A stretch of DNA of 64,000 nucleotides from a virus, in the IMG/VR virus record IMGVR_UViG_3300020385_000008, positions 33,657-97,656 of that record; one strand, 5' to 3'. Positions 1-64,000 of the stretch are shown here, piece after piece. The notes below the pieces were generated by a model. The model ran no database searches, was not told the DNA's origin, and saw only the letters and a program-made list of their open reading frames with translations. The position numbers were made by a program, and so were the translations under genes. Positions within the stretch are counted from its first letter, which is position 1. Each line of letters starts with the position of its first letter.

Positions 1-129
1 GTAAGGTGGATAGTTTTCCTTACTTTCGTGAACGGCACCCATTCGGTGAAACCATTCATCCATTCCAATAGAATGTCTTTCAATATCCTTGACGAACTTA
101 TCTAAGTCGCCAGCTCCGTACATCTTCAT
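1..129 (-). CDS. hsp20: Small heat shock protein Hsp20, 5' portion (runs off the window; not in the ORF track)
   Basis: Hand translation MKMYGAGDLDKFVKDIERHSIGMDEWFHRMGAVHESKENYPPY contains the cyanophage sHSP motifs SIGMDE.F and NYPPY; GAGGAG SD upstream; usual position after regA. Confidence 0.9.
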   Translation of the reverse strand, partial: MKMYGAGDLDKFVKDIERHSIGMDEWFHRMGAVHESKENYPPY

Positions 130-182
130 TTGTTCTCCTCGTAAGCGAGATGTTGTGTGTGGACCCCGAAGGCATCCACCAC
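130..182 (-). promoter_or_regulatory. Structured 5' leader of hsp20 (two hairpins, the second overlapping the SD)
   Basis: GTGGATGCC-TTCG-GGGTCCAC hairpin followed by CTCG-CTTA-CGAG overlapping GAGGAG. Confidence 0.6.
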
Positions 183-190
183 TATTTATA
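183..190 (-). promoter_or_regulatory. gp55-dependent late promoter TATAAATA for hsp20
   Basis: Exact T4 late consensus between a terminator and the hsp20 leader. Confidence 0.8.
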
Positions 191-202
191 ATCCAAGGCA
201 TC

Positions 203-232
203 AAAAAGGGGGAACGGAAAACCGACCCCCTT
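203..232 (-). terminator. Rho-independent terminator downstream of regA
   Basis: AAGGGGGTCGG-TTTT-CCGTTCCCCC followed by TTTTT. Confidence 0.75.
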
Positions 233-362
233 ACAAATACTATAGCTAATAATATATAATGTAGTTATTACACTCTTACACTTAACACTTGAGCCTTGAC
301 TCCAAACTATTTATAAGGGTAATATAAAATTTGTTACATTGCTACACTTAATAATCTTGAAA

Positions 363-785
363 TCAAGATTTTCTGCCGCCAATATTATACTTGGGTTCCA
401 ACACCCATTCACCCTTCTCCTTATATGAAAGAACCTTAATTTGGTTCAAAGGAGCAATATCAATAATTTGATCCTCATTAGCAATGGTAACAAGATTCCA
501 ATCAACTAGAAGCTTAGTAATACGATTTCGACGCTGAAGGTCATTGAGTGTGATATTGGTATGCTTACCGTCAAGAGCAAAAAGCTCCTTAAAGTGAACA
601 ATAAAATACCTTCCCTGCTTGTGGAGGATATGACAAGACTGGTAGATTTTTTTCTCTCTACGAGAAGCTACACCAATACGAGTAAGTGTCTCTCTCACTT
701 TCAAAAAATCATCGGGCTCGGATAGAAAAATTTCTACCATCTGGGAAGGCTCCCAGTAAACTAAGCCCCTCTCGTCTGCTTGCAT
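363..785 (-). CDS. regA: Translational repressor RegA
   Basis: PDDFLKVRETLTRIGVAS and QSCHILHKQGRYFIVHFKELFALDG motifs; follows gp62. Confidence 0.97.
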   Translation of the reverse strand: MQADERGLVYWEPSQMVEIFLSEPDDFLKVRETLTRIGVASRREKKIYQSCHILHKQGRYFIVHFKELFALDGKHTNITLNDLQRRNRITKLLVDWNLVTIANEDQIIDIAPLNQIKVLSYKEKGEWVLEPKYNIGGRKS

Positions 786-1171
786 GGATTTAATCCCCCT
801 GTGTTAAGTTTTCGATAGATGTAATCAAGTTGCTCATTAGATAAAATATTCAAAGCTTGTTCTGCCTTTTCGGAGGAGAATCCGTAGTACTGACGTACCG
901 CTTCAATGTTCTTTATACTATCTTTCCTCAACCAGGGAGAGAATCTTTTCCTCTTCCTCAAACTATTTATAAGAAAATCATATTGAAGGCGCTTATCTAA
1001 GTTAGGAAACTTATTCATCTCATTAGATTGCATGAGAGAATCCATTTGACCAGACAGGCATTTGTTAATAATAAAGGGGGGATACTCTTTCTCAACACCA
1101 GGATCTTCATCCATAAGATTCTCCTTGGAGATGTTAATACTGTTCAGCCAATCTTTAAGGTCGATAGTCAT
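761..1171 (-). CDS. gp62: Clamp loader small subunit
   Basis: YPPFIINKCLS, QYDFLINSLRKRKRFSPW and YYGFSSEKA motifs; upstream of regA. Confidence 0.93.
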   Translation of the reverse strand: MTIDLKDWLNSINISKENLMDEDPGVEKEYPPFIINKCLSGQMDSLMQSNEMNKFPNLDKRLQYDFLINSLRKRKRFSPWLRKDSIKNIEAVRQYYGFSSEKAEQALNILSNEQLDYIYRKLNTGGLNPCKQTRGA

Positions 1172-1173
1172 AA

Positions 1174-1623
1174 TTAGTGTCCTCCATATTTAAGATCCCT
1201 TTCAGTGGGAAACCCAGCAAATTTAATCTTGTACTCATTAGTTTCAGAAATAATCGAAACATCGTACAAGAATAGTTTTTCATACTTTTCTCTATAACGA
1301 GGTATCCCCTCTATCAATTCCTCAAAGTTTTTATATATCGTGGATCTTGATACAATTGGATACTTTTCTTGTCTTTTCTCACAGAAATACAAATTGTTAG
1401 GAGAGCACATAAATTTATCAAATAATGATCCTATTTGAATTAATCTATCTTTAGAAGTTTCCTTTTCAACTTGAACAACATCCCCATTTTTTATGGGCTG
1501 TCGATTCCAATCTTCATCAATATACCCACAGGTGTATCGATCATACCACAGTTCAAATGACCACAAATTCTTACCATCATTATTAGGTGGACCATAAAGA
1601 TGTTGTTGAGTTGAATTGGTCAT
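1174..1623 (-). CDS. Hypothetical protein
   Basis: 149-aa ORF tightly packed between co-oriented genes; no motif recognised. Confidence 0.7.
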   Translation of the reverse strand: MTNSTQQHLYGPPNNDGKNLWSFELWYDRYTCGYIDEDWNRQPIKNGDVVQVEKETSKDRLIQIGSLFDKFMCSPNNLYFCEKRQEKYPIVSRSTIYKNFEELIEGIPRYREKYEKLFLYDVSIISETNEYKIKFAGFPTERDLKYGGH

Positions 1624-1626
1624 GTA

Positions 1627-1920
1627 TCACTTGATAATTTTACCTGCGTTTGATGGTTTGATAATGGGAGAGAAGATGTCATTATAGTTACGAACTACAT
1701 CTTCATTGGGGTCTGTAACATATACAACGTAGTTGGCTCTAATGCGGAGCTCTTTTACATCGGGGGAGATTACTGGGGACCAAGGTGCGAAACCAACAGT
1801 ACCATCTCGTCCTGGGACTAACACAATGGGATTGTTTATGATCAATTCTTCAGCCTGCTCTTTGATTAGATCAGCAATAACATCCTCACCAGAATGCATA
1901 CGGATAAGTTTTACGTTCAT
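1627..1920 (-). CDS. Conserved T4-like phage small protein (Sm-like beta fold suspected)
   Basis: VKLIRMHSGEDVIA, NPIVLVP and GFAPWSP pattern typical of cyanomyovirus hypotheticals. Confidence 0.75.
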   Translation of the reverse strand: MNVKLIRMHSGEDVIADLIKEQAEELIINNPIVLVPGRDGTVGFAPWSPVISPDVKELRIRANYVVYVTDPNEDVVRNYNDIFSPIIKPSNAGKIIK

Positions 1921-1922
1921 AA

Positions 1923-2171
1923 TTAAATAAGTCCTTTTTCTTTTAGATAGTGTAATGTTTCTTTTAGTCCGCCAATGTGCTGGTAGCCAACGGCAACCTG
2001 GGGGAACTCGGCAGTATCACCAAACTCGGATCGGAATTGACGCTCATTGAAATCTTCGTCTAGTTGATATTCTAGGAACTCACCATTAAGGCTGATGAGT
2101 AGATCACGGCAACGGTCGGATTCTTGTCCGCCGTTGGTATATAAAACAATTGTATTACTTGGAAAATTCAT
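1923..2171 (-). CDS. Glutaredoxin-like protein lacking CxxC
   Basis: EFGDTAEFPQV and HIGGLKET Grx motifs; active-site region reads GQESDRC. Confidence 0.8.
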   Translation of the reverse strand: MNFPSNTIVLYTNGGQESDRCRDLLISLNGEFLEYQLDEDFNERQFRSEFGDTAEFPQVAVGYQHIGGLKETLHYLKEKGLI

Positions 2172-3118
2172 TGGAAGTCACATTCAATCATAATTTCAGT
2201 TAGGGCAGCTAGGAGGTTAATCTCCTGGTCAGCAACAAAGCTACTTTGATATTGATATTTCGCAATAATAAGAACAGCAGCAGCTATAGATGGTCCTTGA
2301 AGGTGGGAATACAAAGCATCATATACTTTACGGAGAATGGCATTTGTATCGTTGTCTAGGTTAGAAACAACCCACTTACGGACTTCAGTAAAGTTACTTG
2401 ACTTTAGGTCACGCATAAGATCCTCAACCTTGATCTCGGAGAATGAAGCGAGAATACCAGAGTCAATCTTACCGCCAGAAGAATAACGCTGAACCTCATT
2501 GAGGACACGACGGAAGTCTGGGAAGTGCTTTTGGACTAGCTCGGCTAGAACTTTAGGCTCTGCTTCAATACGTTCCTGCTCTAAGATGCCTGTAAGGCGC
2601 TTGAAGAAGGATGCTGCTACCTGCTGCTTGTCTTTACCCTTGAGGCTAAACTCAACGACAGCACAGCGGCTGTGGAGGGGCTCAATGATCTTGTTCTTGT
2701 AGTTACAAGTAAAGATGAAACGGCAGTTCTTATAGAACGCTTCCATATTTGCTCGGAGAAGAAGCTGAACATCGTTGCCAGTATTGTCTGCCTCATCGAT
2801 GATGATGACCTTATGCTTGGCTTCACTAGTCAAAGACATAGTAGAAGCAAAGTTCTTTGCCTGATTACGGACAGTATCAAGGAAACGACCTTCATCAGAT
2901 CCATTGATCACATAATAGTCAGCACCAATCTCATTGCATAGAGCTTTTGCAATAGTAGTCTTACCCACACCAGGAGGACCTGCGAGTAGTAGGTTAGGGA
3001 TTTCACCCTTCTCCACAAACTCTTTAAAGGTTGCCTTGATGTGATCGGGTAAGATACAGTCGTCAATTTTCTGTGGGCGATATTTTTCTGTGAATAGAAA
3101 GTCGGTGCGCTCACTCAT
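2168..3118 (-). CDS. gp44: Clamp loader AAA+ subunit
   Basis: EKYRP, Walker A GPPGVGKT, Walker B IIIDEAD, SRC motif. Confidence 0.97.
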   Translation of the reverse strand: MSERTDFLFTEKYRPQKIDDCILPDHIKATFKEFVEKGEIPNLLLAGPPGVGKTTIAKALCNEIGADYYVINGSDEGRFLDTVRNQAKNFASTMSLTSEAKHKVIIIDEADNTGNDVQLLLRANMEAFYKNCRFIFTCNYKNKIIEPLHSRCAVVEFSLKGKDKQQVAASFFKRLTGILEQERIEAEPKVLAELVQKHFPDFRRVLNEVQRYSSGGKIDSGILASFSEIKVEDLMRDLKSSNFTEVRKWVVSNLDNDTNAILRKVYDALYSHLQGPSIAAAVLIIAKYQYQSSFVADQEINLLAALTEIMIECDFQ

Positions 3119-3139
3119 AATAAAAAGATAATAAAGTAA

Positions 3140-3664
3140 TCAAACCCAGGAGGGCTTGCGTTCAGGTTTGCGGAGATAGTTAGCTGAGACCCAGGGCTTT
3201 GAGGAGATATACATCTTGTATGCCTCAAAGGTAGAGATTGATTGGTCTAGCTTGAACTCATCAGGCATAGCACGGGCAAACCCGTGTGCTCCAGTATAGC
3301 ACGAAATTGGCTTTCCTGTAGTCCTTACAAAAACTTCTTCTGCGCCAAGCAGGGACTGCTCACAAGCGTGATGCTTACCGTAGCGGTGGGTATACTCGGC
3401 ACACAAGGCGTGACCGTGTGCGATGAGCCACGCTAGGTTCTCGTCACATAAAGAAGCCCATACAGTACAGGGGTGGTTACGAAAACCTCCCGTTGTCTTG
3501 TATGGGGTTCCATCAGCCTTGAAGACTTGACCACAGTCACGGTACCAATGTGAGTAAATCACGGATACCATTTGGCAGCATTCAAGCGGCATTTTTACAA
3601 CGTGCTTATCTGGGAGTACCAGTGCGCTGCCTGCGGGGTCTTGTTCGGTGCAGAAGATGTTCAT
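3140..3664 (-). CDS. Pyrimidine dimer DNA glycosylase / endonuclease V-like protein
   Basis: MNIF, DKHVVKMPLE, HPCTVWA and LCAEYTHRYGK.H pattern of the DenV-like (Pyr_excise) family. Confidence 0.7.
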   Translation of the reverse strand: MNIFCTEQDPAGSALVLPDKHVVKMPLECCQMVSVIYSHWYRDCGQVFKADGTPYKTTGGFRNHPCTVWASLCDENLAWLIAHGHALCAEYTHRYGKHHACEQSLLGAEEVFVRTTGKPISCYTGAHGFARAMPDEFKLDQSISTFEAYKMYISSKPWVSANYLRKPERKPSWV

Positions 3665-3686
3665 ATAGGTTGCTTTCGCTTCCCAT

Positions 3687-3697
3687 ATAATAGCACA
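3687..3697 (-). promoter_or_regulatory. Extended -10 promoter TGTGCTATTAT
   Basis: Variant of the recurring TGTGCTATAAT motif, just upstream of the ORF start at 3664. Confidence 0.6.
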
Positions 3698-3700
3698 TCA

Positions 3701-4162
3701 TCAAACCAATGGCAGAGTATACACTGATGATAGTCCACTATTATCCATCAAATTATCCAAATATACTTGATCTTCTGAATCGGGCGGAACTAATTCTAAT
3801 AATTCATTAAAGGCTGCTTGGATGAGAGGCTGAATCCGAAGTCCATTTTTAGCATCCCCAATCAACGCAATAAACTCAGTGGCAACTACATTTACTGGAA
3901 GGCTATTAGAAGCACTAGCCCTAACCTTCATATAATATGGAGAGCTTATAAGACCCACCCAAAAACTAACATAATCTACAGGAATTACATCATCTTCTGG
4001 TACATACTCTGCTGCCGTTTCCGTTCCTATCGCAACAAATGCTTTGTATTCTTTATTATCCTCATCAACTGGGATAATATATTTTGCATCAACACCTTCA
4101 ATAAAACCAATAACTATAGTTTTTTCAAGGTCTCCCCACCGATATGAAGTTATGGAAGTCAT
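3701..4162 (-). CDS. Hypothetical protein, possibly tail-fibre associated
   Basis: 153 aa with IPVDEDNKEY motif; AATAAATA late-type promoter at 4183-4190; downstream of a fibre gene. Confidence 0.65.
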   Translation of the reverse strand: MTSITSYRWGDLEKTIVIGFIEGVDAKYIIPVDEDNKEYKAFVAIGTETAAEYVPEDDVIPVDYVSFWVGLISSPYYMKVRASASNSLPVNVVATEFIALIGDAKNGLRIQPLIQAAFNELLELVPPDSEDQVYLDNLMDNSGLSSVYTLPLV

Positions 4163-4188
4163 AATATATTAGATATACAATTTATTTA

Positions 4189-4287
4189 TTACATAAAATA
4201 ATCACCAAAAATTGACAATATAGTAATGTAGATTAGTAATATCATAAAAAAACCAAAGATGATAAAGAAAGATAATTCTGGACCCAT
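4189..4287 (-). CDS. 32-aa single-TM peptide (below the ORF-track cutoff)
   Basis: MGPELSFFIIFGFFMILLIYITILSIFGDYFM; fills the intergenic gap; preceded by TGCTATATAAT. Confidence 0.55.
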   Translation of the reverse strand: MGPELSFFIIFGFFMILLIYITILSIFGDYFM

Positions 4288-4317
4288 AATTTAGTTGATA
4301 GTTTTATTATATAGCAT

Positions 4318-4345
4318 AAAAAAGCTAGGAGGTTAGTCCTAGCTT
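4318..4345 (-). terminator. Rho-independent terminator after the tail fibre gene
   Basis: AAGCTAGGA-CTAACC-TCCTAGCTT stem followed by a T run. Confidence 0.85.
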
Positions 4346-4366
4346 CAGTTAATCATAGTCAATTGA

Positions 4367-5797
4367 CTATCTTGATTTGTACTCGTCCAAAAGAACGGAT
4401 AGTTCATTGACTGCTTGAACCAATAAACCAACTAGACCATTGTAGTTAACGGTCATCCTGTTTTCGGTATCAGCTACGAGCTGCGGATAAACATACTGTA
4501 CTTCTTGAGCAATAACGCCCACAGAAGAGCCAGAACCATTTACCCAATCATATTCAACACCACGAAGCTGTTCTAATTTATATAGAGCAGATGTAATGCC
4601 TGTGATATTAGTCTTAAGACGTTGATCGGATAGAGCATTAAACTCTTTTGACTCTAGAGTTCCAGTAGATGGATTATAAGTCAACTCCTCATTAGCAGTG
4701 CTATCAGTATAGATAGTAGCACCAACGCCAACGTCACTTAAGAATGGCACTGGATAGGCAACATTATCTTGGTTGTCGAAGCTGGTTACAGAGGTAGCAG
4801 CGCCAGCCTGAAGACCGGTTAGGTTAGAACCATCACCGTAGTATGATCCAGCGGTGATAGAACCACCAATAGAAACATCATTGGTTACTGTTAAAGCAAT
4901 ACCAGGACCAGTAAGCTCTAGGCTAGCAAATGCCTGTGAACTACCACTACCAACAACATACTCAGCAATGGTTTTAGCACCAGCTGCTGATACCAAATCA
5001 ATATTATTTACATTTGCTGGATTATCACTGTCGAAGAAGACTCCGAGGAATAAATTACCAGCAAAACCAAAAGCAGGGGTGATTAGTGAACCAGCAGCTT
5101 CAATTGAACCACCAGCATACATGTTATTGGTTACTGTTAAACCAATACCAGCTCCAGTAGCCTCAAGTGAGGTTGTAGCTGTAATAATACCAGCCTGGAT
5201 ATTTCCAGTAGTGATGATATCTGAGTTTGGTCCTATAGTAGCACTAACATTAGTTAGTTTAGAACCATCACCTTCAAAGAAGGCGGCGGTCATGGTACTG
5301 GCGATACTAACATCGGCAGGTAAACCGATGGTTACAGTATCTGTTAGGGTGTTTATCCCTACAGTTACTTCATCAGTAGTGCCTTCAAATATTAACTTTT
5401 CAGTTGAAAGGTCAATAAGTGCTGTATCAACACCAACATTAACGCTTAATATAGAAGCGGAAGCTGCTGGGTTTGAATCAACCCAAATTGGACTGCCATC
5501 ATTATCGTATCTTGTGAATTGCCTTAATACACTAGAGTCATAATAAATGTCCCCTTCTTCTAAAGGAGATCCATTTTCTCTAGTTGTAGGAGCTTCTGTT
5601 GAAATAAAAGAAGCTGGGGGCAAATCGGTTAAACTCGCCCCGCTTCCTACAAATTCTGTTGCTGTGATTACGCCTGACTGGGCGTCTAATTGTATAGTTT
5701 CACCAACATAGAGGGCGGTGGTAATACCTGCGGTATTTACACCAATTAACTCTCTAGTATCGTTAATAATGACCAAATCTTGTAGTAGAAAAGCCAT
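4367..5797 (-). CDS. Tail fibre/spike protein with C-terminal intramolecular chaperone (peptidase S74) domain
   Basis: GDGSNLTG-type fibre repeats; C-terminal SDQRLKTNI, GVIAQEV and VNYNGLVGLLVQAVNEL; late promoter at 5828. Confidence 0.88.
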   Translation of the reverse strand: MAFLLQDLVIINDTRELIGVNTAGITTALYVGETIQLDAQSGVITATEFVGSGASLTDLPPASFISTEAPTTRENGSPLEEGDIYYDSSVLRQFTRYDNDGSPIWVDSNPAASASILSVNVGVDTALIDLSTEKLIFEGTTDEVTVGINTLTDTVTIGLPADVSIASTMTAAFFEGDGSKLTNVSATIGPNSDIITTGNIQAGIITATTSLEATGAGIGLTVTNNMYAGGSIEAAGSLITPAFGFAGNLFLGVFFDSDNPANVNNIDLVSAAGAKTIAEYVVGSGSSQAFASLELTGPGIALTVTNDVSIGGSITAGSYYGDGSNLTGLQAGAATSVTSFDNQDNVAYPVPFLSDVGVGATIYTDSTANEELTYNPSTGTLESKEFNALSDQRLKTNITGITSALYKLEQLRGVEYDWVNGSGSSVGVIAQEVQYVYPQLVADTENRMTVNYNGLVGLLVQAVNELSVLLDEYKSR

Positions 5798-5827
5798 TAA
5801 GGGATATTAAGTTTGTGTATACAGTAA

Positions 5828-5835
5828 TATTTATA
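5828..5835 (-). promoter_or_regulatory. Late promoter TATAAATA for the fibre gene
   Basis: Exact consensus about 30 nt upstream of the ATG. Confidence 0.75.
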
Positions 5836-5847
5836 TTTTTTTATAGG

Positions 5848-5876
5848 TCATAAAAAAGCCCCCCTTGCGGGAGGCT
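5848..5876 (-). terminator. Terminator after psbA; direct-repeat copy A
   Basis: AGCCTCCC-GCAA-GGGGGGCT-TTTTT; the same sequence occurs at 8211-8240. Confidence 0.9.
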
Positions 5877-5894
5877 GTTGAAGTTGATTCAATA

Positions 5895-6971
5895 TCAACC
5901 GATGGAAGGAGCAACTAGAGCTACAGGAGTAGACTCAGTAGATGCTAAATCAAGTGGGAAGTTGTGAGCGTTGCGCTCATGCATGACTTCCATACCAAGA
6001 CCAGCGCGGTTTAGAACGTCTGCCCAGGTGTTGACTACCTTACCTTGTGACTCAACGATTGACTGATTGAAGTTAAAGCCGTTGAGGTTGAATGCCATTG
6101 TGGATACACCAAGAGCGGTGAACCAGATGCCTACAACCGGCCATGCGGCAAGGAAGAAGTGAAGTGAACGTGAGTTGTTGAATGAAGCATATTGGAAGAT
6201 CAAGCGACCAAAGTAGCCATGAGCAGCCACGATGTTATAGGTCTCTTCCTCTTGTCCAAACTTGTAACCGTAGTTCTGTGATTCGGTTTCAGTTGTCTCT
6301 CTTACAAGTGAAGATGTAACAAGTGAACCGTGCATTGCGCTGAACAATGAACCACCAAAGACACCAGCTACTCCAAGCATATGGAAGGGGTGCATCAAGA
6401 TGTTATGTTCTGCCTGGAAGACTAACATATAGTTGAATGTTCCAGAGATTCCAAGAGGCATCGCATCAGAGAAAGAACCTTGTCCAAAAGGATAGACTAG
6501 GAAGACAGCAGATGCGGCTGCTACTGGTGCGCTGTATGCGACCATAATCCAGGGGCGCATACCTAAACGATAGGATAGTTCCCATTCGCGTCCCATATAG
6601 GCGTAGATTCCAATAAGGAAGTGGAATACCACTAGTTGGAAAGGACCGCCATTGTAAAGCCACTCATCTAGTGAGGCAGCTTCCCAGATGGGATAGAAGT
6701 GTAGACCAATTGCATTTGATGACGGGACAACAGCACCAGAGATGATGTTGTTACCGTACATTAGAGAACCAGCTACTGGCTCACGGATGCCGTCAATGTC
6801 TACGGGGGGCGCTGCGATGAACGCAACGATGAAACAGGTTGTTGCGGCGAGTAAACATGGAACCATCAACACACCAAACCAGCCCACATAGAGGCGGTTA
6901 TTGGTGGATGTGACCCACTCACAGAAGGATTCCCAAGGGGAAGACTCGCGCATTGCGATTGAAGCTGTCAT
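5895..6971 (-). CDS. psbA: Photosystem II D1 protein (358 aa from MTASIA; intron-free)
   Basis: [37 protein letters not shown] and [13 protein letters not shown] motifs; GREW (Glu130, D1:2-type); start reassigned because the longer ORF overlaps the promoter. Confidence 0.99.
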
Positions 6972-7041
6972 ATTATATTCTCGTAGTAAGTAAAGATGTA
7001 CAAAGAAACGTAAAGTTTTGTTTCGCTTCCCTGACTTATAT

Positions 7042-7070
7042 AGTATAACAGAATGTTTGTGTGTCGTCAA
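7042..7070 (-). promoter_or_regulatory. Sigma70-type promoter of psbA
   Basis: TTGACG-17 nt-TATACT with TG upstream of the -10 box. Confidence 0.8.
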
Positions 7071-7090
7071 GCACACAAAGGGGAGTATTT

Positions 7091-8182
7091 TTACTCAATA
7101 ATTTGATACGCACTATTATTGAACCAACTATACCCATATCTACGTTCCCGCTTAACCTCTTCAATGCTATAAACAATATCATATTCCCTGTTGGCAAAAA
7201 TAGGTTTTAGACTATCCAACTCATAGAAACGTGCCCACTGACCATCTCCATCAGGATCACCCTGACCCTCAGGCAATTTTAAACTATAAATGAATTCAAT
7301 AGCAGATAACCAGGACTCGCGAACTTCTTTATCTTCTGGATAATAATCTAAATGATTTTTAAGTAAATTTATTACTTTCACACTCTCAGAAGTAGCATAA
7401 GAAGGCATTTCATAACTACGAGCCCAGGTTGGTTCAAGTGTATCGTGGTCATGTTGCTGACCCCAAATAGCTTTTTTTCCTTCGTGCTTAATCTGAGTAG
7501 ATAATATACAATCAATACCTTTCCTATAAACTGTTTCCAAATCCAATTCTTCTGAGATGTCTTCTAGATAAGTATATCTCCCATATTTATTTTTTTGAAT
7601 TGAAAGGAGTAGATTGAGAACACCAGGAATTACATTATCATTATAAGTAATATGTCTATGATTTTTATTTTCCCAAGAGCCATTTGGATGCTGGGACTTA
7701 ACAATAAAACGCAGAGCTTTTTTTATAGCATCAAGTATTACTTCATCTGCGGTTAGATCATATACACGAGACAGATATTCAATATGTCCCCAGGTGCAGC
7801 CATTATCAAAATCACTTCCATCCCTTTCATAGTCTGAGTTGGATGGTTGCTCATATATTTTCTGTAGTTGGCTTTTGCTATATTTATTTCTATAGTTGCC
7901 CTTTTTACTCCAACCACCATCTGGATTTTGAAAATGTAGTATGTTTTCTGCTATTTTAACAACTTCATTTTCAGAAAAAATAGCTGGTTTTGATCTATAA
8001 ATAGTACTTCGTATTCCAGTTTTGGGAAAATCAGCCTTAAGGTCAATATAATTATCTTCTAAGTATTGTCGTCTTTTGTTATAGGAGTCGTAATCAAAAT
8101 TTTTACTGAGAGGATCATCTTGTAGAACATCATCCCTCACAATACCAAGTAATTTTAGTATAAGTTGAATAAAGGCTTGCAT
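7091..8182 (-). CDS. Pectate lyase, polysaccharide lyase family 10 (PelA/Pec_lyase type), 363 aa from MQAFIQ
   Basis: [43 protein letters not shown] and WARFYEL motifs; start reassigned downstream of the terminator and late promoter. Confidence 0.85.
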
Positions 8183-8210
8183 TTTTTTTCTATGAATATA
8201 AAAATATTTA

Positions 8211-8240
8211 TCATAAAAAAAGCCCCCCTTGCGGGAGGCT
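8211..8240 (-). terminator. Terminator after gp45; direct-repeat copy B
   Basis: Identical to 5848-5876 except for one extra T in the U-tract; followed directly by the GATAAATA late-type promoter (8205-8212). Confidence 0.9.
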
Positions 8241-8247
8241 CTCTGCA

Positions 8248-8916
8248 TCAACCAAAGCTGGAATCTGGTTCAAGGGCAATAAAGTATTCCACATTATTTT
8301 TCTGTCCAGTGAACTGGGCTAGAAGTTTCTGGGAGATCACAACATCATAGTTGCCTGCGAGAATCTTGTTTGTGTTTTCCACCTTGAAATTAAAGCAGAA
8401 ATCATCAGAGGTCTCGCCAACATCAACAGAAAAGATATTAGAGGAATCATTCTTCTTATCGCGTACAACCAAGCTAATGGTTCCTTCTTCACCAACAACA
8501 GAAAGGTCAGGGAGCTTATAGACGCTGGCTGCCTTAACAAGCTGTAGAAGCTGTGAATGGTCTAGCTGGAAGCAAACATCCTGTGAAGGTAGTACAAGTT
8601 GCTTTTCTGGGGGTGCTACGATGACTTCTGGGTCGGCGAAGTGGTAGTTTACACGACGGCGACCTTCACGGATAACAACATAGGTGTCGTTGGAGAAATC
8701 AAGAGTATAGTCATCGTGGAGTGATAGACCGTTTAGGAACTCATTGAGATCATAGATCGCAAAGGTACGAGGGAAGGTCTCCTCAACAGTTGCTTCGGCA
8801 AGGATGTTCTTCATAACCGAAATAGTTCTCAAGGTGTTGCCTTCACCAACAATGATGCTCTGGTTGATGGAACTGAAGTTCTTAAGAACTGAAATAGTTG
8901 AGTCAGATAGTTTCAT
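8248..8916 (-). CDS. gp45: Sliding clamp
   Basis: MKLS..T...LKNFSSINQSI, FAIYDLNEFL and YFIALEPDS motifs. Confidence 0.97.
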   Translation of the reverse strand: MKLSDSTISVLKNFSSINQSIIVGEGNTLRTISVMKNILAEATVEETFPRTFAIYDLNEFLNGLSLHDDYTLDFSNDTYVVIREGRRRVNYHFADPEVIVAPPEKQLVLPSQDVCFQLDHSQLLQLVKAASVYKLPDLSVVGEEGTISLVVRDKKNDSSNIFSVDVGETSDDFCFNFKVENTNKILAGNYDVVISQKLLAQFTGQKNNVEYFIALEPDSSFG

Positions 8917-8957
8917 AACAAATAGATATTTTTGAAGATTATTGATGGAGTATAATG

Positions 8958-8968
8958 ATTATAGCACA
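8958..8968 (-). promoter_or_regulatory. Extended -10 promoter TGTGCTATAAT (gp45)
   Basis: Exact recurring motif; no -35 consensus at 17-nt spacing. Confidence 0.7.
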
Positions 8969-9430
8969 CTATCGCCCAGTTGGGCTAAATGTTTCTACAG
9001 CATCTTCAGTAAATGGAAGATCTGAGAAGTGATATAGAAGGAAAGCATAGTGAATAACCTTAAGGAGATCCTTTGGATTCTTACCATCCTTCTTACCAAA
9101 ACGAGAAAGATACTTAATAGCATTGGATCGGCAGAATGCTTCAGCATCACCAATAGAGTCAATAAGGTCAAGAGTCTGTACTTTAGACTCCTCACCTACA
9201 TAATGACCATTATAAGTGCTGGATAGATAAGCTTCCACCTCACGAAGGATTTTGCCTTCATCATACTTCCAGAAAGTAATATCCTTTGCGGTGTCTGTTA
9301 CAACAACTTCACCTAGCTCTTCACTAGTGAAATGCTCTCTACCCGCCCAGAATCCGTCAGCGGTCATTTCATAACCACGGTTGCGCATCTCTTCCATCTC
9401 TTCGTGTAGCATAGCCCAGGAGTTAGTCAT
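8969..9430 (-). CDS. DUF3310-like protein (family includes the T7 gp1.7 nucleotide kinase)
   Basis: HY, AFCRSNAIKYLSRFGKK and DLLKVIHY motifs; TGTGCTATAAT promoter at 9445-9455. Confidence 0.7.
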   Translation of the reverse strand: MTNSWAMLHEEMEEMRNRGYEMTADGFWAGREHFTSEELGEVVVTDTAKDITFWKYDEGKILREVEAYLSSTYNGHYVGEESKVQTLDLIDSIGDAEAFCRSNAIKYLSRFGKKDGKNPKDLLKVIHYAFLLYHFSDLPFTEDAVETFSPTGR

Positions 9431-9456
9431 AAAATTACCTCAATATTATAGCACAA

Positions 9457-10587
9457 TTAAAATTCAGATGGGTCAACTGAGGATGCAGTTACTTCACTGG
9501 ACTCAAAGTCAACGTCATTATCAACGGCACCGTAAAGGTCCATAAAGGACTGGCGTGTCTCATCGTCAAAGCGATTGAGGCAGATGTTGATAGCTTTTGC
9601 CTTATCACCAAAGATGCTGTAAGCACGGATGATATGGACTAGTCGGCGAGTGGAGATGATCTCATCAACACCACCATCATAGAAGGTCTTACGGATGATG
9701 TCACCCCAGTCAGCAAGACGCTTACAGAAAGTAGCATCGTCAATACCCAATGTCTTGGCGTATCCTTTGAGCATCTTGGTTTCGATTGCTACGGAAGGAT
9801 ATGACTGCTCAAAGGTGATTGGGAAACGCTCAAGGAAGGCTTCATTCAGAACGTTGGTGCCGATAAAACGACCGTCATCTGATCCCTTACCCTTTGTATT
9901 CGCAGTCGCGATAACATTGAATCCCTCTCTTGGAGTGATGTACTGTCCAATCTTCTTAAGGAATATCCCTTTACCCTCAAGAATGCTCTGCAAGCATAGG
10001 ATTTTGTTGGATGCCAGGTCAATCTCGTCAAGCAATAGGATTGCACCACGTTGGAGTGCCTCAATAACGGGACCGTTATGCCAAACAGTGGCACCATCAA
10101 CGAGGCGAAAACCGCCAATAAGGTCGTCTTCATCAGTTTCAATAGTGATGTTTACACGGATAAGCTCGCGTCCTAGTTGAGCGCAAGCTTGCTCTACACT
10201 AAAAGTCTTACCGTTACCGGAGAGACCAGTAATGAATGTTGGGTAGAACAAACCAGAACTAATAACTTGCTTCACATCAGCAAAGTTGCCGAAAGGAACA
10301 AAGGTTGAGTCTTTTTCTGGAACAAGGTTCTGCTCAACCATAGGAGTAGCTTTTACAGCGGAAGGAGCTTCTACTGTGTGCTCAAGTTCTGCTTTTACTT
10401 GGGAGATATTAAGATTCCACTTACCACGACCAGACTTATATTCTTCTAGGCGGCGGGTTACTGTCTGATAGGTCAGACCCTGAATAGCACAGAATGCACG
10501 AACATCGGCAGCAGAAATCTCCTCACTGAAATTAGAGCGTAGGTTATCCAGCATCTCTTGAGTAGTCATAGCGAGTTGGCGAGGCAT
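9457..10587 (-). CDS. cobS: CobS-like MoxR-family AAA+ ATPase (376 aa from MPRQLA)
   Basis: Walker A GLSGNGKT, Walker B LLLDE, TANTKGKGSDDGRFIGTNVLNEAFLERF, ISTRRLVH; start fixed by the repeat cassette. Confidence 0.93.
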   Translation of the reverse strand: MPRQLAMTTQEMLDNLRSNFSEEISAADVRAFCAIQGLTYQTVTRRLEEYKSGRGKWNLNISQVKAELEHTVEAPSAVKATPMVEQNLVPEKDSTFVPFGNFADVKQVISSGLFYPTFITGLSGNGKTFSVEQACAQLGRELIRVNITIETDEDDLIGGFRLVDGATVWHNGPVIEALQRGAILLLDEIDLASNKILCLQSILEGKGIFLKKIGQYITPREGFNVIATANTKGKGSDDGRFIGTNVLNEAFLERFPITFEQSYPSVAIETKMLKGYAKTLGIDDATFCKRLADWGDIIRKTFYDGGVDEIISTRRLVHIIRAYSIFGDKAKAINICLNRFDDETRQSFMDLYGAVDNDVDFESSEVTASSVDPSEF

Positions 10588-10649
10588 AGTGGGCTTGTGT
10601 TGTATGTGATTATTATAAAGCATAAAAAAGCCCCATAGTGGGGCAGTGG
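10585..10649 (-). repeat. Terminator-promoter-leader cassette, copy 1 (ends at the cobS ATG)
   Basis: 60/65 identical to 10905-10969 by hand alignment; GCCCC hairpin, T run, TATAAT, leader and ATG. Confidence 0.92.
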
Positions 10650-10907
10650 TCAGTTTAGGTAGTGCCCAATAATATAGACAGCAAAACTCATAACGATAAG
10701 GATAAGGGTAATGACCCACAGTCTTGTTATTTTCTTGTGTTGAGCTTGTTGGGTATAAGAGAGTCTTTCCGAGAATTCGCGTTTACGATCATGGAACTCT
10801 AACGCCTGTTGCCAGAAAAAGTCATTATCGTCAAAGGTTCCATTCTTCTTCTTCTCATCCCATAGTTCTTGGACTTTCTGTTCTAAATCAGTCTGCTGTG
10901 GAAACAT
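10650..10907 (-). CDS. Hypothetical 85-aa protein with a C-terminal TM helix
   Basis: MFPQQ start lies at the end of repeat copy 2; hydrophobic LWVITLILIVMSFAVYIIG. Confidence 0.75.
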   Translation of the reverse strand: MFPQQTDLEQKVQELWDEKKKNGTFDDNDFFWQQALEFHDRKREFSERLSYTQQAQHKKITRLWVITLILIVMSFAVYIIGHYLN

Positions 10908-10969
10908 AGTTGACTTGTGTTGCATGTGATTATTATAGAGCATAAAAAAGCCCCTTAGTGGGGCAGTGG
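10905..10969 (-). repeat. Terminator-promoter-leader cassette, copy 2
   Basis: CCACTGCCCCACTAAGGGGCTTTTTTATGCTCTATAATAATCACATGCAACACAAGTCAACTATG; 320 bp from copy 1. Confidence 0.92.
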
Positions 10970-10973
10970 ACAC

Positions 10974-11642
10974 TTACCATTCTGTTTCTGTCATTCGATG
11001 AAAATTTGTAAGAATTGTTTCAGCCATAAATTCAGGATTTTGTATGGCTTCTTCTATTGAGGGTGGTCTTCCAGTTCTCATTAATTGTTTTCTTAAACTA
11101 TGTAAATGGCTATAAATATCTGTCATATAATCTGGAGGAAATTTACTATGGGTCCAGAATACACTAACATCACGCCTACCCCTAGTTACTTCACTTACTT
11201 CGTGAATAAATCCAGTATTATATGTAACGGCATAACCAGCATCTAGTTTATGTTCACTAATTTCATGATCATAAATCCTTAAGTATCCACCATCATATTC
11301 ATTGGGGTTATTTAAAAACACAGTAGTACTGTAATGACCTACTTCAGGAGCATCTTGGTGTGGTCTATAGAATCCTCCGACATTAGTTCTAGAATATATG
11401 GGCACATTTGTAGATTTAGCTGCGACTTTTCCCAAAAAAGGATAATCATGGTCTAAAGCTTCAAAAATTATTTTAGATATTTCTACAATATTTTCATTAC
11501 TACGACAGAACTCTGAATTATTTTTTAATGACAAATCAGTATGATCAGTTGAGTTGGTTCCATTTACCCACAAACCACCATCCATCATAGATTGTATCTG
11601 TGAAAGTTGTTCTTGATCCAACAATTTTCTAATATAAATCAT
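10974..11642 (-). CDS. PKHD-type 2OG-Fe(II) hydroxylase (PiuC/YbiX-like)
   Basis: HQD iron motif, TVFLNNPNEYDGGYL, HEVSEVTRGRR. Confidence 0.85.
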   Translation of the reverse strand: MIYIRKLLDQEQLSQIQSMMDGGLWVNGTNSTDHTDLSLKNNSEFCRSNENIVEISKIIFEALDHDYPFLGKVAAKSTNVPIYSRTNVGGFYRPHQDAPEVGHYSTTVFLNNPNEYDGGYLRIYDHEISEHKLDAGYAVTYNTGFIHEVSEVTRGRRDVSVFWTHSKFPPDYMTDIYSHLHSLRKQLMRTGRPPSIEEAIQNPEFMAETILTNFHRMTETEW

Positions 11643-12178
11643 TTGTTTAAATGCTCCAATAGTGCTGTGGCTTCACCAAAACGGTCAACATAGTGAACAT
11701 AATCCATCTCTTTATTAGATAGAAAACCATTCTCAACCATCTCTTCTTCTAACCAATCTTTGAGAGTTCTCCACATTCTACCAACACAAATTATTGGCTT
11801 CTGTTCAATATGGTTTACTTGGATTAGTTGATAGATCATAGCCATTTCTAGGAGAGTACCAATTCCACCAGGGGTAACAATAAAGGCATCACAATTTGAG
11901 AAAGTATCCAGTCTAGTGAAGAAATCATCGTGTTTTGTAAAGTCATAAACATACTGGTTGACTGCCTCTTCAAATGGTAAATAGATTGCTTCTGCTTCTG
12001 ACCTAGTAAGGTCAACAGACGCTGCACCCTTGTTTGCTGCTTCCATAGTACCTGGTCCACCACCCGTGACTACAATCCAACCAGTTTGAGCACAGCGCTT
12101 TCCTAGACGCTCTACAGCATCATAGAGCTTGCTGTCTGGATCAGTTCTAGATGAACCAAAAATTGCTACTTTTTTCAT
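11639..12178 (-). CDS. LOG-family nucleotide 5'-monophosphate phosphoribohydrolase
   Basis: IFGSS, TGGGPGTMEAAN, FFTR and PGGIGTLLE (PGGxGTxxE) motifs. Confidence 0.9.
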   Translation of the reverse strand: MKKVAIFGSSRTDPDSKLYDAVERLGKRCAQTGWIVVTGGGPGTMEAANKGAASVDLTRSEAEAIYLPFEEAVNQYVYDFTKHDDFFTRLDTFSNCDAFIVTPGGIGTLLEMAMIYQLIQVNHIEQKPIICVGRMWRTLKDWLEEEMVENGFLSNKEMDYVHYVDRFGEATALLEHLNK

Positions 12179-12933
12179 TGTTCGTTTATTGCGATAAAGT
12201 TTGTTGTCATGTAATGCTCATCATACTCAGTATATCTATCTAACTTAAATGGACCAAATGGTGTAATTCGGTACATAGAGAAACCTAGTTCTTTAAAGTA
12301 GTACCAGAAATCACGATAATGAGTCTTAGTATCAATGTTACAACCACCGAATTCAAACTGAATAATTTTTGTTTTAGATAGGAGAGCACCAAAACCATCC
12401 AAAACATCTAACTCATGACCCTCCACATCAATTTTAACATAATCAATATGCCTATCATCCCAATAATTATCAAACCTAATGACTTCCACAGTTTCTTCTA
12501 GGTTCATTTTTATATTGACATGATCAATATTTCTTTTGGTGAGAGAAGCTAGTCCAGAACCAGGTTCGTTTGAGTAAAGTGTAAGTGTATCTTCTTTATT
12601 AGATAATGCTTTTCCATTTACAATGACATTAGAAAGTGAATCAAATTTAGCTTTTAGTATTTGTACGTTAGAAGAAGATGGCTCAAATATGTGACACTCT
12701 GTTTCAGGAAATCTTCTAAGAACTTCTTCGGTATAAAGACCTTTATTTCCCCCAATATCAACAAATACATTTGGTATACTTTCTGCTAGAGATACACAAG
12801 AATCCACTTCAGCAAAGATAGTTGCTGTTCCCCATCCCTTTCCTTGCATACTAGCTGCATATGTTTCCAACTCAAAAAAATCTTTTTGATTGATACAGAA
12901 ACTATGAATAGCGTTACGTAATTCTTGATTCAT
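12175..12933 (-). CDS. FkbM-family SAM-dependent methyltransferase
   Basis: VDIGGNKG, FEP, IDYVKIDVEGHELDVLDG and IQFE motifs; TGTGTTATAAT promoter at 12955-12965. Confidence 0.9.
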   Translation of the reverse strand: MNQELRNAIHSFCINQKDFFELETYAASMQGKGWGTATIFAEVDSCVSLAESIPNVFVDIGGNKGLYTEEVLRRFPETECHIFEPSSSNVQILKAKFDSLSNVIVNGKALSNKEDTLTLYSNEPGSGLASLTKRNIDHVNIKMNLEETVEVIRFDNYWDDRHIDYVKIDVEGHELDVLDGFGALLSKTKIIQFEFGGCNIDTKTHYRDFWYYFKELGFSMYRITPFGPFKLDRYTEYDEHYMTTNFIAINEQ

Positions 12934-12965
12934 ATCTTTAATATGGGTATTCTAATTATAACACA

Positions 12966-15134
12966 TTATGCAATGAGTGAGATGAAATCACTCAACACCT
13001 TCTTGTTATTCTTCTTGCTTTTTAGTGACTTACTAAACGCTGATTTAATTTTAGCTTTAGTGGCTCCTTCATCCACATCAAATTCAGCAGACTCTTGGAC
13101 TGTATCAGAATCCACGATGTAGTACTTGTTATATCCAGCATTAGTTAGAGCAATTGTTTTTTCTTTCTTCCACTTCGCAATTTGTGCATCATCATATCCA
13201 ACTGCTTGGCGAACGAACCATCCACCACGTTTTTCTAGGATACGGAATCCAGTGAAGGTAGTTTGGGGGAACTCAAAACGTAAGTCCTCCAGAATTGTTG
13301 AGGTGACACCACACAACTTCTCCTTATCAATTTTACGAACAGTCCCTGTGACTCGGTTGCGAAGGTATCCATTTTGGTGACCCAATCGCCCTACACTTAT
13401 TTTAGTTTGACCATCATATGACTCGATTTCAGTGGTATACCTAGTCCAACTAGCTTCACCATCAGTGAGAACCATTACGTGTGCCTTCTCAACATTATTA
13501 CGTTGCTGGAAATCTGGAAGAATCTTACGTAAAGTGATTAGTGCTTCATTTAGAGGAGTACCAGAAAGACCCACTCTACTAGGAACAATATTTCCACCCC
13601 TAGTCGTATAAGAAGATGCGATCATAAAAATAGTTTCCATTTGGCGCAGCAACTCCTTACGGTTGACTGTACTAGTAAGAATATTCATCATACTAAACTC
13701 ATCACCAACAACTAACTCATTAGGAATATCACTGTTCGTATAATAGTTTGCATTATCGCGATTCCACTCGTTAGTAAATGCATAGACTTCAAATGGAATA
13801 TTTACTTTATCGCAGAACATAACGATAGAGAGTAGTTGCTTGATAGTATCTTCCAAGATATGACACATAGAACCAGACCAATCTAGAACAAATACCAGAC
13901 CGTGGTTCTTACCTTCAGGTAGAGTTGTGACCTTCTTAAAGATATCTTCGTTGTACTTATATGTGTGAAGTTTAGTGCAATCTAATACACCAGTCCTAGA
14001 TGTTGAAGAGCGAGAGTAAGCAGAGGCTGACTTCCTACATTCAAACTCCTTAACCATATAGTTGACTTCACTTTGGATGTTGCGCTTAAATTCATTGAAA
14101 TTCTTATCATATCCACCAAATAATGTCTTAATAAAGTAATCAGCATTTTCAGGATTCGTATTATAAAAAAATTCACGCTGCCTCTCAAATGAAGAGTTAA
14201 TATATTCGTGTATTTCTTTGTTAGAAGCAATATACTTAGCTGCAGAGAATGATGGATAAGTTAGATATAGGGGCTGATTATACGTATTAGTTGTAGCCAT
14301 ATCTTCAAGGTTCTCATTGAAGTTCTCCATTGTACTTACATTATCAGTAAGATTACCTGCGGTATCTCCACCACCAATTTCATCGTCACGTGACTCCATA
14401 CTTTCACCCTGCTCATCACTCTCACCATCCTCCTCCTGGGGGGAACCACCCTCACTTGATTCACCTTCACTATCGGATGGTCCCTCTTCTGGCTCTTCAC
14501 CCTCACCACCATCCTTCCCCTGTGGCTCTTCAGTGCCTTCAGGAGAAGAACTAGCATCTTCATCACCAGTTTGCTTCTGCTCCTCTTTCTGCTGCTCGTG
14601 GAGGGCATAGAGGGCTTCTGCTGCTGCAAGAGCATCATCAAAGGTGACTGCTGCAGCACATTGGTCCACAACAACCATTTCAGAAGATGTGAAAGGAACT
14701 TTAATGAAGTTGCCGATCTTAAAGTGTAGGTTTACGCGGTCAGCAATGTTCATAGCTGCTACATCTTCATCAGCAATACCAAAGAAGTCTTGGTCATGGA
14801 GTTCGTGGTATCCACGGAAGAATGTCTTGGGTAGACCCACATACTTCTTCTTCATCAATACTTCAATGCGCACATCTTCCGTGACGTTGACGAAGCCCTG
14901 TGGAACTTTAGTCTTCTTTCTCCAATCCTCATTGGGTGTAAAGAGAGCGTGAGCCACTTCGTGTGCAATAAGGAGGTTGAATACATTATTAGATGCTTTC
15001 TCCCATCGTGGGAGAGTGAGTACACGACTCTGGACGTTGAAGCTAGCTGTGCTTACATTCTTGTGCTCAACCAAGAGGTCTTCTGTTGCGAGCAGACGGG
15101 CAAGAGTGCCTTTGACTTCTAGGTTGACTGACAT
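12966..15134 (-). CDS. CobT-like protein: N-terminal HEXXH zincin domain, acidic linker, C-terminal VWA domain
   Basis: HEVAH and NVTEDVRIE; E/D/G/S-rich linker; MIDAS elements DWSGS, GTPL, VLTDGE. Confidence 0.88.
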   Translation of the reverse strand: MSVNLEVKGTLARLLATEDLLVEHKNVSTASFNVQSRVLTLPRWEKASNNVFNLLIAHEVAHALFTPNEDWRKKTKVPQGFVNVTEDVRIEVLMKKKYVGLPKTFFRGYHELHDQDFFGIADEDVAAMNIADRVNLHFKIGNFIKVPFTSSEMVVVDQCAAAVTFDDALAAAEALYALHEQQKEEQKQTGDEDASSSPEGTEEPQGKDGGEGEEPEEGPSDSEGESSEGGSPQEEDGESDEQGESMESRDDEIGGGDTAGNLTDNVSTMENFNENLEDMATTNTYNQPLYLTYPSFSAAKYIASNKEIHEYINSSFERQREFFYNTNPENADYFIKTLFGGYDKNFNEFKRNIQSEVNYMVKEFECRKSASAYSRSSTSRTGVLDCTKLHTYKYNEDIFKKVTTLPEGKNHGLVFVLDWSGSMCHILEDTIKQLLSIVMFCDKVNIPFEVYAFTNEWNRDNANYYTNSDIPNELVVGDEFSMMNILTSTVNRKELLRQMETIFMIASSYTTRGGNIVPSRVGLSGTPLNEALITLRKILPDFQQRNNVEKAHVMVLTDGEASWTRYTTEIESYDGQTKISVGRLGHQNGYLRNRVTGTVRKIDKEKLCGVTSTILEDLRFEFPQTTFTGFRILEKRGGWFVRQAVGYDDAQIAKWKKEKTIALTNAGYNKYYIVDSDTVQESAEFDVDEGATKAKIKSAFSKSLKSKKNNKKVLSDFISLIA

Positions 15135-15154
15135 AGCGTATCCGTTTCAATGAA

Positions 15155-15200
15155 ATTATTATAGGGCATTAAAAAGCCCCTTGGTGGGGCAGTAGACAGT
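15155..15200 (-). repeat. Terminator-promoter cassette, copy 3 (partial, upstream of the CobT-like gene)
   Basis: ACTGTCTACTGCCCCACCAAGGGGCTTTTTAATGCCCTATAATAAT matches the first ~46 nt of copies 1 and 2. Confidence 0.88.
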
Positions 15201-15202
15201 TA

Positions 15203-15913
15203 CTAAATTGTCTTTTCCATCATAGAAATATGTTCAGCAATTTCTGTAAAATCATTACCTCCAGCATTACATACCCTATAAGTGCCATATCGACAGCACC
15301 AACCAGTGAGTAAGTACTTAACACCACTAGTCAATTCTTCACCTCTATGTGTCCAAAATTGACTGGAAGGAAATAATAGTAACTTACCAGGTTCAGAAAT
15401 AATATTTTTACTTACTCCACAATTATAAAATTGAGTTTTTCCATTATCCAATTGATCTGACCTATCATTTAGATATAAAATATAAGTGAATATTCTGTTA
15501 TTGACAAATGCCACTTCATAATCAGTTTCTTTGTGGATGAAACTGCGTAGAGGAACAACTTCACTAGACGCATCATCATGCCAGTGGTAGTGTCCACCAG
15601 GAGTAGTTCTTTGAATCTGATACCCACGATCATGAAACATCATAGGTTCAGAATAATGAGCATCTTTAATAAGTAAATCCATATAGTTCGTAAAATATGG
15701 ATTAAATGCTTTGTATAATACATCATCAATGTCATCCCATTTTGGATCACCAGTGATAAGTAAATCATCGGAAATTTTTGAATTTGTTAAACCAGCACCA
15801 CTCTTTCCAGGTTTAACTTTTTCATCAGCTTCAAACCTATCAATTATCTCATCGCATAACTCCTTACTAACAACATTTGGGTATTCGATAATGTAATCTT
15901 CAAATGATCTCAT
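15203..15913 (-). CDS. 2OG-Fe(II) oxygenase (prolyl-4-hydroxylase-like)
   Basis: YHWHDD, TYILYLND, GKLLLFPS, HRG and KYLLTGW motifs. Confidence 0.88.
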   Translation of the reverse strand: MRSFEDYIIEYPNVVSKELCDEIIDRFEADEKVKPGKSGAGLTNSKISDDLLITGDPKWDDIDDVLYKAFNPYFTNYMDLLIKDAHYSEPMMFHDRGYQIQRTTPGGHYHWHDDASSEVVPLRSFIHKETDYEVAFVNNRIFTYILYLNDRSDQLDNGKTQFYNCGVSKNIISEPGKLLLFPSSQFWTHRGEELTSGVKYLLTGWCCRYGTYRVCNAGGNDFTEIAEHISMMEKTI

Positions 15914-15927
15914 AACAATTTAATATT

Positions 15928-16062
15928 TTAATGTAAGTGAACAACACCATTTCCATGAACGTGAGGAACAGAACCATCATATAGGTGTGGCTGTCCGTGG
16001 TCAAATCCCCCAGTAGCTAAAGAAAGGATACCAGCAAAGATTGCAATTTTAATATACTTCAT
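15928..16062 (-). CDS. 44-aa peptide with a hydrophobic leader and His-rich C-terminus (below the ORF-track cutoff)
   Basis: MKYIKIAIFAGILSLATGGFDHGQPHLYDGSVPHVHGNGVVHLH; fills the gap between gp46 and the oxygenase. Confidence 0.7.
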   Translation of the reverse strand: MKYIKIAIFAGILSLATGGFDHGQPHLYDGSVPHVHGNGVVHLH

Positions 16063-16077
16063 AAGGGAATAGTCAAT

Positions 16078-17793
16078 CTATTTTTTATTTAGTTTTGAAA
16101 ATCCCCTCTCTTTTTCAAACTTAAGAACAGAATCAAAGCGTTCGTATAGCTCTGTCTTATGGCTGATGATAAAAATATTAGCATCTTTAACAACGTAACG
16201 GATGATCTTAAGGAACTCTTCTGTACCAAATCCATCAAGTGAGCTGTCGAATACCTCATCCATAATAAGGAGATTTGTATTAATGGAATTGCGGACTCTA
16301 GCAACTTCTCTCCAAGTGAATAGAAGTGAAAGGTCAATACGCATTTTCTCACCCTCGGAAAATGAAGCGTATGAGAAACGTTCGTGGATAGGTGATACAA
16401 CAGTTTCGTTGAACTCCTCATCTAGATTGAAGTTAATGTAGAACTCCATCATCTGAAGGTACTTATTGACGTGCTTGTTAATAAGTGGGATATACTTCTT
16501 AATGATACTGGTCTTAACTCCACCATCCTTAAGTAGCTCATTCACAAACTGATGCTTCTCCATCTCAACTTTCAAATTAGATATCTCATCAACGCTACTC
16601 TTCAGATTTTTAATAATGGAGTTTAAGTTCTCTTTAGATTCAGCTTGATTATCAATAGACTCCCTAATTGTTGATATTTCAGAATGTAAGTTAGTAATAG
16701 TCTTATTGATATTAGAAATATCAGAATTACTTGAAGCCAATTTTTTGTTAAGCTCCAAAACTTCAGCAGATATATCATTAAAATTAGACTCTCTATTTTC
16801 TTCTTTTTCAATAGCAGCTTCTAATTCTTGATATCCACCTTTTAATTTTTTAGCATCTACACCAAGCTCAGTTAGTTTAGTTTGGCGTAGATTCTCATCA
16901 ATATCCTGGGTACAAGTGGGGCAAGTTTTATTATCATTAAAGAACTTATGGTTTTTGGACAGGGTGGTAATCTTTTGCTGAATTTTACCTTTAAGCCCAC
17001 CAAGCTCACGAAGCTTATCTCCAGCTCCCTTTAGCTCTTCTAACTCGGCATTAAGATGATCAATCTTACCTAGAACATCAATATTAGCTTCCTGTAGTTG
17101 TTGCTGATCAAGTAAATGCCGCTTAACAGACTCATTCTTTTTATTGATATTTGCCTCACCACTTTTTGTGATATCATCAATGAACTTGGCTTGCATTTGA
17201 CCTTTCTCTTTAAGAGAAGACTTCTTCAACTCAAGAATCTTTAATTGATCGCGGACAGTACGAACACGGTCCTTGACAATAGATGACATTGAGCTAAAGA
17301 CACGGATGTCTAGAAGATCTTCAATAACCTCACGACGGTGAGCAGCAGATAGCTGCATAAAAGGAACAAAAGTAGAACTACCAAGGATAACAATTTGGGT
17401 AAAGGACTTATAATTAACTTTAAGAATGTTCTCTTCTAGTGTGACTTGATTATCTCGGTCATCACCCCTTTTTTCAAGAAGCTTTCCATCAACTTCAATA
17501 TCAAATACGTTGGGCTTAATACCACGTCTAACTAAATACTGGCGGTTGTTGTTATTAAACTCAATCTCTACAAGACAATTTTTTTCAGTTACACTATTTA
17601 CCAACTGGGGTTTGTTAATCTTACGAAATGGCTTGTTAAACAATACAAAAGTCAAAGCATCCAGGATGGTTGACTTACCAGAGCCATTGCTACCGATAAT
17701 TAGATTTGTATTATTTGCTAGAAAATCAATCTCAGTGAATGAATCCCCAGAGGAGAGAAAGTTCTTATAGCGAAGCTTTTGGAAAACTAACAC
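16078..17793 (-). CDS. gp46: Recombination endonuclease subunit (SbcC/Rad50-like ATPase)
   Basis: GSNGSGKS, CPTC zinc hook, FSEGEKMRIDL, LIMDEVFDSSLD; TGTGCTATAAT at 17817-17827. Confidence 0.97.
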   Translation of the reverse strand: MLVFQKLRYKNFLSSGDSFTEIDFLANNTNLIIGSNGSGKSTILDALTFVLFNKPFRKINKPQLVNSVTEKNCLVEIEFNNNNRQYLVRRGIKPNVFDIEVDGKLLEKRGDDRDNQVTLEENILKVNYKSFTQIVILGSSTFVPFMQLSAAHRREVIEDLLDIRVFSSMSSIVKDRVRTVRDQLKILELKKSSLKEKGQMQAKFIDDITKSGEANINKKNESVKRHLLDQQQLQEANIDVLGKIDHLNAELEELKGAGDKLRELGGLKGKIQQKITTLSKNHKFFNDNKTCPTCTQDIDENLRQTKLTELGVDAKKLKGGYQELEAAIEKEENRESNFNDISAEVLELNKKLASSNSDISNINKTITNLHSEISTIRESIDNQAESKENLNSIIKNLKSSVDEISNLKVEMEKHQFVNELLKDGGVKTSIIKKYIPLINKHVNKYLQMMEFYINFNLDEEFNETVVSPIHERFSYASFSEGEKMRIDLSLLFTWREVARVRNSINTNLLIMDEVFDSSLDGFGTEEFLKIIRYVVKDANIFIISHKTELYERFDSVLKFEKERGFSKLNKK

Positions 17794-17830
17794 AGGATAC
17801 TAACATTATTAGCTCCATTATAGCACAGAT

Positions 17831-18136
17831 TTATTGATCTGTTGGAGGAGGAATAAAAAGTTCGTCTATCTTTACCAATATGTACCTACGATCTTTAACT
17901 TTTAATATTTCAAGAACATTGTTAAAGTTGACTTCAGAAACAACCATCTTCAGCGTATCTCCTACTAGATACTCTTCATCCCGCTCCAACATTTGGACAT
18001 ATCTTTCAGCATCATCCTCATTCTCAAATATTAAAATTTCTGGTTCTACACCTTCATCCCTTAAAGAATAAATGTGAGTCTCTCCTTCAGAGTTTTTTAT
18101 TGTTAGTAAGTAACATTGCTGATCGTCTGGTTTCAT
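17831..18136 (-). CDS. Conserved hypothetical protein (DUF3110-like)
   Basis: ILIFENEDDAERY and FIPPP motifs; usual position between gp47 and gp46. Confidence 0.7.
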   Translation of the reverse strand: MKPDDQQCYLLTIKNSEGETHIYSLRDEGVEPEILIFENEDDAERYVQMLERDEEYLVGDTLKMVVSEVNFNNVLEILKVKDRRYILVKIDELFIPPPTDQ

Positions 18137-19188
18137 ACTTCACAGGCTTCCATATAAATTTCAGATAATAGTGATTTAATAGAATTCTTATCCAGTGAGC
18201 TCTCATCAAAGTCAGCTTCATCAACATAACGGTTTAAGATTGATAAGGTATTCTCTTCAGCATCACTAGCATCAAAGTCCTCTGTTTCTTGTACGTTGAA
18301 GTTCTCAACGACCTTCATATCAATCAGACCAACGTTGAATAGCTTGTCTAGGAACTTATCAAAGTCTTTCTGTTTGGTCTTCTTACGAACAACAACCTTA
18401 ACAATCTTACCCCGGTATGCGGTAGCATTGAATAATTGATGCTTTGTATCTTCATAATATACGATTGAGAATAGTGTGTTTGGATTGTTTACATACTCAA
18501 TCTCACCTGTCTCGGTATCAAATAGAACAAAACCACGAGTATCATTAACATCATTCCAATACATCTCATAGGGATTACCCATATAAAAGATCTTACCGTC
18601 ATCAGAACGTGTATGGAAGTGACCTGATAAAACTTTTTCAAACTTACTAAACTCAGAAGGCTTTACTAGCCCCTTATCATCCTCAAACTTATGACCGCGA
18701 TATGCCTCAAAACCACCGAGTTCTAGATGACCCATAGCATACTTTGCTTCACTATTGGTAATCATTTCCTTGGTTCTAGTAAGATTCTCGTCACATATCC
18801 AAGGCAACATTAGAATCTTTTCGCCATCTACTGTAATTTCAGTGGGATCTGAGTAGGTTTTTACATTCCCATAATCTTGTAGAAGAAGATCAGGGGAGTT
18901 GGTCCTATTCGTTGACTTGAAATAACAGTCGTGGTTTCCTACAACCATATGAACGTCAAAGTCTTTCATTGGATCAAAGACTACACGCTTGGTCCACTGT
19001 AAGGAATTGTATTCAATAGATTTTCTACTATCAAAAGCATCACCCAAGTGAAGGATAGTCTTTACACCACGAGCTTTTAGTGTAGGGAAGAATACTTCTG
19101 AGTAGAACTTCTCAAAATGGGCGTGTAGATAGTCAGCACCTTTACGTGCCCCAAAATGTGTATCCGTAATAATAGCAACTAAACTCAT
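18133..19188 (-). CDS. gp47: Recombination endonuclease subunit (SbcD/Mre11-like)
   Basis: DTHFG, HLGD, GNHD, GHLE and SGHFH metallophosphoesterase motifs. Confidence 0.97.
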   Translation of the reverse strand: MSLVAIITDTHFGARKGADYLHAHFEKFYSEVFFPTLKARGVKTILHLGDAFDSRKSIEYNSLQWTKRVVFDPMKDFDVHMVVGNHDCYFKSTNRTNSPDLLLQDYGNVKTYSDPTEITVDGEKILMLPWICDENLTRTKEMITNSEAKYAMGHLELGGFEAYRGHKFEDDKGLVKPSEFSKFEKVLSGHFHTRSDDGKIFYMGNPYEMYWNDVNDTRGFVLFDTETGEIEYVNNPNTLFSIVYYEDTKHQLFNATAYRGKIVKVVVRKKTKQKDFDKFLDKLFNVGLIDMKVVENFNVQETEDFDASDAEENTLSILNRYVDEADFDESSLDKNSIKSLLSEIYMEACEV

Positions 19189-19661
19189 GAGTTAAGCTTG
19201 GTAATGATGTTTTCTTTGATTGCGTTGTAATCGTTACGATATTCGTTGGTTAGATTAGCATCAGAAGTCATTAGGGCTTCAAATCCACTCTTCTCTACAA
19301 TCTTAGTTTTAATATCAAGCTGTCTCTTCTCTCTCTGAATACGGCGTAGGAATGCAAAGTAACTAATTTGAGTGAAGTATGCGAATGGGTTCTTTGACTT
19401 AGCTGGGTCAAAGTTATGAATGTACTGTACGCAGTTCTCAATACCATCGGAGATCATATCCTCGCGGTACATATAGTTTACGAAGTTGGACTTATAGCTG
19501 AGATGGGTAGCAATCTTGAGAAAGCAAGATCCAATGTAATTGGTAATTCGTGGTTTGGGAAGATCTTTAGCAGCAGCTTCAGCTACGCTCTCTCGGTACT
19601 CAATGAGAGCATCAAGAAAGTCTCTATTATTAACGTAATGTTCTGTTTTCGCTTTAGGCAT
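19185..19661 (-). CDS. gp55: Late transcription sigma factor
   Basis: HYVNN, DMISDGIENC and NPFAYFTQI.YFAFLRRIQREK motifs; TGTGCTATAAT at 19685-19695. Confidence 0.96.
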   Translation of the reverse strand: MPKAKTEHYVNNRDFLDALIEYRESVAEAAAKDLPKPRITNYIGSCFLKIATHLSYKSNFVNYMYREDMISDGIENCVQYIHNFDPAKSKNPFAYFTQISYFAFLRRIQREKRQLDIKTKIVEKSGFEALMTSDANLTNEYRNDYNAIKENIITKLNS

Positions 19662-19719
19662 AGCACTTCTACTGCTTTAGGTACATTATAGCACAGAATA
19701 CATGTAATTGCTTAAAGAC

Positions 19720-19748
19720 TTGACAAGGGTCTCAAAATGGAGTACAAT
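19720..19748 (+). promoter_or_regulatory. Near-consensus sigma70 promoter on the antisense strand
   Basis: TTGACA-17 nt-TACAAT, divergent from the gp55 promoter, with no credible plus-strand ORF downstream. Confidence 0.65.
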
Positions 19749-19793
19749 CAGCCTTGTCGGGGGTGATAAGTCACTTTAAGTACTTAAGAGTCT

Positions 19794-20207
19794 TTAAGGT
19801 TTTTCATATGAATCTATATCTTTATAGAGTTTTTCTAGAGTAGTCTTAACTTCATTTACATTACCAACGTAACCAATTTTAGAACTAGAGTTACTATATC
19901 TTTCTGGTTTAGAATATAATTTAAGTTTTCTTTTAAAGAATGTTGAATAATCATTTAATATATCAACATCACTAATTTTATATACCGTTAGTATTTTAGT
20001 AATATCTATAACGTGTAATGTATCATTTTTAATGCATAACCAAGGTTCTAATGCATATTTTTTAGGTTTTCTTCTATCCCGTAACACAACTCTTACTGGA
20101 TCCTTAAAAGAAAGAACAGTGTATCCACTGTCATCTTCTAATTTTACTAGTGTGCATACAATTTCTTCACCAGATACTAACTTAATAGCTGCTATTTTGT
20201 CGCCCAT
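19794..20207 (-). CDS. Conserved hypothetical protein between uvsW and gp55
   Basis: IKLVSGEEIV N-terminus and GYVGNV...K..LEKLY C-terminus typical of this cyanophage family. Confidence 0.8.
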   Translation of the reverse strand: MGDKIAAIKLVSGEEIVCTLVKLEDDSGYTVLSFKDPVRVVLRDRRKPKKYALEPWLCIKNDTLHVIDITKILTVYKISDVDILNDYSTFFKRKLKLYSKPERYSNSSSKIGYVGNVNEVKTTLEKLYKDIDSYEKP

Positions 20208-20212
20208 TGGGT

Positions 20213-21673
20213 TTACCTTAGATTAATGTTTATTATGTCATAATTGAATTTTTCTTCATTATATGTCTTAATACGCTCAATCAAATGATTAAGTGTGTAA
20301 TTTTTATTACTATTTTTCGTTGTATCGTCAGCTATATCATATAGCATAGCTTTTGATTTGTTAGACCCTTTCCTAAGTACACGACCTATACTTTGTAAAT
20401 TTCTGATACGTGATTTTGACGGGGAAGCAAATATAACATTATGTAGATTTTTTATGTTAATTCCAGTACTGAATACACCATAGGAAGCGATAATAATCGC
20501 ATTATCTTCCCTTTCTGTGATTTCGCGTACTTGTTCTCTTTCTTCTACATCAACGCCGCCATGTACAAAGAATACGTGGCGCCCCTCTTCCTTCTTACTA
20601 TTTATAAGATCATTAAGTATTTTTCCGTGATTTTCTACTCTTGTAAACAAAACCAACGTATTTCCTGTAATGCCCAATGCTAGATTGCTGATAAATTTGT
20701 TTCTTTTCTCGTGACTAATGAGATATTGAATCTCATCCTCATACTTATTAAACTTTTGCTCATCATGTTTTAATAATAAAACTTTAATATCAAGTTTAGC
20801 TACGTGACCAGCTTCCATTAGCTCCTTTGTTCTAATGGTGTTATATGCTGGACCAAATAGTCCTTCCAGTACAAGCTTATTTGTTTGGGTGCCATCAAGA
20901 GTACCTGTGAAACCAAAACGATACTTTGCGTCACATAGCTTAGTCATAATGCTGACTAGACTTTTTGATTTAAAGTTATGTGCTTCATCACCAATAACCA
21001 CATTAAACTTTTGAAAAAATGGTTTAGGTAATTTGTAGACAGACTGCCAAGTAGTAATAGTAACTTGCTTATCACTATGTAACTCCTTACCACCATAAAT
21101 TTTATGACAGTAAGAACCTACGTCAAATCCATAATCCTCAAAATCTTTATACATCTGTTCTACAAGAGATGTAGTAGGGACTACAATAAGAATGTTCTCA
21201 TTGCGTTGAGCATAGTATGCCACTAGGGCATAGATCATTAGAGATTTACCAGACGCAGTTGGAGAAACGATAAGTTTCCTATTTGATTTGAGAGCGGTAT
21301 AGATCCCGTGGAGCTGATAATCTCTGGGCTTATATGAAGTAATGGATTTAACCCAATCAGTAACACCCATAGGTGAGATCTCTTCATTTTCTTCATAGGG
21401 TAAGCCATAAAACTTATTGTCCCTGAATTCATATGTGTAACCATACTGATCACAAAAAGCAATAACACGATCTAGCAACCCAACATAGATCTGTTTAGTT
21501 TGAGGAGAAAATAAATTAATCGTTCCATCCCAATGTCTTTTGCGGAATGATGGATGAAACTTTGCCCCTGGAACTTCAAATGAGAAAGCGTCACGCAGCT
21601 CATATTGAATATGTGGTTCACAATCAATTTGAAGAAACACCTCGTTCTTCTTGCTGATAATCAAGTCGGTCAT
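20213..21673 (-). CDS. uvsW: RNA-DNA / DNA-DNA helicase UvsW
   Basis: SPTASGKS, DEAH, GFTGT and QSIGRVLR SF2 motifs. Confidence 0.96.
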   Translation of the reverse strand: MTDLIISKKNEVFLQIDCEPHIQYELRDAFSFEVPGAKFHPSFRKRHWDGTINLFSPQTKQIYVGLLDRVIAFCDQYGYTYEFRDNKFYGLPYEENEEISPMGVTDWVKSITSYKPRDYQLHGIYTALKSNRKLIVSPTASGKSLMIYALVAYYAQRNENILIVVPTTSLVEQMYKDFEDYGFDVGSYCHKIYGGKELHSDKQVTITTWQSVYKLPKPFFQKFNVVIGDEAHNFKSKSLVSIMTKLCDAKYRFGFTGTLDGTQTNKLVLEGLFGPAYNTIRTKELMEAGHVAKLDIKVLLLKHDEQKFNKYEDEIQYLISHEKRNKFISNLALGITGNTLVLFTRVENHGKILNDLINSKKEEGRHVFFVHGGVDVEEREQVREITEREDNAIIIASYGVFSTGINIKNLHNVIFASPSKSRIRNLQSIGRVLRKGSNKSKAMLYDIADDTTKNSNKNYTLNHLIERIKTYNEEKFNYDIININLR

Positions 21674-21718
21674 TAGAAAAACATCAGCTAAACTTATTTA
21701 GTCGCTGTTCATATAAGG

Positions 21719-21910
21719 TTAAAAATTGTGAAAGGTGTAGTCAAGCATCATTGCATAGAGAGAATCTCTAACCTTCCATAGCTGCTCTTGCTCCTCTGGG
21801 GGTCTTGCTGGGGATCCTTCCCAATACTTAATACGATACTCAATGCATTGATGCATGAGCCTAATGTCTTCAATCGTAAGATCTACTGTATAGTCTGGTA
21901 TATTATCCAT
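21719..21910 (-). CDS. Small conserved hypothetical protein
   Basis: 63 aa with WEGSPARPPEEQE motif; overlaps the upstream ORF. Confidence 0.7.
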   Translation of the reverse strand: MDNIPDYTVDLTIEDIRLMHQCIEYRIKYWEGSPARPPEEQEQLWKVRDSLYAMMLDYTFHNF

Positions 21911-22214
21911 TATTATAAGATCCTGTTAGATAATCGAATTGAATCCACCATTCTCGTTCATATGAGTTGTAATTATCATCCTGCCATTTAGGATCACTTT
22001 CGTCTAGATTTTTCTTCCACACTTTCACTGGGTTTTCTGGATCCGTCGTATCTGTTACCCAGTATCCATTATGAATAAATAAAAATAAATAAAAATAGAA
22101 GGTCCAAAAGCCCCCTAAAAACATAAGCCACTTTACAAAAATTTTATCTATTAGTGTGTAATCTTTTACGTCTTTATGTCTGAAGTCATTTCTGAACTTA
22201 TTGAAGTAATCCAT
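21903..22214 (-). CDS. Hypothetical membrane protein
   Basis: 103 aa with one aromatic-rich TM segment; start overlaps the uvsY stop. Confidence 0.65.
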   Translation of the reverse strand: MDYFNKFRNDFRHKDVKDYTLIDKIFVKWLMFLGGFWTFYFYLFLFIHNGYWVTDTTDPENPVKVWKKNLDESDPKWQDDNYNSYEREWWIQFDYLTGSYNNG

Positions 22215-22648
22215 TAGAAACCCATCCCTGATTGAAATTTTAGAAAGTCGATACTATTTTTAACTTGATATCCTCTATTATGAATCATTTTTAGAATATC
22301 TTCCAAGAAAGAAATCATCACATCATAGTAATCCATTTTAAGCTTGATTTTTGCTAGCTTATCATCGGCATTCAAATGCATAGACATTGATTCCTTATCC
22401 CTTATTTTGTATGGAAAAGGTTCTTCAACATACACTTCTGCTGGCGCCTTACCACTGTAGTAGTTGTACCTCTCTAACCTAGTTTTTGCTAGGGTGTCAT
22501 TACATTTAGTTCTTAATAATTTAATTGTAGTATACAGTGTGTAATACTTTTGGTGTAGCTGTGGTATTTTTAGAGATTCGTCATGAAGATTATCTATATC
22601 AATCTTAGAATCTGCTTCCCACATTTCTTGGATTTTTTCTAAATTCAT
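22214..22648 (-). CDS. uvsY: Recombination mediator UvsY
   Basis: DSKID, ESLKIPQLHQKY, YYSGKA and RGYQVKNSIDF motifs; synteny. Confidence 0.92.
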   Translation of the reverse strand: MNLEKIQEMWEADSKIDIDNLHDESLKIPQLHQKYYTLYTTIKLLRTKCNDTLAKTRLERYNYYSGKAPAEVYVEEPFPYKIRDKESMSMHLNADDKLAKIKLKMDYYDVMISFLEDILKMIHNRGYQVKNSIDFLKFQSGMGF

Positions 22649-23229
22649 TAAAACCTTGGAGAATCAACATAATCAGGTGACAAAACTTTACCATTTTTGC
22701 CTAATATTTGCATATATGTAAATGCAAATGTAGCATTGGCGGTAAAGTAATTAACATCAGTATCTGTGGCAGTAAAGTCCATAGAAGATAATGAGGTTGG
22801 AAATATGTCCCAAAATTTAATTTGGGCAATTACATTGTAATTGCTATTGAGTATTTGGAGTGATGCATCACTATACTGCAACTCCATATCCCTACCCCCA
22901 TCTCTACCGGTAGTGATGTCTAAAAACTGCTCACAAGATTCTGGGAAACCTAAACCAGTAATCCAATTATGTATTAAAGTGTAATTTATCATATCCTCAT
23001 CAATGAGGAACTGTATAGGTAACTCACCATACTCAACTCTATCTCCTGGTTGAGCTAATGCCTTTAAGTAATTTGATTGATTCGCAATACCTAAGCTAAT
23101 TTGAGGCAATGCAGCAGTATTCGCAAAGAAACTTACTTTGGGAAACCTAGCAATAGAAAAATCAAATCCAAGAGGACTCATGTAATTTCTATTCTCTAGC
23201 TGCTTATAATAAATGTCAGACACAGGCAA
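22648..23229 (-). CDS. gp3: Tail tube terminator / tail completion protein
   Basis: NYMSPLGF.F, PGD, FLIDEDMINY, SDASL.IL and FPTSLS motifs; follows gp23. Confidence 0.88.
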   Translation of the reverse strand: MPVSDIYYKQLENRNYMSPLGFDFSIARFPKVSFFANTAALPQISLGIANQSNYLKALAQPGDRVEYGELPIQFLIDEDMINYTLIHNWITGLGFPESCEQFLDITTGRDGGRDMELQYSDASLQILNSNYNVIAQIKFWDIFPTSLSSMDFTATDTDVNYFTANATFAFTYMQILGKNGKVLSPDYVDSPRF

Positions 23230-23263
23230 ATGATATAATAGACCGTGTACTATTTAGAGGCAT

Positions 23264-23292
23264 AAAAAAGGAGCCCCTTTCGGAGCCCCCTT
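23264..23292 (-). terminator. Terminator after gp23
   Basis: GGGGCTCC-GAAA-GGGGCTCC stem (with G-U pairs) and T run; CTAAATA late promoter follows at 23251-23257. Confidence 0.8.
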
Positions 23293-23325
23293 ATTACTGT
23301 GAAGATTAACTCGTCGGAGTTCAAA

Positions 23326-24747
23326 TCACATTAGGTTCTTGACCTGTACACGGCGGTAGTAGACGTTCGTGTTAACAGCGAGACGACCTAGACCTTGATC
23401 AAGTCCTTCTGCGAAGGGGTTAGCGACCATGCCGTAGCGGGTCTTAAAGCCGATACGAGGCTGGAAGCTGTCCTGACCAACTGCACGAACCATCTGGAGA
23501 GGCACGTAAGGGCAGTAGAAGAGTCCTGCGTCATAAGGTGAACTACCTTTGTAGCCCATAACGTAGTACTGCTGTGAGGAAACGTTAGCAGCATAAGGAT
23601 CGATATAGACCTTGTACTTACCTTGTAGAACACCAGCGAATAGGTTGCCTGTGTCGTCAACGTTAAGGTTGGCGTTAAGAGCAGGGGTGTAATCAAGTAC
23701 ACCAGCCATTGTTAGAGCGGAAGCAACGTCTGCAGAACAGATGATGATATTGCCCTTCCCACGACGTGTCTGCTCGGCGATTGCGTTAGCGTCTCTTTCG
23801 ATTTGGAAGATAAGTCCTTTGAACTTCTCAACAGACCAACGACCGTTGGAGTCAACGTCAAGGTCAAATACGCCAGCTTGAGCAACGTTAGCTTGAGCAC
23901 CAGGAACAGCAGTTTTGTATACTGTACGGATGACTTCTCTGTTGATTTCAGCCAAGATCTCTGAAGAGAGGATATTAGCTAGTTCAGCTTCAGCATTTAG
24001 ACCGTGGATAGCCTTAAGGTCTTGTGCTAGCTCCATGCTGTACTGAGCCTTGAGTGCGCGACTCTTAGCAGTAACAGTTAGCTTCTCGATTGAGAAACCC
24101 ATTTCGCGGAAAGCAGGACCACCATCGGTTCCAAGTGCTTCAGCTTCGTTTGTAGCCATGCCCTGACCCACGTTGTAACCGACTTGATCGCCGGGTAGGG
24201 GGTTAAGGATTGCTGGGTTAGATCCACTCTGTGAAGTGGTTCCTAGACCAACAGCAGGACCTTCATCGCCTGCGTTGTACTTACCCTGGAGGTTAGAAGG
24301 CTGACCAGAGTAGGCAGAGTTTGCTTCATCGTAGAAGGCTTCAGGACCAGCTTGACCTTCGTAGCGTGAACGCATTGCGAAGATTAGACCTGTAGGACCG
24401 TTCATTGGCTGAACGCCGCAGATGTCATATGCCATTAGGTTAGGCATTGAACGACGGATTAGGCTGACTAGTACTGGATCGAAACCAGCAACAGCGCCAC
24501 TAGCGTTTGCGTTACCAGAGAAACCTGCAGTATCTGCACCAGCGCCAGGAGGCGCGAGTGGGTTATTTGACTGGGTTGTGATTGGATTTTCGGAGAGGAA
24601 GCTACGCTCTTCTTGAAGGGCGATTGCTTGGTTCTCTAGGAGTTGTGCGGTTACTGCACGCTTGTGAGCGTCCTGAATACCTTCTCCGTGCTCTAGAACA
24701 GGAGCCCACTTCTCCATGAGCTGTTCTGCGTTAGCATTGTTATACAT
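23326..24747 (-). CDS. gp23: Major capsid protein
   Basis: LIRRSMPNL, GVQPMNGPTGLIFAMR, SRALKA.YS.ELAQDLKAIHGL and FQPRIGFKTRYG motifs. Confidence 0.99.
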   Translation of the reverse strand: MYNNANAEQLMEKWAPVLEHGEGIQDAHKRAVTAQLLENQAIALQEERSFLSENPITTQSNNPLAPPGAGADTAGFSGNANASGAVAGFDPVLVSLIRRSMPNLMAYDICGVQPMNGPTGLIFAMRSRYEGQAGPEAFYDEANSAYSGQPSNLQGKYNAGDEGPAVGLGTTSQSGSNPAILNPLPGDQVGYNVGQGMATNEAEALGTDGGPAFREMGFSIEKLTVTAKSRALKAQYSMELAQDLKAIHGLNAEAELANILSSEILAEINREVIRTVYKTAVPGAQANVAQAGVFDLDVDSNGRWSVEKFKGLIFQIERDANAIAEQTRRGKGNIIICSADVASALTMAGVLDYTPALNANLNVDDTGNLFAGVLQGKYKVYIDPYAANVSSQQYYVMGYKGSSPYDAGLFYCPYVPLQMVRAVGQDSFQPRIGFKTRYGMVANPFAEGLDQGLGRLAVNTNVYYRRVQVKNLM

Positions 24748-24803
24748 TAGTTAAAACCTTTATTTGGTAAAGAATTGTTAGTTTGATCTTAATAATTTAA
24801 AAA

Positions 24804-25943
24804 TCACTTAGAAAATCTGTCGAGCTGTTCTACTAGTGAAGCCATTTGAGCGGATAACTCAGGTGCTGCTTCATAAGTACCAACTGATTCAGTTAGATCC
24901 TCGACGCTGTTTCTTGCGGTCACACTAGCAGTGCTCAAAGAGAAATAGCTCTCTTTTAGTGACTCTAGTTTTTCGCGATAACCTGTTTCACTATCAAACT
25001 CAACGTTCTCAGCCAAAGCTGCGAGCTTATCTTTTTGGGTCTCAGCGAGACCTTCAGATACATCGGCGAGAATGGTCTCAGAAACAGCACCACTTAGGCG
25101 GCTGTTAAGAGCTACATTACGCTCAATCTGCTCATTGAGGTTTGATTCCATTTCATCAAGTCTTTCAACCATGGACTCAACAACATCGAAACGCTCTTCA
25201 GGTACAGAGACATAATGCTCTGAGAAGAGTGAATGCATTCCCTGGAGGAAGCTTTCAGTCATTTCGGTGCGTAGACCATGTTCGACGGCAATGGCATTTT
25301 CAGCCATCCACTCGTCAGCTACGTACTCTAGGTAAGCGTCTACACGCTCACTTAGGCTGGTGCGAATAGTAGCTAGCTCTTCAGTTAGCTTCTCTTCATA
25401 TGCATCCTGTAGATCTTCTTTGACAATAGCAACCTTGTTACGGATGGCAGCTTCAAAGATGACGCGAGCTTTGCTCTGGAACTCTTCAGAGAGTTCTTCG
25501 CCACTTAGAAGTGCATTAACGTCTTCTTCAATATCTAGTTCAGCCATAGCGATATCACTAGAAGTGATTTCTTCTACAACTTCACCTTCAGTCTCGATCT
25601 CTTCCTTGCGGGTTTGACCGGGAACTACAGAAGCGGGTACTTTTTCGGCTTGTGAACCGGCGGGGTGAGCATCAGTAGTACCACCAGAATTGCTTCCGGG
25701 AACTACGTCAGCGTCTACCTTTTCCATACCTTGAGCTGGTTTAGCGCCTTTATTTACCACATCCCTAACTTGCTTAAGGGGTAAAGAGGCATCTCTGAGC
25801 TTGGCAGGACCATCTGGCTCATTAGTATAGTTCTCGGGGGTTGGACCACCGAGATCTTCGATTGTTTGTCCGGGAACTACGCTGGTCGGAACCTTTTCCA
25901 TTGGTTCAGCAGCCTTAGCACCTTTCGTTACTACGTTTTCCAT
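24804..25943 (-). CDS. gp22: Prohead core scaffolding protein
   Basis: EDLGGPTPENY, LSEEF..KA..IFEAA and YLEYVADEW motifs; TATAAATA at 26004-26011. Confidence 0.93.
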   Translation of the reverse strand: MENVVTKGAKAAEPMEKVPTSVVPGQTIEDLGGPTPENYTNEPDGPAKLRDASLPLKQVRDVVNKGAKPAQGMEKVDADVVPGSNSGGTTDAHPAGSQAEKVPASVVPGQTRKEEIETEGEVVEEITSSDIAMAELDIEEDVNALLSGEELSEEFQSKARVIFEAAIRNKVAIVKEDLQDAYEEKLTEELATIRTSLSERVDAYLEYVADEWMAENAIAVEHGLRTEMTESFLQGMHSLFSEHYVSVPEERFDVVESMVERLDEMESNLNEQIERNVALNSRLSGAVSETILADVSEGLAETQKDKLAALAENVEFDSETGYREKLESLKESYFSLSTASVTARNSVEDLTESVGTYEAAPELSAQMASLVEQLDRFSK

Positions 25944-26015
25944 GTCTTGTAAAAATTAGTTGCTACCGACGAGTAAATTGATTTAACAGTATAAATCTAT
26001 AGTTATTTATAAGAT

Positions 26016-26666
26016 TTATAGACTGAAGAAAAAATCAGTGAAAAGATTTAATTTCTTTTCCTGTAATTCTCTTGATGTCACTAGTTTATTTATAGTAGAC
26101 CTAGCGTCCTCTACTTGCTGCTCTTTTAGGATTCCTCCACACATAACCCACTCTTTTCCTTCCATAATTCCCTGGACAAAAGCATCAGGGGCACTAGGAT
26201 CAGCTACAATATCAGCAGCAGTGGAGAGCATAAAGTCTTCTCCAACTAACTTGTAACCTTCTTTAGTCTCGGTTAATGAACCAATACCACGAGAAGAAAC
26301 ACCTAAGGTTACACCTTCACCGACCAAGCTTTTGGCAATCTTGCCCATAGGGGTTTCAAGTAGCTTTGCTTTACCGATAAAGTTATTTCCTTCTTGAGTA
26401 AGTGAAATAATTTTATGTGAAACACGGTCTAGGTTTACAGTAGGTCCGTCAGGATGACCCAGTTCTCCTAGAGCACGACCATTATTTACATACTGTTCGT
26501 TATAGCGACCAACTTCACGTGCTAAAGTATCGGTCTTATAGACACGACCATTGCGGTTCTTTTGGTTGCCTTGAAGGAAAATACCCTCGATGAACATAGA
26601 TTTTTTACCGTTAATTTCCTCAACGATAAACTCAACTGAGTTAATTTCTTCTGTAATTAGTTTCAT
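26016..26666 (-). CDS. gp21: Prohead protease
   Basis: MKLITE, NRNGRVY, ALGELGHP, GVSSRGIGS and DIVADPSAPDAFV motifs. Confidence 0.97.
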   Translation of the reverse strand: MKLITEEINSVEFIVEEINGKKSMFIEGIFLQGNQKNRNGRVYKTDTLAREVGRYNEQYVNNGRALGELGHPDGPTVNLDRVSHKIISLTQEGNNFIGKAKLLETPMGKIAKSLVGEGVTLGVSSRGIGSLTETKEGYKLVGEDFMLSTAADIVADPSAPDAFVQGIMEGKEWVMCGGILKEQQVEDARSTINKLVTSRELQEKKLNLFTDFFFSL

Positions 26667-26708
26667 CTTAGTAGTGCTTTCTCTAGTTATGTGTAATTGC
26701 TGACAAGA

Positions 26709-26879
26709 TCAGCCTTGATCTTCACCTCCCTCTTCACCTTGAAATAGGTTAGAGGCAGCGACTTGACGGAAATCATCAATTCTTTCACTACTTTTTGCGA
26801 AAAGAATATCTTTGATTTCTTGGGTTACTTCAGAAGGCGAAGAGCCTGATGCAATAGCATCAATAATGTTTGAGGACAT
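26709..26879 (-). CDS. Small acidic prohead-region protein (positional equivalent of gp67/68); start probably MSSNII
   Basis: IKDILFAKSSERID.FR..VA motif; CTAAATA promoter at 26903-26909. Confidence 0.7.
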   Translation of the reverse strand: MSSNIIDAIASGSSPSEVTQEIKDILFAKSSERIDDFRQVAASNLFQGEEGGEDQG

Positions 26880-26914
26880 AATAAAAAAAACCAAGTTAAA
26901 GTTATTTAGTAAGA

Positions 26915-28633
26915 TTAAAATTCACCTTCACCTGATTTAGGTTTTAGAATTACGTTTGGATCTGTAGGTACAATACCAGCGGCACCATCAATTGCAGTTT
27001 GATCCATAGTAGCTGCTCCTTCATCAGCCATAGGTTCTCCGCTAGCAGCAGGTAGTGGCTCACCTGTGATTGGATCTAGAGTTGATGGATCTGGGATAGT
27101 ACCATCAGCAATCTCTTTTTCAATGAGTTTATCTTGCTCTTGCATCTCACCATCAGTCTGGCGAAGAATTTTATTGCGGACAAATTCTTGTGAATAATAC
27201 TTACCAATATAAGGTTCTGCTTGAGCTAATAGATTTAGACGCTCTTGGAAGAGTTCTGTTTCTTTTAGTTCAGCAAAGTGATTGTCATATAGGAAATCAT
27301 ACTGAATATTATCCTTGATACCTTCCCAATCATCTGGGGTAATAACATTTTTTAGGATAAGTTGAGTTTTTAGTATATCACTGAATAAACCAGCAAAACG
27401 CTTGCGAAGGCGAGCAACGAACTTGGAAAATTTTACCTCGTCTCGTAAAATCTCACTAGAACGTCCCATATTGAAACCTTCATTACCGCCTGGTTGGCGT
27501 GAAGCAGGAACTCCAAGAGCTGCGTATAATTTGTTACGGAAATACTCTAGGTCAGTGATCTCACCTAGGTTTTGACCCCCAGGTAGAGTTGAAATTTCTG
27601 TTCCACGACCACCTTCACGGCGAGGGAGCCAGAAATCTTCCAACATTGACATCACTTTCTTATCATTCTTCATCTCACCAGTCTGTGCGTTATAAGTTAG
27701 TTTATTCCTATAACGACTCATTACTTGCTGTAGATATTGTTCTGCCTTTACTTTCGGCAAGTTACCTACATCAATATAAAAAATACGACGTTCTGGTGCG
27801 CGAGATAAACGATAGATTACAATCGCATCCTCAATCATTTTTAGCTGATTTACTGCTTTAATTGCTTTATGTAACCAAGATAGAACTGTTTGATCATTTC
27901 TATTGACCAGACCCGAATTGCAGTAAGCAATAGAATCTTTAGCAATTTTTATGGATGAGGTTGAACCACTCCCATAACCTGTTATGGTATTAGCTCCAGG
28001 TGTATAAACATAATACTCATCAATATCTTGACTGAAAATATTATTACGCCCTAATGGATTTCGACCACCAATATTATTTTTGGTTAGGACTTGGGAAGCC
28101 AACTCGTTAGTTGCTGCTTTATCACTAAGTTTGCGAACAAACTTGATCTTCATAGGATCAACATAACGCAAATCCATAATCCCATCTTGTGGCTTCTCAA
28201 AGTCAATAACCTTGAGAAAATGCATTCTCCCATCAATGTACCAATTACGAAAAATTTCGTGGGATCGCTTATCAAAGTCCAATAGTTCTTTGATGTACTT
28301 AAACTCCTCACGTATAATATTTTTTACTTTATCGCTAGCATTGACATTGCTCAATTCAACCTGAACAGGTGATTCATATAGATCACTGACGATTGCTTCA
28401 TTAACAATGTCTTCAATAGCACTATCCACTTCTGGATATAATGCCATCTCTCTATAGCGGCGAATTAATTCATATTCTGTCCTATAGACACCCTCAATAT
28501 CAACATATGATCCCCCAAAACCACCGGAAGCAAAATATTCAACCCCATCAGAGTTGTTATCTGGAACGGGGCTGATAGATCCAGGACGTTGGACATCAGT
28601 ATCTTCAATTGAAAAACCAAATAGCTTTCCCAT
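26915..28633 (-). CDS. gp20: Portal vertex protein
   Basis: IYRLSRAPERRIFYIDVGNLPK and EDFWLPRREGGRGTEISTLPGGQNLG motifs. Confidence 0.98.
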   Translation of the reverse strand: MGKLFGFSIEDTDVQRPGSISPVPDNNSDGVEYFASGGFGGSYVDIEGVYRTEYELIRRYREMALYPEVDSAIEDIVNEAIVSDLYESPVQVELSNVNASDKVKNIIREEFKYIKELLDFDKRSHEIFRNWYIDGRMHFLKVIDFEKPQDGIMDLRYVDPMKIKFVRKLSDKAATNELASQVLTKNNIGGRNPLGRNNIFSQDIDEYYVYTPGANTITGYGSGSTSSIKIAKDSIAYCNSGLVNRNDQTVLSWLHKAIKAVNQLKMIEDAIVIYRLSRAPERRIFYIDVGNLPKVKAEQYLQQVMSRYRNKLTYNAQTGEMKNDKKVMSMLEDFWLPRREGGRGTEISTLPGGQNLGEITDLEYFRNKLYAALGVPASRQPGGNEGFNMGRSSEILRDEVKFSKFVARLRKRFAGLFSDILKTQLILKNVITPDDWEGIKDNIQYDFLYDNHFAELKETELFQERLNLLAQAEPYIGKYYSQEFVRNKILRQTDGEMQEQDKLIEKEIADGTIPDPSTLDPITGEPLPAASGEPMADEGAATMDQTAIDGAAGIVPTDPNVILKPKSGEGEF

Positions 28634-28681
28634 AATAATAAAAATTGGGTGTATACCGTCTTACACTTATATTTAGCGCAT

Positions 28682-28708
28682 AAAAAAAGGACCCCTTTCG
28701 GGATCCCG
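28682..28708 (-). terminator. Terminator after gp19
   Basis: GGGATCCC-GAAA-GGGGTCCT followed by a T run; CTAAATA late promoter at 28670-28676. Confidence 0.8.
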
Positions 28709-28727
28709 TTTGATAATTGTGAGTGAA

Positions 28728-29324
28728 TCAGAAGATGTCCTGACCACCTGCGTTGGGTCCAATGCCCTTAATGGCTTCCCACCACTGAACTTGCATCTCT
28801 ACGGTGAACTCTTGAATGGTATCAATAGTATCGTAGTTAAGTTCGATGGTTGAGATGTTTGTTGGGAACACATCGTGGAAGCGATAGGTGCGTAGAGTAG
28901 AACCGTCGCGGTCTAGCTGATAGACATAAGCATCAGATTGATACTCTGCGGGATCCTGTGTACCTGTAGCGTCTTCCATGCGATTCATCGTGTTCATCCA
29001 GTTCTCCATTGCGGAGCGGATTGCGAAGTCGGTGTCATTTAGGACGGTGATTGTCCAGGTGTCGAAGGTTCTGTCGCCAGCAATCTTCAATGTACGACCA
29101 CGGAAGGGGACATCAATAGGGGTGATGTTTGAAGCGGGAAGTGCCGCTGCCTTAACTAGGAAGCGTGACTTCTGTAGTGTATCTGTATCGGTAGGTGCCG
29201 AGAGTGGGAATTGTAGAACAACTTCAAATAGATTGGGGCGAGCACCGCCACCAGTCATTTTTGCTTTAAAGTCGCTGATAGTCCTCAATACTGGGGATTC
29301 TACCTGAACTCTTGTACTTGCCAT
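28728..29324 (-). CDS. gp19: Tail tube protein
   Basis: GGGARPNLFEV, VPFRGR.LKIAGDRTFD.W and FPTNIS.I.L motifs. Confidence 0.96.
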   Translation of the reverse strand: MASTRVQVESPVLRTISDFKAKMTGGGARPNLFEVVLQFPLSAPTDTDTLQKSRFLVKAAALPASNITPIDVPFRGRTLKIAGDRTFDTWTITVLNDTDFAIRSAMENWMNTMNRMEDATGTQDPAEYQSDAYVYQLDRDGSTLRTYRFHDVFPTNISTIELNYDTIDTIQEFTVEMQVQWWEAIKGIGPNAGGQDIF

Positions 29325-29356
29325 TTGGGATTCTCCTTTTAGTTAGGTAGTAATAA

Positions 29357-31537
29357 TTAAACAGTGCCAACAATTTCTTCAAAACTAACACCCGTGCGAG
29401 TAGCAACGAAGGTTAGACCGATGAAGTTAATTGAACGTGTAGGCTTGACAAAGATGTCAGCAACAAACTCATTACGATCTACAACCGCAGGAGTGTTGTT
29501 TGTTTCATCACAAACCACTAGGAAGTCTGTAATTCCACGCTTCGACTTAATATCGCGAAGGAATGGCTCAACCGTATTAACGAAGTTGGTACGTGTGACC
29601 TCATCGTTGAATTCAAATAGCTGGTTGTTAGCAGCAGCAGAGATAGCATCTTCAATGTAGATGAACAAACGGCGAACGTTGATTCTATCAAATGAGGAGC
29701 TATTTGCTAGTCCAGTCTTATCACCGAATAGGGTGATACCACCAACATCATTGGAGAAAATTACTGGGTTAATGCGAGCAGAGTATAATCTGTCACGTTG
29801 AATTTGGGTTGGGTTGTATGCTAAGCGGGTTCCATTGAGGATAGCGCCACGAGTTGTACCAGCAGGAGAGAACCAAGGGAACGCAATCTGGTCAGTACGA
29901 GCACAGCATCCAGCGATGTCTCCATTAAGAGGAACATAACGGAACTTGTCTGCGAAACGATCATACATGTACTTGTATCCAGTGTCGAATACAACGAATG
30001 ATGATGAAGCAACTGTACTATAGAAACTGATTATATTACTAGTAATAATTTCAGAATCAATACTCACTTGAGCTCCAGCGGAGCTATCTGTAATTTGAGA
30101 AGAGCGATATGGGCTAATGAAAGCCATTGCATCTTTGCGTTGCTCGGCGATAGAAACAAGCTTATTTGCTAGTGACTGTGCTTCGGCTTCGCCATATGCG
30201 GCTGAACCCATTAGTAGGAAGTCAACATTGGTTTCGTCATTAGACTCAAAGTTGTCATATCCTACCGCAATGTCACCAACACTAACTTGTAGTGCTCCAA
30301 CTTGCTCAATATCAATTCCCCCATCGTAGTTTTTGCCGTTCTCTAGGATTAGTTGTAGATTTCCACAGCTAAGGAACTTGGTGTTACGAACTTGGCTATC
30401 CCAAGCACCACCAACATCAGGGATGAATGTACCATCAACGAAAGCAGTAGGTACAGTTTGTGCAGGTTGAGATCCGCCGAAGATATAACGGGATGTGTTT
30501 ACTAGGAACTTTCTCCAATAAGAAGGAGTGCCTACAGAGAATTCTGCGTCTCTACCTTTAGAAATACCGATGCTCTTCTCTAGAATAGTTCCCGCGTTTC
30601 CAGTTACTTCTCCAGTAGCATCAAAGATGACAATATGCATCTCATCGAAACGAGAGTTGCGACTACGTGCATACTCTGTTGTGGTGGGACGATTTGTTAG
30701 TGTGTTCCAGGGAAGTTCTACTCTTCCACTCTGCAATGAGACGGTCTGATCATCAAACCAATCTCTTGGAATGATTGTGTTACTAAGAGTAGTAACAACA
30801 CCTACTTGATCGCGGATAGTAAAATCGCTACCAACATAAGACCAAGTACCACCTTGCTGATACTCAACTTCTATCTCTGATCCACCTGTCGGAGTAAATG
30901 ATAGAATTTTTACTTCTAAGCTGTAGTCGGTGGCTGTTGAGGTTATGCCAGTGATAATACCCTTAAGCTCACCATCAACCAAGCTAGTTGTTCCTGCGCC
31001 TGCAGCAACTTTACTAATTTGTTGAGTAACTCCTTGACCTTGAAGTAGTGTGGCTCCATTGAGAGTAGAAATTCCAGTAAAAGTCTGATCTGCTCTACCA
31101 TCAATAAAAGCAACTTTTACACCGTTAGCCCAAGAACCTGGGTTTCTAGCAACGACGGTGTATCCAGGTATCGTATTTTCATCATATCCAAGAGCCTCAT
31201 AATCTTCTAGACTCTTAATTTTAATATCAGTTGTAGCTACACCTGCGTAGCTATTTTCAATTTTTGCGTTGTCAGAACGCACAACCTGCATAATACCACC
31301 ATATGAAAGGTATGACGCAATTGTTAGCCAACCTTCATACTGCCTATCAGTAGAAGATGGTTGACCGAAAACATCAAGTAGTTCATTTTCGCTGGCAATT
31401 AATACAGGCTCATCAACAGGTCCCCTGGCGAAGGGGGCAACAATTGCGCCGGTTTTATCAGATGAAGTTTGTACTTGACCTAGAGTTAGGTCAACTTCTC
31501 TGACTAAAACACCGGGCGATGCTAAGTTTACAGGCAT
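29357..31537 (-). CDS. gp18: Tail sheath protein
   Basis: SPGVLVREVDLT, PWFSPAG, FDRINVRRLF and KPTRSINFI.L.FVATRTG motifs; TATAAATA at 31578-31585. Confidence 0.97.
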   Translation of the reverse strand: MPVNLASPGVLVREVDLTLGQVQTSSDKTGAIVAPFARGPVDEPVLIASENELLDVFGQPSSTDRQYEGWLTIASYLSYGGIMQVVRSDNAKIENSYAGVATTDIKIKSLEDYEALGYDENTIPGYTVVARNPGSWANGVKVAFIDGRADQTFTGISTLNGATLLQGQGVTQQISKVAAGAGTTSLVDGELKGIITGITSTATDYSLEVKILSFTPTGGSEIEVEYQQGGTWSYVGSDFTIRDQVGVVTTLSNTIIPRDWFDDQTVSLQSGRVELPWNTLTNRPTTTEYARSRNSRFDEMHIVIFDATGEVTGNAGTILEKSIGISKGRDAEFSVGTPSYWRKFLVNTSRYIFGGSQPAQTVPTAFVDGTFIPDVGGAWDSQVRNTKFLSCGNLQLILENGKNYDGGIDIEQVGALQVSVGDIAVGYDNFESNDETNVDFLLMGSAAYGEAEAQSLANKLVSIAEQRKDAMAFISPYRSSQITDSSAGAQVSIDSEIITSNIISFYSTVASSSFVVFDTGYKYMYDRFADKFRYVPLNGDIAGCCARTDQIAFPWFSPAGTTRGAILNGTRLAYNPTQIQRDRLYSARINPVIFSNDVGGITLFGDKTGLANSSSFDRINVRRLFIYIEDAISAAANNQLFEFNDEVTRTNFVNTVEPFLRDIKSKRGITDFLVVCDETNNTPAVVDRNEFVADIFVKPTRSINFIGLTFVATRTGVSFEEIVGTV

Positions 31538-31611
31538 CTTTGGGGTCTCCCTATGAAAGTCCGAAATAATCTAAAAATATTTATAAAAAAACACATTTAG
31601 ACCCCCCTTTT

Positions 31612-33261
31612 CTAGCTATAGTCCCACATATAACTCATACTCCCATACTCATCAACGGTGTTCCACCTTTCCCCTTGAGCATCAACAAAACTATCATTAT
31701 CATCCATAGAACTAATGAACCCAAATGGTGCCATATCTTGTTCAATTTGGTTTTCCTTATCATTATATATTTCTTTACGGACATCATTGTCGGTCATTTC
31801 CCTAAAGTAATCTTGGGCAACACACCAGGCAAAAATAACCATACACATAGCAAGGTCATCATTACAGCCATCTTCAGCCGCAAATGAGTTATTCCTAGCA
31901 ATAAATGTAGTAAGTTCCTGAACAATATTAAAATCACAGAACTCTAATTTCTTTTCCTCCACCAGAGCCTTCAGATTAGAGCACCCGAGCTTCTTCGTGG
32001 CTACGCTCATCTTTACGCCTAATTGTGTTTTAGAGCCGCTGAAGCCCGCTCCAAGCTGCTGTCCTGCCCTTCCACGCATCGCACACATCATTACGTTGGG
32101 ATATTCCAAGTCATAGTTCAAAATAGAAGCAACTTGATCACCAATATCATTAACTTCGATGAGAACGTGAGCTTTATTATAAGATTTAGCAACTCTCTCA
32201 ATAATACTTGGGAATACCATAGGTTTGATTTCGTTGTCCCTATACTTCGCAACCACCGCATATGGGAAAGTTGTAGTATCAAATACCACGAAAGCAGAGT
32301 AGTCTTTTCCAACACCACGAGCAACGTCAGCTGTCAAAACGTATGTGTGGTCATCTTCTGGGTCTGTAAAAATATCTAATCCTTTATTTTTTGTAATTGG
32401 CTCTCTATATTCCATAGCCCTTAACGCCATTGGAGATATTAGCGTATCAACGGATCCAATGAACTCACACTCAAACTCAACCTTGAACTGTTCTTCACTC
32501 GTATTCTTAATAGTCGTCTCTTTCCACACTTCATCCCTACCAGGAACCTGTGACCAGTGAACTTCAATTGGGTTGTAATCATTCCTCCCCTTTTCAGCAT
32601 CATTCCACATTCGGTAGAAGTGGTTCATACCGTGAGGGGTAGAAACGATAATAACTTTTGTAGATTTACCAGAAGTAATCGTTGGATATACAGACGCGAA
32701 GAACTGGTCAGCAATGTTGTTTTGAACGAACGCAAATTCGTCCAAGAAAATAATGTTGAAGGACATACCACGAACAGCAGATGCTGATGTGGAAGCAGCT
32801 AAGATAGTGGAACCATTCTCAAGTTCAACAGAACCTTTGTTCCAGGAGATAATGCCGTGTTGCATCCATTGGGGTAAGTTCTCATAAGCCAACTGTAAAC
32901 GCCCAAGAATCTCTCTCGCAGTGGACGCTTTGTTAGCTAGGATGCCGATAGTAACGTTGTCGTTAAAAATTAGATAGTGTAGTAGGAATGCAACGCAAGT
33001 GGTAGACTTACCAGTCTGACGAGGCATCTTACATATAGTAAATCTCTTCTCGTGAAAGCTTTTGATTAAGTTTTCTTGAAAGTCATATAGCTTGAATGGA
33101 ATAATGCCATGGTCAAGTGATACAATCTTAATATAATTAAGTGCAAAATAAATAGGATCCGTCTTACACTTCATCAACTCCTGTACTTGCTCATATGTAA
33201 ATTGAACAGATACATTTGTTTTCTTTAGATTTGGGTTACCAAGATACTGAGTATCGGGCAT
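31612..33261 (-). CDS. gp17: Terminase large subunit
   Basis: YLGNPNLK, PRQTGKST, IIFLDEFAFV, STPHGMNHFY, DVARG and DDLAM motifs. Confidence 0.98.
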   Translation of the reverse strand: MPDTQYLGNPNLKKTNVSVQFTYEQVQELMKCKTDPIYFALNYIKIVSLDHGIIPFKLYDFQENLIKSFHEKRFTICKMPRQTGKSTTCVAFLLHYLIFNDNVTIGILANKASTAREILGRLQLAYENLPQWMQHGIISWNKGSVELENGSTILAASTSASAVRGMSFNIIFLDEFAFVQNNIADQFFASVYPTITSGKSTKVIIVSTPHGMNHFYRMWNDAEKGRNDYNPIEVHWSQVPGRDEVWKETTIKNTSEEQFKVEFECEFIGSVDTLISPMALRAMEYREPITKNKGLDIFTDPEDDHTYVLTADVARGVGKDYSAFVVFDTTTFPYAVVAKYRDNEIKPMVFPSIIERVAKSYNKAHVLIEVNDIGDQVASILNYDLEYPNVMMCAMRGRAGQQLGAGFSGSKTQLGVKMSVATKKLGCSNLKALVEEKKLEFCDFNIVQELTTFIARNNSFAAEDGCNDDLAMCMVIFAWCVAQDYFREMTDNDVRKEIYNDKENQIEQDMAPFGFISSMDDNDSFVDAQGERWNTVDEYGSMSYMWDYS

Positions 33262-33264
33262 AAT

Positions 33265-33296
33265 AAAAAAAGGCTCCTATGTTATATAGGAACCTT
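33265..33296 (-). promoter_or_regulatory. Hairpin plus U-tract immediately upstream of the gp17 start, containing AGGAG
   Basis: AAGGTTCCTAT-ATAAC-ATAGGAGCCTT-TTTTT-ATT-ATG. Confidence 0.65.
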
Positions 33297-33300
33297 AATC

Positions 33301-33615
33301 TTAGGGGGAGTTTGGAATTGGAGGTGGGTTGGGGACTATGTTATTGTCCTCATCGTACCTTACGTATGGAGGGGTTGCTATTGGGTTGTTGTTCTCATCG
33401 TGCCGCTGATATGGTTGAGGCGCAGGAGCAACATTGTTGTTCACATCATAGCGCACATAGCCAGCATTGAAATCCAAGAAATTTAAATTGGACCATCCTT
33501 CACCAGGATCACTATCATTATCAGTTGATGCGGGATTTGCTATCGGATTATTATCTTCATCAGATCTCTGATAGTAAAAATTCATTGACCCGATTCCAGC
33601 CGCATAATCAGCCAT
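33301..33615 (-). CDS. Asn/Asp/Pro-rich repeat protein
   Basis: Four Y.R.D..NN repeats; CTAAATA late promoter at 33641-33647. Confidence 0.75.
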   Translation of the reverse strand: MADYAAGIGSMNFYYQRSDEDNNPIANPASTDNDSDPGEGWSNLNFLDFNAGYVRYDVNNNVAPAPQPYQRHDENNNPIATPPYVRYDEDNNIVPNPPPIPNSP

Positions 33616-33732
33616 ATTTTTTACCTGGATAATTTAATAATATTTAGAATAAAGATGAATGCGAATAGAAAGGCAGCGCTTTCGTAGAAATGACCCATTG
33701 GGGGTTAAGAAGTATTAAAGACGCATTATATA

Positions 33733-33834
33733 TCATTCTCGGTGTATGTACATTATACCTAGTGTGGGAACCATAACAAGAATGTAGCACACTAGTCCTA
33801 GGAACCACTTATGACCTATTGCATGTATCAGCAT
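33733..33834 (-). CDS. 33-aa single-TM peptide (below the ORF-track cutoff)
   Basis: MLIHAIGHKWFLGLVCYILVMVPTLGIMYIHRE; start overlaps the stop of the upstream gene. Confidence 0.55.
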   Translation of the reverse strand: MLIHAIGHKWFLGLVCYILVMVPTLGIMYIHRE

Positions 33835-34685
33835 TTCCATTTATCTAGTGCAAGTTTTTTACGTGTGGGTTTTCCCTTCTCATCTTTGAGGGGACCTTTC
33901 ATACCCCCCATTCTAGCGCAAAATGATTTTTTGCGTGGACCACCTTCTGGCTGTGGTGCTTTTAAGTCACTGCCGGGATTCTCTCGTTCGTAGGATTTGC
34001 GTCCTCTCTCGTTAAGTCCCCCGGCTTTATTCTTTCCCTCTTTACGTTGCCAAGCAGACTCACCAACATTTTGGATATAGTCACTCTTATCAAGCTCATC
34101 TTGGGTCTTTTTGACTTTATCTAGGGCATCATAGCCATCTTTCTTGGCTTTCTCTCCCTTCTCATCCCAACTTTTCTTTCTTGCTTTGAGATTTGCTCTC
34201 ATCTTATCAGCAATAGCACCTTCGCCAATCTGCTGTTTCCAACCAGTCATTGGCTCTGGTAGGATTAGATCAGTAATTTCAGCAACTAAATTACCATCAA
34301 TGTCAAGAATCTCTACAGATTCTTTACGAGTCTTTTTTGTGGAAGTCTGCTCCTTACGCTTTTCTGCAAAATTATCAGCTAAAGCTTTGAATCTCTTTCT
34401 ATAATCTGAGTCAGTCTCAATACGAGACTTGCCTTCAGCACAAAATTCTGCGAAAGTCTTAGTTTCCTTCACACAATTAGGAACTTCTTTACCGTCTTTT
34501 TTCTTCGTGCCTTTGGCTTTATAACCATCCCAACATGTAGAAGCTCCTACATTTTTGCGAGCTGTCTTCATACTTTCGCCAATATCTAGCGTCTTTGGAT
34601 AGTCTTTACTGCCTTTTTTAGCGGGGGACTCTCCACGTTTACGTTTGGCGTGGATATTATCCCATAGACCCTTTTTCTTAGCCAT
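33828..34685 (-). CDS. Lys-rich modular protein (DUF6321-like C-terminal module), probable internal head protein
   Basis: Modules GLWDNIHAKRKR, CWDGY..VPNCVKE and AWQRKEGKNKAGGLN..SFCARMGG. Confidence 0.8.
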   Translation of the reverse strand: MAKKKGLWDNIHAKRKRGESPAKKGSKDYPKTLDIGESMKTARKNVGASTCWDGYKAKGTKKKDGKEVPNCVKETKTFAEFCAEGKSRIETDSDYRKRFKALADNFAEKRKEQTSTKKTRKESVEILDIDGNLVAEITDLILPEPMTGWKQQIGEGAIADKMRANLKARKKSWDEKGEKAKKDGYDALDKVKKTQDELDKSDYIQNVGESAWQRKEGKNKAGGLNERGRKSYERENPGSDLKAPQPEGGPRKKSFCARMGGMKGPLKDEKGKPTRKKLALDKWKC

Positions 34686-34782
34686 ATCTAATAACAGGAT
34701 TAAATAAAATAATATGAAAGGCTCAAGAACTTCATCGGCGACATAAAAAATCGCCCTTCATTATATTGCCTTTCGCATATAT

Positions 34783-35190
34783 TTAGTCGTATGTCTTTTT
34801 ACCGCCTTTAATGTAACCAGAGCCTTTGGAGTCATAGAAACGAACACCTTTTCTGATTGTAGTTGCCCTTAGCTCATCATTCTCATCTTTATACTTCTGA
34901 CGTTTTTTGGCGTCGTCAGCAGCAGCTTTGAAATTTGACAATGTTTTCTCCTTTTTTTCTCTAGATGAACCACGCATTGACTTGTCGGCATCGGAAGGTG
35001 CTTGAGGCATCCTAATGCCCTCAGACACTCCACCGCCAGCATCTCCAGCATAATCCATGTGGTCCCCATCCATATCGGTGTCGTTCATATCTCTACCATA
35101 CCATCCACTGTACCTCTTATTTCCTTTTTTGGGGGGACACTTACAGTCACTTCCCATACCTTCACACTCTTTACACTTTTGTTTAGCCAT
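34783..35190 (-). CDS. Hypothetical basic protein
   Basis: 135 aa with a Cys-rich N-terminus and GVRFYDSKGSGYIKGGK C-terminus; abuts gp16. Confidence 0.75.
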   Translation of the reverse strand: MAKQKCKECEGMGSDCKCPPKKGNKRYSGWYGRDMNDTDMDGDHMDYAGDAGGGVSEGIRMPQAPSDADKSMRGSSREKKEKTLSNFKAAADDAKKRQKYKDENDELRATTIRKGVRFYDSKGSGYIKGGKKTYD

Positions 35191-35191
35191 T

Positions 35192-35641
35192 TTAGGAATC
35201 CGTTAGTTTTTTCATCATTCCCTCTTTTATCATTTTTTGTAATTCGGTTGTAGAACCAACAAAGACGGAATTATTTGTAACATTGGTTTGGTTATTATTT
35301 ACAGTAACCGCATCCAAATCTTTAACTTTTTTCTGTAAGTCCATAAGCTTCTCTGCAACTTCTGACATACTCTTTACGCCATTAAGAGCCACTTCATAGG
35401 AGCGAGCACTTCCACCCTCTTGAGCAAGCTCTAGGGCACCTGTGACAGCCTCTTGACCTTTCTCTATGAGTGTATAAAGCTGCTGTCTAGTATATTCATA
35501 ATCTTTTTGATCATCACTAGTATCGCTGACCTCAAGATCATCATTAGAATTGGTAATCTGGGGTAGTTCAGCTTTTTTTGGTTGCTCAATAATCTCAGAC
35601 TCAATGTCTAACGCATCATCAATAGGATCAAAATTACTCAC
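35192..35641 (-). CDS. gp16: Terminase small subunit
   Basis: DYEYTR..LY.LIEKGQEA, R.YEV and NNSVFVGSTTELQKM motifs. Confidence 0.94.
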   Translation of the reverse strand: MSNFDPIDDALDIESEIIEQPKKAELPQITNSNDDLEVSDTSDDQKDYEYTRQQLYTLIEKGQEAVTGALELAQEGGSARSYEVALNGVKSMSEVAEKLMDLQKKVKDLDAVTVNNNQTNVTNNSVFVGSTTELQKMIKEGMMKKLTDS

Positions 35642-35661
35642 AGGAATACTTCTTACTAGGT

Positions 35662-36471
35662 TTATTTATCGGGAGTATAGTCTATATTTTGTGTTGGGCT
35701 ATAAACTTTACTATCATAGAAAATTTCAGTTTTACCATCAAACCCAAAATTATCATTTGGACCAGCATCAATTGGATCTGGTACTACAGTGTAACGTACA
35801 TCTCTTGGGGAATTTCTCTTATGAGATGTATGATAATCGACCTGAACTTTTTTGATAAGACCACCGCCAGTAGAATCCAATGGACCAAATAAGTATGTTT
35901 TGGCAGTGAAAGACAATGTATAGATTATAATGTGGCGACCGGCAAAGTCACCTTCGTAGTCATCAGTAAAGTTAATGCTGTTTAAAACTACTGGAATATC
36001 CCTCTCCTCTCCAATTTCTTCTAATAAATCAACAGTAGTTGTACAAGCTGGTTGAAAATATGGTAAAATTTGCTCAACAATTTGTAAACAATCTTCATTA
36101 AGTTTTGCCATAATACTGAGTTCAAATTCAATATTATATGGAACTGGTAGATACACTTTGCGAAGTGTCTCACCCTCAGCGCCAGTTGCCTTAAATGTTT
36201 GTGTTGGTTTAGTTTTTCTTGTGGCATCGTATGAAATACCAGTCATCTCAAATGACATACGAGGTAGAGTTGTCTGTACTGGCTGATCTAACTCACCTTG
36301 CTGATTCAAACGTGCTAAAAACTTTTGAATTGGACCATATCCAAGACCCACTTTCATTACATTAATAACATCATCTGCGTTATTAAACTTTTGAATCTGT
36401 ATGCCGTTAAATAAATTTCCAAAAGCAACAACAGTTTTTTTAATTATACCGTGGTAAAAATATTCTCCCAC
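35662..36471 (-). CDS. gp15: Tail sheath stabiliser / completion protein
   Basis: YFYH, FGNLFN, LPRMSFE and QIVEQILPYFQP motifs. Confidence 0.95.
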   Translation of the reverse strand: MGEYFYHGIIKKTVVAFGNLFNGIQIQKFNNADDVINVMKVGLGYGPIQKFLARLNQQGELDQPVQTTLPRMSFEMTGISYDATRKTKPTQTFKATGAEGETLRKVYLPVPYNIEFELSIMAKLNEDCLQIVEQILPYFQPACTTTVDLLEEIGEERDIPVVLNSINFTDDYEGDFAGRHIIIYTLSFTAKTYLFGPLDSTGGGLIKKVQVDYHTSHKRNSPRDVRYTVVPDPIDAGPNDNFGFDGKTEIFYDSKVYSPTQNIDYTPDK

Positions 36472-36499
36472 AAAATCACACAGAAATACTATGCTCTAT

Positions 36500-37963
36500 T
36501 TATTCTCCAAATGGATTGTCCTCTGAGAAATAGTTCTCATTTGGATTAAAGAACTGATTATATTCGGAAGTATCAACTATAACATCAGCTTTTTCCTGAA
36601 TTACCTCATTTTGACTGTAACCATCTAGTTGTGTTTGTTCTGAGTCGAATGCCTTGAGAGAATACCTAGCACCACTATCCTCACCCTCAATAATTTCACC
36701 TGGTTGAAAATTAATAACGCTCCCTTTAGGTTCCAAATTAGTAATTTCTAATTGATAAGTCTCCGCATTCCACCCACGTACACGTGCCTGCATACCCGAT
36801 TCCCTACCGACAATTACTTCATTATATAAGTAAATACCCTCACCTACACTTGCAGGAGCAGAAACTACAACCTTAATATCCTCAGGTAAATCAGCTCCTG
36901 GGTCAGTAACCACAGCAGAGACAATTTTCTCACCATCAGTAAGTGCTAGTCCTTGAGCTAATGGATTATTGTCTAGATCATATACAATAATGTCAGCATC
37001 TTCGGGGTAACCATTACCCTCATTAGTAATTTCAAATTCAATAACACCTAATGAGTTTGAATTAATACCTGCTCTAATAATAACATCTGTACCACCGCCC
37101 CCGACAGCAACCACTTCTGGGTCTTCAGTATAACCAGATCCTCTAGAAAAAGATACCAACTGTTTTATTGCCTTTTCAACCAGATTAGAATCTGGGCGAG
37201 TTAAGAGTGCAATAACTTTAGGATCTGTTCCCCCTTTTGGTGGGGAATCTATCTTAATTGATGGTGGCTGATTGAAACTATTTCCTTCATTCAATATGAT
37301 CAATTCTCTAATATAACCAGTATCAGTTTTTGCAACAACCTCTGCTCTATTACTTAATGGTATTAAATCTAGAGTAGTAATAAATCCTTTGTTGATTATT
37401 GTAGTATCAATCTCACCAATTGTGGTGTCAAGGACTTCATCTTCGTATTCAAATAGTTGACACTGCAACTCGTAAGTATATCCATTACCTAGTTGGTAAA
37501 ATGGTTGCTCGTGTTCTACAAATTTAATTTCAAATAGTCTTCTGCCTAGTGGAAAATAGATTAGGTCCCCTTCCCTAGGTCTTTGAATTGTTTGTAATGT
37601 TCCCTCATCTTTGGGGGAATTCATAAGAAATAGCATCCTAGAATTCAAGAAAGGAGCGATATAGTCTTCATAACGCTCTCTTGAAATAGTCAGGGTGACT
37701 TCATCTTTGACTTGAATGCCAAACTTTGACATAATATCACCCTGACCACCATACCCATCATAATTATTGAGGTATGATTCAATAATAAAATAAGACCTAA
37801 AGGCAGAAGAAGTTACCTCCCTGATAATGGTTGCTTCCCTAATAAAAGTACGAGGAATATAATACACATCCATCCCATACATACGAATCTGTTCATTGAC
37901 CAGATCCTGCTGTAAGTTCTGTTCTTGTGTAGAACCGTGTAAAAAGAAGGGATTAACAACCAT
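36500..37963 (-). CDS. gp14: Neck protein (long cyanophage form)
   Basis: NPFF, RPREGDLIYFP and FEIKFVEHEQPFYQLG motifs; ends in NPFGE. Confidence 0.93.
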   Translation of the reverse strand: MVVNPFFLHGSTQEQNLQQDLVNEQIRMYGMDVYYIPRTFIREATIIREVTSSAFRSYFIIESYLNNYDGYGGQGDIMSKFGIQVKDEVTLTISRERYEDYIAPFLNSRMLFLMNSPKDEGTLQTIQRPREGDLIYFPLGRRLFEIKFVEHEQPFYQLGNGYTYELQCQLFEYEDEVLDTTIGEIDTTIINKGFITTLDLIPLSNRAEVVAKTDTGYIRELIILNEGNSFNQPPSIKIDSPPKGGTDPKVIALLTRPDSNLVEKAIKQLVSFSRGSGYTEDPEVVAVGGGGTDVIIRAGINSNSLGVIEFEITNEGNGYPEDADIIVYDLDNNPLAQGLALTDGEKIVSAVVTDPGADLPEDIKVVVSAPASVGEGIYLYNEVIVGRESGMQARVRGWNAETYQLEITNLEPKGSVINFQPGEIIEGEDSGARYSLKAFDSEQTQLDGYSQNEVIQEKADVIVDTSEYNQFFNPNENYFSEDNPFGE

Positions 37964-37968
37964 TTTTT

Positions 37969-38856
37969 TCAGCCTACAAAGTCTAGGGGTGGTAATTCAT
38001 AGGTGCTAGACATCTCTCGCTTGATTTCTTCAAGCTCTCTAACACCATCATCATATAATTGTCTTCCATTCATTTCAATTCCACCAGGCAATTTGGTGCC
38101 AGTGAATTTAATTAAGTTTTGACCCCATTGCTTCTTAATAGCAGAAACAAGGTATTTTTTAACCCAGCTATCATTATAGATCTCACAGAATTGCTGTGGA
38201 TCTAAAGCTCTATAGCAATCAATAACAATGATGCTTCCTACAGCAATATTTTGCCAATTAACATCTAGATACAAACGATCTTGACGCTTATTAAAACGAA
38301 TTATGGATGGTGGATTGTTTAAGAAATCAAATGTTGATCTCCACATTCCTGCGATATATGCAGTAATCATATCACCACCCCATAGGTAGCCTATACCACC
38401 CAGATATCCATATCCATTCAGTCCATAATAGGATGCCCCTGGACCAAGGAGCCCTCCTCCACCGATTAATCCTCCTAGAGGACCACCAGTAGCGCTGGGA
38501 GGAGTAAACACCTTTTCCACACCAATAATATGTGGAGGAAGTTGAATATAATTTGAGTTTTCAACATATTTGTCTACTGTGGGACCAGTAGCACCTGGAT
38601 ATGTTTGAATAGCAGTACTAATTCCAGGATTAACAAATGGATTATACTTTGATCCTCTGTCAATATCCTCTTGAGTAAATTCATACTTTAAGTAAGTACG
38701 AATTACCCCATCATAATGCCTCTCGTGGAAGTGCTGGATGGTGTCGTCAAGAATATCATCCAGTTGCTCATCAGCAACGTTAATCTCCAATACAGGGGCA
38801 CCTAGACGCCTTAGAGCGTACTCTACAAGCTCTTGCCTATTAGTTGGCTTTGACAT
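37969..38856 (-). CDS. gp13: Neck protein
   Basis: LRRLGAPVLEINV, ERHYDG and KKQWGQNLIKF.G.KLPGG motifs. Confidence 0.95.
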   Translation of the reverse strand: MSKPTNRQELVEYALRRLGAPVLEINVADEQLDDILDDTIQHFHERHYDGVIRTYLKYEFTQEDIDRGSKYNPFVNPGISTAIQTYPGATGPTVDKYVENSNYIQLPPHIIGVEKVFTPPSATGGPLGGLIGGGGLLGPGASYYGLNGYGYLGGIGYLWGGDMITAYIAGMWRSTFDFLNNPPSIIRFNKRQDRLYLDVNWQNIAVGSIIVIDCYRALDPQQFCEIYNDSWVKKYLVSAIKKQWGQNLIKFTGTKLPGGIEMNGRQLYDDGVRELEEIKREMSSTYELPPLDFVG

Positions 38857-39113
38857 TAAAAGAATCCCCCATCTATGGTATCTGTGAATCCTGTAATGTT
38901 AGTAACAGGATCAACAGTAAGAATACAAGATGATGTACTTAATTGACAGCTATTTACTATTGGACTAAAAACATCACCATTCCATACTGGAACAGATCCA
39001 ATTTTAATGTCAGTAAAATCGGTATCAGTCAGTCCCTCTAGGGATGATGGGACACCATTAGAAATAACACGGACAACATTTCTTTGTCCAATTTGATCGA
39101 GTAGATTTGCCAT
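38856..39113 (-). CDS. Small hypothetical virion protein
   Basis: LEGLTDTD motif and IDGGFF C-terminus; start overlaps the upstream stop. Confidence 0.65.
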   Translation of the reverse strand: MANLLDQIGQRNVVRVISNGVPSSLEGLTDTDFTDIKIGSVPVWNGDVFSPIVNSCQLSTSSCILTVDPVTNITGFTDTIDGGFF

Positions 39114-39646
39114 TAGTCGCTTCTCTCGTTATCTTTACTAGATGGGTTAGTCTGTACCCACTGTGAACTATCTTTATCGGTATAGTAGATGTACATACGA
39201 CCTTCAAGTGTGTTCCACCAGAGATTTCCTTCGATTGGATTTTCTGGGGGATGCTGACCAACCGTAACTGGTGGTGTTGATGGTGGGATAATTCCTGATT
39301 GCACGTCTGTTACTCCTGGATTTACTAGAGCCATGCCCTCAACAGCTCGGTAAACTTTACCGTCTGTTTTATTAATCAATATAACATCATATACATATCT
39401 ACCCTCTTTGAGAATAGAAGTTTGGGCGGCGGTGAGCGAAATAATAATTTCACCGGACTTTGGTTTTAGAATAGAGACATCGAATCCCAATCCAAATTTA
39501 GCACCAGAATGCTTTCTCAATTGACTAACACCCCTAAATTGGGTCAAGTTAATTGGGATAGAAGTTCCAGCGTCGTCCAACTTAAAGCTAGCCGAGAAGG
39601 TGGCACCTTGATCAATAGTAATATTTGATACGTAGGCACTAGCCAT
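39113..39646 (-). CDS. Virion structural protein (BppU-like N-domain plus fibre-type C-module)
   Basis: NITIDQGATF, LTAAQT..LK.GRYVYDV and VEG...V.PGVT motifs; C-terminal GNLWW..GRMYIYY..SSQWVQ. Confidence 0.75.
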   Translation of the reverse strand: MASAYVSNITIDQGATFSASFKLDDAGTSIPINLTQFRGVSQLRKHSGAKFGLGFDVSILKPKSGEIIISLTAAQTSILKEGRYVYDVILINKTDGKVYRAVEGMALVNPGVTDVQSGIIPPSTPPVTVGQHPPENPIEGNLWWNTLEGRMYIYYTDKDSSQWVQTNPSSKDNERSD

Positions 39647-39674
39647 GGAAGTTAAGTTCTATTGTATACTACTT

Positions 39675-39896
39675 CTATTTATGGATTATCTGTTTTATTA
39701 AAGATTTAAGCTCTTCAATTTCAGATTTAGCTATTTCTAATTGAAGTGTAAGAGATTCTAGAGTTTGATTTTTAGACCTAGAATACTCTCTTTTCCGAAT
39801 ATATGCGTCATATGCGTCTCTATTTGTATTTACAATAGCTCCCTCTGGAGTACGGTAGAGGTGATCAGTACCCTCTACCCTCATCTTTTTACTCAT
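39675..39896 (-). CDS. Conserved small coiled-coil protein
   Basis: VEG..HLYR...GAIVNT and EIEELKSLI motifs; usual position after the VrlC-like gene. Confidence 0.75.
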   Translation of the reverse strand: MSKKMRVEGTDHLYRTPEGAIVNTNRDAYDAYIRKREYSRSKNQTLESLTLQLEIAKSEIEELKSLIKQIIHK

Positions 39897-39898
39897 AA

Positions 39899-42800
39899 TT
39901 AACCTAATGCGATTGCTCTGATATCACTTAGTGAAGGTGACCTTGCCTCGTTAGTTCCACTGAATACAACCTTGATTTGGAAACCAGAGAATTCTGGTAG
40001 TGAATCAACGTCATATTGATACTCTAGATCTTCAAATCCATCTGGTCCAATCAAGCGACTAGCTCTAACTTTTTTGTTAGGTAGTCCACTATTCTTGGAT
40101 GGATCAATAATCCTATCACCAAATCCATCGCCATTAGTATCAATTAGATTATCATAGCCAGGGAACAATATCCACCCAGGTTCAGTAGCACCTTGAGTAT
40201 CACCAGCAAACAAACGATAACAAACACGGAAGTCTGCTGTTTCATCCCTATAAGCACTCAATAGAACTTTCAGAGCTGTTGCTGGATTATCTAGAATTAC
40301 TTTCTGTGATACGTAGATTGATCTATGTGGATCACCAATAATTCTATTTGTTCTAGGATCATCTGGGTAATTAGTGACTGGATTGTTTAAAGCAGAACGA
40401 AGTGTGAATAGAGATACTTGATTCATATCCATTACTGGAGACAAGTTAGCATCATCGGAACGCATAGTCAAAGCCATAGTCAATGACTTATCATTGGGTA
40501 GTCCTTCTAGATACTCAACTTCATTTACTAGTGAAGCAACTAGTCTTGGGGAGGGGAATGAGGTAAACGCATTCAAGGCGATTGGAGTATTACCCTGATC
40601 AACAAATGACTGTTCATTACCACCCGCACTAGTACCACTAACCGTTCTTATCTGGGTACTAACTTGTGTTGTATCACCAGGAGTAAGAAGACCTATGGAT
40701 GGATAGAGTGTATTAAATTGGAAGTTTTGGGATGTTCTTACTTTAGAACCTCCCGCCTGCTGATCCTGATTAAAACTCAATTGTGGTATGTATGGATTAA
40801 TACCAAAATCATTTGCTCTTGATCCTCTATCAATAACTAGAGGCAGAATCCCAAAGTCTCTAGTAAATCCTAGAATTTGGTTTGATGGTAATTGATGAGT
40901 GGTGTTAATTCTCCTCAAGGATACTCCACTCATTTCATATTTAAATACTCTAGAGCCTTGGTCGTGAATATTAACAGGAGTATTGTCAACGCCACGTGAT
41001 GTGATACCAAGAGTACCATCACCATTGTTGTCATACTCCATAACCTCACCACCAACCACTAGATAGCCAGTGCTTGTAGAAATTCCTTCAAAGGTATCAA
41101 ATAGTGCCTGATTAGCAATAGTTATTTGGTTGGATGAGATAGTAATACCTTCAACCAAGTCAGTTCCTTTTGTATCGGGAGCTGTATTGATAATTGAGAC
41201 TACATTATTATCTGCCATCATCCCGTGAGATGGTAGATCAACAACAAAGACATCTCCACCCGACATTGGATCAGCAACTTCACTCGTTTCAGTGAGCTGT
41301 ACTCCAGTATCAGTTAGTGTGTTAGTTGCTGCGTCGTATTCATTTAATGTATCAGTAGTAATAATACTCTGCCCTATTACATTGGTTAAAATAATAGTGT
41401 CTATGTTATTAATAGAATTAACATCAACTACGGCATCTCCACCAACACCACCAACATTTGCAGTAGTAATACCTAGAGTGTCGCCGACAAGATATCCAGT
41501 GCCAGGATTAATAATAGACAGTGAGCTTACGACTCCACCAGAAATAGTAACATCAGCGACAATATTTTTACCATCAGATGCGATGTTGAACAATGGAACT
41601 GATGGGAAAGTGCCATCAATATAACCAATACCACCAGAATTATTTGCTACATCCAATGTTTGAGCAGGACCACCTAGTGATTCAATATCACCAATTACTC
41701 TTGCGTCATTGGGAAAACCAGAAGCGGTAGATGCTATTTTTTGCCCAACCTCAAAAGGATAAGAAGTATTTCCAACTAGAAGACTCAACCTTCTAGGTAA
41801 AGTTCTCATTGGATTATTGGGGATTAGTGTATCATCTAAGATTGGTGGATTGTTTAGGAATACAGTACCAACGGAATCAAAGGCAGCCTTGTATAGGATA
41901 AACTTAAGATCTTCAAACTGGTTGGCTGTCCAAAGTGAGCCATTTTGAGACTTAAATAATGAACCATTCAAATACTGTTGAGAAATAATAGCTGTGCCAC
42001 CAACATTAGTGGTTGGGCTAGTAATATTCTCTTCACCCATCCTAGCAATCCATGCAGTGTATAGATCAGTAGTAGGAGCAAGCAATACTAGAGCGTAAGT
42101 TAAATCTGGCTCCAAATAAATTGGTGATGGGAATGTAACTCTAGTAGGAACTGACGCATCTGAAGAAACATTAATCTCATCAGGGGACAATACAACTTGA
42201 GCATAATTTTGAACCAAATTGCTATTTGGTGTTGCCAATTCTGTTGGTCTAATTTCAACTGTTAGATTATCTACTTCGGACTTGGTAGCCATAAAGATAT
42301 CTAAAGATGTCAAGAAAGCACCAGTCTCATCCACGCGGAATGTTTGTGCCAAAGGATCCCTAGGGGGAGCTGGGCGTGGTGGTGGGGGTGGTCTCCTAAT
42401 AATATTAGTGACATTTGTAACATTAGTAACGTTAGTAATAGGTTGTCTAACGATTACAAGAGGTCTTGGGGGTGGTGGTGGAACGCGGACGGTAACCACT
42501 GACGTGATTCTATTTTCAATAGTACCTCCAGACGTATACGTAGCTTCCGCGAATGAGATAATGGTTTGCCCTAGTTCTGGCTCTTCATTAGTTGAGCTAG
42601 AACTCAATCGCAATGTTCTGATACCCGTTCTCAATCTAAATGCGGGAGCAGGAACATTCAAGGGATCTCTAAAGAAGATAGAACCAGCTAGGTCGCAGAA
42701 AGCATCAGAGACTAATCTTAGCCTTGGAATATCTGCAACAGCACCACTCCTAGTTCCAACAATCCTCAAACCAGCAGAAATGTATCCAAAAAATCTTTGA

Positions 42801-45800
42801 TCTGCGATATCAGCTAGTGAAGAAATATCAATATTTAATATTGTAGATGATGCAGAATAATCATCAGAAATTTGTTCTGTTCTGATGTATGGATTTGTAG
42901 TATATTTCTGTGTTGGATCATCAAAAGGACCAGACTTGTGATTTTGTCTAGCAACACGAGCACTAAAGATCCGTGTGTTACCACTGAATACTTCAACCGT
43001 TTCTCCAACCTCAAAGGTACCTGATCGCATTGCGATCTCAACTAGTTTAGGTATAAAGTCTGCTCCAGACGCTCCCTCAAAGAATGGGAAGAATTCTGTT
43101 AGTGGTTTGATAGCACTAGCTCGGAATTCAATATTTCTTTCGCGCATAAACTGCGCAGTTTCCGTACTTTGAATAAAATTCTGCTCAAATGTAGCTACTT
43201 CAGGACCAAATACAGTCTCTCTTCTACTGCCAATAGTTCTAGAGACAATAAAATCATCACTAGAGGGAGAAACTATTAATTGACCATCATATAAAATAAC
43301 ATTAAATGGATTAACATTTTCGGTACGTGATGCTAAAGGCTGCTCTAACCAAGGTATTTCGTCATAGTTAAGTGTGACTAGATCTCCAGTTTTTTTAGTT
43401 GATGAATCAACCAAAGCCAAGTTCTGGTCTAGTGATGCATCATCGGGATTGATGAGAGGATCTAACTGCAACTGTAGAGCAATCGTAGCAAACTCAAATT
43501 GGCAGTCTAGAGTGCCAGTTCGGGAAGATACGTTTACGCTTGTTTCTGGATTGTCAAAATCTACAAAATCCGCAGTTCTAAAATCATCAGCAAAAAATCC
43601 ACTCTTAAATCTATCATTACCATCAGCATCCAGTACCTGTAGAGAATCTGTCCTTCTCTCCAATAGTGATAGAGATGTAACTTCTTCTAAAGACTCAATT
43701 CTATCTTCTAGATTTCCAATATCTCGCATCGTATAACGTCTATTATCGATAGTCTGAATAACAATATCGTCAATATTATATACATATGGTGGGTATGTAA
43801 TACGAGCAATCTCCATAGCAGCTTCTGCTGCTTCAGGTAACTTTGGTTCAGGTGCTGGGGCACCAAAAATTAACTTTAGTCCTCCTAATTTGTTTAGGAC
43901 TAATCTATCTTTTCTTCCAACATAAAAGTCATAGCCCAGAACCATACTCTCACCTGGAGCAGTTACTCTAACTACGGTTGATCCAGATTCAGCAAAATCT
44001 CTAGATGAATAATCAAATGGTGAAGCTGTAATTGATGTAAAGTCAGAAACACGTGGGCGGAAGTCTAGGGTGTCAGAAGCACGCAAAGTACGATTACGCA
44101 ACAATGGAACCCCTGTAGCAAAGATCTCTTCAACATAAGAATTTGCTGTGTAGAAATCGCCAGAATCATCAACAGGAACACCAAACTTATCGAAGATGAT
44201 AAGAATTCTTTTATTTGGTGCCGTGGCGCCACGACTCCTAATTAGGCGAGAAAAATCATAAAACTGCTCTCTTTGACCTTTATCTAAACTAAACTTATCA
44301 GTAATATTTTTATAGTTTCCTGGTTGGATTGCCTGTAAGTTTGTTTTAATATTGGACTCACTAAATACCAATGTTTCTCCAACAGTAAAGGTATTCTGAC
44401 TCAAATAAACTATTTTAACTGTGGAAGGAGTATTAGCTTCTACTAGTTTAGCAACAGCCCCACTAGTATTTCCTCTAATAAGTTCACCTTTAACTGTTGT
44501 AGTTTCTAGAGATAATCCATTAGTGAATCCCAATATATCTAATGTGGGGGGAGTGGCATCAAGTGATTCATATACTGCGGTAAGGGATTCAACATCAGCA
44601 GTATTTAATGAAATCTCTTCATCATCAACTCGTAATCCATAATAATCATTCTGAACCATTCCAAATTCTGGAGAGGTGATTTGGCTAATCCTATCCACCA
44701 AGAGAGTTTGACTCTTAATCAGAATTTTAGATTTTGATTTGATAGAAGGTTTAATAGCTGTTACATTTACAGTTATTCCAGCCTCATTAATCCTACTTAA
44801 CCCATTAAAAGTAATTACTGTACTATCACCTGTAATTTCAAACTGCTCAGAACCAACAGTTTCAATAACACCATCGCTATAGACAATAGAGTATCTTTCT
44901 TGGTCAAAAGGAACAAATAGCGCATCATTTACGCCAGTCAAAGTTCTATTGATAGTTAGAGTTGATCCTACAGTGGTTTCTTGATATACTTGAGTTGTAA
45001 AGTATAGTTGTGAGTTATTTAGATTTACCTTGGAGATATTCTTTTTCTCCATTTCAATGTACAACGCAGAATTCTCAGTATTGAGAAGTCTAGATTCTGA
45101 TGCTCTTAAGTTTACACTAGTTCTAGTGCCAGATGGTAGGGCTCCACTAGCGACATTGGGTACAGAAGCGACTGGACCAACGGTCATATTTAGATCGTTG
45201 AGACCAAGAGACAATACTCTATTGTAAACTAATGTGGAATTTACAGTATCTTGCCATATTACAATATCACCAACATCAAATCCATCAAATAATCTACCAG
45301 GACAAGTAATTAATCCACCTGCAGTAACAGTAAAGCTATCTGAAGCGGTAAAATTATTGGGAACTCTTGGATATAATTTAGTATCAGCCCTAAAATCTGT
45401 GGAAATATTTGGATTAATAGATGTAGTATCTTGGAATAATGACTTTACTTGATTTTGCTTGTAAATAATTACGTCAGTTGTTGAGAATCTATCTTCAGTA
45501 GATCCATTTACAGAGAATTGCTCTCCACGAATAAATTCTCCACTGGTATCTGTTAAGAAAATCTCTTGTCCAACTATGCTTCTAACATAACCAGAAGCAT
45601 TTGAACTCAAACCTTGTAATCTGAATCCTGGAATAATCTTACTGCCAATAGGAACATTGGCGGTAATGCGAGTAAAAATTTGTAAGTCATATAGATACAC
45701 ATTCCAAGGGGTCTGTGGTCCCGTGAAAGCAGCGTCTTCTAGTGAATAGCTATAAATCCTAGCCTCACCAATTAAGCTTCCTGTGGGGTTCTTAGAGCCG

Positions 45801-47071
45801 TCTAGGCGACCGTCATACATTTGAACAATATTGTCAGCAATATCTAATCCAACGACTGGAGTACTGATAACGTTATTCACCAAATACTTACTACCAAGTT
45901 CAAATGGTACGGCAGTATTTGATTGAGTTTCTGTTGTTCTGGGTTTGGGAGCATCTAAATTAGTAGTTCCTGTCTTCTTAATATCAAAACCACGAACATA
46001 TGCCTTACCAGGAGACACTTTCAAAATTGCCAAACCTGGGGAAGGAGTACCACCTTCTTCTGTAGTTTGATTTGCTAGGTAGATACCATTATTGCCGATA
46101 TTATTATTTAACGACTCATCTGCTGTTGTCCTGATGCCTTCTACAATGTAATCACCAGACTCTTCATAAGTTCTTTCGGCAATGTAATCTTTTAGTACAT
46201 TATAAGTGGCACTAATTTCAAGTTTCTTAACTTCACCCTTATCGAGGCGCAATAGTTCTACAAAATTTGTATCATTAAAATCATTTAGAGGTTTCTTTGT
46301 TAGTGTAAGTTCAATCTTTAACCTATCCGCACCTGGAGCCGAGAAGTTATTAAATCCTTTCGCATTGTCGTATAGTGTAGGATCTTGACCAGCAGTAACA
46401 ATTTGCTCGGTAATTTGAAGCCCAACTCTATATGATGGATATACTGAATATGGATCAAGAACAATAGAATTGCTAGTTACTTGTACAAATGTTCCACGCA
46501 CAAAATAAACACCATCAGCAATTTCAGCAGCACTACCAACAGCTGTTGGATTAGTTGAAATTGTAGTAGCAAATGTACTATTGGTGGTAATTGTAGTATT
46601 TCCGTAGACAACAGGCTCTTCTAATATAAGAGACTCATTACTTGTAAAGAAAATAGTCCTATCGTCATTACCACTATCAGTGTATGTTACAAAAATAGTG
46701 GGATTGTTAACACCATCTCGTGGTGGAATCAAATAATCAATAACTCTTGCGCGAACACCAGTAACATCACCAACAATTGTTTTACCTACTAGTTGATCTA
46801 TGTACAGAGTTACATCAATACCACCCTGCTGTGGGTTTAGAATGACAGCAGTATATTGTGGGTTATATGAAATTCCTCCAGGAATTACCATAGAGCCTTC
46901 TTTAAAGAAATGCTCCCCAAACGTACTAATTTGGTTTTGTAGGATTGACTGTAGAGTTGTTAGCTCACGTGCCTGTACAGGAAATCCTGGCTTAAATAAG
47001 ACTTTATAATAGTCTTTATCAGCATCAAAATCGTCAAAGTATGGGCTGGTATCTAGATTGATCTGAGACAT
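39899..47071 (-). CDS. Large virion structural protein (VrlC-like / DUF4815)
   Basis: SPYFDDFD, PVQARELTTLQSILQNQI, APGADRLKI, RRYTMRDIG.LE.RI, DPLAQTF and GSLFKSQN motifs. Confidence 0.9.
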   Translation of the reverse strand: MSQINLDTSPYFDDFDADKDYYKVLFKPGFPVQARELTTLQSILQNQISTFGEHFFKEGSMVIPGGISYNPQYTAVILNPQQGGIDVTLYIDQLVGKTIVGDVTGVRARVIDYLIPPRDGVNNPTIFVTYTDSGNDDRTIFFTSNESLILEEPVVYGNTTITTNSTFATTISTNPTAVGSAAEIADGVYFVRGTFVQVTSNSIVLDPYSVYPSYRVGLQITEQIVTAGQDPTLYDNAKGFNNFSAPGADRLKIELTLTKKPLNDFNDTNFVELLRLDKGEVKKLEISATYNVLKDYIAERTYEESGDYIVEGIRTTADESLNNNIGNNGIYLANQTTEEGGTPSPGLAILKVSPGKAYVRGFDIKKTGTTNLDAPKPRTTETQSNTAVPFELGSKYLVNNVISTPVVGLDIADNIVQMYDGRLDGSKNPTGSLIGEARIYSYSLEDAAFTGPQTPWNVYLYDLQIFTRITANVPIGSKIIPGFRLQGLSSNASGYVRSIVGQEIFLTDTSGEFIRGEQFSVNGSTEDRFSTTDVIIYKQNQVKSLFQDTTSINPNISTDFRADTKLYPRVPNNFTASDSFTVTAGGLITCPGRLFDGFDVGDIVIWQDTVNSTLVYNRVLSLGLNDLNMTVGPVASVPNVASGALPSGTRTSVNLRASESRLLNTENSALYIEMEKKNISKVNLNNSQLYFTTQVYQETTVGSTLTINRTLTGVNDALFVPFDQERYSIVYSDGVIETVGSEQFEITGDSTVITFNGLSRINEAGITVNVTAIKPSIKSKSKILIKSQTLLVDRISQITSPEFGMVQNDYYGLRVDDEEISLNTADVESLTAVYESLDATPPTLDILGFTNGLSLETTTVKGELIRGNTSGAVAKLVEANTPSTVKIVYLSQNTFTVGETLVFSESNIKTNLQAIQPGNYKNITDKFSLDKGQREQFYDFSRLIRSRGATAPNKRILIIFDKFGVPVDDSGDFYTANSYVEEIFATGVPLLRNRTLRASDTLDFRPRVSDFTSITASPFDYSSRDFAESGSTVVRVTAPGESMVLGYDFYVGRKDRLVLNKLGGLKLIFGAPAPEPKLPEAAEAAMEIARITYPPYVYNIDDIVIQTIDNRRYTMRDIGNLEDRIESLEEVTSLSLLERRTDSLQVLDADGNDRFKSGFFADDFRTADFVDFDNPETSVNVSSRTGTLDCQFEFATIALQLQLDPLINPDDASLDQNLALVDSSTKKTGDLVTLNYDEIPWLEQPLASRTENVNPFNVILYDGQLIVSPSSDDFIVSRTIGSRRETVFGPEVATFEQNFIQSTETAQFMRERNIEFRASAIKPLTEFFPFFEGASGADFIPKLVEIAMRSGTFEVGETVEVFSGNTRIFSARVARQNHKSGPFDDPTQKYTTNPYIRTEQISDDYSASSTILNIDISSLADIADQRFFGYISAGLRIVGTRSGAVADIPRLRLVSDAFCDLAGSIFFRDPLNVPAPAFRLRTGIRTLRLSSSSTNEEPELGQTIISFAEATYTSGGTIENRITSVVTVRVPPPPPRPLVIVRQPITNVTNVTNVTNIIRRPPPPPRPAPPRDPLAQTFRVDETGAFLTSLDIFMATKSEVDNLTVEIRPTELATPNSNLVQNYAQVVLSPDEINVSSDASVPTRVTFPSPIYLEPDLTYALVLLAPTTDLYTAWIARMGEENITSPTTNVGGTAIISQQYLNGSLFKSQNGSLWTANQFEDLKFILYKAAFDSVGTVFLNNPPILDDTLIPNNPMRTLPRRLSLLVGNTSYPFEVGQKIASTASGFPNDARVIGDIESLGGPAQTLDVANNSGGIGYIDGTFPSVPLFNIASDGKNIVADVTISGGVVSSLSIINPGTGYLVGDTLGITTANVGGVGGDAVVDVNSINNIDTIILTNVIGQSIITTDTLNEYDAATNTLTDTGVQLTETSEVADPMSGGDVFVVDLPSHGMMADNNVVSIINTAPDTKGTDLVEGITISSNQITIANQALFDTFEGISTSTGYLVVGGEVMEYDNNGDGTLGITSRGVDNTPVNIHDQGSRVFKYEMSGVSLRRINTTHQLPSNQILGFTRDFGILPLVIDRGSRANDFGINPYIPQLSFNQDQQAGGSKVRTSQNFQFNTLYPSIGLLTPGDTTQVSTQIRTVSGTSAGGNEQSFVDQGNTPIALNAFTSFPSPRLVASLVNEVEYLEGLPNDKSLTMALTMRSDDANLSPVMDMNQVSLFTLRSALNNPVTNYPDDPRTNRIIGDPHRSIYVSQKVILDNPATALKVLLSAYRDETADFRVCYRLFAGDTQGATEPGWILFPGYDNLIDTNGDGFGDRIIDPSKNSGLPNKKVRASRLIGPDGFEDLEYQYDVDSLPEFSGFQIKVVFSGTNEARSPSLSDIRAIALG

Positions 47072-47074
47072 TGT

Positions 47075-48622
47075 TTAGAATTCCAAGATGATCTTAACGT
47101 CTTCTTTTTGGCGTGGGTTGCGTGGCACCAAAGGACGGTTGTCGAGAAATAAAATCTCTCCGCTAGGTTTATTTATCTCCGATCTAGCAACGCCATCTGT
47201 GAACTCTACACCAAGCTCAACAGTTCTATTACCAACAACAGTTGTAGAACCAGTAAATGTTGTATCTATAGATGCTTGGAAACCAGGTGCGGTAATTGCG
47301 TTTGTATTTGATACAAAAGGAAATTTATTTCCATTAGTAGAAATGCCAACATAGTCCGTATTGTCATACGTAACTGGGTTGTAGTATAGGGACCTATCTT
47401 GAATGTACTTTAATACTAAAGTTTCTTCATTAAATGAAACAGCATATCCTCTAGCTATACCAACATCAGTTTGCTGTTCAATAATATCACCCACCTCAAT
47501 GGGTCCACTAACGCTACCAGGTTCAAGTTTTAGAGAATCTGCTGCTGTAAATGTATTATCAGTAAATATAGTCTCTGATTCCGAAATAGTTGGATTTCTA
47601 AGAATACCAATTTGGGCGAATTGAGTATCGATAGGAAAATCTTCGTTGGAATCATCAAAACGAGCATATACCAATACTCTATCTGTACCTAGCTCTACGT
47701 AGATATCATATCCATGACCAAGTGATGGTGGAATAATAACATCCAATTTAGCAGCTTCAGATGCACTTGTATTAATGGTACCAAGATCAACTAGACCCCA
47801 AGTATATCCTTTGCCCCCTTTGGATACAATGGCTTTACTGATTTGACCAGAGTTAACATCAATAACGGCTCTGGCGCCCGTACCATCACCGATAATGTTA
47901 AGCTCTTGCCCAACACCGCCAGAATAACCTGCTCCCCTCTTATCGATATATATTTCTTTTAGTTGTGCGTCATTAACTGGGGAATCACCACTTTCTCTAA
48001 TTGCAACAATTTGTGGAGAGTTGGATGTTAGCCAATCGCTGGGGACTGTGATATACTCTGTACTATCAAACTTAACAACGTCTGCAGGAGAGACTGTAAA
48101 TAGATACTTCCAAATATATCCATCACCACTGGAACCAGCTGCTGATGGTTCTGAGTCCACAAAAGTTGGCTCATCTTCGGAACCATTACCTTTGGGGTTA
48201 TCTCCACTAGAACCATTGCTTAAGCACTCATATACACGGAAATCACTATTAATAACATAGTAATTTGCATCATATAATCTAGTAGAGCCTGTATTGGGAG
48301 AGACATTATATACACTATAGTCATCTCTATATTGTTCATATCGAGTTCCTTTAGTCCACTCAACACGGCGAATTACTCTACGAATATTCCCTGGAGTAAT
48401 TCTTCTCCCATATAGCATCCAATCATAACACCCACGAATATATGAAAAGTTATCAATAGGTGATAGTGGATCCGTATTCCAATCTAATGAACGTCCATAT
48501 TCTGGTCCTACCGGATTCGGCAGACCAACAAAAATGTAGTACGCATTATCGGGATCTGTGACAGATTTGATAAAGTTGTCAGCATTAAATAGCCTAAACT
48601 CATCAGTGATTAAAGCAGCCAT
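47075..48622 (-). CDS. gp8: Baseplate wedge subunit
   Basis: MAALITD.FR, DGYIWKYLF and SGEILFLDNR..QKEDVKIILEF motifs; TATAAATA at 48658-48665. Confidence 0.93.
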   Translation of the reverse strand: MAALITDEFRLFNADNFIKSVTDPDNAYYIFVGLPNPVGPEYGRSLDWNTDPLSPIDNFSYIRGCYDWMLYGRRITPGNIRRVIRRVEWTKGTRYEQYRDDYSVYNVSPNTGSTRLYDANYYVINSDFRVYECLSNGSSGDNPKGNGSEDEPTFVDSEPSAAGSSGDGYIWKYLFTVSPADVVKFDSTEYITVPSDWLTSNSPQIVAIRESGDSPVNDAQLKEIYIDKRGAGYSGGVGQELNIIGDGTGARAVIDVNSGQISKAIVSKGGKGYTWGLVDLGTINTSASEAAKLDVIIPPSLGHGYDIYVELGTDRVLVYARFDDSNEDFPIDTQFAQIGILRNPTISESETIFTDNTFTAADSLKLEPGSVSGPIEVGDIIEQQTDVGIARGYAVSFNEETLVLKYIQDRSLYYNPVTYDNTDYVGISTNGNKFPFVSNTNAITAPGFQASIDTTFTGSTTVVGNRTVELGVEFTDGVARSEINKPSGEILFLDNRPLVPRNPRQKEDVKIILEF

Positions 48623-48660
48623 GGTATAAATTTAAAGGGGCAATAATACCTTTTCCTTAT

Positions 48661-51600
48661 TTATACTCTCTTCGCAAGACCACCTCTGTCACGCAATCCA
48701 CCCTTCGTCCTAGATAGAGTTGGGAAGTTAATCATATCGCTTGTATATGTTGGGTTTGGAATATCAAAGGGAATCGATACGTCAAAGTCGCGAATGACTG
48801 AACCAATTGCCCCAAAAGACATATAGCCAAGCTGATCGCCAGTGCCACTCACACCTGACTGATTTGTCCTAACATTTACATCAACAAATCCCTCAAGAGA
48901 GTTTATGTAAGTAACGCTTGCGACTTTGTAGACACAATCTAGGAACTGTGTTCCTACCCCAACAACATCAAGAATGTTTTGACCAATAGCCTCCACCCCA
49001 TTTCCAATCACGGATTCGCTTACGACAATATAGTCTCCAACAAATAGTGAGGTGATTAGTTCAAATTGATCAATCTTTCTAAAGAAGAATCTAATAGAAC
49101 CATTACTACCTTGTATTTGAGTAATGATTGAGGAATATCCCCTAATGAAATCTCCATTAATTTTAACTTTATTTTCGTAGACGATACTAGGTTCTTCAAT
49201 TAAGACTGTTGGGGGTTTGGCTGGATCATAACCAGAGTTATTGAATGGAACTTGGACGAATGCAATCTCACCCGTGATTGGTTGGATTGAAATTGTTCCT
49301 ACTGTTGCTCGGTTTCCAGGACCATTTGGTGGGGCAATAGTTATCTTTGTATTGCCTGGATATCCTCTGCCATTATTACCATTAACAAAGTTAATTCCAG
49401 TAACAGTACCCGAAGCATTTACTACAGCCACTGGCTCTGCTGGAACAAACTCCGTTCCTGAGGAAGTAAATATATTTGGTTGAGAATATATTCTCCCAGC
49501 AATATTTTCAAGATTTGTTACACTATCAAAAGCATCTTCTTCATATCTGAATAGCTGTGCGCTTTCAATATAGAACGTAGAACTTGTATTTGTTAGGGGT
49601 GCAAGAATTGCGGGATCAGGTCTGATAATAGACTCAATACTATCTCTAGTTTTAAATATTGGCTGACCATAGATGAACAAATCTCTTTTCTGCTTATCCC
49701 AAGCAACCTGTCGTGGATTAGTATCATCTATATCGTTATTGCCAACATAGACATTAGTTCTAGCAGTATCTGATGAGGCGATTTCGGTTACAAGACGAAT
49801 GTCTTGTGTCTTACTACCTTCAAAAACATCATTCTTTCTAATTTGTAACTGATCACCAGGGCGAACTGTTTCATTTACATCAGTCACAGTCGCACTATCA
49901 ATTCCTCTCTTGCCACGGTAGAAGTAGATATCAATATTATCTTGTGGTAATGGGGCTTGTGTGAACTCAAAAGATGTACCACCCTCAAAGAAGTAATTTA
50001 TATTTGGTGTTTGAAGGACAGTATTAACATAGATCATCAGAATTGAACTTAGATCAATTGCGTCTGAGTCTTCATCTTCGGGGTCTTTTTCAAACGAGAA
50101 TTGTTCTCCATTGTAAATCAATGGGAATCTTGTTCTGGTCCCGTCCTGTAGAGATTTAATACTATCAATGTAGTCTTGCTGACCATAGTTCCAATAAGCA
50201 AAGTTATCGGTGAATATAGTCAATACGTTCAATTGGAATGGGTTAAATGGTTGAGTCAATGTTTTGTCAGTTACTAGCCCAACAACCTCAACGATGTCAC
50301 CTTCAGCAAAACCAAAACCTTGATTGCTGATCTCATAACCAGTTACTTCAAAGTAATCCGATCTTCCGACAGCAGTAGTTCTTGCTCCACCAACATCACA
50401 CGTAATGAATAAATTCTCACCACTGGTTATTGAACCATCTCTACGGAATACTGTCTTAATAGGTAGATTGAAGTAACTAGGTGAAGGAGCCCAGATATAT
50501 GGATCAACATAACCAGTACCAGGATTATCAACAATAATCTGTAGCTCACCACCAGGACCGGGAACACCACGAATAGAAGCAGCAACTCCAGTGTGACCTT
50601 CTTCAGTAACACCAATAGATACCGCTGTGTTATATCCAGAGCCAACATTATTTTTTGTAATTTGACCGATAATTCCTCCGCTCACGTAATTATGAACGAT
50701 AGTAGAAAGACCGACTTGTAGATTAAAGTGAGCATCATCCAATCTATTAATGACTGGAACGTTATCAACTCCAGGTACTGGGAAGACTGTGGTTGTTAAG
50801 CCAGCAGTTTGTCCGCTTGGGCATTCAAAGATAAGACCATTTAGAGCAACGAAACTTGGATTTAATAATTCATTACCAAACTCAAATGGTCTAAACTTCT
50901 GCCAATTACCACCAGAAACATATGTATGGTCAATCGTTGAGATTCCGACATTAACTGAGAATGTATTATCAGTAATAATATTTTCAACAGAAAATACTGA
51001 TTCTTTATCTGGATAAATCGCAGTACCCGAACTACAAGATAATAGGATGTTGGACAGCTGAATAATGTCTCCTCTACGGATGTTCTGACCGCTCAGAGAC
51101 TGTGCTGTATTAATTATTAGCCTACCACTCTCTTTAAAGTAGATGGCTCCAGAAATCGGTTCTAGACCCGTTACATTGGTACCAATTGCAGTGACTAACA
51201 ATCTACCATTTTGATTATCATATTCTGCCCATTGTACATCAGTTGCTGGTCCAAATGTATTGTCCGTAAATACACCAACAATACCACCACCCGAAACTTC
51301 TGGTTCAAGAATCGCATCATATAAAGGAGCATAGCCAAGACCTGGAGTTGAACCGAGAGATACTATCAAACCACCTCTAGGTACCTGTGTTTGGTTGACA
51401 TCAAACTGGGAGACAACTCTCTGTCCATTTTCGGAAGTAATACCAGTAAAGACTACTGTTGATTTTGGAATTTCTGGACTAAATGTTACTTCAATTGAAC
51501 TGCCACTGATAGTTCCAGGAGGAGGAAGAAATCCAGAGATAATAGAACCATTTACAAATTTAATAGTATTTAATGTTGCTAATCGCTCACCGCGATATAC

Positions 51601-54600
51601 AAACTCGCCATTAGCAAACTTCACATTTATATCATAAATTAAACCATCATCTATGGAATCAAAGTAATTTTTCCTATCAACATTATTGGCATCAATGTTA
51701 TTGAGACCCAAATTAGCATTGCCAGCACTCAACCTCAACTCACCAATGTCAGCATTAGCAGCATCGGTATTATCACTCCAAAGATAACCAATAACTTGCT
51801 GAGCACCAGTAAAGAAATAGTCGTTGCCTTGATTGTTATCGGTTGAAGGTGTTTGATATATGTCGTTGATGACTAAACAACCACCACCATTCTCAATACC
51901 ACCCGTAGAAATACCATTACTTGTTAGAACGAACTCATTAGTATTACCATTAAACTGATCACTAATGTCATCAAAAACGGCAATGTCATCATAATTTTTC
52001 TGTAAGAAAGTTCTTCCTTGGAAAGTTGAGTTAGTTACAACTAAATTGTTTTCATTTGGCTGCTGTGGTCCTCTTCCATTCGGAGCTGCGGTAAAGATAA
52101 TATCCGAAGCAACAATATTATAGTTACCTCTATATAACTCCATCTCGCTATTTGCGGGATGTGATGTGGCAGCAGAGCCAATGACACCACGATCAGCCTT
52201 AACAAGAGGAATAACTCCCGTATTAGAGATTGGTCCTAATGGAGATGTGGCAAAACCAACGTTATCAATGAGAACAAACTCTTCATCAATCAATAGCAAA
52301 TCACCAGAACTCAATGTTCCAATTCCCGCAAGTACTAGGAACTCTTCCTCACTATTAATTGTATTTGTCAATTCATACTCAAAGTTGGTAGTTGCGATTG
52401 GTGCCTGAATAACCCCATCAATTGTAAATAGAGATTTCTCAAGTTTTTTCTCCATCCCAATGATATGAGCATTCCCACTACCAAATCCAACAAAACTAAT
52501 AAAAGTTCTATCAATCGCATCTTGTAAAGTTGCTGCCAATTGGAATCTATTTAAGTCTAGTTTGATTGACCAGACTTTAGGTGGCAATTTATCTGTAGTA
52601 ACTCCAAGATAGTCCACTGTCGGAACAATCTCTATAGGAGTAGCACTACTTGGATCTATACTATCTCCAGGAATATAGTATAGTTCTTCTGCGGGACTAA
52701 AGAAATGTGAAGTTATTGTAATTATGTTATTTAATTCATCAATGACCTGTACGGGATCAAATATTTTTTCATAAATTGGAATTCCATTATAATTCAAAGG
52801 GAAGCGAACTTTATTCGTCCTTTCACCCAATGGGGCATTATATAGATCTAGTAAGTATGACTCCTGATTAGCCTGATAAAGAAGAGGTCTTGGATCATAA
52901 TTGATAGTATCGTATTTCCTATAGAAAGCTTCAGCATATACTGTGATGTTGATGGGCTCTACTGGATTACCTCCGATATCGGGCTTAAACTTAAGAATCC
53001 AGTCTGGACCAATAAGTTCCGCAGTAAATTCCCCAATACCCCCTTCACCGTCAGCACCATCACCTTCTGTCAGGAATGGATATGCATTAGTGTATGATGA
53101 ACCGTCAGAATTTGCTATCATAATTTGATGAATAGCACCGAGAGTAGATCCTTGAATATAAGCAACAACTTTGGCTGTCTGGAATAGTTCAGGATCTAAA
53201 GTAAGAACATCAATTGAAGCATCTGCAGTACTTCCAGTTACTTTATTTGAAAGTAGGTTGAGTCCTCTTTCAGAACCTAAAGGTATATTATCTTTCTTGA
53301 ATGGGTATGGATTATCACCTGATGCATTTGGCTTAAATTCTATTTCTTTGGTTTCAATTCTAAGTATTTTATCAGTTGGGTTTATGACATTAACACGAAT
53401 ACGTCCACCACCCAAATTAGTAGTAAACTGATATCCAGCCTCACTAACATCTTGTAATGCAGTGCCATCAAATGAATAGATAGCTGAATATGTATCGGAA
53501 CCGATCCGCACAACATAAACTTCATAGTAAGAAGGAATACCGTCACCATTTAGAGCATAGACATGTAGAGCAACAGCATCAACTGAAGTATTAGGAGCAG
53601 CGTAGATTTGTTGTGTTGTGGTTGGAGGTACATTAGAAATCACCCCACCCAAAGTAACGTATCCGATTTGTTTTGGGGGTAATGAATTTGTTTCAAACTT
53701 TTGAACCAATAGCTTAAGGTCCATATCAAATGTATCTGGCTCAGCTGGGGTAAATCTCAATGAATAGTCACTATTGTTTAGTGACTTTGACTCAAAGTCG
53801 CCGTGTGGGACATCACCATCAAATACATCAGCCTTATTCATAGTAAAGGCTTTATTATCATAAGTAAGGGAAACAATTTCTGATAGTTGAACTTCATCCG
53901 TATTTGGATTTCTAACTTGAATTATACCCGCAGTAAAGATATCAGTGATTACATTAAATTCGATATACTCATTTTGACCACGAAGATTGTCACTATCAAT
54001 AAAGTCATTACTAACATTATCAATCAACAATACTCTGTTAGTCTTAACTTCAATGTAATCAGTCAACCTCTTATATGGCACAGCACTATTAAATCTAATA
54101 GCATTTGTTTTGTTATTGATAACATTATCATCATATCCCAAATCAAATACATTAATTCTATCTACACGCAGAGGTGTGCGAGCAACATCAGTCAATCCAA
54201 TAAAATCAAGAATAAGAGTTGTGTCGGTAGAAATAGCAGTTGTTCCAAAACCAGCATTGCCAAAAGCCTCAATTCGGGTATCGGAGAAGTTCTTCAATCC
54301 TATAGGATGGACCAATCTATTAACTGGACCAATAAGCTCTTCAAAGTTGATTGTGCTCTTAATGGAGTATGATAGATTCTGGTAATAATTGTTATCTGGA
54401 ATTACTTGAAACTCATCATCAAGGAATCCAATAGCATCACTCCAACCTGCACTGGTACGACTGATAGTCTCAATTTTATATCTACAGAAGCTCTTATCAA
54501 TATTAGTTACAGTGGCTATAACACCACTAACGTTTCCTCTAACAGAATCTCCCACTAATAGATTAAAGTTCCCTTTAATTTTAAAGAAGTTTGTGTTTGA

Positions 54601-57600
54601 TTCTTCTACAACCAAATCAGTTTCCTGAACTACTCCATTATCAATTAAGGAGAGTCTTTCCCCCTCAATGAATACCGCAGTAGTTTGATTGACTTGGAAT
54701 ATTGGATATATCTTTTTATTGACAATTGAAGAGAATGCGTTTTGGAAGGTAGCGGCAACTCCAACATTAGTGTCAGGATACTGAACTCTAATAACAACGG
54801 GATTAGTAGCCTGAACAGCAACAACATCAAAGAACGTATATCCATACTCCGATGAATTCATATTTGTGTCTTGCACTGCTGTGTTGATAGCAAAAATATT
54901 TTCAATGAATACCTTATCACCAACCTCAAATGGCGCATCAAGATATCCCGCAATTGGGGTCTGCATCAAATAATCAACAAAACCAGTTCCCTGATTAGCA
55001 ACCTGATTTATGATTTGTAAAATTGGTACGCCATTACTATTATTTGTAGTAAAGAATTCGTGGGAATTTTTAGATAGACCAGATGGAGCAACATCTATTT
55101 CAACGTCAACAACTTTGGATGATTGTGTTTGAACAAAAATTGAACCGCTGTTAATAACATCTCTCGTTACAGAGTCAATTAGAACACCGTCTGGATCAGA
55201 CTGGTATCCAATACCACCATTCAAAACTTCAATACTAGTAATAAAATCAGAATCTGTAAATTCAATACTAGGCTGAACGATACCCTTTGGTCTTATCGTT
55301 CTATCAGCAGAGTATGCCCAACCTGGGTTCTGAATTCTAAAAGAAGAAACTTCTCCAATATTACTAGATGATGCTCTCAACGAAGCATTGGTTCCAGTTG
55401 GACTTTGAATTGTTATAAACTCTGGTAGAGTATCAAAGTTTTTGCCAGACGAAATAATCCTAATGGTACCAACAGGTCCAGTAGTATTAATGGATGATGT
55501 TAAATACTTTAAATTAGCTTGGGATGGAAGATACTTACTAACTTCAGGTCTCTGGGGAAGTGATAATGAGAATACCGAGTCCCCTTCTACAGTAACAGTT
55601 CCCCTAATGCTATAAGTACTATTCACATAACTAATTGAGTTATATGAAATGGCGTTAGTATCTGCAGTGGAAATGTATCCTCCAGACTCAAGACCATAAT
55701 AGATAACACCAGGATTGTTAGTAGAATATCTAATATTTTTCTCGCCATCAGGAAATCCTTCGGTAGAAATACCACTAACAACAAACACCCTGTCAATACT
55801 GTTGTTTTCAAAAACTTCAGTTAGTGATTGATCATAAAAGAATTTTAACTCTTTACCAAATAATGTGGGTGATGACACATCAAAGTTGATGTCATGGTTA
55901 CTGATGATATTGAGTTCTGGATTTACTTTGGCAAATACTTGATTACCTACGCCCTGCGAATTTAATTCGATTGGATTTTCAGAACCAATTTTAGTATCAA
56001 TTTCAGTTTGGGCAACGTAGAATCTGTCAGAATCAAATGGAATTACAAAGTACTTACCATTATTGGTTAACCCAGAAATAACAGTGTCAGCAGCAGTGTA
56101 GAGAATATAATCAGCAAGAATATATCCGTGATTTTCAATAGTAATTAGATTTAGTGATGTATCAACATCTGCAGGAAGAGCTATCTCAGGATCAATTATT
56201 AGAGACTGTGATACCTCATTAAATTCAACTACAATAGAAGAGTTTGATCCAATGCCAGCAGGACCAAAAGGAATTACACTCACATCTACAGCATCTCCAT
56301 TCTCTAGTTGATGGGGTTCTATAGTCGTAATATTAGATCTAATTCTATCAAGGTTAGCTGTTTCAGCAAATCTATCAGTGATGATATTATAGCGGAAAAG
56401 ATCACTACCATCAGAAAGAATAACTAAATCCTCTTCTTCTGGACTAAACCTAAGTCCAATCAAATCTTTTGATACATTATGAACATATAAAGTTTCTTCA
56501 TCACCAATCTGTGGAATAATTTGAATGTTACCTGCATTATCCCTAACTTGAATAGGTGCCCCAAGTGCTGGCTTAATAAAAGTAACTTTTTCTAAGTTTC
56601 TAAACTGATGTGAAGGTGCGTAGATAGAAGCAGCAGGAATAGAAATTTCATAATTAATATTACCAATTGAATAGATTCTTTCTGTTGTTTCCCCTAACTC
56701 ACTAGCAGTACTAAACGTCTGCCTTGGATTGAAGAAGTAATCTTCATTCAACTCAGATTCAAACTCATCGGTTCTTACATCAATATCAAAGAAATTTTTG
56801 ATAGGGAATACTCTTGCTCCAATAGGAGCAACAGTTGATGTTGCTTGTGATCTATAAACTCTAAGAGCTTTATTTATGGGGAAAATATTTAATACGCTTA
56901 CTTCCTCAATATCATTACCACTTCCAATAGTCAAAGAAGAACCAACGCTGACATTTGATGAAATATAATTTACGAAAATGTCTATCGCACCTTCAGAAAC
57001 AGCTGCTGGAACTGGATTATAAAGACTCATTGACGTATTGTCAATACTAACAATACGTGAGCCGCCAATAACGGAAGTGAACGTAGTTAGACCACTAATG
57101 ATAACAGAGTCGCCCTCGCGATAGGCGTGAACAGGATCAACATAAATGCGAACAGTACTTTGATCAACTCTAATAACTTTTGTTACTAATTTACTATATG
57201 ACAAAGTATCTTCGTCAATAGTTGATATACCAAACCCAACTACCTGACTAACAATAGAACTGACAGAATCTTCACTACTATCAAAGATAGGAATATCACC
57301 AACACCGTAACTATTTCCAGCACCAACAATAGCAATGCCATCAATCTCACCAGGAGAAATTGATTCAACAATCTGGTCTTGAGTGTCAAACAAATATGAT
57401 TGAACTAAGAATTCACTACCAGCGAATGGGCTACCCACATAATACGGGAAAGTATTTCTAAAGATTGGCTTATCATTAACATCAAAGTCTTGATCAATAT
57501 TAGTACTTGAAGGTTCAATAGCAGAGTCTCTGAATTCTGGACCAATGAAGTATGGGAATTGTGGTTCTCTGGCACTTGACTGCTGATCAGCGGCGATACC

Positions 57601-60600
57601 AGCAAAGTATGCATACACGCCATCAGGGAATTCGGGAGTAGAACAGTATCTACCATTATACTCATCTAGGTCTCCTCCATCAACATACTTATAGTCTTCG
57701 GTAAAGAAGCCAGCTGGATAAGATTGTTGTCTTGGTCGTCCAAATACATCCTCAGGGGCTAAAATATATGCGGTCTCCATAGCTCTAATACCAGAGTTAG
57801 TATCTCTGGGATCAGAATAGCCAAAACCACCATAAATTGGGTTACCATCATTAGCCCAACCAATGATAGGGGAATGAATGTTACCATCGTCATTATATAC
57901 ATCTTCTCTTAACTTTCTATCATAGGCTACAATTCTATAGTTGTTCTGACTTAGAACCTCAAATCCAAACCTAGCATATAAGTTAATTGTTAAGTCTCTA
58001 ATCCTAGGAATAATGATAGCATCTTTACCTGGATCAACCACTTTAATTTTTGTAGTGGTTTCTCCATAGCTGATACCAGGATTAATGATAATGACCTCTT
58101 CAATTTTACCATCAACAACAATAGCCCTTAACTTACCACCAACACCACTATCAGATGAATCTTCAATAATTAGATTTGGACTATCCGCATACTCTTTACC
58201 AGAATTTAAAATTTGAATTCCAGTAATCCTACCTTCAACAATTGATGGTACGATAGCAGCACCAGTTCCAGATGATAATTCAACATTTGGAGTTTTTTGG
58301 AAGTTTGTGATGTCACTACCATAGTAGCCACCGTCATTAGTGTAAACTTGCTCAATAGATCCTCTAATAACTGGAGTAGCTTTAACTTCTCCACTAAAAG
58401 TACTAGCATAAGAAACAACAACTTCGGTTGTAATATCTGGATACTTAATATTGTGCTTACCAGTTCCCTCACTGGTTAAATCAACAAACTCCAATCTTTC
58501 ATAGTTACTGCTAATAGTAGCACCAATACCTGCATCAGACAACTTAAGAATATTGTCATCTACTTTATAAACGTAGTATTGATTTGAAGTTGATAGCCCA
58601 CCAATTGGGATCCCAGTAGTACCATACTCAACAATATCACCACTCTCAAAACCGTGCTCAAAATATCTAATTTCATCATACGCAGTAAAGACGTTTGATG
58701 GCTCAAACTCCATATTTCTATAATAGAAAAAACCACCATCATCGGAGATAGTAGCTCCAATAATTGTATTTTTCCTTAATGTGTCAAATGATTGAATACC
58801 ATAACCATTTAAGTTTTGTGAGAGGTATACTGGATCACCGCCACTCTTTAGTTTATCTAGAGTTTCGTATAATCTAACTGTTCTTATATTTAAGACTTCA
58901 ACATAGTAAATACCACCATTAGACAGTGTAGTTCCAGTACTAATTGCTGGTACAGCATTTTTTGAGGTACCAATACTTTTTGCGCCTTTATTGTTATAGA
59001 CAACAGCATCTCCATCAGACAAGTTATGGGGTACCTGGAATAAAATACTATCGTCAGTATAATTAACACCCCCACCAAGTTCAGTAACTCTACTGTCAAA
59101 AGGAATAATTCTATTTTGCCTGTCAACAACAGGGATTGCTGTAGCACCTCTACTATTACCACCGCGCACAGTAATACTGAATGCTTGATCAATATCAAAA
59201 TCTTGTGGGTCAATTACAATTTCCTCTAGCTTCCCTTTAACTACAGGAGTACCAAAAGCTCTAGTAGGAACAACAGGAGGGGCTACTAACTCATAGATTA
59301 ATACATCGGGTTCTGCAATTTCAACTTTTGGTGGAGTAATTACACTGTAACCTTCTCCCCGTGCGACCGCATCTAATTTCTCAATAGGTCCCAAATATAC
59401 TTTATCGGGGGACTTATATGATACAATCTCCACACCATTAGTAAGTACGGCGATAGCACCAGGTCTAGTGGGCTCTGGCTCTCTATCAATAGAAATTAAA
59501 GTATCAGATACTGGAATTTTTCTGAATACTCGCTTTGTAGTAATTTGGCGAGTTTTCTGACTCTCCAATGTGAAGAAATGCGTTCCAATTCCAGTAGTCT
59601 CGGTAAAGCCAACAAAACTTGTACTGCCAATAAAAGATGGAGACACATATAATTTAATTTTTCTCCTATCCTCTAGAATCTGAACATAATACTCACCAAT
59701 ATCAATTAGTGGAACAGTATCCTTACTGACAGTATATGAGATCAAATCTCCCGTATAGAACTGAACTTCTTCTGGAAAAACGAGAGTGGAGTACTCATTA
59801 GTAAAGCTATTAAAATCTTCAAAGCTATCTGGAGTAGGATCGACTATCGTACTCTCAACGATGTTGGATGTGATTTCATATGATGGAAGTGAATTCGTGG
59901 CAACATAATAATTAGAATCAAACTCTCTAGCATCATACAAATTCAAGACATTAGATAGTACCGCATTGTTACCATAATCAATGGGTGTACCGGTGCTATT
60001 AGCATACTTCTGGTTTCTTCTAATATCAAGTGGTTGATTGGTGGGAACACCGAAAGTGTCATTAATAGTCACTGTAGAATTGACAAAATCAACGCTATTT
60101 ACAAGACGATTAGTGACATAAGCAATCTGACTACCACGTTGGAGAATATCTACAGTATCTCCAGGAGCAATACTAGCTTTATCTAAGTAATTAGCAGATA
60201 AGGTAAATTCTGTACCCTCAACTTCTCTTACCTCAAATCTTACACTGGTGTTGTAAATGAAGCTGTTGGCAATAGTTTGTGGAACTGTCTGTGTTCCTCT
60301 AACTGCAATAGGACCAAGAATATTTTCACCAAGAGTATCTACTCTAATTTTCTCTCCAATAAAGTTGAATGGAACTTCATTGTCAAATGTTAGGTCGGAA
60401 ATAACACCAGTCAGTCTTACAATAATTTCTTCACCATCTGAACTAGTTCCCCTTACAACAATATTGTCAATAATCTCATCTTTGATCGCTACAGTTTTTA
60501 AAGGATCGGAGCAGGTTACACCCAAGAACTGATTGACGCTCTTTTGCTCATATTCAAATTCAACACCATCTTTGGTAATAAACTTACCGTTATTGCGGAA

Positions 60601-61596
60601 ACCAATAGTACTATCTACTGTAATAGTAGTGTCGCCTGGATTCCAAGGTCTTTGAGTATATGATCTAGCCGGTACAGTGAATAACTTCTTCTCATTTCCA
60701 ATTTCATCATTGGATACGAAGAATAATATTCTGTAATATAAATTTTGATCTCTAGTAAAGGTCTCAATTTCAGAAACAGCGCCAAATACGCTTGGATTTC
60801 CTACTTCAAATATAGTTCTTCCTTGTAGCTGTGTGGGATTACCTTTAACTGGAATAGCAACAGCATAATCTCTTCTTGAGTATTCTGCGGTTGATGGTTT
60901 GATTAGAAAATTTTCTAGATCAACAACTCTAGGTGTCTCTCCATATAATACTTTAAATAGAATGACGATAGATTCTTCACTTCCTTTAGTTTGGAAGAAT
61001 GAACGTACATTTCTAATCCAGTTACCCGCATTAAGATCATCAGCAATGTCTAGATCCTCAAAGCCTGGAGCAAACGTAGCTTTAAGCTTATCAAAAAATG
61101 CCTTGAGGAATAGGACGCTTAAGTTCTCTACAGGTGCCCCAGCAAGGTGCGCAGAAGCCTCTGAAGTCTGGAATACTAACTCTTGAGGGGCACCATCAGC
61201 GTGAAGGTCTGTAATACCACTGAATCCCCTCACAACCCCAGTAAAGGTGTTGGTAGTGATACCAGTGTATGTCATTATCTCATTACCAACCTTTAGAAGT
61301 CCCCAGGATTCAGGAAAACTATTAGTTGTGGTTACATTAACAATATCCGATTCTGGTGTTATGCTTTCAGTTAGAGCATACGTACCATATAATGCTTGAG
61401 ATGATGTATTATTAATATCAAGGTACTGATCCAAATTTGTGGCAAAGTCCATTGGACCGCCCTGAAACTCCTGGGAGATATAGAATTGTTTTAAGAAGTC
61501 ATCAGTTAATGGTGCTTCACTTAAAATAAAACTAGGGAGTTGGGAAGAAACGATGTCCTGGATCTTCACTCTCACTTCAATACCAGTACCAATCAT
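48661..61596 (-). CDS. gp7: Baseplate wedge initiator (giant cyanophage form, 4311 aa)
   Basis: QLP.F, FLKQFY, FFQTKGS..S..ILFKVLYG, HSPIIGWA.DGNPIYG and YYQNLSYSIKS..HP.G motifs; between gp6 and gp8. Confidence 0.88.
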   Translation of the reverse strand: MIGTGIEVRVKIQDIVSSQLPSFILSEAPLTDDFLKQFYISQEFQGGPMDFATNLDQYLDINNTSSQALYGTYALTESITPESDIVNVTTTNSFPESWGLLKVGNEIMTYTGITTNTFTGVVRGFSGITDLHADGAPQELVFQTSEASAHLAGAPVENLSVLFLKAFFDKLKATFAPGFEDLDIADDLNAGNWIRNVRSFFQTKGSEESIVILFKVLYGETPRVVDLENFLIKPSTAEYSRRDYAVAIPVKGNPTQLQGRTIFEVGNPSVFGAVSEIETFTRDQNLYYRILFFVSNDEIGNEKKLFTVPARSYTQRPWNPGDTTITVDSTIGFRNNGKFITKDGVEFEYEQKSVNQFLGVTCSDPLKTVAIKDEIIDNIVVRGTSSDGEEIIVRLTGVISDLTFDNEVPFNFIGEKIRVDTLGENILGPIAVRGTQTVPQTIANSFIYNTSVRFEVREVEGTEFTLSANYLDKASIAPGDTVDILQRGSQIAYVTNRLVNSVDFVNSTVTINDTFGVPTNQPLDIRRNQKYANSTGTPIDYGNNAVLSNVLNLYDAREFDSNYYVATNSLPSYEITSNIVESTIVDPTPDSFEDFNSFTNEYSTLVFPEEVQFYTGDLISYTVSKDTVPLIDIGEYYVQILEDRRKIKLYVSPSFIGSTSFVGFTETTGIGTHFFTLESQKTRQITTKRVFRKIPVSDTLISIDREPEPTRPGAIAVLTNGVEIVSYKSPDKVYLGPIEKLDAVARGEGYSVITPPKVEIAEPDVLIYELVAPPVVPTRAFGTPVVKGKLEEIVIDPQDFDIDQAFSITVRGGNSRGATAIPVVDRQNRIIPFDSRVTELGGGVNYTDDSILFQVPHNLSDGDAVVYNNKGAKSIGTSKNAVPAISTGTTLSNGGIYYVEVLNIRTVRLYETLDKLKSGGDPVYLSQNLNGYGIQSFDTLRKNTIIGATISDDGGFFYYRNMEFEPSNVFTAYDEIRYFEHGFESGDIVEYGTTGIPIGGLSTSNQYYVYKVDDNILKLSDAGIGATISSNYERLEFVDLTSEGTGKHNIKYPDITTEVVVSYASTFSGEVKATPVIRGSIEQVYTNDGGYYGSDITNFQKTPNVELSSGTGAAIVPSIVEGRITGIQILNSGKEYADSPNLIIEDSSDSGVGGKLRAIVVDGKIEEVIIINPGISYGETTTKIKVVDPGKDAIIIPRIRDLTINLYARFGFEVLSQNNYRIVAYDRKLREDVYNDDGNIHSPIIGWANDGNPIYGGFGYSDPRDTNSGIRAMETAYILAPEDVFGRPRQQSYPAGFFTEDYKYVDGGDLDEYNGRYCSTPEFPDGVYAYFAGIAADQQSSAREPQFPYFIGPEFRDSAIEPSSTNIDQDFDVNDKPIFRNTFPYYVGSPFAGSEFLVQSYLFDTQDQIVESISPGEIDGIAIVGAGNSYGVGDIPIFDSSEDSVSSIVSQVVGFGISTIDEDTLSYSKLVTKVIRVDQSTVRIYVDPVHAYREGDSVIISGLTTFTSVIGGSRIVSIDNTSMSLYNPVPAAVSEGAIDIFVNYISSNVSVGSSLTIGSGNDIEEVSVLNIFPINKALRVYRSQATSTVAPIGARVFPIKNFFDIDVRTDEFESELNEDYFFNPRQTFSTASELGETTERIYSIGNINYEISIPAASIYAPSHQFRNLEKVTFIKPALGAPIQVRDNAGNIQIIPQIGDEETLYVHNVSKDLIGLRFSPEEEDLVILSDGSDLFRYNIITDRFAETANLDRIRSNITTIEPHQLENGDAVDVSVIPFGPAGIGSNSSIVVEFNEVSQSLIIDPEIALPADVDTSLNLITIENHGYILADYILYTAADTVISGLTNNGKYFVIPFDSDRFYVAQTEIDTKIGSENPIELNSQGVGNQVFAKVNPELNIISNHDINFDVSSPTLFGKELKFFYDQSLTEVFENNSIDRVFVVSGISTEGFPDGEKNIRYSTNNPGVIYYGLESGGYISTADTNAISYNSISYVNSTYSIRGTVTVEGDSVFSLSLPQRPEVSKYLPSQANLKYLTSSINTTGPVGTIRIISSGKNFDTLPEFITIQSPTGTNASLRASSSNIGEVSSFRIQNPGWAYSADRTIRPKGIVQPSIEFTDSDFITSIEVLNGGIGYQSDPDGVLIDSVTRDVINSGSIFVQTQSSKVVDVEIDVAPSGLSKNSHEFFTTNNSNGVPILQIINQVANQGTGFVDYLMQTPIAGYLDAPFEVGDKVFIENIFAINTAVQDTNMNSSEYGYTFFDVVAVQATNPVVIRVQYPDTNVGVAATFQNAFSSIVNKKIYPIFQVNQTTAVFIEGERLSLIDNGVVQETDLVVEESNTNFFKIKGNFNLLVGDSVRGNVSGVIATVTNIDKSFCRYKIETISRTSAGWSDAIGFLDDEFQVIPDNNYYQNLSYSIKSTINFEELIGPVNRLVHPIGLKNFSDTRIEAFGNAGFGTTAISTDTTLILDFIGLTDVARTPLRVDRINVFDLGYDDNVINNKTNAIRFNSAVPYKRLTDYIEVKTNRVLLIDNVSNDFIDSDNLRGQNEYIEFNVITDIFTAGIIQVRNPNTDEVQLSEIVSLTYDNKAFTMNKADVFDGDVPHGDFESKSLNNSDYSLRFTPAEPDTFDMDLKLLVQKFETNSLPPKQIGYVTLGGVISNVPPTTTQQIYAAPNTSVDAVALHVYALNGDGIPSYYEVYVVRIGSDTYSAIYSFDGTALQDVSEAGYQFTTNLGGGRIRVNVINPTDKILRIETKEIEFKPNASGDNPYPFKKDNIPLGSERGLNLLSNKVTGSTADASIDVLTLDPELFQTAKVVAYIQGSTLGAIHQIMIANSDGSSYTNAYPFLTEGDGADGEGGIGEFTAELIGPDWILKFKPDIGGNPVEPINITVYAEAFYRKYDTINYDPRPLLYQANQESYLLDLYNAPLGERTNKVRFPLNYNGIPIYEKIFDPVQVIDELNNIITITSHFFSPAEELYYIPGDSIDPSSATPIEIVPTVDYLGVTTDKLPPKVWSIKLDLNRFQLAATLQDAIDRTFISFVGFGSGNAHIIGMEKKLEKSLFTIDGVIQAPIATTNFEYELTNTINSEEEFLVLAGIGTLSSGDLLLIDEEFVLIDNVGFATSPLGPISNTGVIPLVKADRGVIGSAATSHPANSEMELYRGNYNIVASDIIFTAAPNGRGPQQPNENNLVVTNSTFQGRTFLQKNYDDIAVFDDISDQFNGNTNEFVLTSNGISTGGIENGGGCLVINDIYQTPSTDNNQGNDYFFTGAQQVIGYLWSDNTDAANADIGELRLSAGNANLGLNNIDANNVDRKNYFDSIDDGLIYDINVKFANGEFVYRGERLATLNTIKFVNGSIISGFLPPPGTISGSSIEVTFSPEIPKSTVVFTGITSENGQRVVSQFDVNQTQVPRGGLIVSLGSTPGLGYAPLYDAILEPEVSGGGIVGVFTDNTFGPATDVQWAEYDNQNGRLLVTAIGTNVTGLEPISGAIYFKESGRLIINTAQSLSGQNIRRGDIIQLSNILLSCSSGTAIYPDKESVFSVENIITDNTFSVNVGISTIDHTYVSGGNWQKFRPFEFGNELLNPSFVALNGLIFECPSGQTAGLTTTVFPVPGVDNVPVINRLDDAHFNLQVGLSTIVHNYVSGGIIGQITKNNVGSGYNTAVSIGVTEEGHTGVAASIRGVPGPGGELQIIVDNPGTGYVDPYIWAPSPSYFNLPIKTVFRRDGSITSGENLFITCDVGGARTTAVGRSDYFEVTGYEISNQGFGFAEGDIVEVVGLVTDKTLTQPFNPFQLNVLTIFTDNFAYWNYGQQDYIDSIKSLQDGTRTRFPLIYNGEQFSFEKDPEDEDSDAIDLSSILMIYVNTVLQTPNINYFFEGGTSFEFTQAPLPQDNIDIYFYRGKRGIDSATVTDVNETVRPGDQLQIRKNDVFEGSKTQDIRLVTEIASSDTARTNVYVGNNDIDDTNPRQVAWDKQKRDLFIYGQPIFKTRDSIESIIRPDPAILAPLTNTSSTFYIESAQLFRYEEDAFDSVTNLENIAGRIYSQPNIFTSSGTEFVPAEPVAVVNASGTVTGINFVNGNNGRGYPGNTKITIAPPNGPGNRATVGTISIQPITGEIAFVQVPFNNSGYDPAKPPTVLIEEPSIVYENKVKINGDFIRGYSSIITQIQGSNGSIRFFFRKIDQFELITSLFVGDYIVVSESVIGNGVEAIGQNILDVVGVGTQFLDCVYKVASVTYINSLEGFVDVNVRTNQSGVSGTGDQLGYMSFGAIGSVIRDFDVSIPFDIPNPTYTSDMINFPTLSRTKGGLRDRGGLAKRV

Positions 61597-61612
61597 ACTA
61601 AGATACCTGTTT

Positions 61613-63541
61613 TTACCTTGTTAATTTGCCGTTTCCGTAACTTGATGTTACTGGGAAACCAACGCCAGAGATCTGTTCACCACTGGCAATTGTATCCCTA
61701 ATCATATTTATAGGGCTCTGAGAAACATCAAACGAGACATAGAGATCTTTAAGACCAATAACATCATTAGACTGTGGAAATGCCTGTATCTCAATAATTT
61801 TATTATCTAGGTTTGTTGAAGCTATGTTTACCGTAAATAATTGTATCTCACCTTTGGTGTAATCAACAATACCTGCGTTTGAAACTACAGTTGTATAATT
61901 AGATTCTCCATCACTAGCATTAAGATTTTCACTAATGTATGATATGACACCTTTACCTGATCCGTCTAGCTGACCAGCAGCATCCGTATTTGGAATATCG
62001 GTAATAAAGAGATTTGCTGAATTTCCAGTAATCTTAAATCCACTACTCTTTATAGTTCCACCACCAGGAATAATATGGAACGCATTACCATAGCATAACT
62101 CATATTGAGCAAACTGATTTTCAGCAGCATTGAGATTTCTTCTAATAATAACTTTAGTAATGTTTGATGTTACTGCGGTTGAAGTGTCATCAATAACTTT
62201 CTGACATTTGGAGTATTTAAATCTACCGCCAAACTTATTAATATCAATAGAACCCGCATATGCGTTGAGAGACCGAATAACAGCAGTTTTCAAAGTATTT
62301 GCTGTAGTTGTTTTTGTAGTGTCATAGTAAACAGCACTATTAATCTCAACAAATAGAATTTTAAGATCAACAATCTGTTGATTGATCCCAGCAATTGTAT
62401 ATTGCTTCAATCCATCAAGAATGTTCTTCTTATCAAAGTCACTAACTTCAATACCATTGACAGGTTTGATGCTAATTAAGACATTGCCGAATTGTGGGGG
62501 TATTAGCTCTTCTCCACCCACCACAGAGATTGATTCTGTATTTGGATATAGCTGTTTAATGATGCCTTCATAGTCGCGCCCCGTCACAGCCCTGTATTGG
62601 GCTCCATAGACGCGGGGAGCATAGTATTTGATGGATTCTACACTCTCTACAGCGGCGCCGTTTCTAGCGGCTGTTATGGTAGTTACATCAACCACGTTTG
62701 ATGGCGAAACTGGATTACCAAGATCATCAACCAAAGAGCCAGAAAAGCTAAATTGGCTAGCTCCATCACCAGCTTTACCATCACCGATAATATAGGTGGA
62801 TTCAATTGTTTGATTATTGACTAGAGCTTTACCAAAAATATTATCTCCAAACAAAAGTTCATAATTTTGCTGGTTTACTTCTGCTAAGAAATAAACTTCA
62901 CTATTTTTATCAATTCTAATAATATTTTTTACTCTTTCCCATTGTTGACCCAACCCAGTATCATTCTCATCTCTCACTCTTACTATGAGTGTACTAAAAT
63001 CAACATCTGGATTATTAATAATGTATCTTTGGTTTAATGAGGTATCTACAGGAAATGAGGTCCTAGCAAATGTTCCCTGATAAATTGTTATTGGATCACT
63101 ATCTATACCAAACACAGCAACACCTTCATTCACAGTAGCTGTTATAGGCTCTGGAATGGAAAATACGTAACTACTGTTGTCTTCTGTACCAACGCAGACC
63201 AAACCAGCCTTCAAGGTCAACGTGGACGTGTTAGAGCCCGTGTCTACACTAAACGTAACCTGAGCTTGAGCGGATTTCTGTGATCTAGGCAAATATCCAA
63301 TGTTTCCCGCCAAAGAAACTACATTTCTACGGAGAGTGGCAGAATCCAAAAAGGATTCATTAACGATCATATTGGCATTCACTGAATTGATATAGGCATT
63401 GTATGCCAAAGTATCAATAAGGACACTAAAGTTGGATCCATCAAAATCAAACCCAGTAAAATTGGAGTTTGCTCTTAAATAGTCTTTAATAGACTCTCTA
63501 ATTTGATCATAGTCTAAATTTGTAAACTTAGTAAATGCCAT
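61613..63541 (-). CDS. gp6: Baseplate wedge subunit
   Basis: LDYDQIR, FDGSNFSVLID.LAYN, NESFLDSATLR.NVVS and QYRAVT..DY motifs. Confidence 0.95.
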   Translation of the reverse strand: MAFTKFTNLDYDQIRESIKDYLRANSNFTGFDFDGSNFSVLIDTLAYNAYINSVNANMIVNESFLDSATLRRNVVSLAGNIGYLPRSQKSAQAQVTFSVDTGSNTSTLTLKAGLVCVGTEDNSSYVFSIPEPITATVNEGVAVFGIDSDPITIYQGTFARTSFPVDTSLNQRYIINNPDVDFSTLIVRVRDENDTGLGQQWERVKNIIRIDKNSEVYFLAEVNQQNYELLFGDNIFGKALVNNQTIESTYIIGDGKAGDGASQFSFSGSLVDDLGNPVSPSNVVDVTTITAARNGAAVESVESIKYYAPRVYGAQYRAVTGRDYEGIIKQLYPNTESISVVGGEELIPPQFGNVLISIKPVNGIEVSDFDKKNILDGLKQYTIAGINQQIVDLKILFVEINSAVYYDTTKTTTANTLKTAVIRSLNAYAGSIDINKFGGRFKYSKCQKVIDDTSTAVTSNITKVIIRRNLNAAENQFAQYELCYGNAFHIIPGGGTIKSSGFKITGNSANLFITDIPNTDAAGQLDGSGKGVISYISENLNASDGESNYTTVVSNAGIVDYTKGEIQLFTVNIASTNLDNKIIEIQAFPQSNDVIGLKDLYVSFDVSQSPINMIRDTIASGEQISGVGFPVTSSYGNGKLTR

Positions 63542-63948
63542 TACCTAGTACTCGTTAAAATAAATGTATAATTTTGGGGTGGGAACTCTTCACCTACAAT
63601 ATTGTAAGCAACACTAACGCCTACTTCATTCTGATCTGTAAAAAGATCAACTTTAACCACTATATCATCAATTCTAGGCTCAAAGTTCTCCAAAGAAACT
63701 GTTATTTGGTCTTCAATGGCAAAGGCTGTAGCATAATTTGCGTTTTCAAACAGCTGACCTCTAACATCAGACCCAAAAAGTGGTTCAAAGAACTTTTCAC
63801 CAGGAATAGTTTCTACAATGTTGCGTACTGACTGCCTAATTGCTCTAGCATCTCTTAAAACACCAAGATCACCCGTTACTGGGTGAGGTAAAAAGGATAA
63901 ACTAATATCCTTGAATGACCTAGAAACGCGATTTACGTCAGCCATCAT
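63541..63948 (-). CDS. gp25: Baseplate wedge subunit (gp25/GPW family)
   Basis: FKDISLSF..HPVT.D, AI..SV.NIV.T..GE..F.P.FGS and FEPRI motifs; CATAAATA at 63969-63976. Confidence 0.93.
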   Translation of the reverse strand: MMADVNRVSRSFKDISLSFLPHPVTGDLGVLRDARAIRQSVRNIVETIPGEKFFEPLFGSDVRGQLFENANYATAFAIEDQITVSLENFEPRIDDIVVKVDLFTDQNEVGVSVAYNIVGEEFPPQNYTFILTSTR

Positions 63949-64000
63949 AAAAATACGACATTTATCAGTATTTATGTCAAAAAATTAGCCATAAAAAAGC

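Follow-up and report, generated by a model that had tools for sequence, protein, structure and literature searches.

Promoter-early stem-loops (PeSLs) pair a stem-loop terminator with a sigma-70-like promoter box and accompany modular shuffling in T4-type phages; the portion of the original account used here describes them in coliphages and in T4-like phages of Yersinia and Vibrio (Arbiol et al. 2010, PMC2839356). The word cyanophage is absent from the 2014 follow-up (PMC4122927), and the study of S-PM2, as far as the cited text goes, judged PeSLs an unlikely explanation for its ORFanage region (PMC4503421). Within the LOG family, the type-II protein Cg1261 uses R155 and E178 for catalysis and T175 for phosphate binding, while Lys156 and Asp177 contact adenine; according to the sections of that study drawn on here, alanine at either of the latter positions abolishes or nearly abolishes AMP hydrolysis (PMC5379747). 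ORF83, a small phage LOG-like protein annotated DprA/Smf, is outlined in the EVADES preprint as a structural homologue of Cg1261 that is proposed to hydrolyse AMP and counters type III Avs (10.1101/2025.06.06.658234). In the excerpted description, cellular PiuC and CciO enzymes have a TonB-dependent iron transporter as their partner (PMC12004947), and an extract on cyanomyoviruses reports numerous 2OG oxygenase copies per genome (PMC3037559).

Here we analysed a window of 64,000 nt from the IMG/VR record IMGVR_UViG_3300020385_000008, which comes from a T4-like cyanomyovirus near Synechococcus phage S-CAM7 (84-92% nucleotide identity over the flanks and the LOG gene); on this similarity the phage is placed in the S-CAM7 (Mazuvirus) lineage. 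A variable slot lies between two conserved minus-strand flanks, upstream a CobT-like peptidase (12966-15134; phrog_459, 1.5e-262; 84% nucleotide identity to S-CAM7) and downstream a CobS-like AAA+ ATPase (9457-10587; phrog_249), whose start was taken as the ATG homologous to that of its relatives. The slot holds three genes, all on the minus strand: an FkbM-family SAM methyltransferase (12175-12933, 252 aa), a type-II-like LOG-family protein (11639-12178, 179 aa) and a PiuC/PKHD-like 2OG-Fe(II) oxygenase (10974-11642, 222 aa). The anatomy described in an earlier sequence-only reading was borne out. The promoter-like extended -10 box TGTTATAAT stands at 12955-12963 on the minus strand, 21 nt before the methyltransferase ATG and just after the peptidase stop; it was missing from a consensus promoter scan because it has no good -35. 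Two consecutive ATGA overlaps join methyltransferase to LOG (12175-12178) and LOG to oxygenase (11639-11642). A GC stem with a T-run, a predicted terminator, follows the oxygenase stop directly at 10950-10964, and catalytic motifs are intact in all three proteins. The co-oriented genes are probably co-transcribed, the box and the stem-loop presumably acting as promoter and terminator. As a description of one unit, running from promoter-like box to terminator through overlapping stop and start codons, the operon reading therefore stands; its extension to a shared three-step pathway lacks support.

The three genes assort independently in relatives. In S-CAM7 the corresponding genes (gp158-gp161) encode the peptidase, a 66-aa hypothetical ORF (hyp66), a 'DprA-like' LOG and a porphyrin biosynthesis/CobS protein, with neither methyltransferase nor oxygenase in the slot. 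Flanking genes, promoter box and terminator/promoter repeat are common to S-CAM7 and the window, whose LOG proteins are 94-95% identical, but in S-CAM7 hyp66 takes the place of the methyltransferase, a 67-aa C-terminal tail on the LOG takes the place of the oxygenase, and a 320-nt cassette with a membrane ORF is missing. The C-terminus of the window LOG coincides with the ends of the S-B68 and S-H34 proteins. Among 76 LOG loci in IMG/VR, 13 occupy the peptidase-CobS slot and 63 lie elsewhere. LOG is present in all 13, as in S-CAM7, and its companions vary. The trio recurs in one slot locus (L008, on the same contig as L004), an independent contig with 74% identity to the window in the peptidase, 88% in the methyltransferase, 97% in LOG, 95% in the oxygenase and 95% in CobS. 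Two loci (L006, L007) carry LOG and oxygenase only. One (L074, on the same contig as L005) has the methyltransferase before LOG, with a further ORF and a distinct TGCTATAAT box in between; one (L016) has an oxygenase 47% identical over its full length upstream of LOG, with an ATGA overlap; and eight (L009-L015, L080) have neither partner. The methyltransferase is absent from the slot in L006, L007 and L009-L016.

Contig ends truncate many of the IMG/VR loci, for which absent neighbours are therefore weaker evidence; with this reservation, the 63 loci outside the slot gave no methyltransferase, oxygenase, peptidase or CobS match, and a looser search of them with the oxygenase as query returned one weak edge match (L020). 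The largest cluster of LOG neighbours is a photosynthetic reaction-centre protein (45 loci); non-slot loci lie mostly by psbA/psbD, the metabolic genes around LOG in most cyanophage loci being psbA/psbD, transaldolase and glutaredoxin. Variation was also caught in DNA metagenomes, where one contig (X10) links position 12178 to 12955 through 20 letters of other sequence; this variant therefore lacks the methyltransferase and keeps LOG and oxygenase. Counted singly, the three genes occurred in 19, 11 and 108 phage-isolate records, and no record was common to the LOG and methyltransferase lists. A 51,080-nt contig that is the longest for both a 67% methyltransferase cluster and an 86% LOG cluster hints at further co-occurrence of these two. 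Around cellular methyltransferase homologues, no LOG or oxygenase match was found within 5 kb at any of 80 loci. The co-occurrence and constant order expected of an operon for one pathway were thus not seen: the trio is in one of the 13 slot loci and in none of the 63 others. Independent assortment in other phages is the outcome that the earlier reading had itself named as counting against its proposal. The three-step pathway is left unsupported, and the fallback offered beside it, unrelated accreted genes, is the better reading, with LOG lacking both partners in S-CAM7, in eight of the slot loci and in the 63 others.

The signals that make the trio look like a unit are not specific to it. TGTG(Y/G)TATAAT occurs at the same place in S-CAM7 and in seven of the nine IMG/VR slot loci examined (L004, L006, L009, L010, L011, L015 and L016; absent in L005 and L013), whatever gene follows. 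Likewise, three upstream genes that are unrelated to one another end on the TGA at the LOG start, namely the methyltransferase (window, L004), hyp66 (S-CAM7, L009) and the L016 oxygenase. Since LOG starts ATGAA, any upstream insert that closes in frame on its TGA overlaps it by 4 nt, and the coupling would reflect the insertion site rather than a shared function. Moreover, of the window's 52 same-strand junctions (from a crude ORF call), 5 are ATGA overlaps of 4 nt and 13 show an overlap of any kind, so two consecutive overlaps are only mildly unusual.

A 71-nt repeat occurs in three minus-strand copies, each with a GC stem, a T-run and a TATAAT box, as in PeSLs. The copy at 10905-10975 ends the unit, containing the stem-loop at 10950-10964 and a TATAAT downstream of it, in agreement with the earlier claim that the unit terminates at a repeat copy. 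The second (10585-10655; terminator 10630-10644) lies directly upstream of CobS and is 90% identical to the first, and the third (15131-15201; terminator 15176-15190), more diverged at 66% identity to the reference copy, lies upstream of the peptidase and is likely the start of a longer transcription unit. Terminator-like sites were found only at these three places, with none between peptidase and methyltransferase. A 23-nt core of the repeat matched four times in the window and in none of 100 shuffles. The element directly follows LOG in L009, L011, L016 and S-CAM7, and the oxygenase in L006. Between the first two copies lies a small minus-strand ORF (10650-10907), which encodes 85 aa when read from the ATG at 10907; a membrane segment is predicted in it, and it has no Pfam, PHROG or PADLOC match. 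This ORF is a separate insertion cassette: position 10603 runs straight into 10924 in a DNA contig (X11), which thus lacks 320 nt, and the two repeat copies share 29 letters at the join; L006, which lacks the insert, and S-CAM7 each have a single repeat copy. A gene between two copies has thus been gained or lost, again as in PeSL shuffling.

Taken together, these results make it probable that the trio is no conserved pathway but a recent mosaic, which ordinary gene shuffling has assembled around a fixed LOG gene. In this model, a small plastic slot between peptidase and CobS would be built from three parts: the conserved extended -10 box, the LOG gene and a PeSL-like repeat that carries terminator and promoter. 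LOG would stay in place while different lineages acquired other genes on one side of it or the other: upstream an FkbM methyltransferase, the 66-aa ORF or a related oxygenase; downstream the PiuC-like oxygenase; and, between duplicated repeats, the small membrane ORF. The ATGAA start of LOG would lend an overlap to whichever upstream insert closes on its TGA.

The resident gene belongs to the LOG family by TIGR00730 (100.6 bits, cut-off 96.35) and PF03641 Lysine_decarbox (73.5 bits, cut-off 27; 2.4e-20), and carries the motifs GGGPGTME and PGGIGTLLE (P103-GGIGTLLE-111). Its best solved relatives are type-II LOGs, 5zi9 (4.6e-32) and 5wq3 (3.3e-27), with TT1465 1WEK at 4.8e-19, and its PHROG matches, phrog_23875 (1.3e-111) and phrog_768 (9.2e-05), are named 'DprA-like'. 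It scored 46.7 bits against a cut-off of 300 for the cytokinin riboside 5'-monophosphate phosphoribohydrolase equivalog NF058542, and 28.1 against 450 for the PpnN nucleotide 5'-monophosphate nucleosidase NF038390, compared with whose roughly 450 aa, flanking domains included, it has 179. Like the type-II LOGs (Cg1261/CgLOGII, 5WQ3; TT1465; 5ZI9), it retains PGGxGTxxE, both catalytic residues (Arg, Glu) and the Thr that binds phosphate: R89, T108 and E111 are the aligned counterparts of R155, T175 and E178 of Cg1261 and are invariant in 28 cyanophage-type sequences. Unlike them, it is without the long N-terminal extension of the solved chains (260-264 aa), and, unlike Cg1261, it has Leu at both adenine-contact positions, L90 and L110 aligning with K156 and D177. 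Across the same 28 proteins L90 never varies, and L110 is conserved in at least 90%. Among the best 149 50%-cluster representatives, the first position is L in 53 and K in 94, the second L in 51 and D in 89, and about a third share this 'R-L / L-E' form, for which the literature searched yielded no characterisation. From sequence we infer a type-II-like nucleotide N-glycosidase, releasing free base and ribose 5-phosphate from a nucleoside 5'-monophosphate, in which the base pocket is predicted to be altered although both catalytic residues, Arg and Glu, are retained. During infection the enzyme may help to recycle nucleotides and pentoses.

The oxygenase scored 38.2 bits against PF13640 (cut-off 27; 3e-09), and its HxD...H triad and 2OG-binding Arg (H95-x-D97, H147, R157) align with PiuC 9ghl, its best solved relative (3.1e-13), ahead of 3dkq (1.1e-09). 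It resembles the PiuC/YbiX/CciO PKHD-type dioxygenases in that the PRK05467 models are its top NCBIfam matches, with iron triad and Arg aligned, and it falls below each of their cut-offs (99.7 against 143, 87.2 against 180, 76.1 against 336, 49.7 against 399). Unlike in CciO/CciT and PiuC/PiuA, a TonB-dependent transporter partner is absent, the neighbours being LOG and the terminator repeat. We infer one of several PiuC-like paralogues typical of cyanomyoviruses. An unlikely alternative to the mosaic is that LOG and this oxygenase form a two-enzyme module with the methyltransferase as an unrelated passenger, the oxygenase possibly taking as its substrate the base or sugar released or accepted by LOG. 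An oxygenase of one subfamily (47% identical, full length) adjoins LOG on either side, with an ATGA each time, and two independent adjacencies among a handful of insertion events could indicate a functional link. The downstream arrangement occurs only in the window, L004/L008, L006 and L007, and all four contigs retain the ATGA between LOG and oxygenase, but they are 95-100% identical there and probably represent one event. Furthermore, no oxygenase adjoins LOG in S-CAM7 or in eight of the 13 slot loci, and the non-slot loci offer only the weak L020 match. Five PF13640 matches in the whole 97,656-nt record, and another 2OG oxygenase just upstream of the peptidase, make chance adjacency beside LOG plausible.

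Rather improbable, in our estimate, is a reading in which the cyanomyovirus LOG belongs to an 'R-L / L-E' type-II-like branch whose pocket no longer fits adenine, cleaves a pyrimidine, modified or signalling nucleotide, and has in the S-CAM7 lineage been coupled twice independently, once per side, to one PiuC-like oxygenase subfamily, the pair forming a new two-enzyme phage module that would turn over nucleotides or destroy a defence messenger.

An anti-defence role for LOG like that of ORF83 against type III Avs, with the cargo being other host-interaction genes in an early-gene slot, appears decidedly doubtful. Compared by description only, and as far as the preprint text goes, both are small phage LOG-like proteins with a DprA-type name, the window LOG bearing it in PHROGs, but ORF83 has Asp for the catalytic Glu that the window LOG keeps (10.1101/2025.06.06.658234). 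The sigma-70-like promoter and terminator cassettes of the slot are of early-gene type and would suit such cargo. However, most cyanophage LOG loci sit among metabolic genes, the 62-97% identity among 120 listed LOG clusters points to a conserved enzymatic role, and PADLOC gave only a weak N-terminal match (PsyrA, 4e-04).

The methyltransferase exceeds both curated cut-offs of the FkbM family (PF05050, 51.5 bits against 22.7, 1.7e-13; TIGR01444, 77.6 against 37.7). Its motifs DIGGNKG, glycine-rich and SAM-binding, and KIDVEGHE are kept, and D59, G61, G65 and D169-x-E171-G-H-E174 are invariant in 22 homologues. A profile search found no close solved relative (best E 0.073). The nearest cellular homologues, 45-55% identical, are from Prochlorococcus, SAR86 and others; in Prochlorococcus the nearby genes encode a sugar C-methyltransferase, an NDP-sugar epimerase/dehydratase and a NUDIX protein. 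These are sugar-modification rather than nucleotide neighbourhoods, except for one SAR86 copy that follows guaB-guaA. Most likely, the gene came from a cell-surface sugar-modification island and its product acts on a substrate of its own. Close viral loci number two in IMG/VR, with the same two in JGI metagenomes. As the gene occupies the same slot in three phage lineages (the window, L004 at 88% and L005 at 69%) and almost nowhere else, its placement may not be random. Very improbable, finally, is one pathway in which methyltransferase, LOG and oxygenase make, recycle or destroy a methylated and hydroxylated nucleobase or nucleotide messenger: a single unit with two overlaps, intact motifs, recurrence of the trio in L004 and a LOG pocket that, set against the cited part of the Cg1261 work, would leave room for a modified base speak for it, but that pocket is the same in 28 of 28 cyanophage-type sequences, most of whose loci have neither partner nearby, LOG occurs with the oxygenase alone in L006, L007 and X10 and with neither in S-CAM7 and eight slot loci, partner genes lie near none of the 80 cellular methyltransferases, the LOG-start ATGA also closes two unrelated genes, and nothing in the family names or the excerpt of PMC12004947 ties FkbM or PiuC-like enzymes to nucleobase chemistry.

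If the pathway were real, it would give phages a new way of making a modified base; the comparisons between genomes speak against it. Under the mosaic reading, the locus is a well-resolved example of cargo swapping around a fixed gene in a T4-like cyanophage, with variants caught in metagenomes, and the swaps would use a conserved promoter box, an overlap-prone start codon and terminator and promoter repeats. The cyanophage LOG itself merits attention, being widespread (76 IMG/VR loci; 751 protein clusters at E <= 1e-10), usually beside psbA/psbD, and apparently altered in its base pocket; in the literature searched, no paper was found that pairs cyanophage with a LOG-family term. Set beside PeSLs, the methyltransferase and oxygenase insertions differ in having no flanking repeat pairs. 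Like PeSL cassettes, the repeats of this locus join a predicted GC stem-loop terminator to a sigma-70-like -10 box and flank variable genes, and, as in PeSL shuffling, one natural variant (X11) differs by exactly the stretch between two repeat copies.

The coding around the trio lies on the minus strand throughout. An FkbM-family methyltransferase gene (12175-12933, minus strand, 252 aa; PF05050 1.7e-13; TIGR01444 77.6 bits, cut-off 37.7) is followed by a LOG-family protein gene (11639-12178, minus strand, 179 aa; PF03641 2.4e-20; TIGR00730 100.6 bits against a cut-off of 96.35) and by a 2OG-Fe(II) oxygenase gene of the PiuC/PKHD kind (10974-11642, minus strand, 222 aa; PF13640 3e-09; PiuC 9ghl 3.1e-13), whose best NCBIfam matches are PRK05467 models with scores under their cut-offs. 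A TGTTATAAT promoter-like box lies ahead of the trio at 12955-12963, and a GC stem-loop with a T-run (10950-10964) directly follows the oxygenase stop codon. This putative terminator is part of a 71-nt repeat that occurs three times (10585-10655, 10905-10975 and 15131-15201), the third copy being more diverged. The anatomy described in the sequence-only reading, with two ATGA overlaps, the TGTTATAAT box and a terminator at a repeat, was borne out by the ORFs, family matches and repeat copies. ATGA overlaps account for 5 of the 52 same-strand junctions of the window in a crude ORF call. Because no terminator-like site was found between the upstream peptidase gene and the methyltransferase, transcription of the trio may also run on from the repeat ahead of the peptidase. 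Another PF13640 oxygenase is encoded at 15296-15619, just upstream of the pre-peptidase repeat, and the same arrangement is seen for S-CAM7 gp157 and in the IMG/VR locus L005.

The source record is a viral contig of 97,656 nt. The locus shares 84-92% DNA identity with Synechococcus phage S-CAM7 (Kyanoviridae, Mazuvirus), limited to the flanks and LOG. The upstream flank encodes a CobT-like peptidase (phrog_459, 1.5e-262) and the downstream flank a CobS-like ATPase (phrog_249) with an ATG at 10587 homologous to the start of its relatives; a longer CobS form (9457-10719, GTG start at 10719) passes through the repeat and terminator and was rejected as an ORF-calling artefact. In S-CAM7 the gene order is peptidase, 66-aa ORF, LOG (246 aa) and CobS, such that the methyltransferase of the window stands in place of the 66-aa ORF and the oxygenase in place of a lineage-specific 67-aa C-terminal tail of LOG. 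Neither the tail nor the 66-aa ORF has a counterpart in the window (best tblastn match E 0.096). The tail (4096-4318 of the S-CAM7 locus) is absent from the LOG proteins of the window, S-B68 and S-H34, and phrog_23875 (246 positions) seems to have been built on the long tailed form. A 98-aa gene directly following LOG in S-B68 and S-H34 was ruled out as a conserved LOG partner, since its window homologue (1633-1920, 50% identity, 6e-31) sits ~10 kb from LOG.

The trio had been proposed to encode a three-step pathway making or recycling a modified base. To assess co-occurrence and gene order, 76 IMG/VR LOG loci were searched by tblastn with all six region proteins, and the slot between peptidase and CobS was found to hold LOG in 13 of them. 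The complete trio is present in one slot locus (L008, same contig as L004), while LOG and oxygenase without the methyltransferase are found in two (L006, L007). One locus (L074, same contig as L005) encodes the methyltransferase, then another ORF with a separate promoter box, then LOG, within which the contig ends. In another (L016), an oxygenase of the same subfamily, 47% identical to that of the window, lies upstream of LOG at 4330-5003, occupying the methyltransferase position and terminating on the same ATGA overlap. The other eight (L009-L015, L080) contain neither methyltransferase nor oxygenase. The 63 LOG loci outside the slot gave no tblastn match for CobS, the peptidase, the methyltransferase or the oxygenase; loosening the search added a single weak oxygenase match among them, at the edge of L020.

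The signals that appear to couple the trio also occur with other genes. A TGTG(Y/G)TATAAT box past the peptidase stop was observed in 7 of the 9 slot loci compared, plus S-CAM7, and it is kept alike ahead of the methyltransferase, LOG, the 66-aa ORF or the L016-type oxygenase. The LOG start reads ATGAA, and its TGA ends the methyltransferase (window, L004), the 66-aa ORF (S-CAM7, L009) and the L016 oxygenase. Since this TGA closes unrelated upstream genes, the overlap there is a property of the insertion site. The promoter box and the LOG-start overlap are thus regulatory features without specificity for the trio.

Distribution in other viruses was similarly examined. Among phage isolates, 19 records encode LOG and 11 the methyltransferase, with no record common to the two lists; none of the 11 is a cyanophage, and all of them are at 30% identity or less; the oxygenase was found in 108 isolate records, all at 38% identity or less. 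The methyltransferase has few close viral copies: IMG/VR yielded two loci, and the JGI metagenomes returned only these two again. Seven 90%-clusters of the methyltransferase were found at 67-88% identity. Of its closest homologues, P0002 comes from a contig of 206,918 nt and P0004 from one of 51,080 nt, which is at the same time the longest contig in LOG cluster P0124. The other trio contig is 74% identical to the window in the peptidase, 88% in the methyltransferase, 97% in LOG, 95% in the oxygenase and 95% in CobS, and the step from 88% to 97% suggests a recombination breakpoint between methyltransferase and LOG. A different stem-loop comes after the oxygenase in L004 (4024-4518), and ~500 nt with small ORFs then separate this stem-loop from the usual repeat and CobS, a further cargo variant of the slot.

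Taken together, the three genes sort independently of one another, and the signals that appear to couple them are shared with unrelated genes, leaving the three-step pathway unsupported. The results are best read as a plastic slot in which LOG is resident and the methyltransferase and oxygenase are separate cargo, in agreement with the fallback of the sequence-only reading that these are unrelated accreted genes. This model leaves the repeated presence of the methyltransferase in this one slot without explanation. The main residual doubt is a possible functional link between LOG and the oxygenase, because LOG has a neighbour from one oxygenase subfamily upstream in one lineage and downstream in another.

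The type-II LOGs 5zi9 and 5wq3 give the best alignments to the LOG protein. In Cg1261, Arg155 and Glu178 are catalytic and Thr175 binds phosphate (PMC5379747); all three are retained, as R89, E111 and T108. The adenine contacts of Cg1261 include Lys156 and Asp177, whose replacement by alanine causes loss of AMP hydrolysis (PMC5379747); the window LOG has L90 and L110 at these positions. All 28 cyanophage-type LOGs compared have L90, and at least 90% of them have L110. Across the best 149 50%-cluster representatives, the first adenine-contact position is L in 53 and K in 94, and the second is L in 51 and D in 89, and the leucine-bearing LOGs form a broad branch; the members of the clusters behind ten "R-L" representatives bear generic names only. 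LOG is probably a nucleoside-monophosphate N-glycosidase.

A role for LOG in nucleotide and pentose recycling would agree with its usual neighbours. The 63 loci outside the slot mostly place LOG near reaction-centre genes, DUF7441, endonuclease VII, transaldolase and glutaredoxin. A photosynthetic reaction-centre cluster neighbours LOG in 45 loci (of at most 76), a count based on crude ORF calling and single-linkage BLAST clustering, in which loci without a recovered LOG ORF were dropped and one representative of each cluster was checked against Pfam. Outside the S-CAM7 lineage (L017-L081), cyanophage LOG usually adjoins psbA/psbD-type reaction-centre genes. An anti-defence role is a rival reading, for which the LOG-like phage protein ORF83, reported as an anti-Avs factor (preprint 10.1101/2025.06.06.658234), is a precedent. 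PADLOC gave only a weak N-terminal PsyrA match for LOG (4e-04), on which no conclusion is based. A literature search found no paper linking cyanophages with LOG terms. Recent capture of LOG from the host is not supported, since the homologues in 86 of 121 host-order picocyanobacterial genomes searched share only 31-43% identity with it.

The nearest cellular relatives of the methyltransferase (45-55% identity) are spread over Prochlorococcus, SAR86, Isosphaeraceae and others, and neither LOG nor the oxygenase was found near the homologues in any of 80 loci. In one Prochlorococcus genome the homologue adjoins genes for a sugar C-methyltransferase, an NDP-sugar epimerase/dehydratase and a NUDIX protein, and the methyltransferase probably derives from a glycan-modification island. 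In a SAR86 genome (L092, 1880-5738) a 52%-identical homologue comes immediately after guaB (IMP dehydrogenase) and guaA (GMP synthase); this sole nucleotide-related neighbourhood seen for the methyltransferase may be coincidence. No usable match to a solved structure came from a profile search with the methyltransferase (best E 0.073). The 97.7-kb record contains five PF13640 matches, the oxygenase among them, and cyanomyoviruses are known to carry several 2OG oxygenase genes (PMC3037559). Cellular PiuC/YbiX/CciO enzymes partner a TonB-dependent iron transporter and have an unknown substrate (PMC12004947); PADLOC matched the oxygenase to a generic 2OG model, which was likewise given no weight.

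The exact stretch is present in marine metagenomes from several studies. The trio is spanned by two contigs from RNA libraries, one in X5 (6376 nt, 9673-15500, 0 differences) and one in X9 (10734-13003); they were not counted as evidence of expression, because the samples contain the DNA as well and transcription cannot be read from contigs. The contig comparison left out runs X14-X20, which had small shares. A DNA contig from run X10 covers 10931-12178 and resumes at 12955, with 20 other letters between, and thus encodes LOG and the oxygenase without the methyltransferase. Bins 12472-12905 are uncovered in both X10 and X11, the gap being bridged by a joining contig in X10 alone. Many short skips within CobS and the peptidase in these runs (sides of 21-49 letters, 85% likeness) most likely reflect other phages or conserved patches and were disregarded.

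Variation was also observed downstream of the trio, where two copies of the 71-nt terminator and promoter repeat, 90% identical to each other, enclose a 320-nt cassette (10585-10975 region) that S-CAM7 lacks and that encodes a small ORF (10650-10907) with a predicted membrane segment. A DNA contig from run X11 joins 10603 to 10924, with 29 letters shared by both sides, a clean loss or gain of this cassette between the two repeat copies. Loss and gain of genes between PeSL copies has been described in T4-type phages (PMC2839356), and the X11 joint resembles this shuffling, here in a cyanomyovirus.
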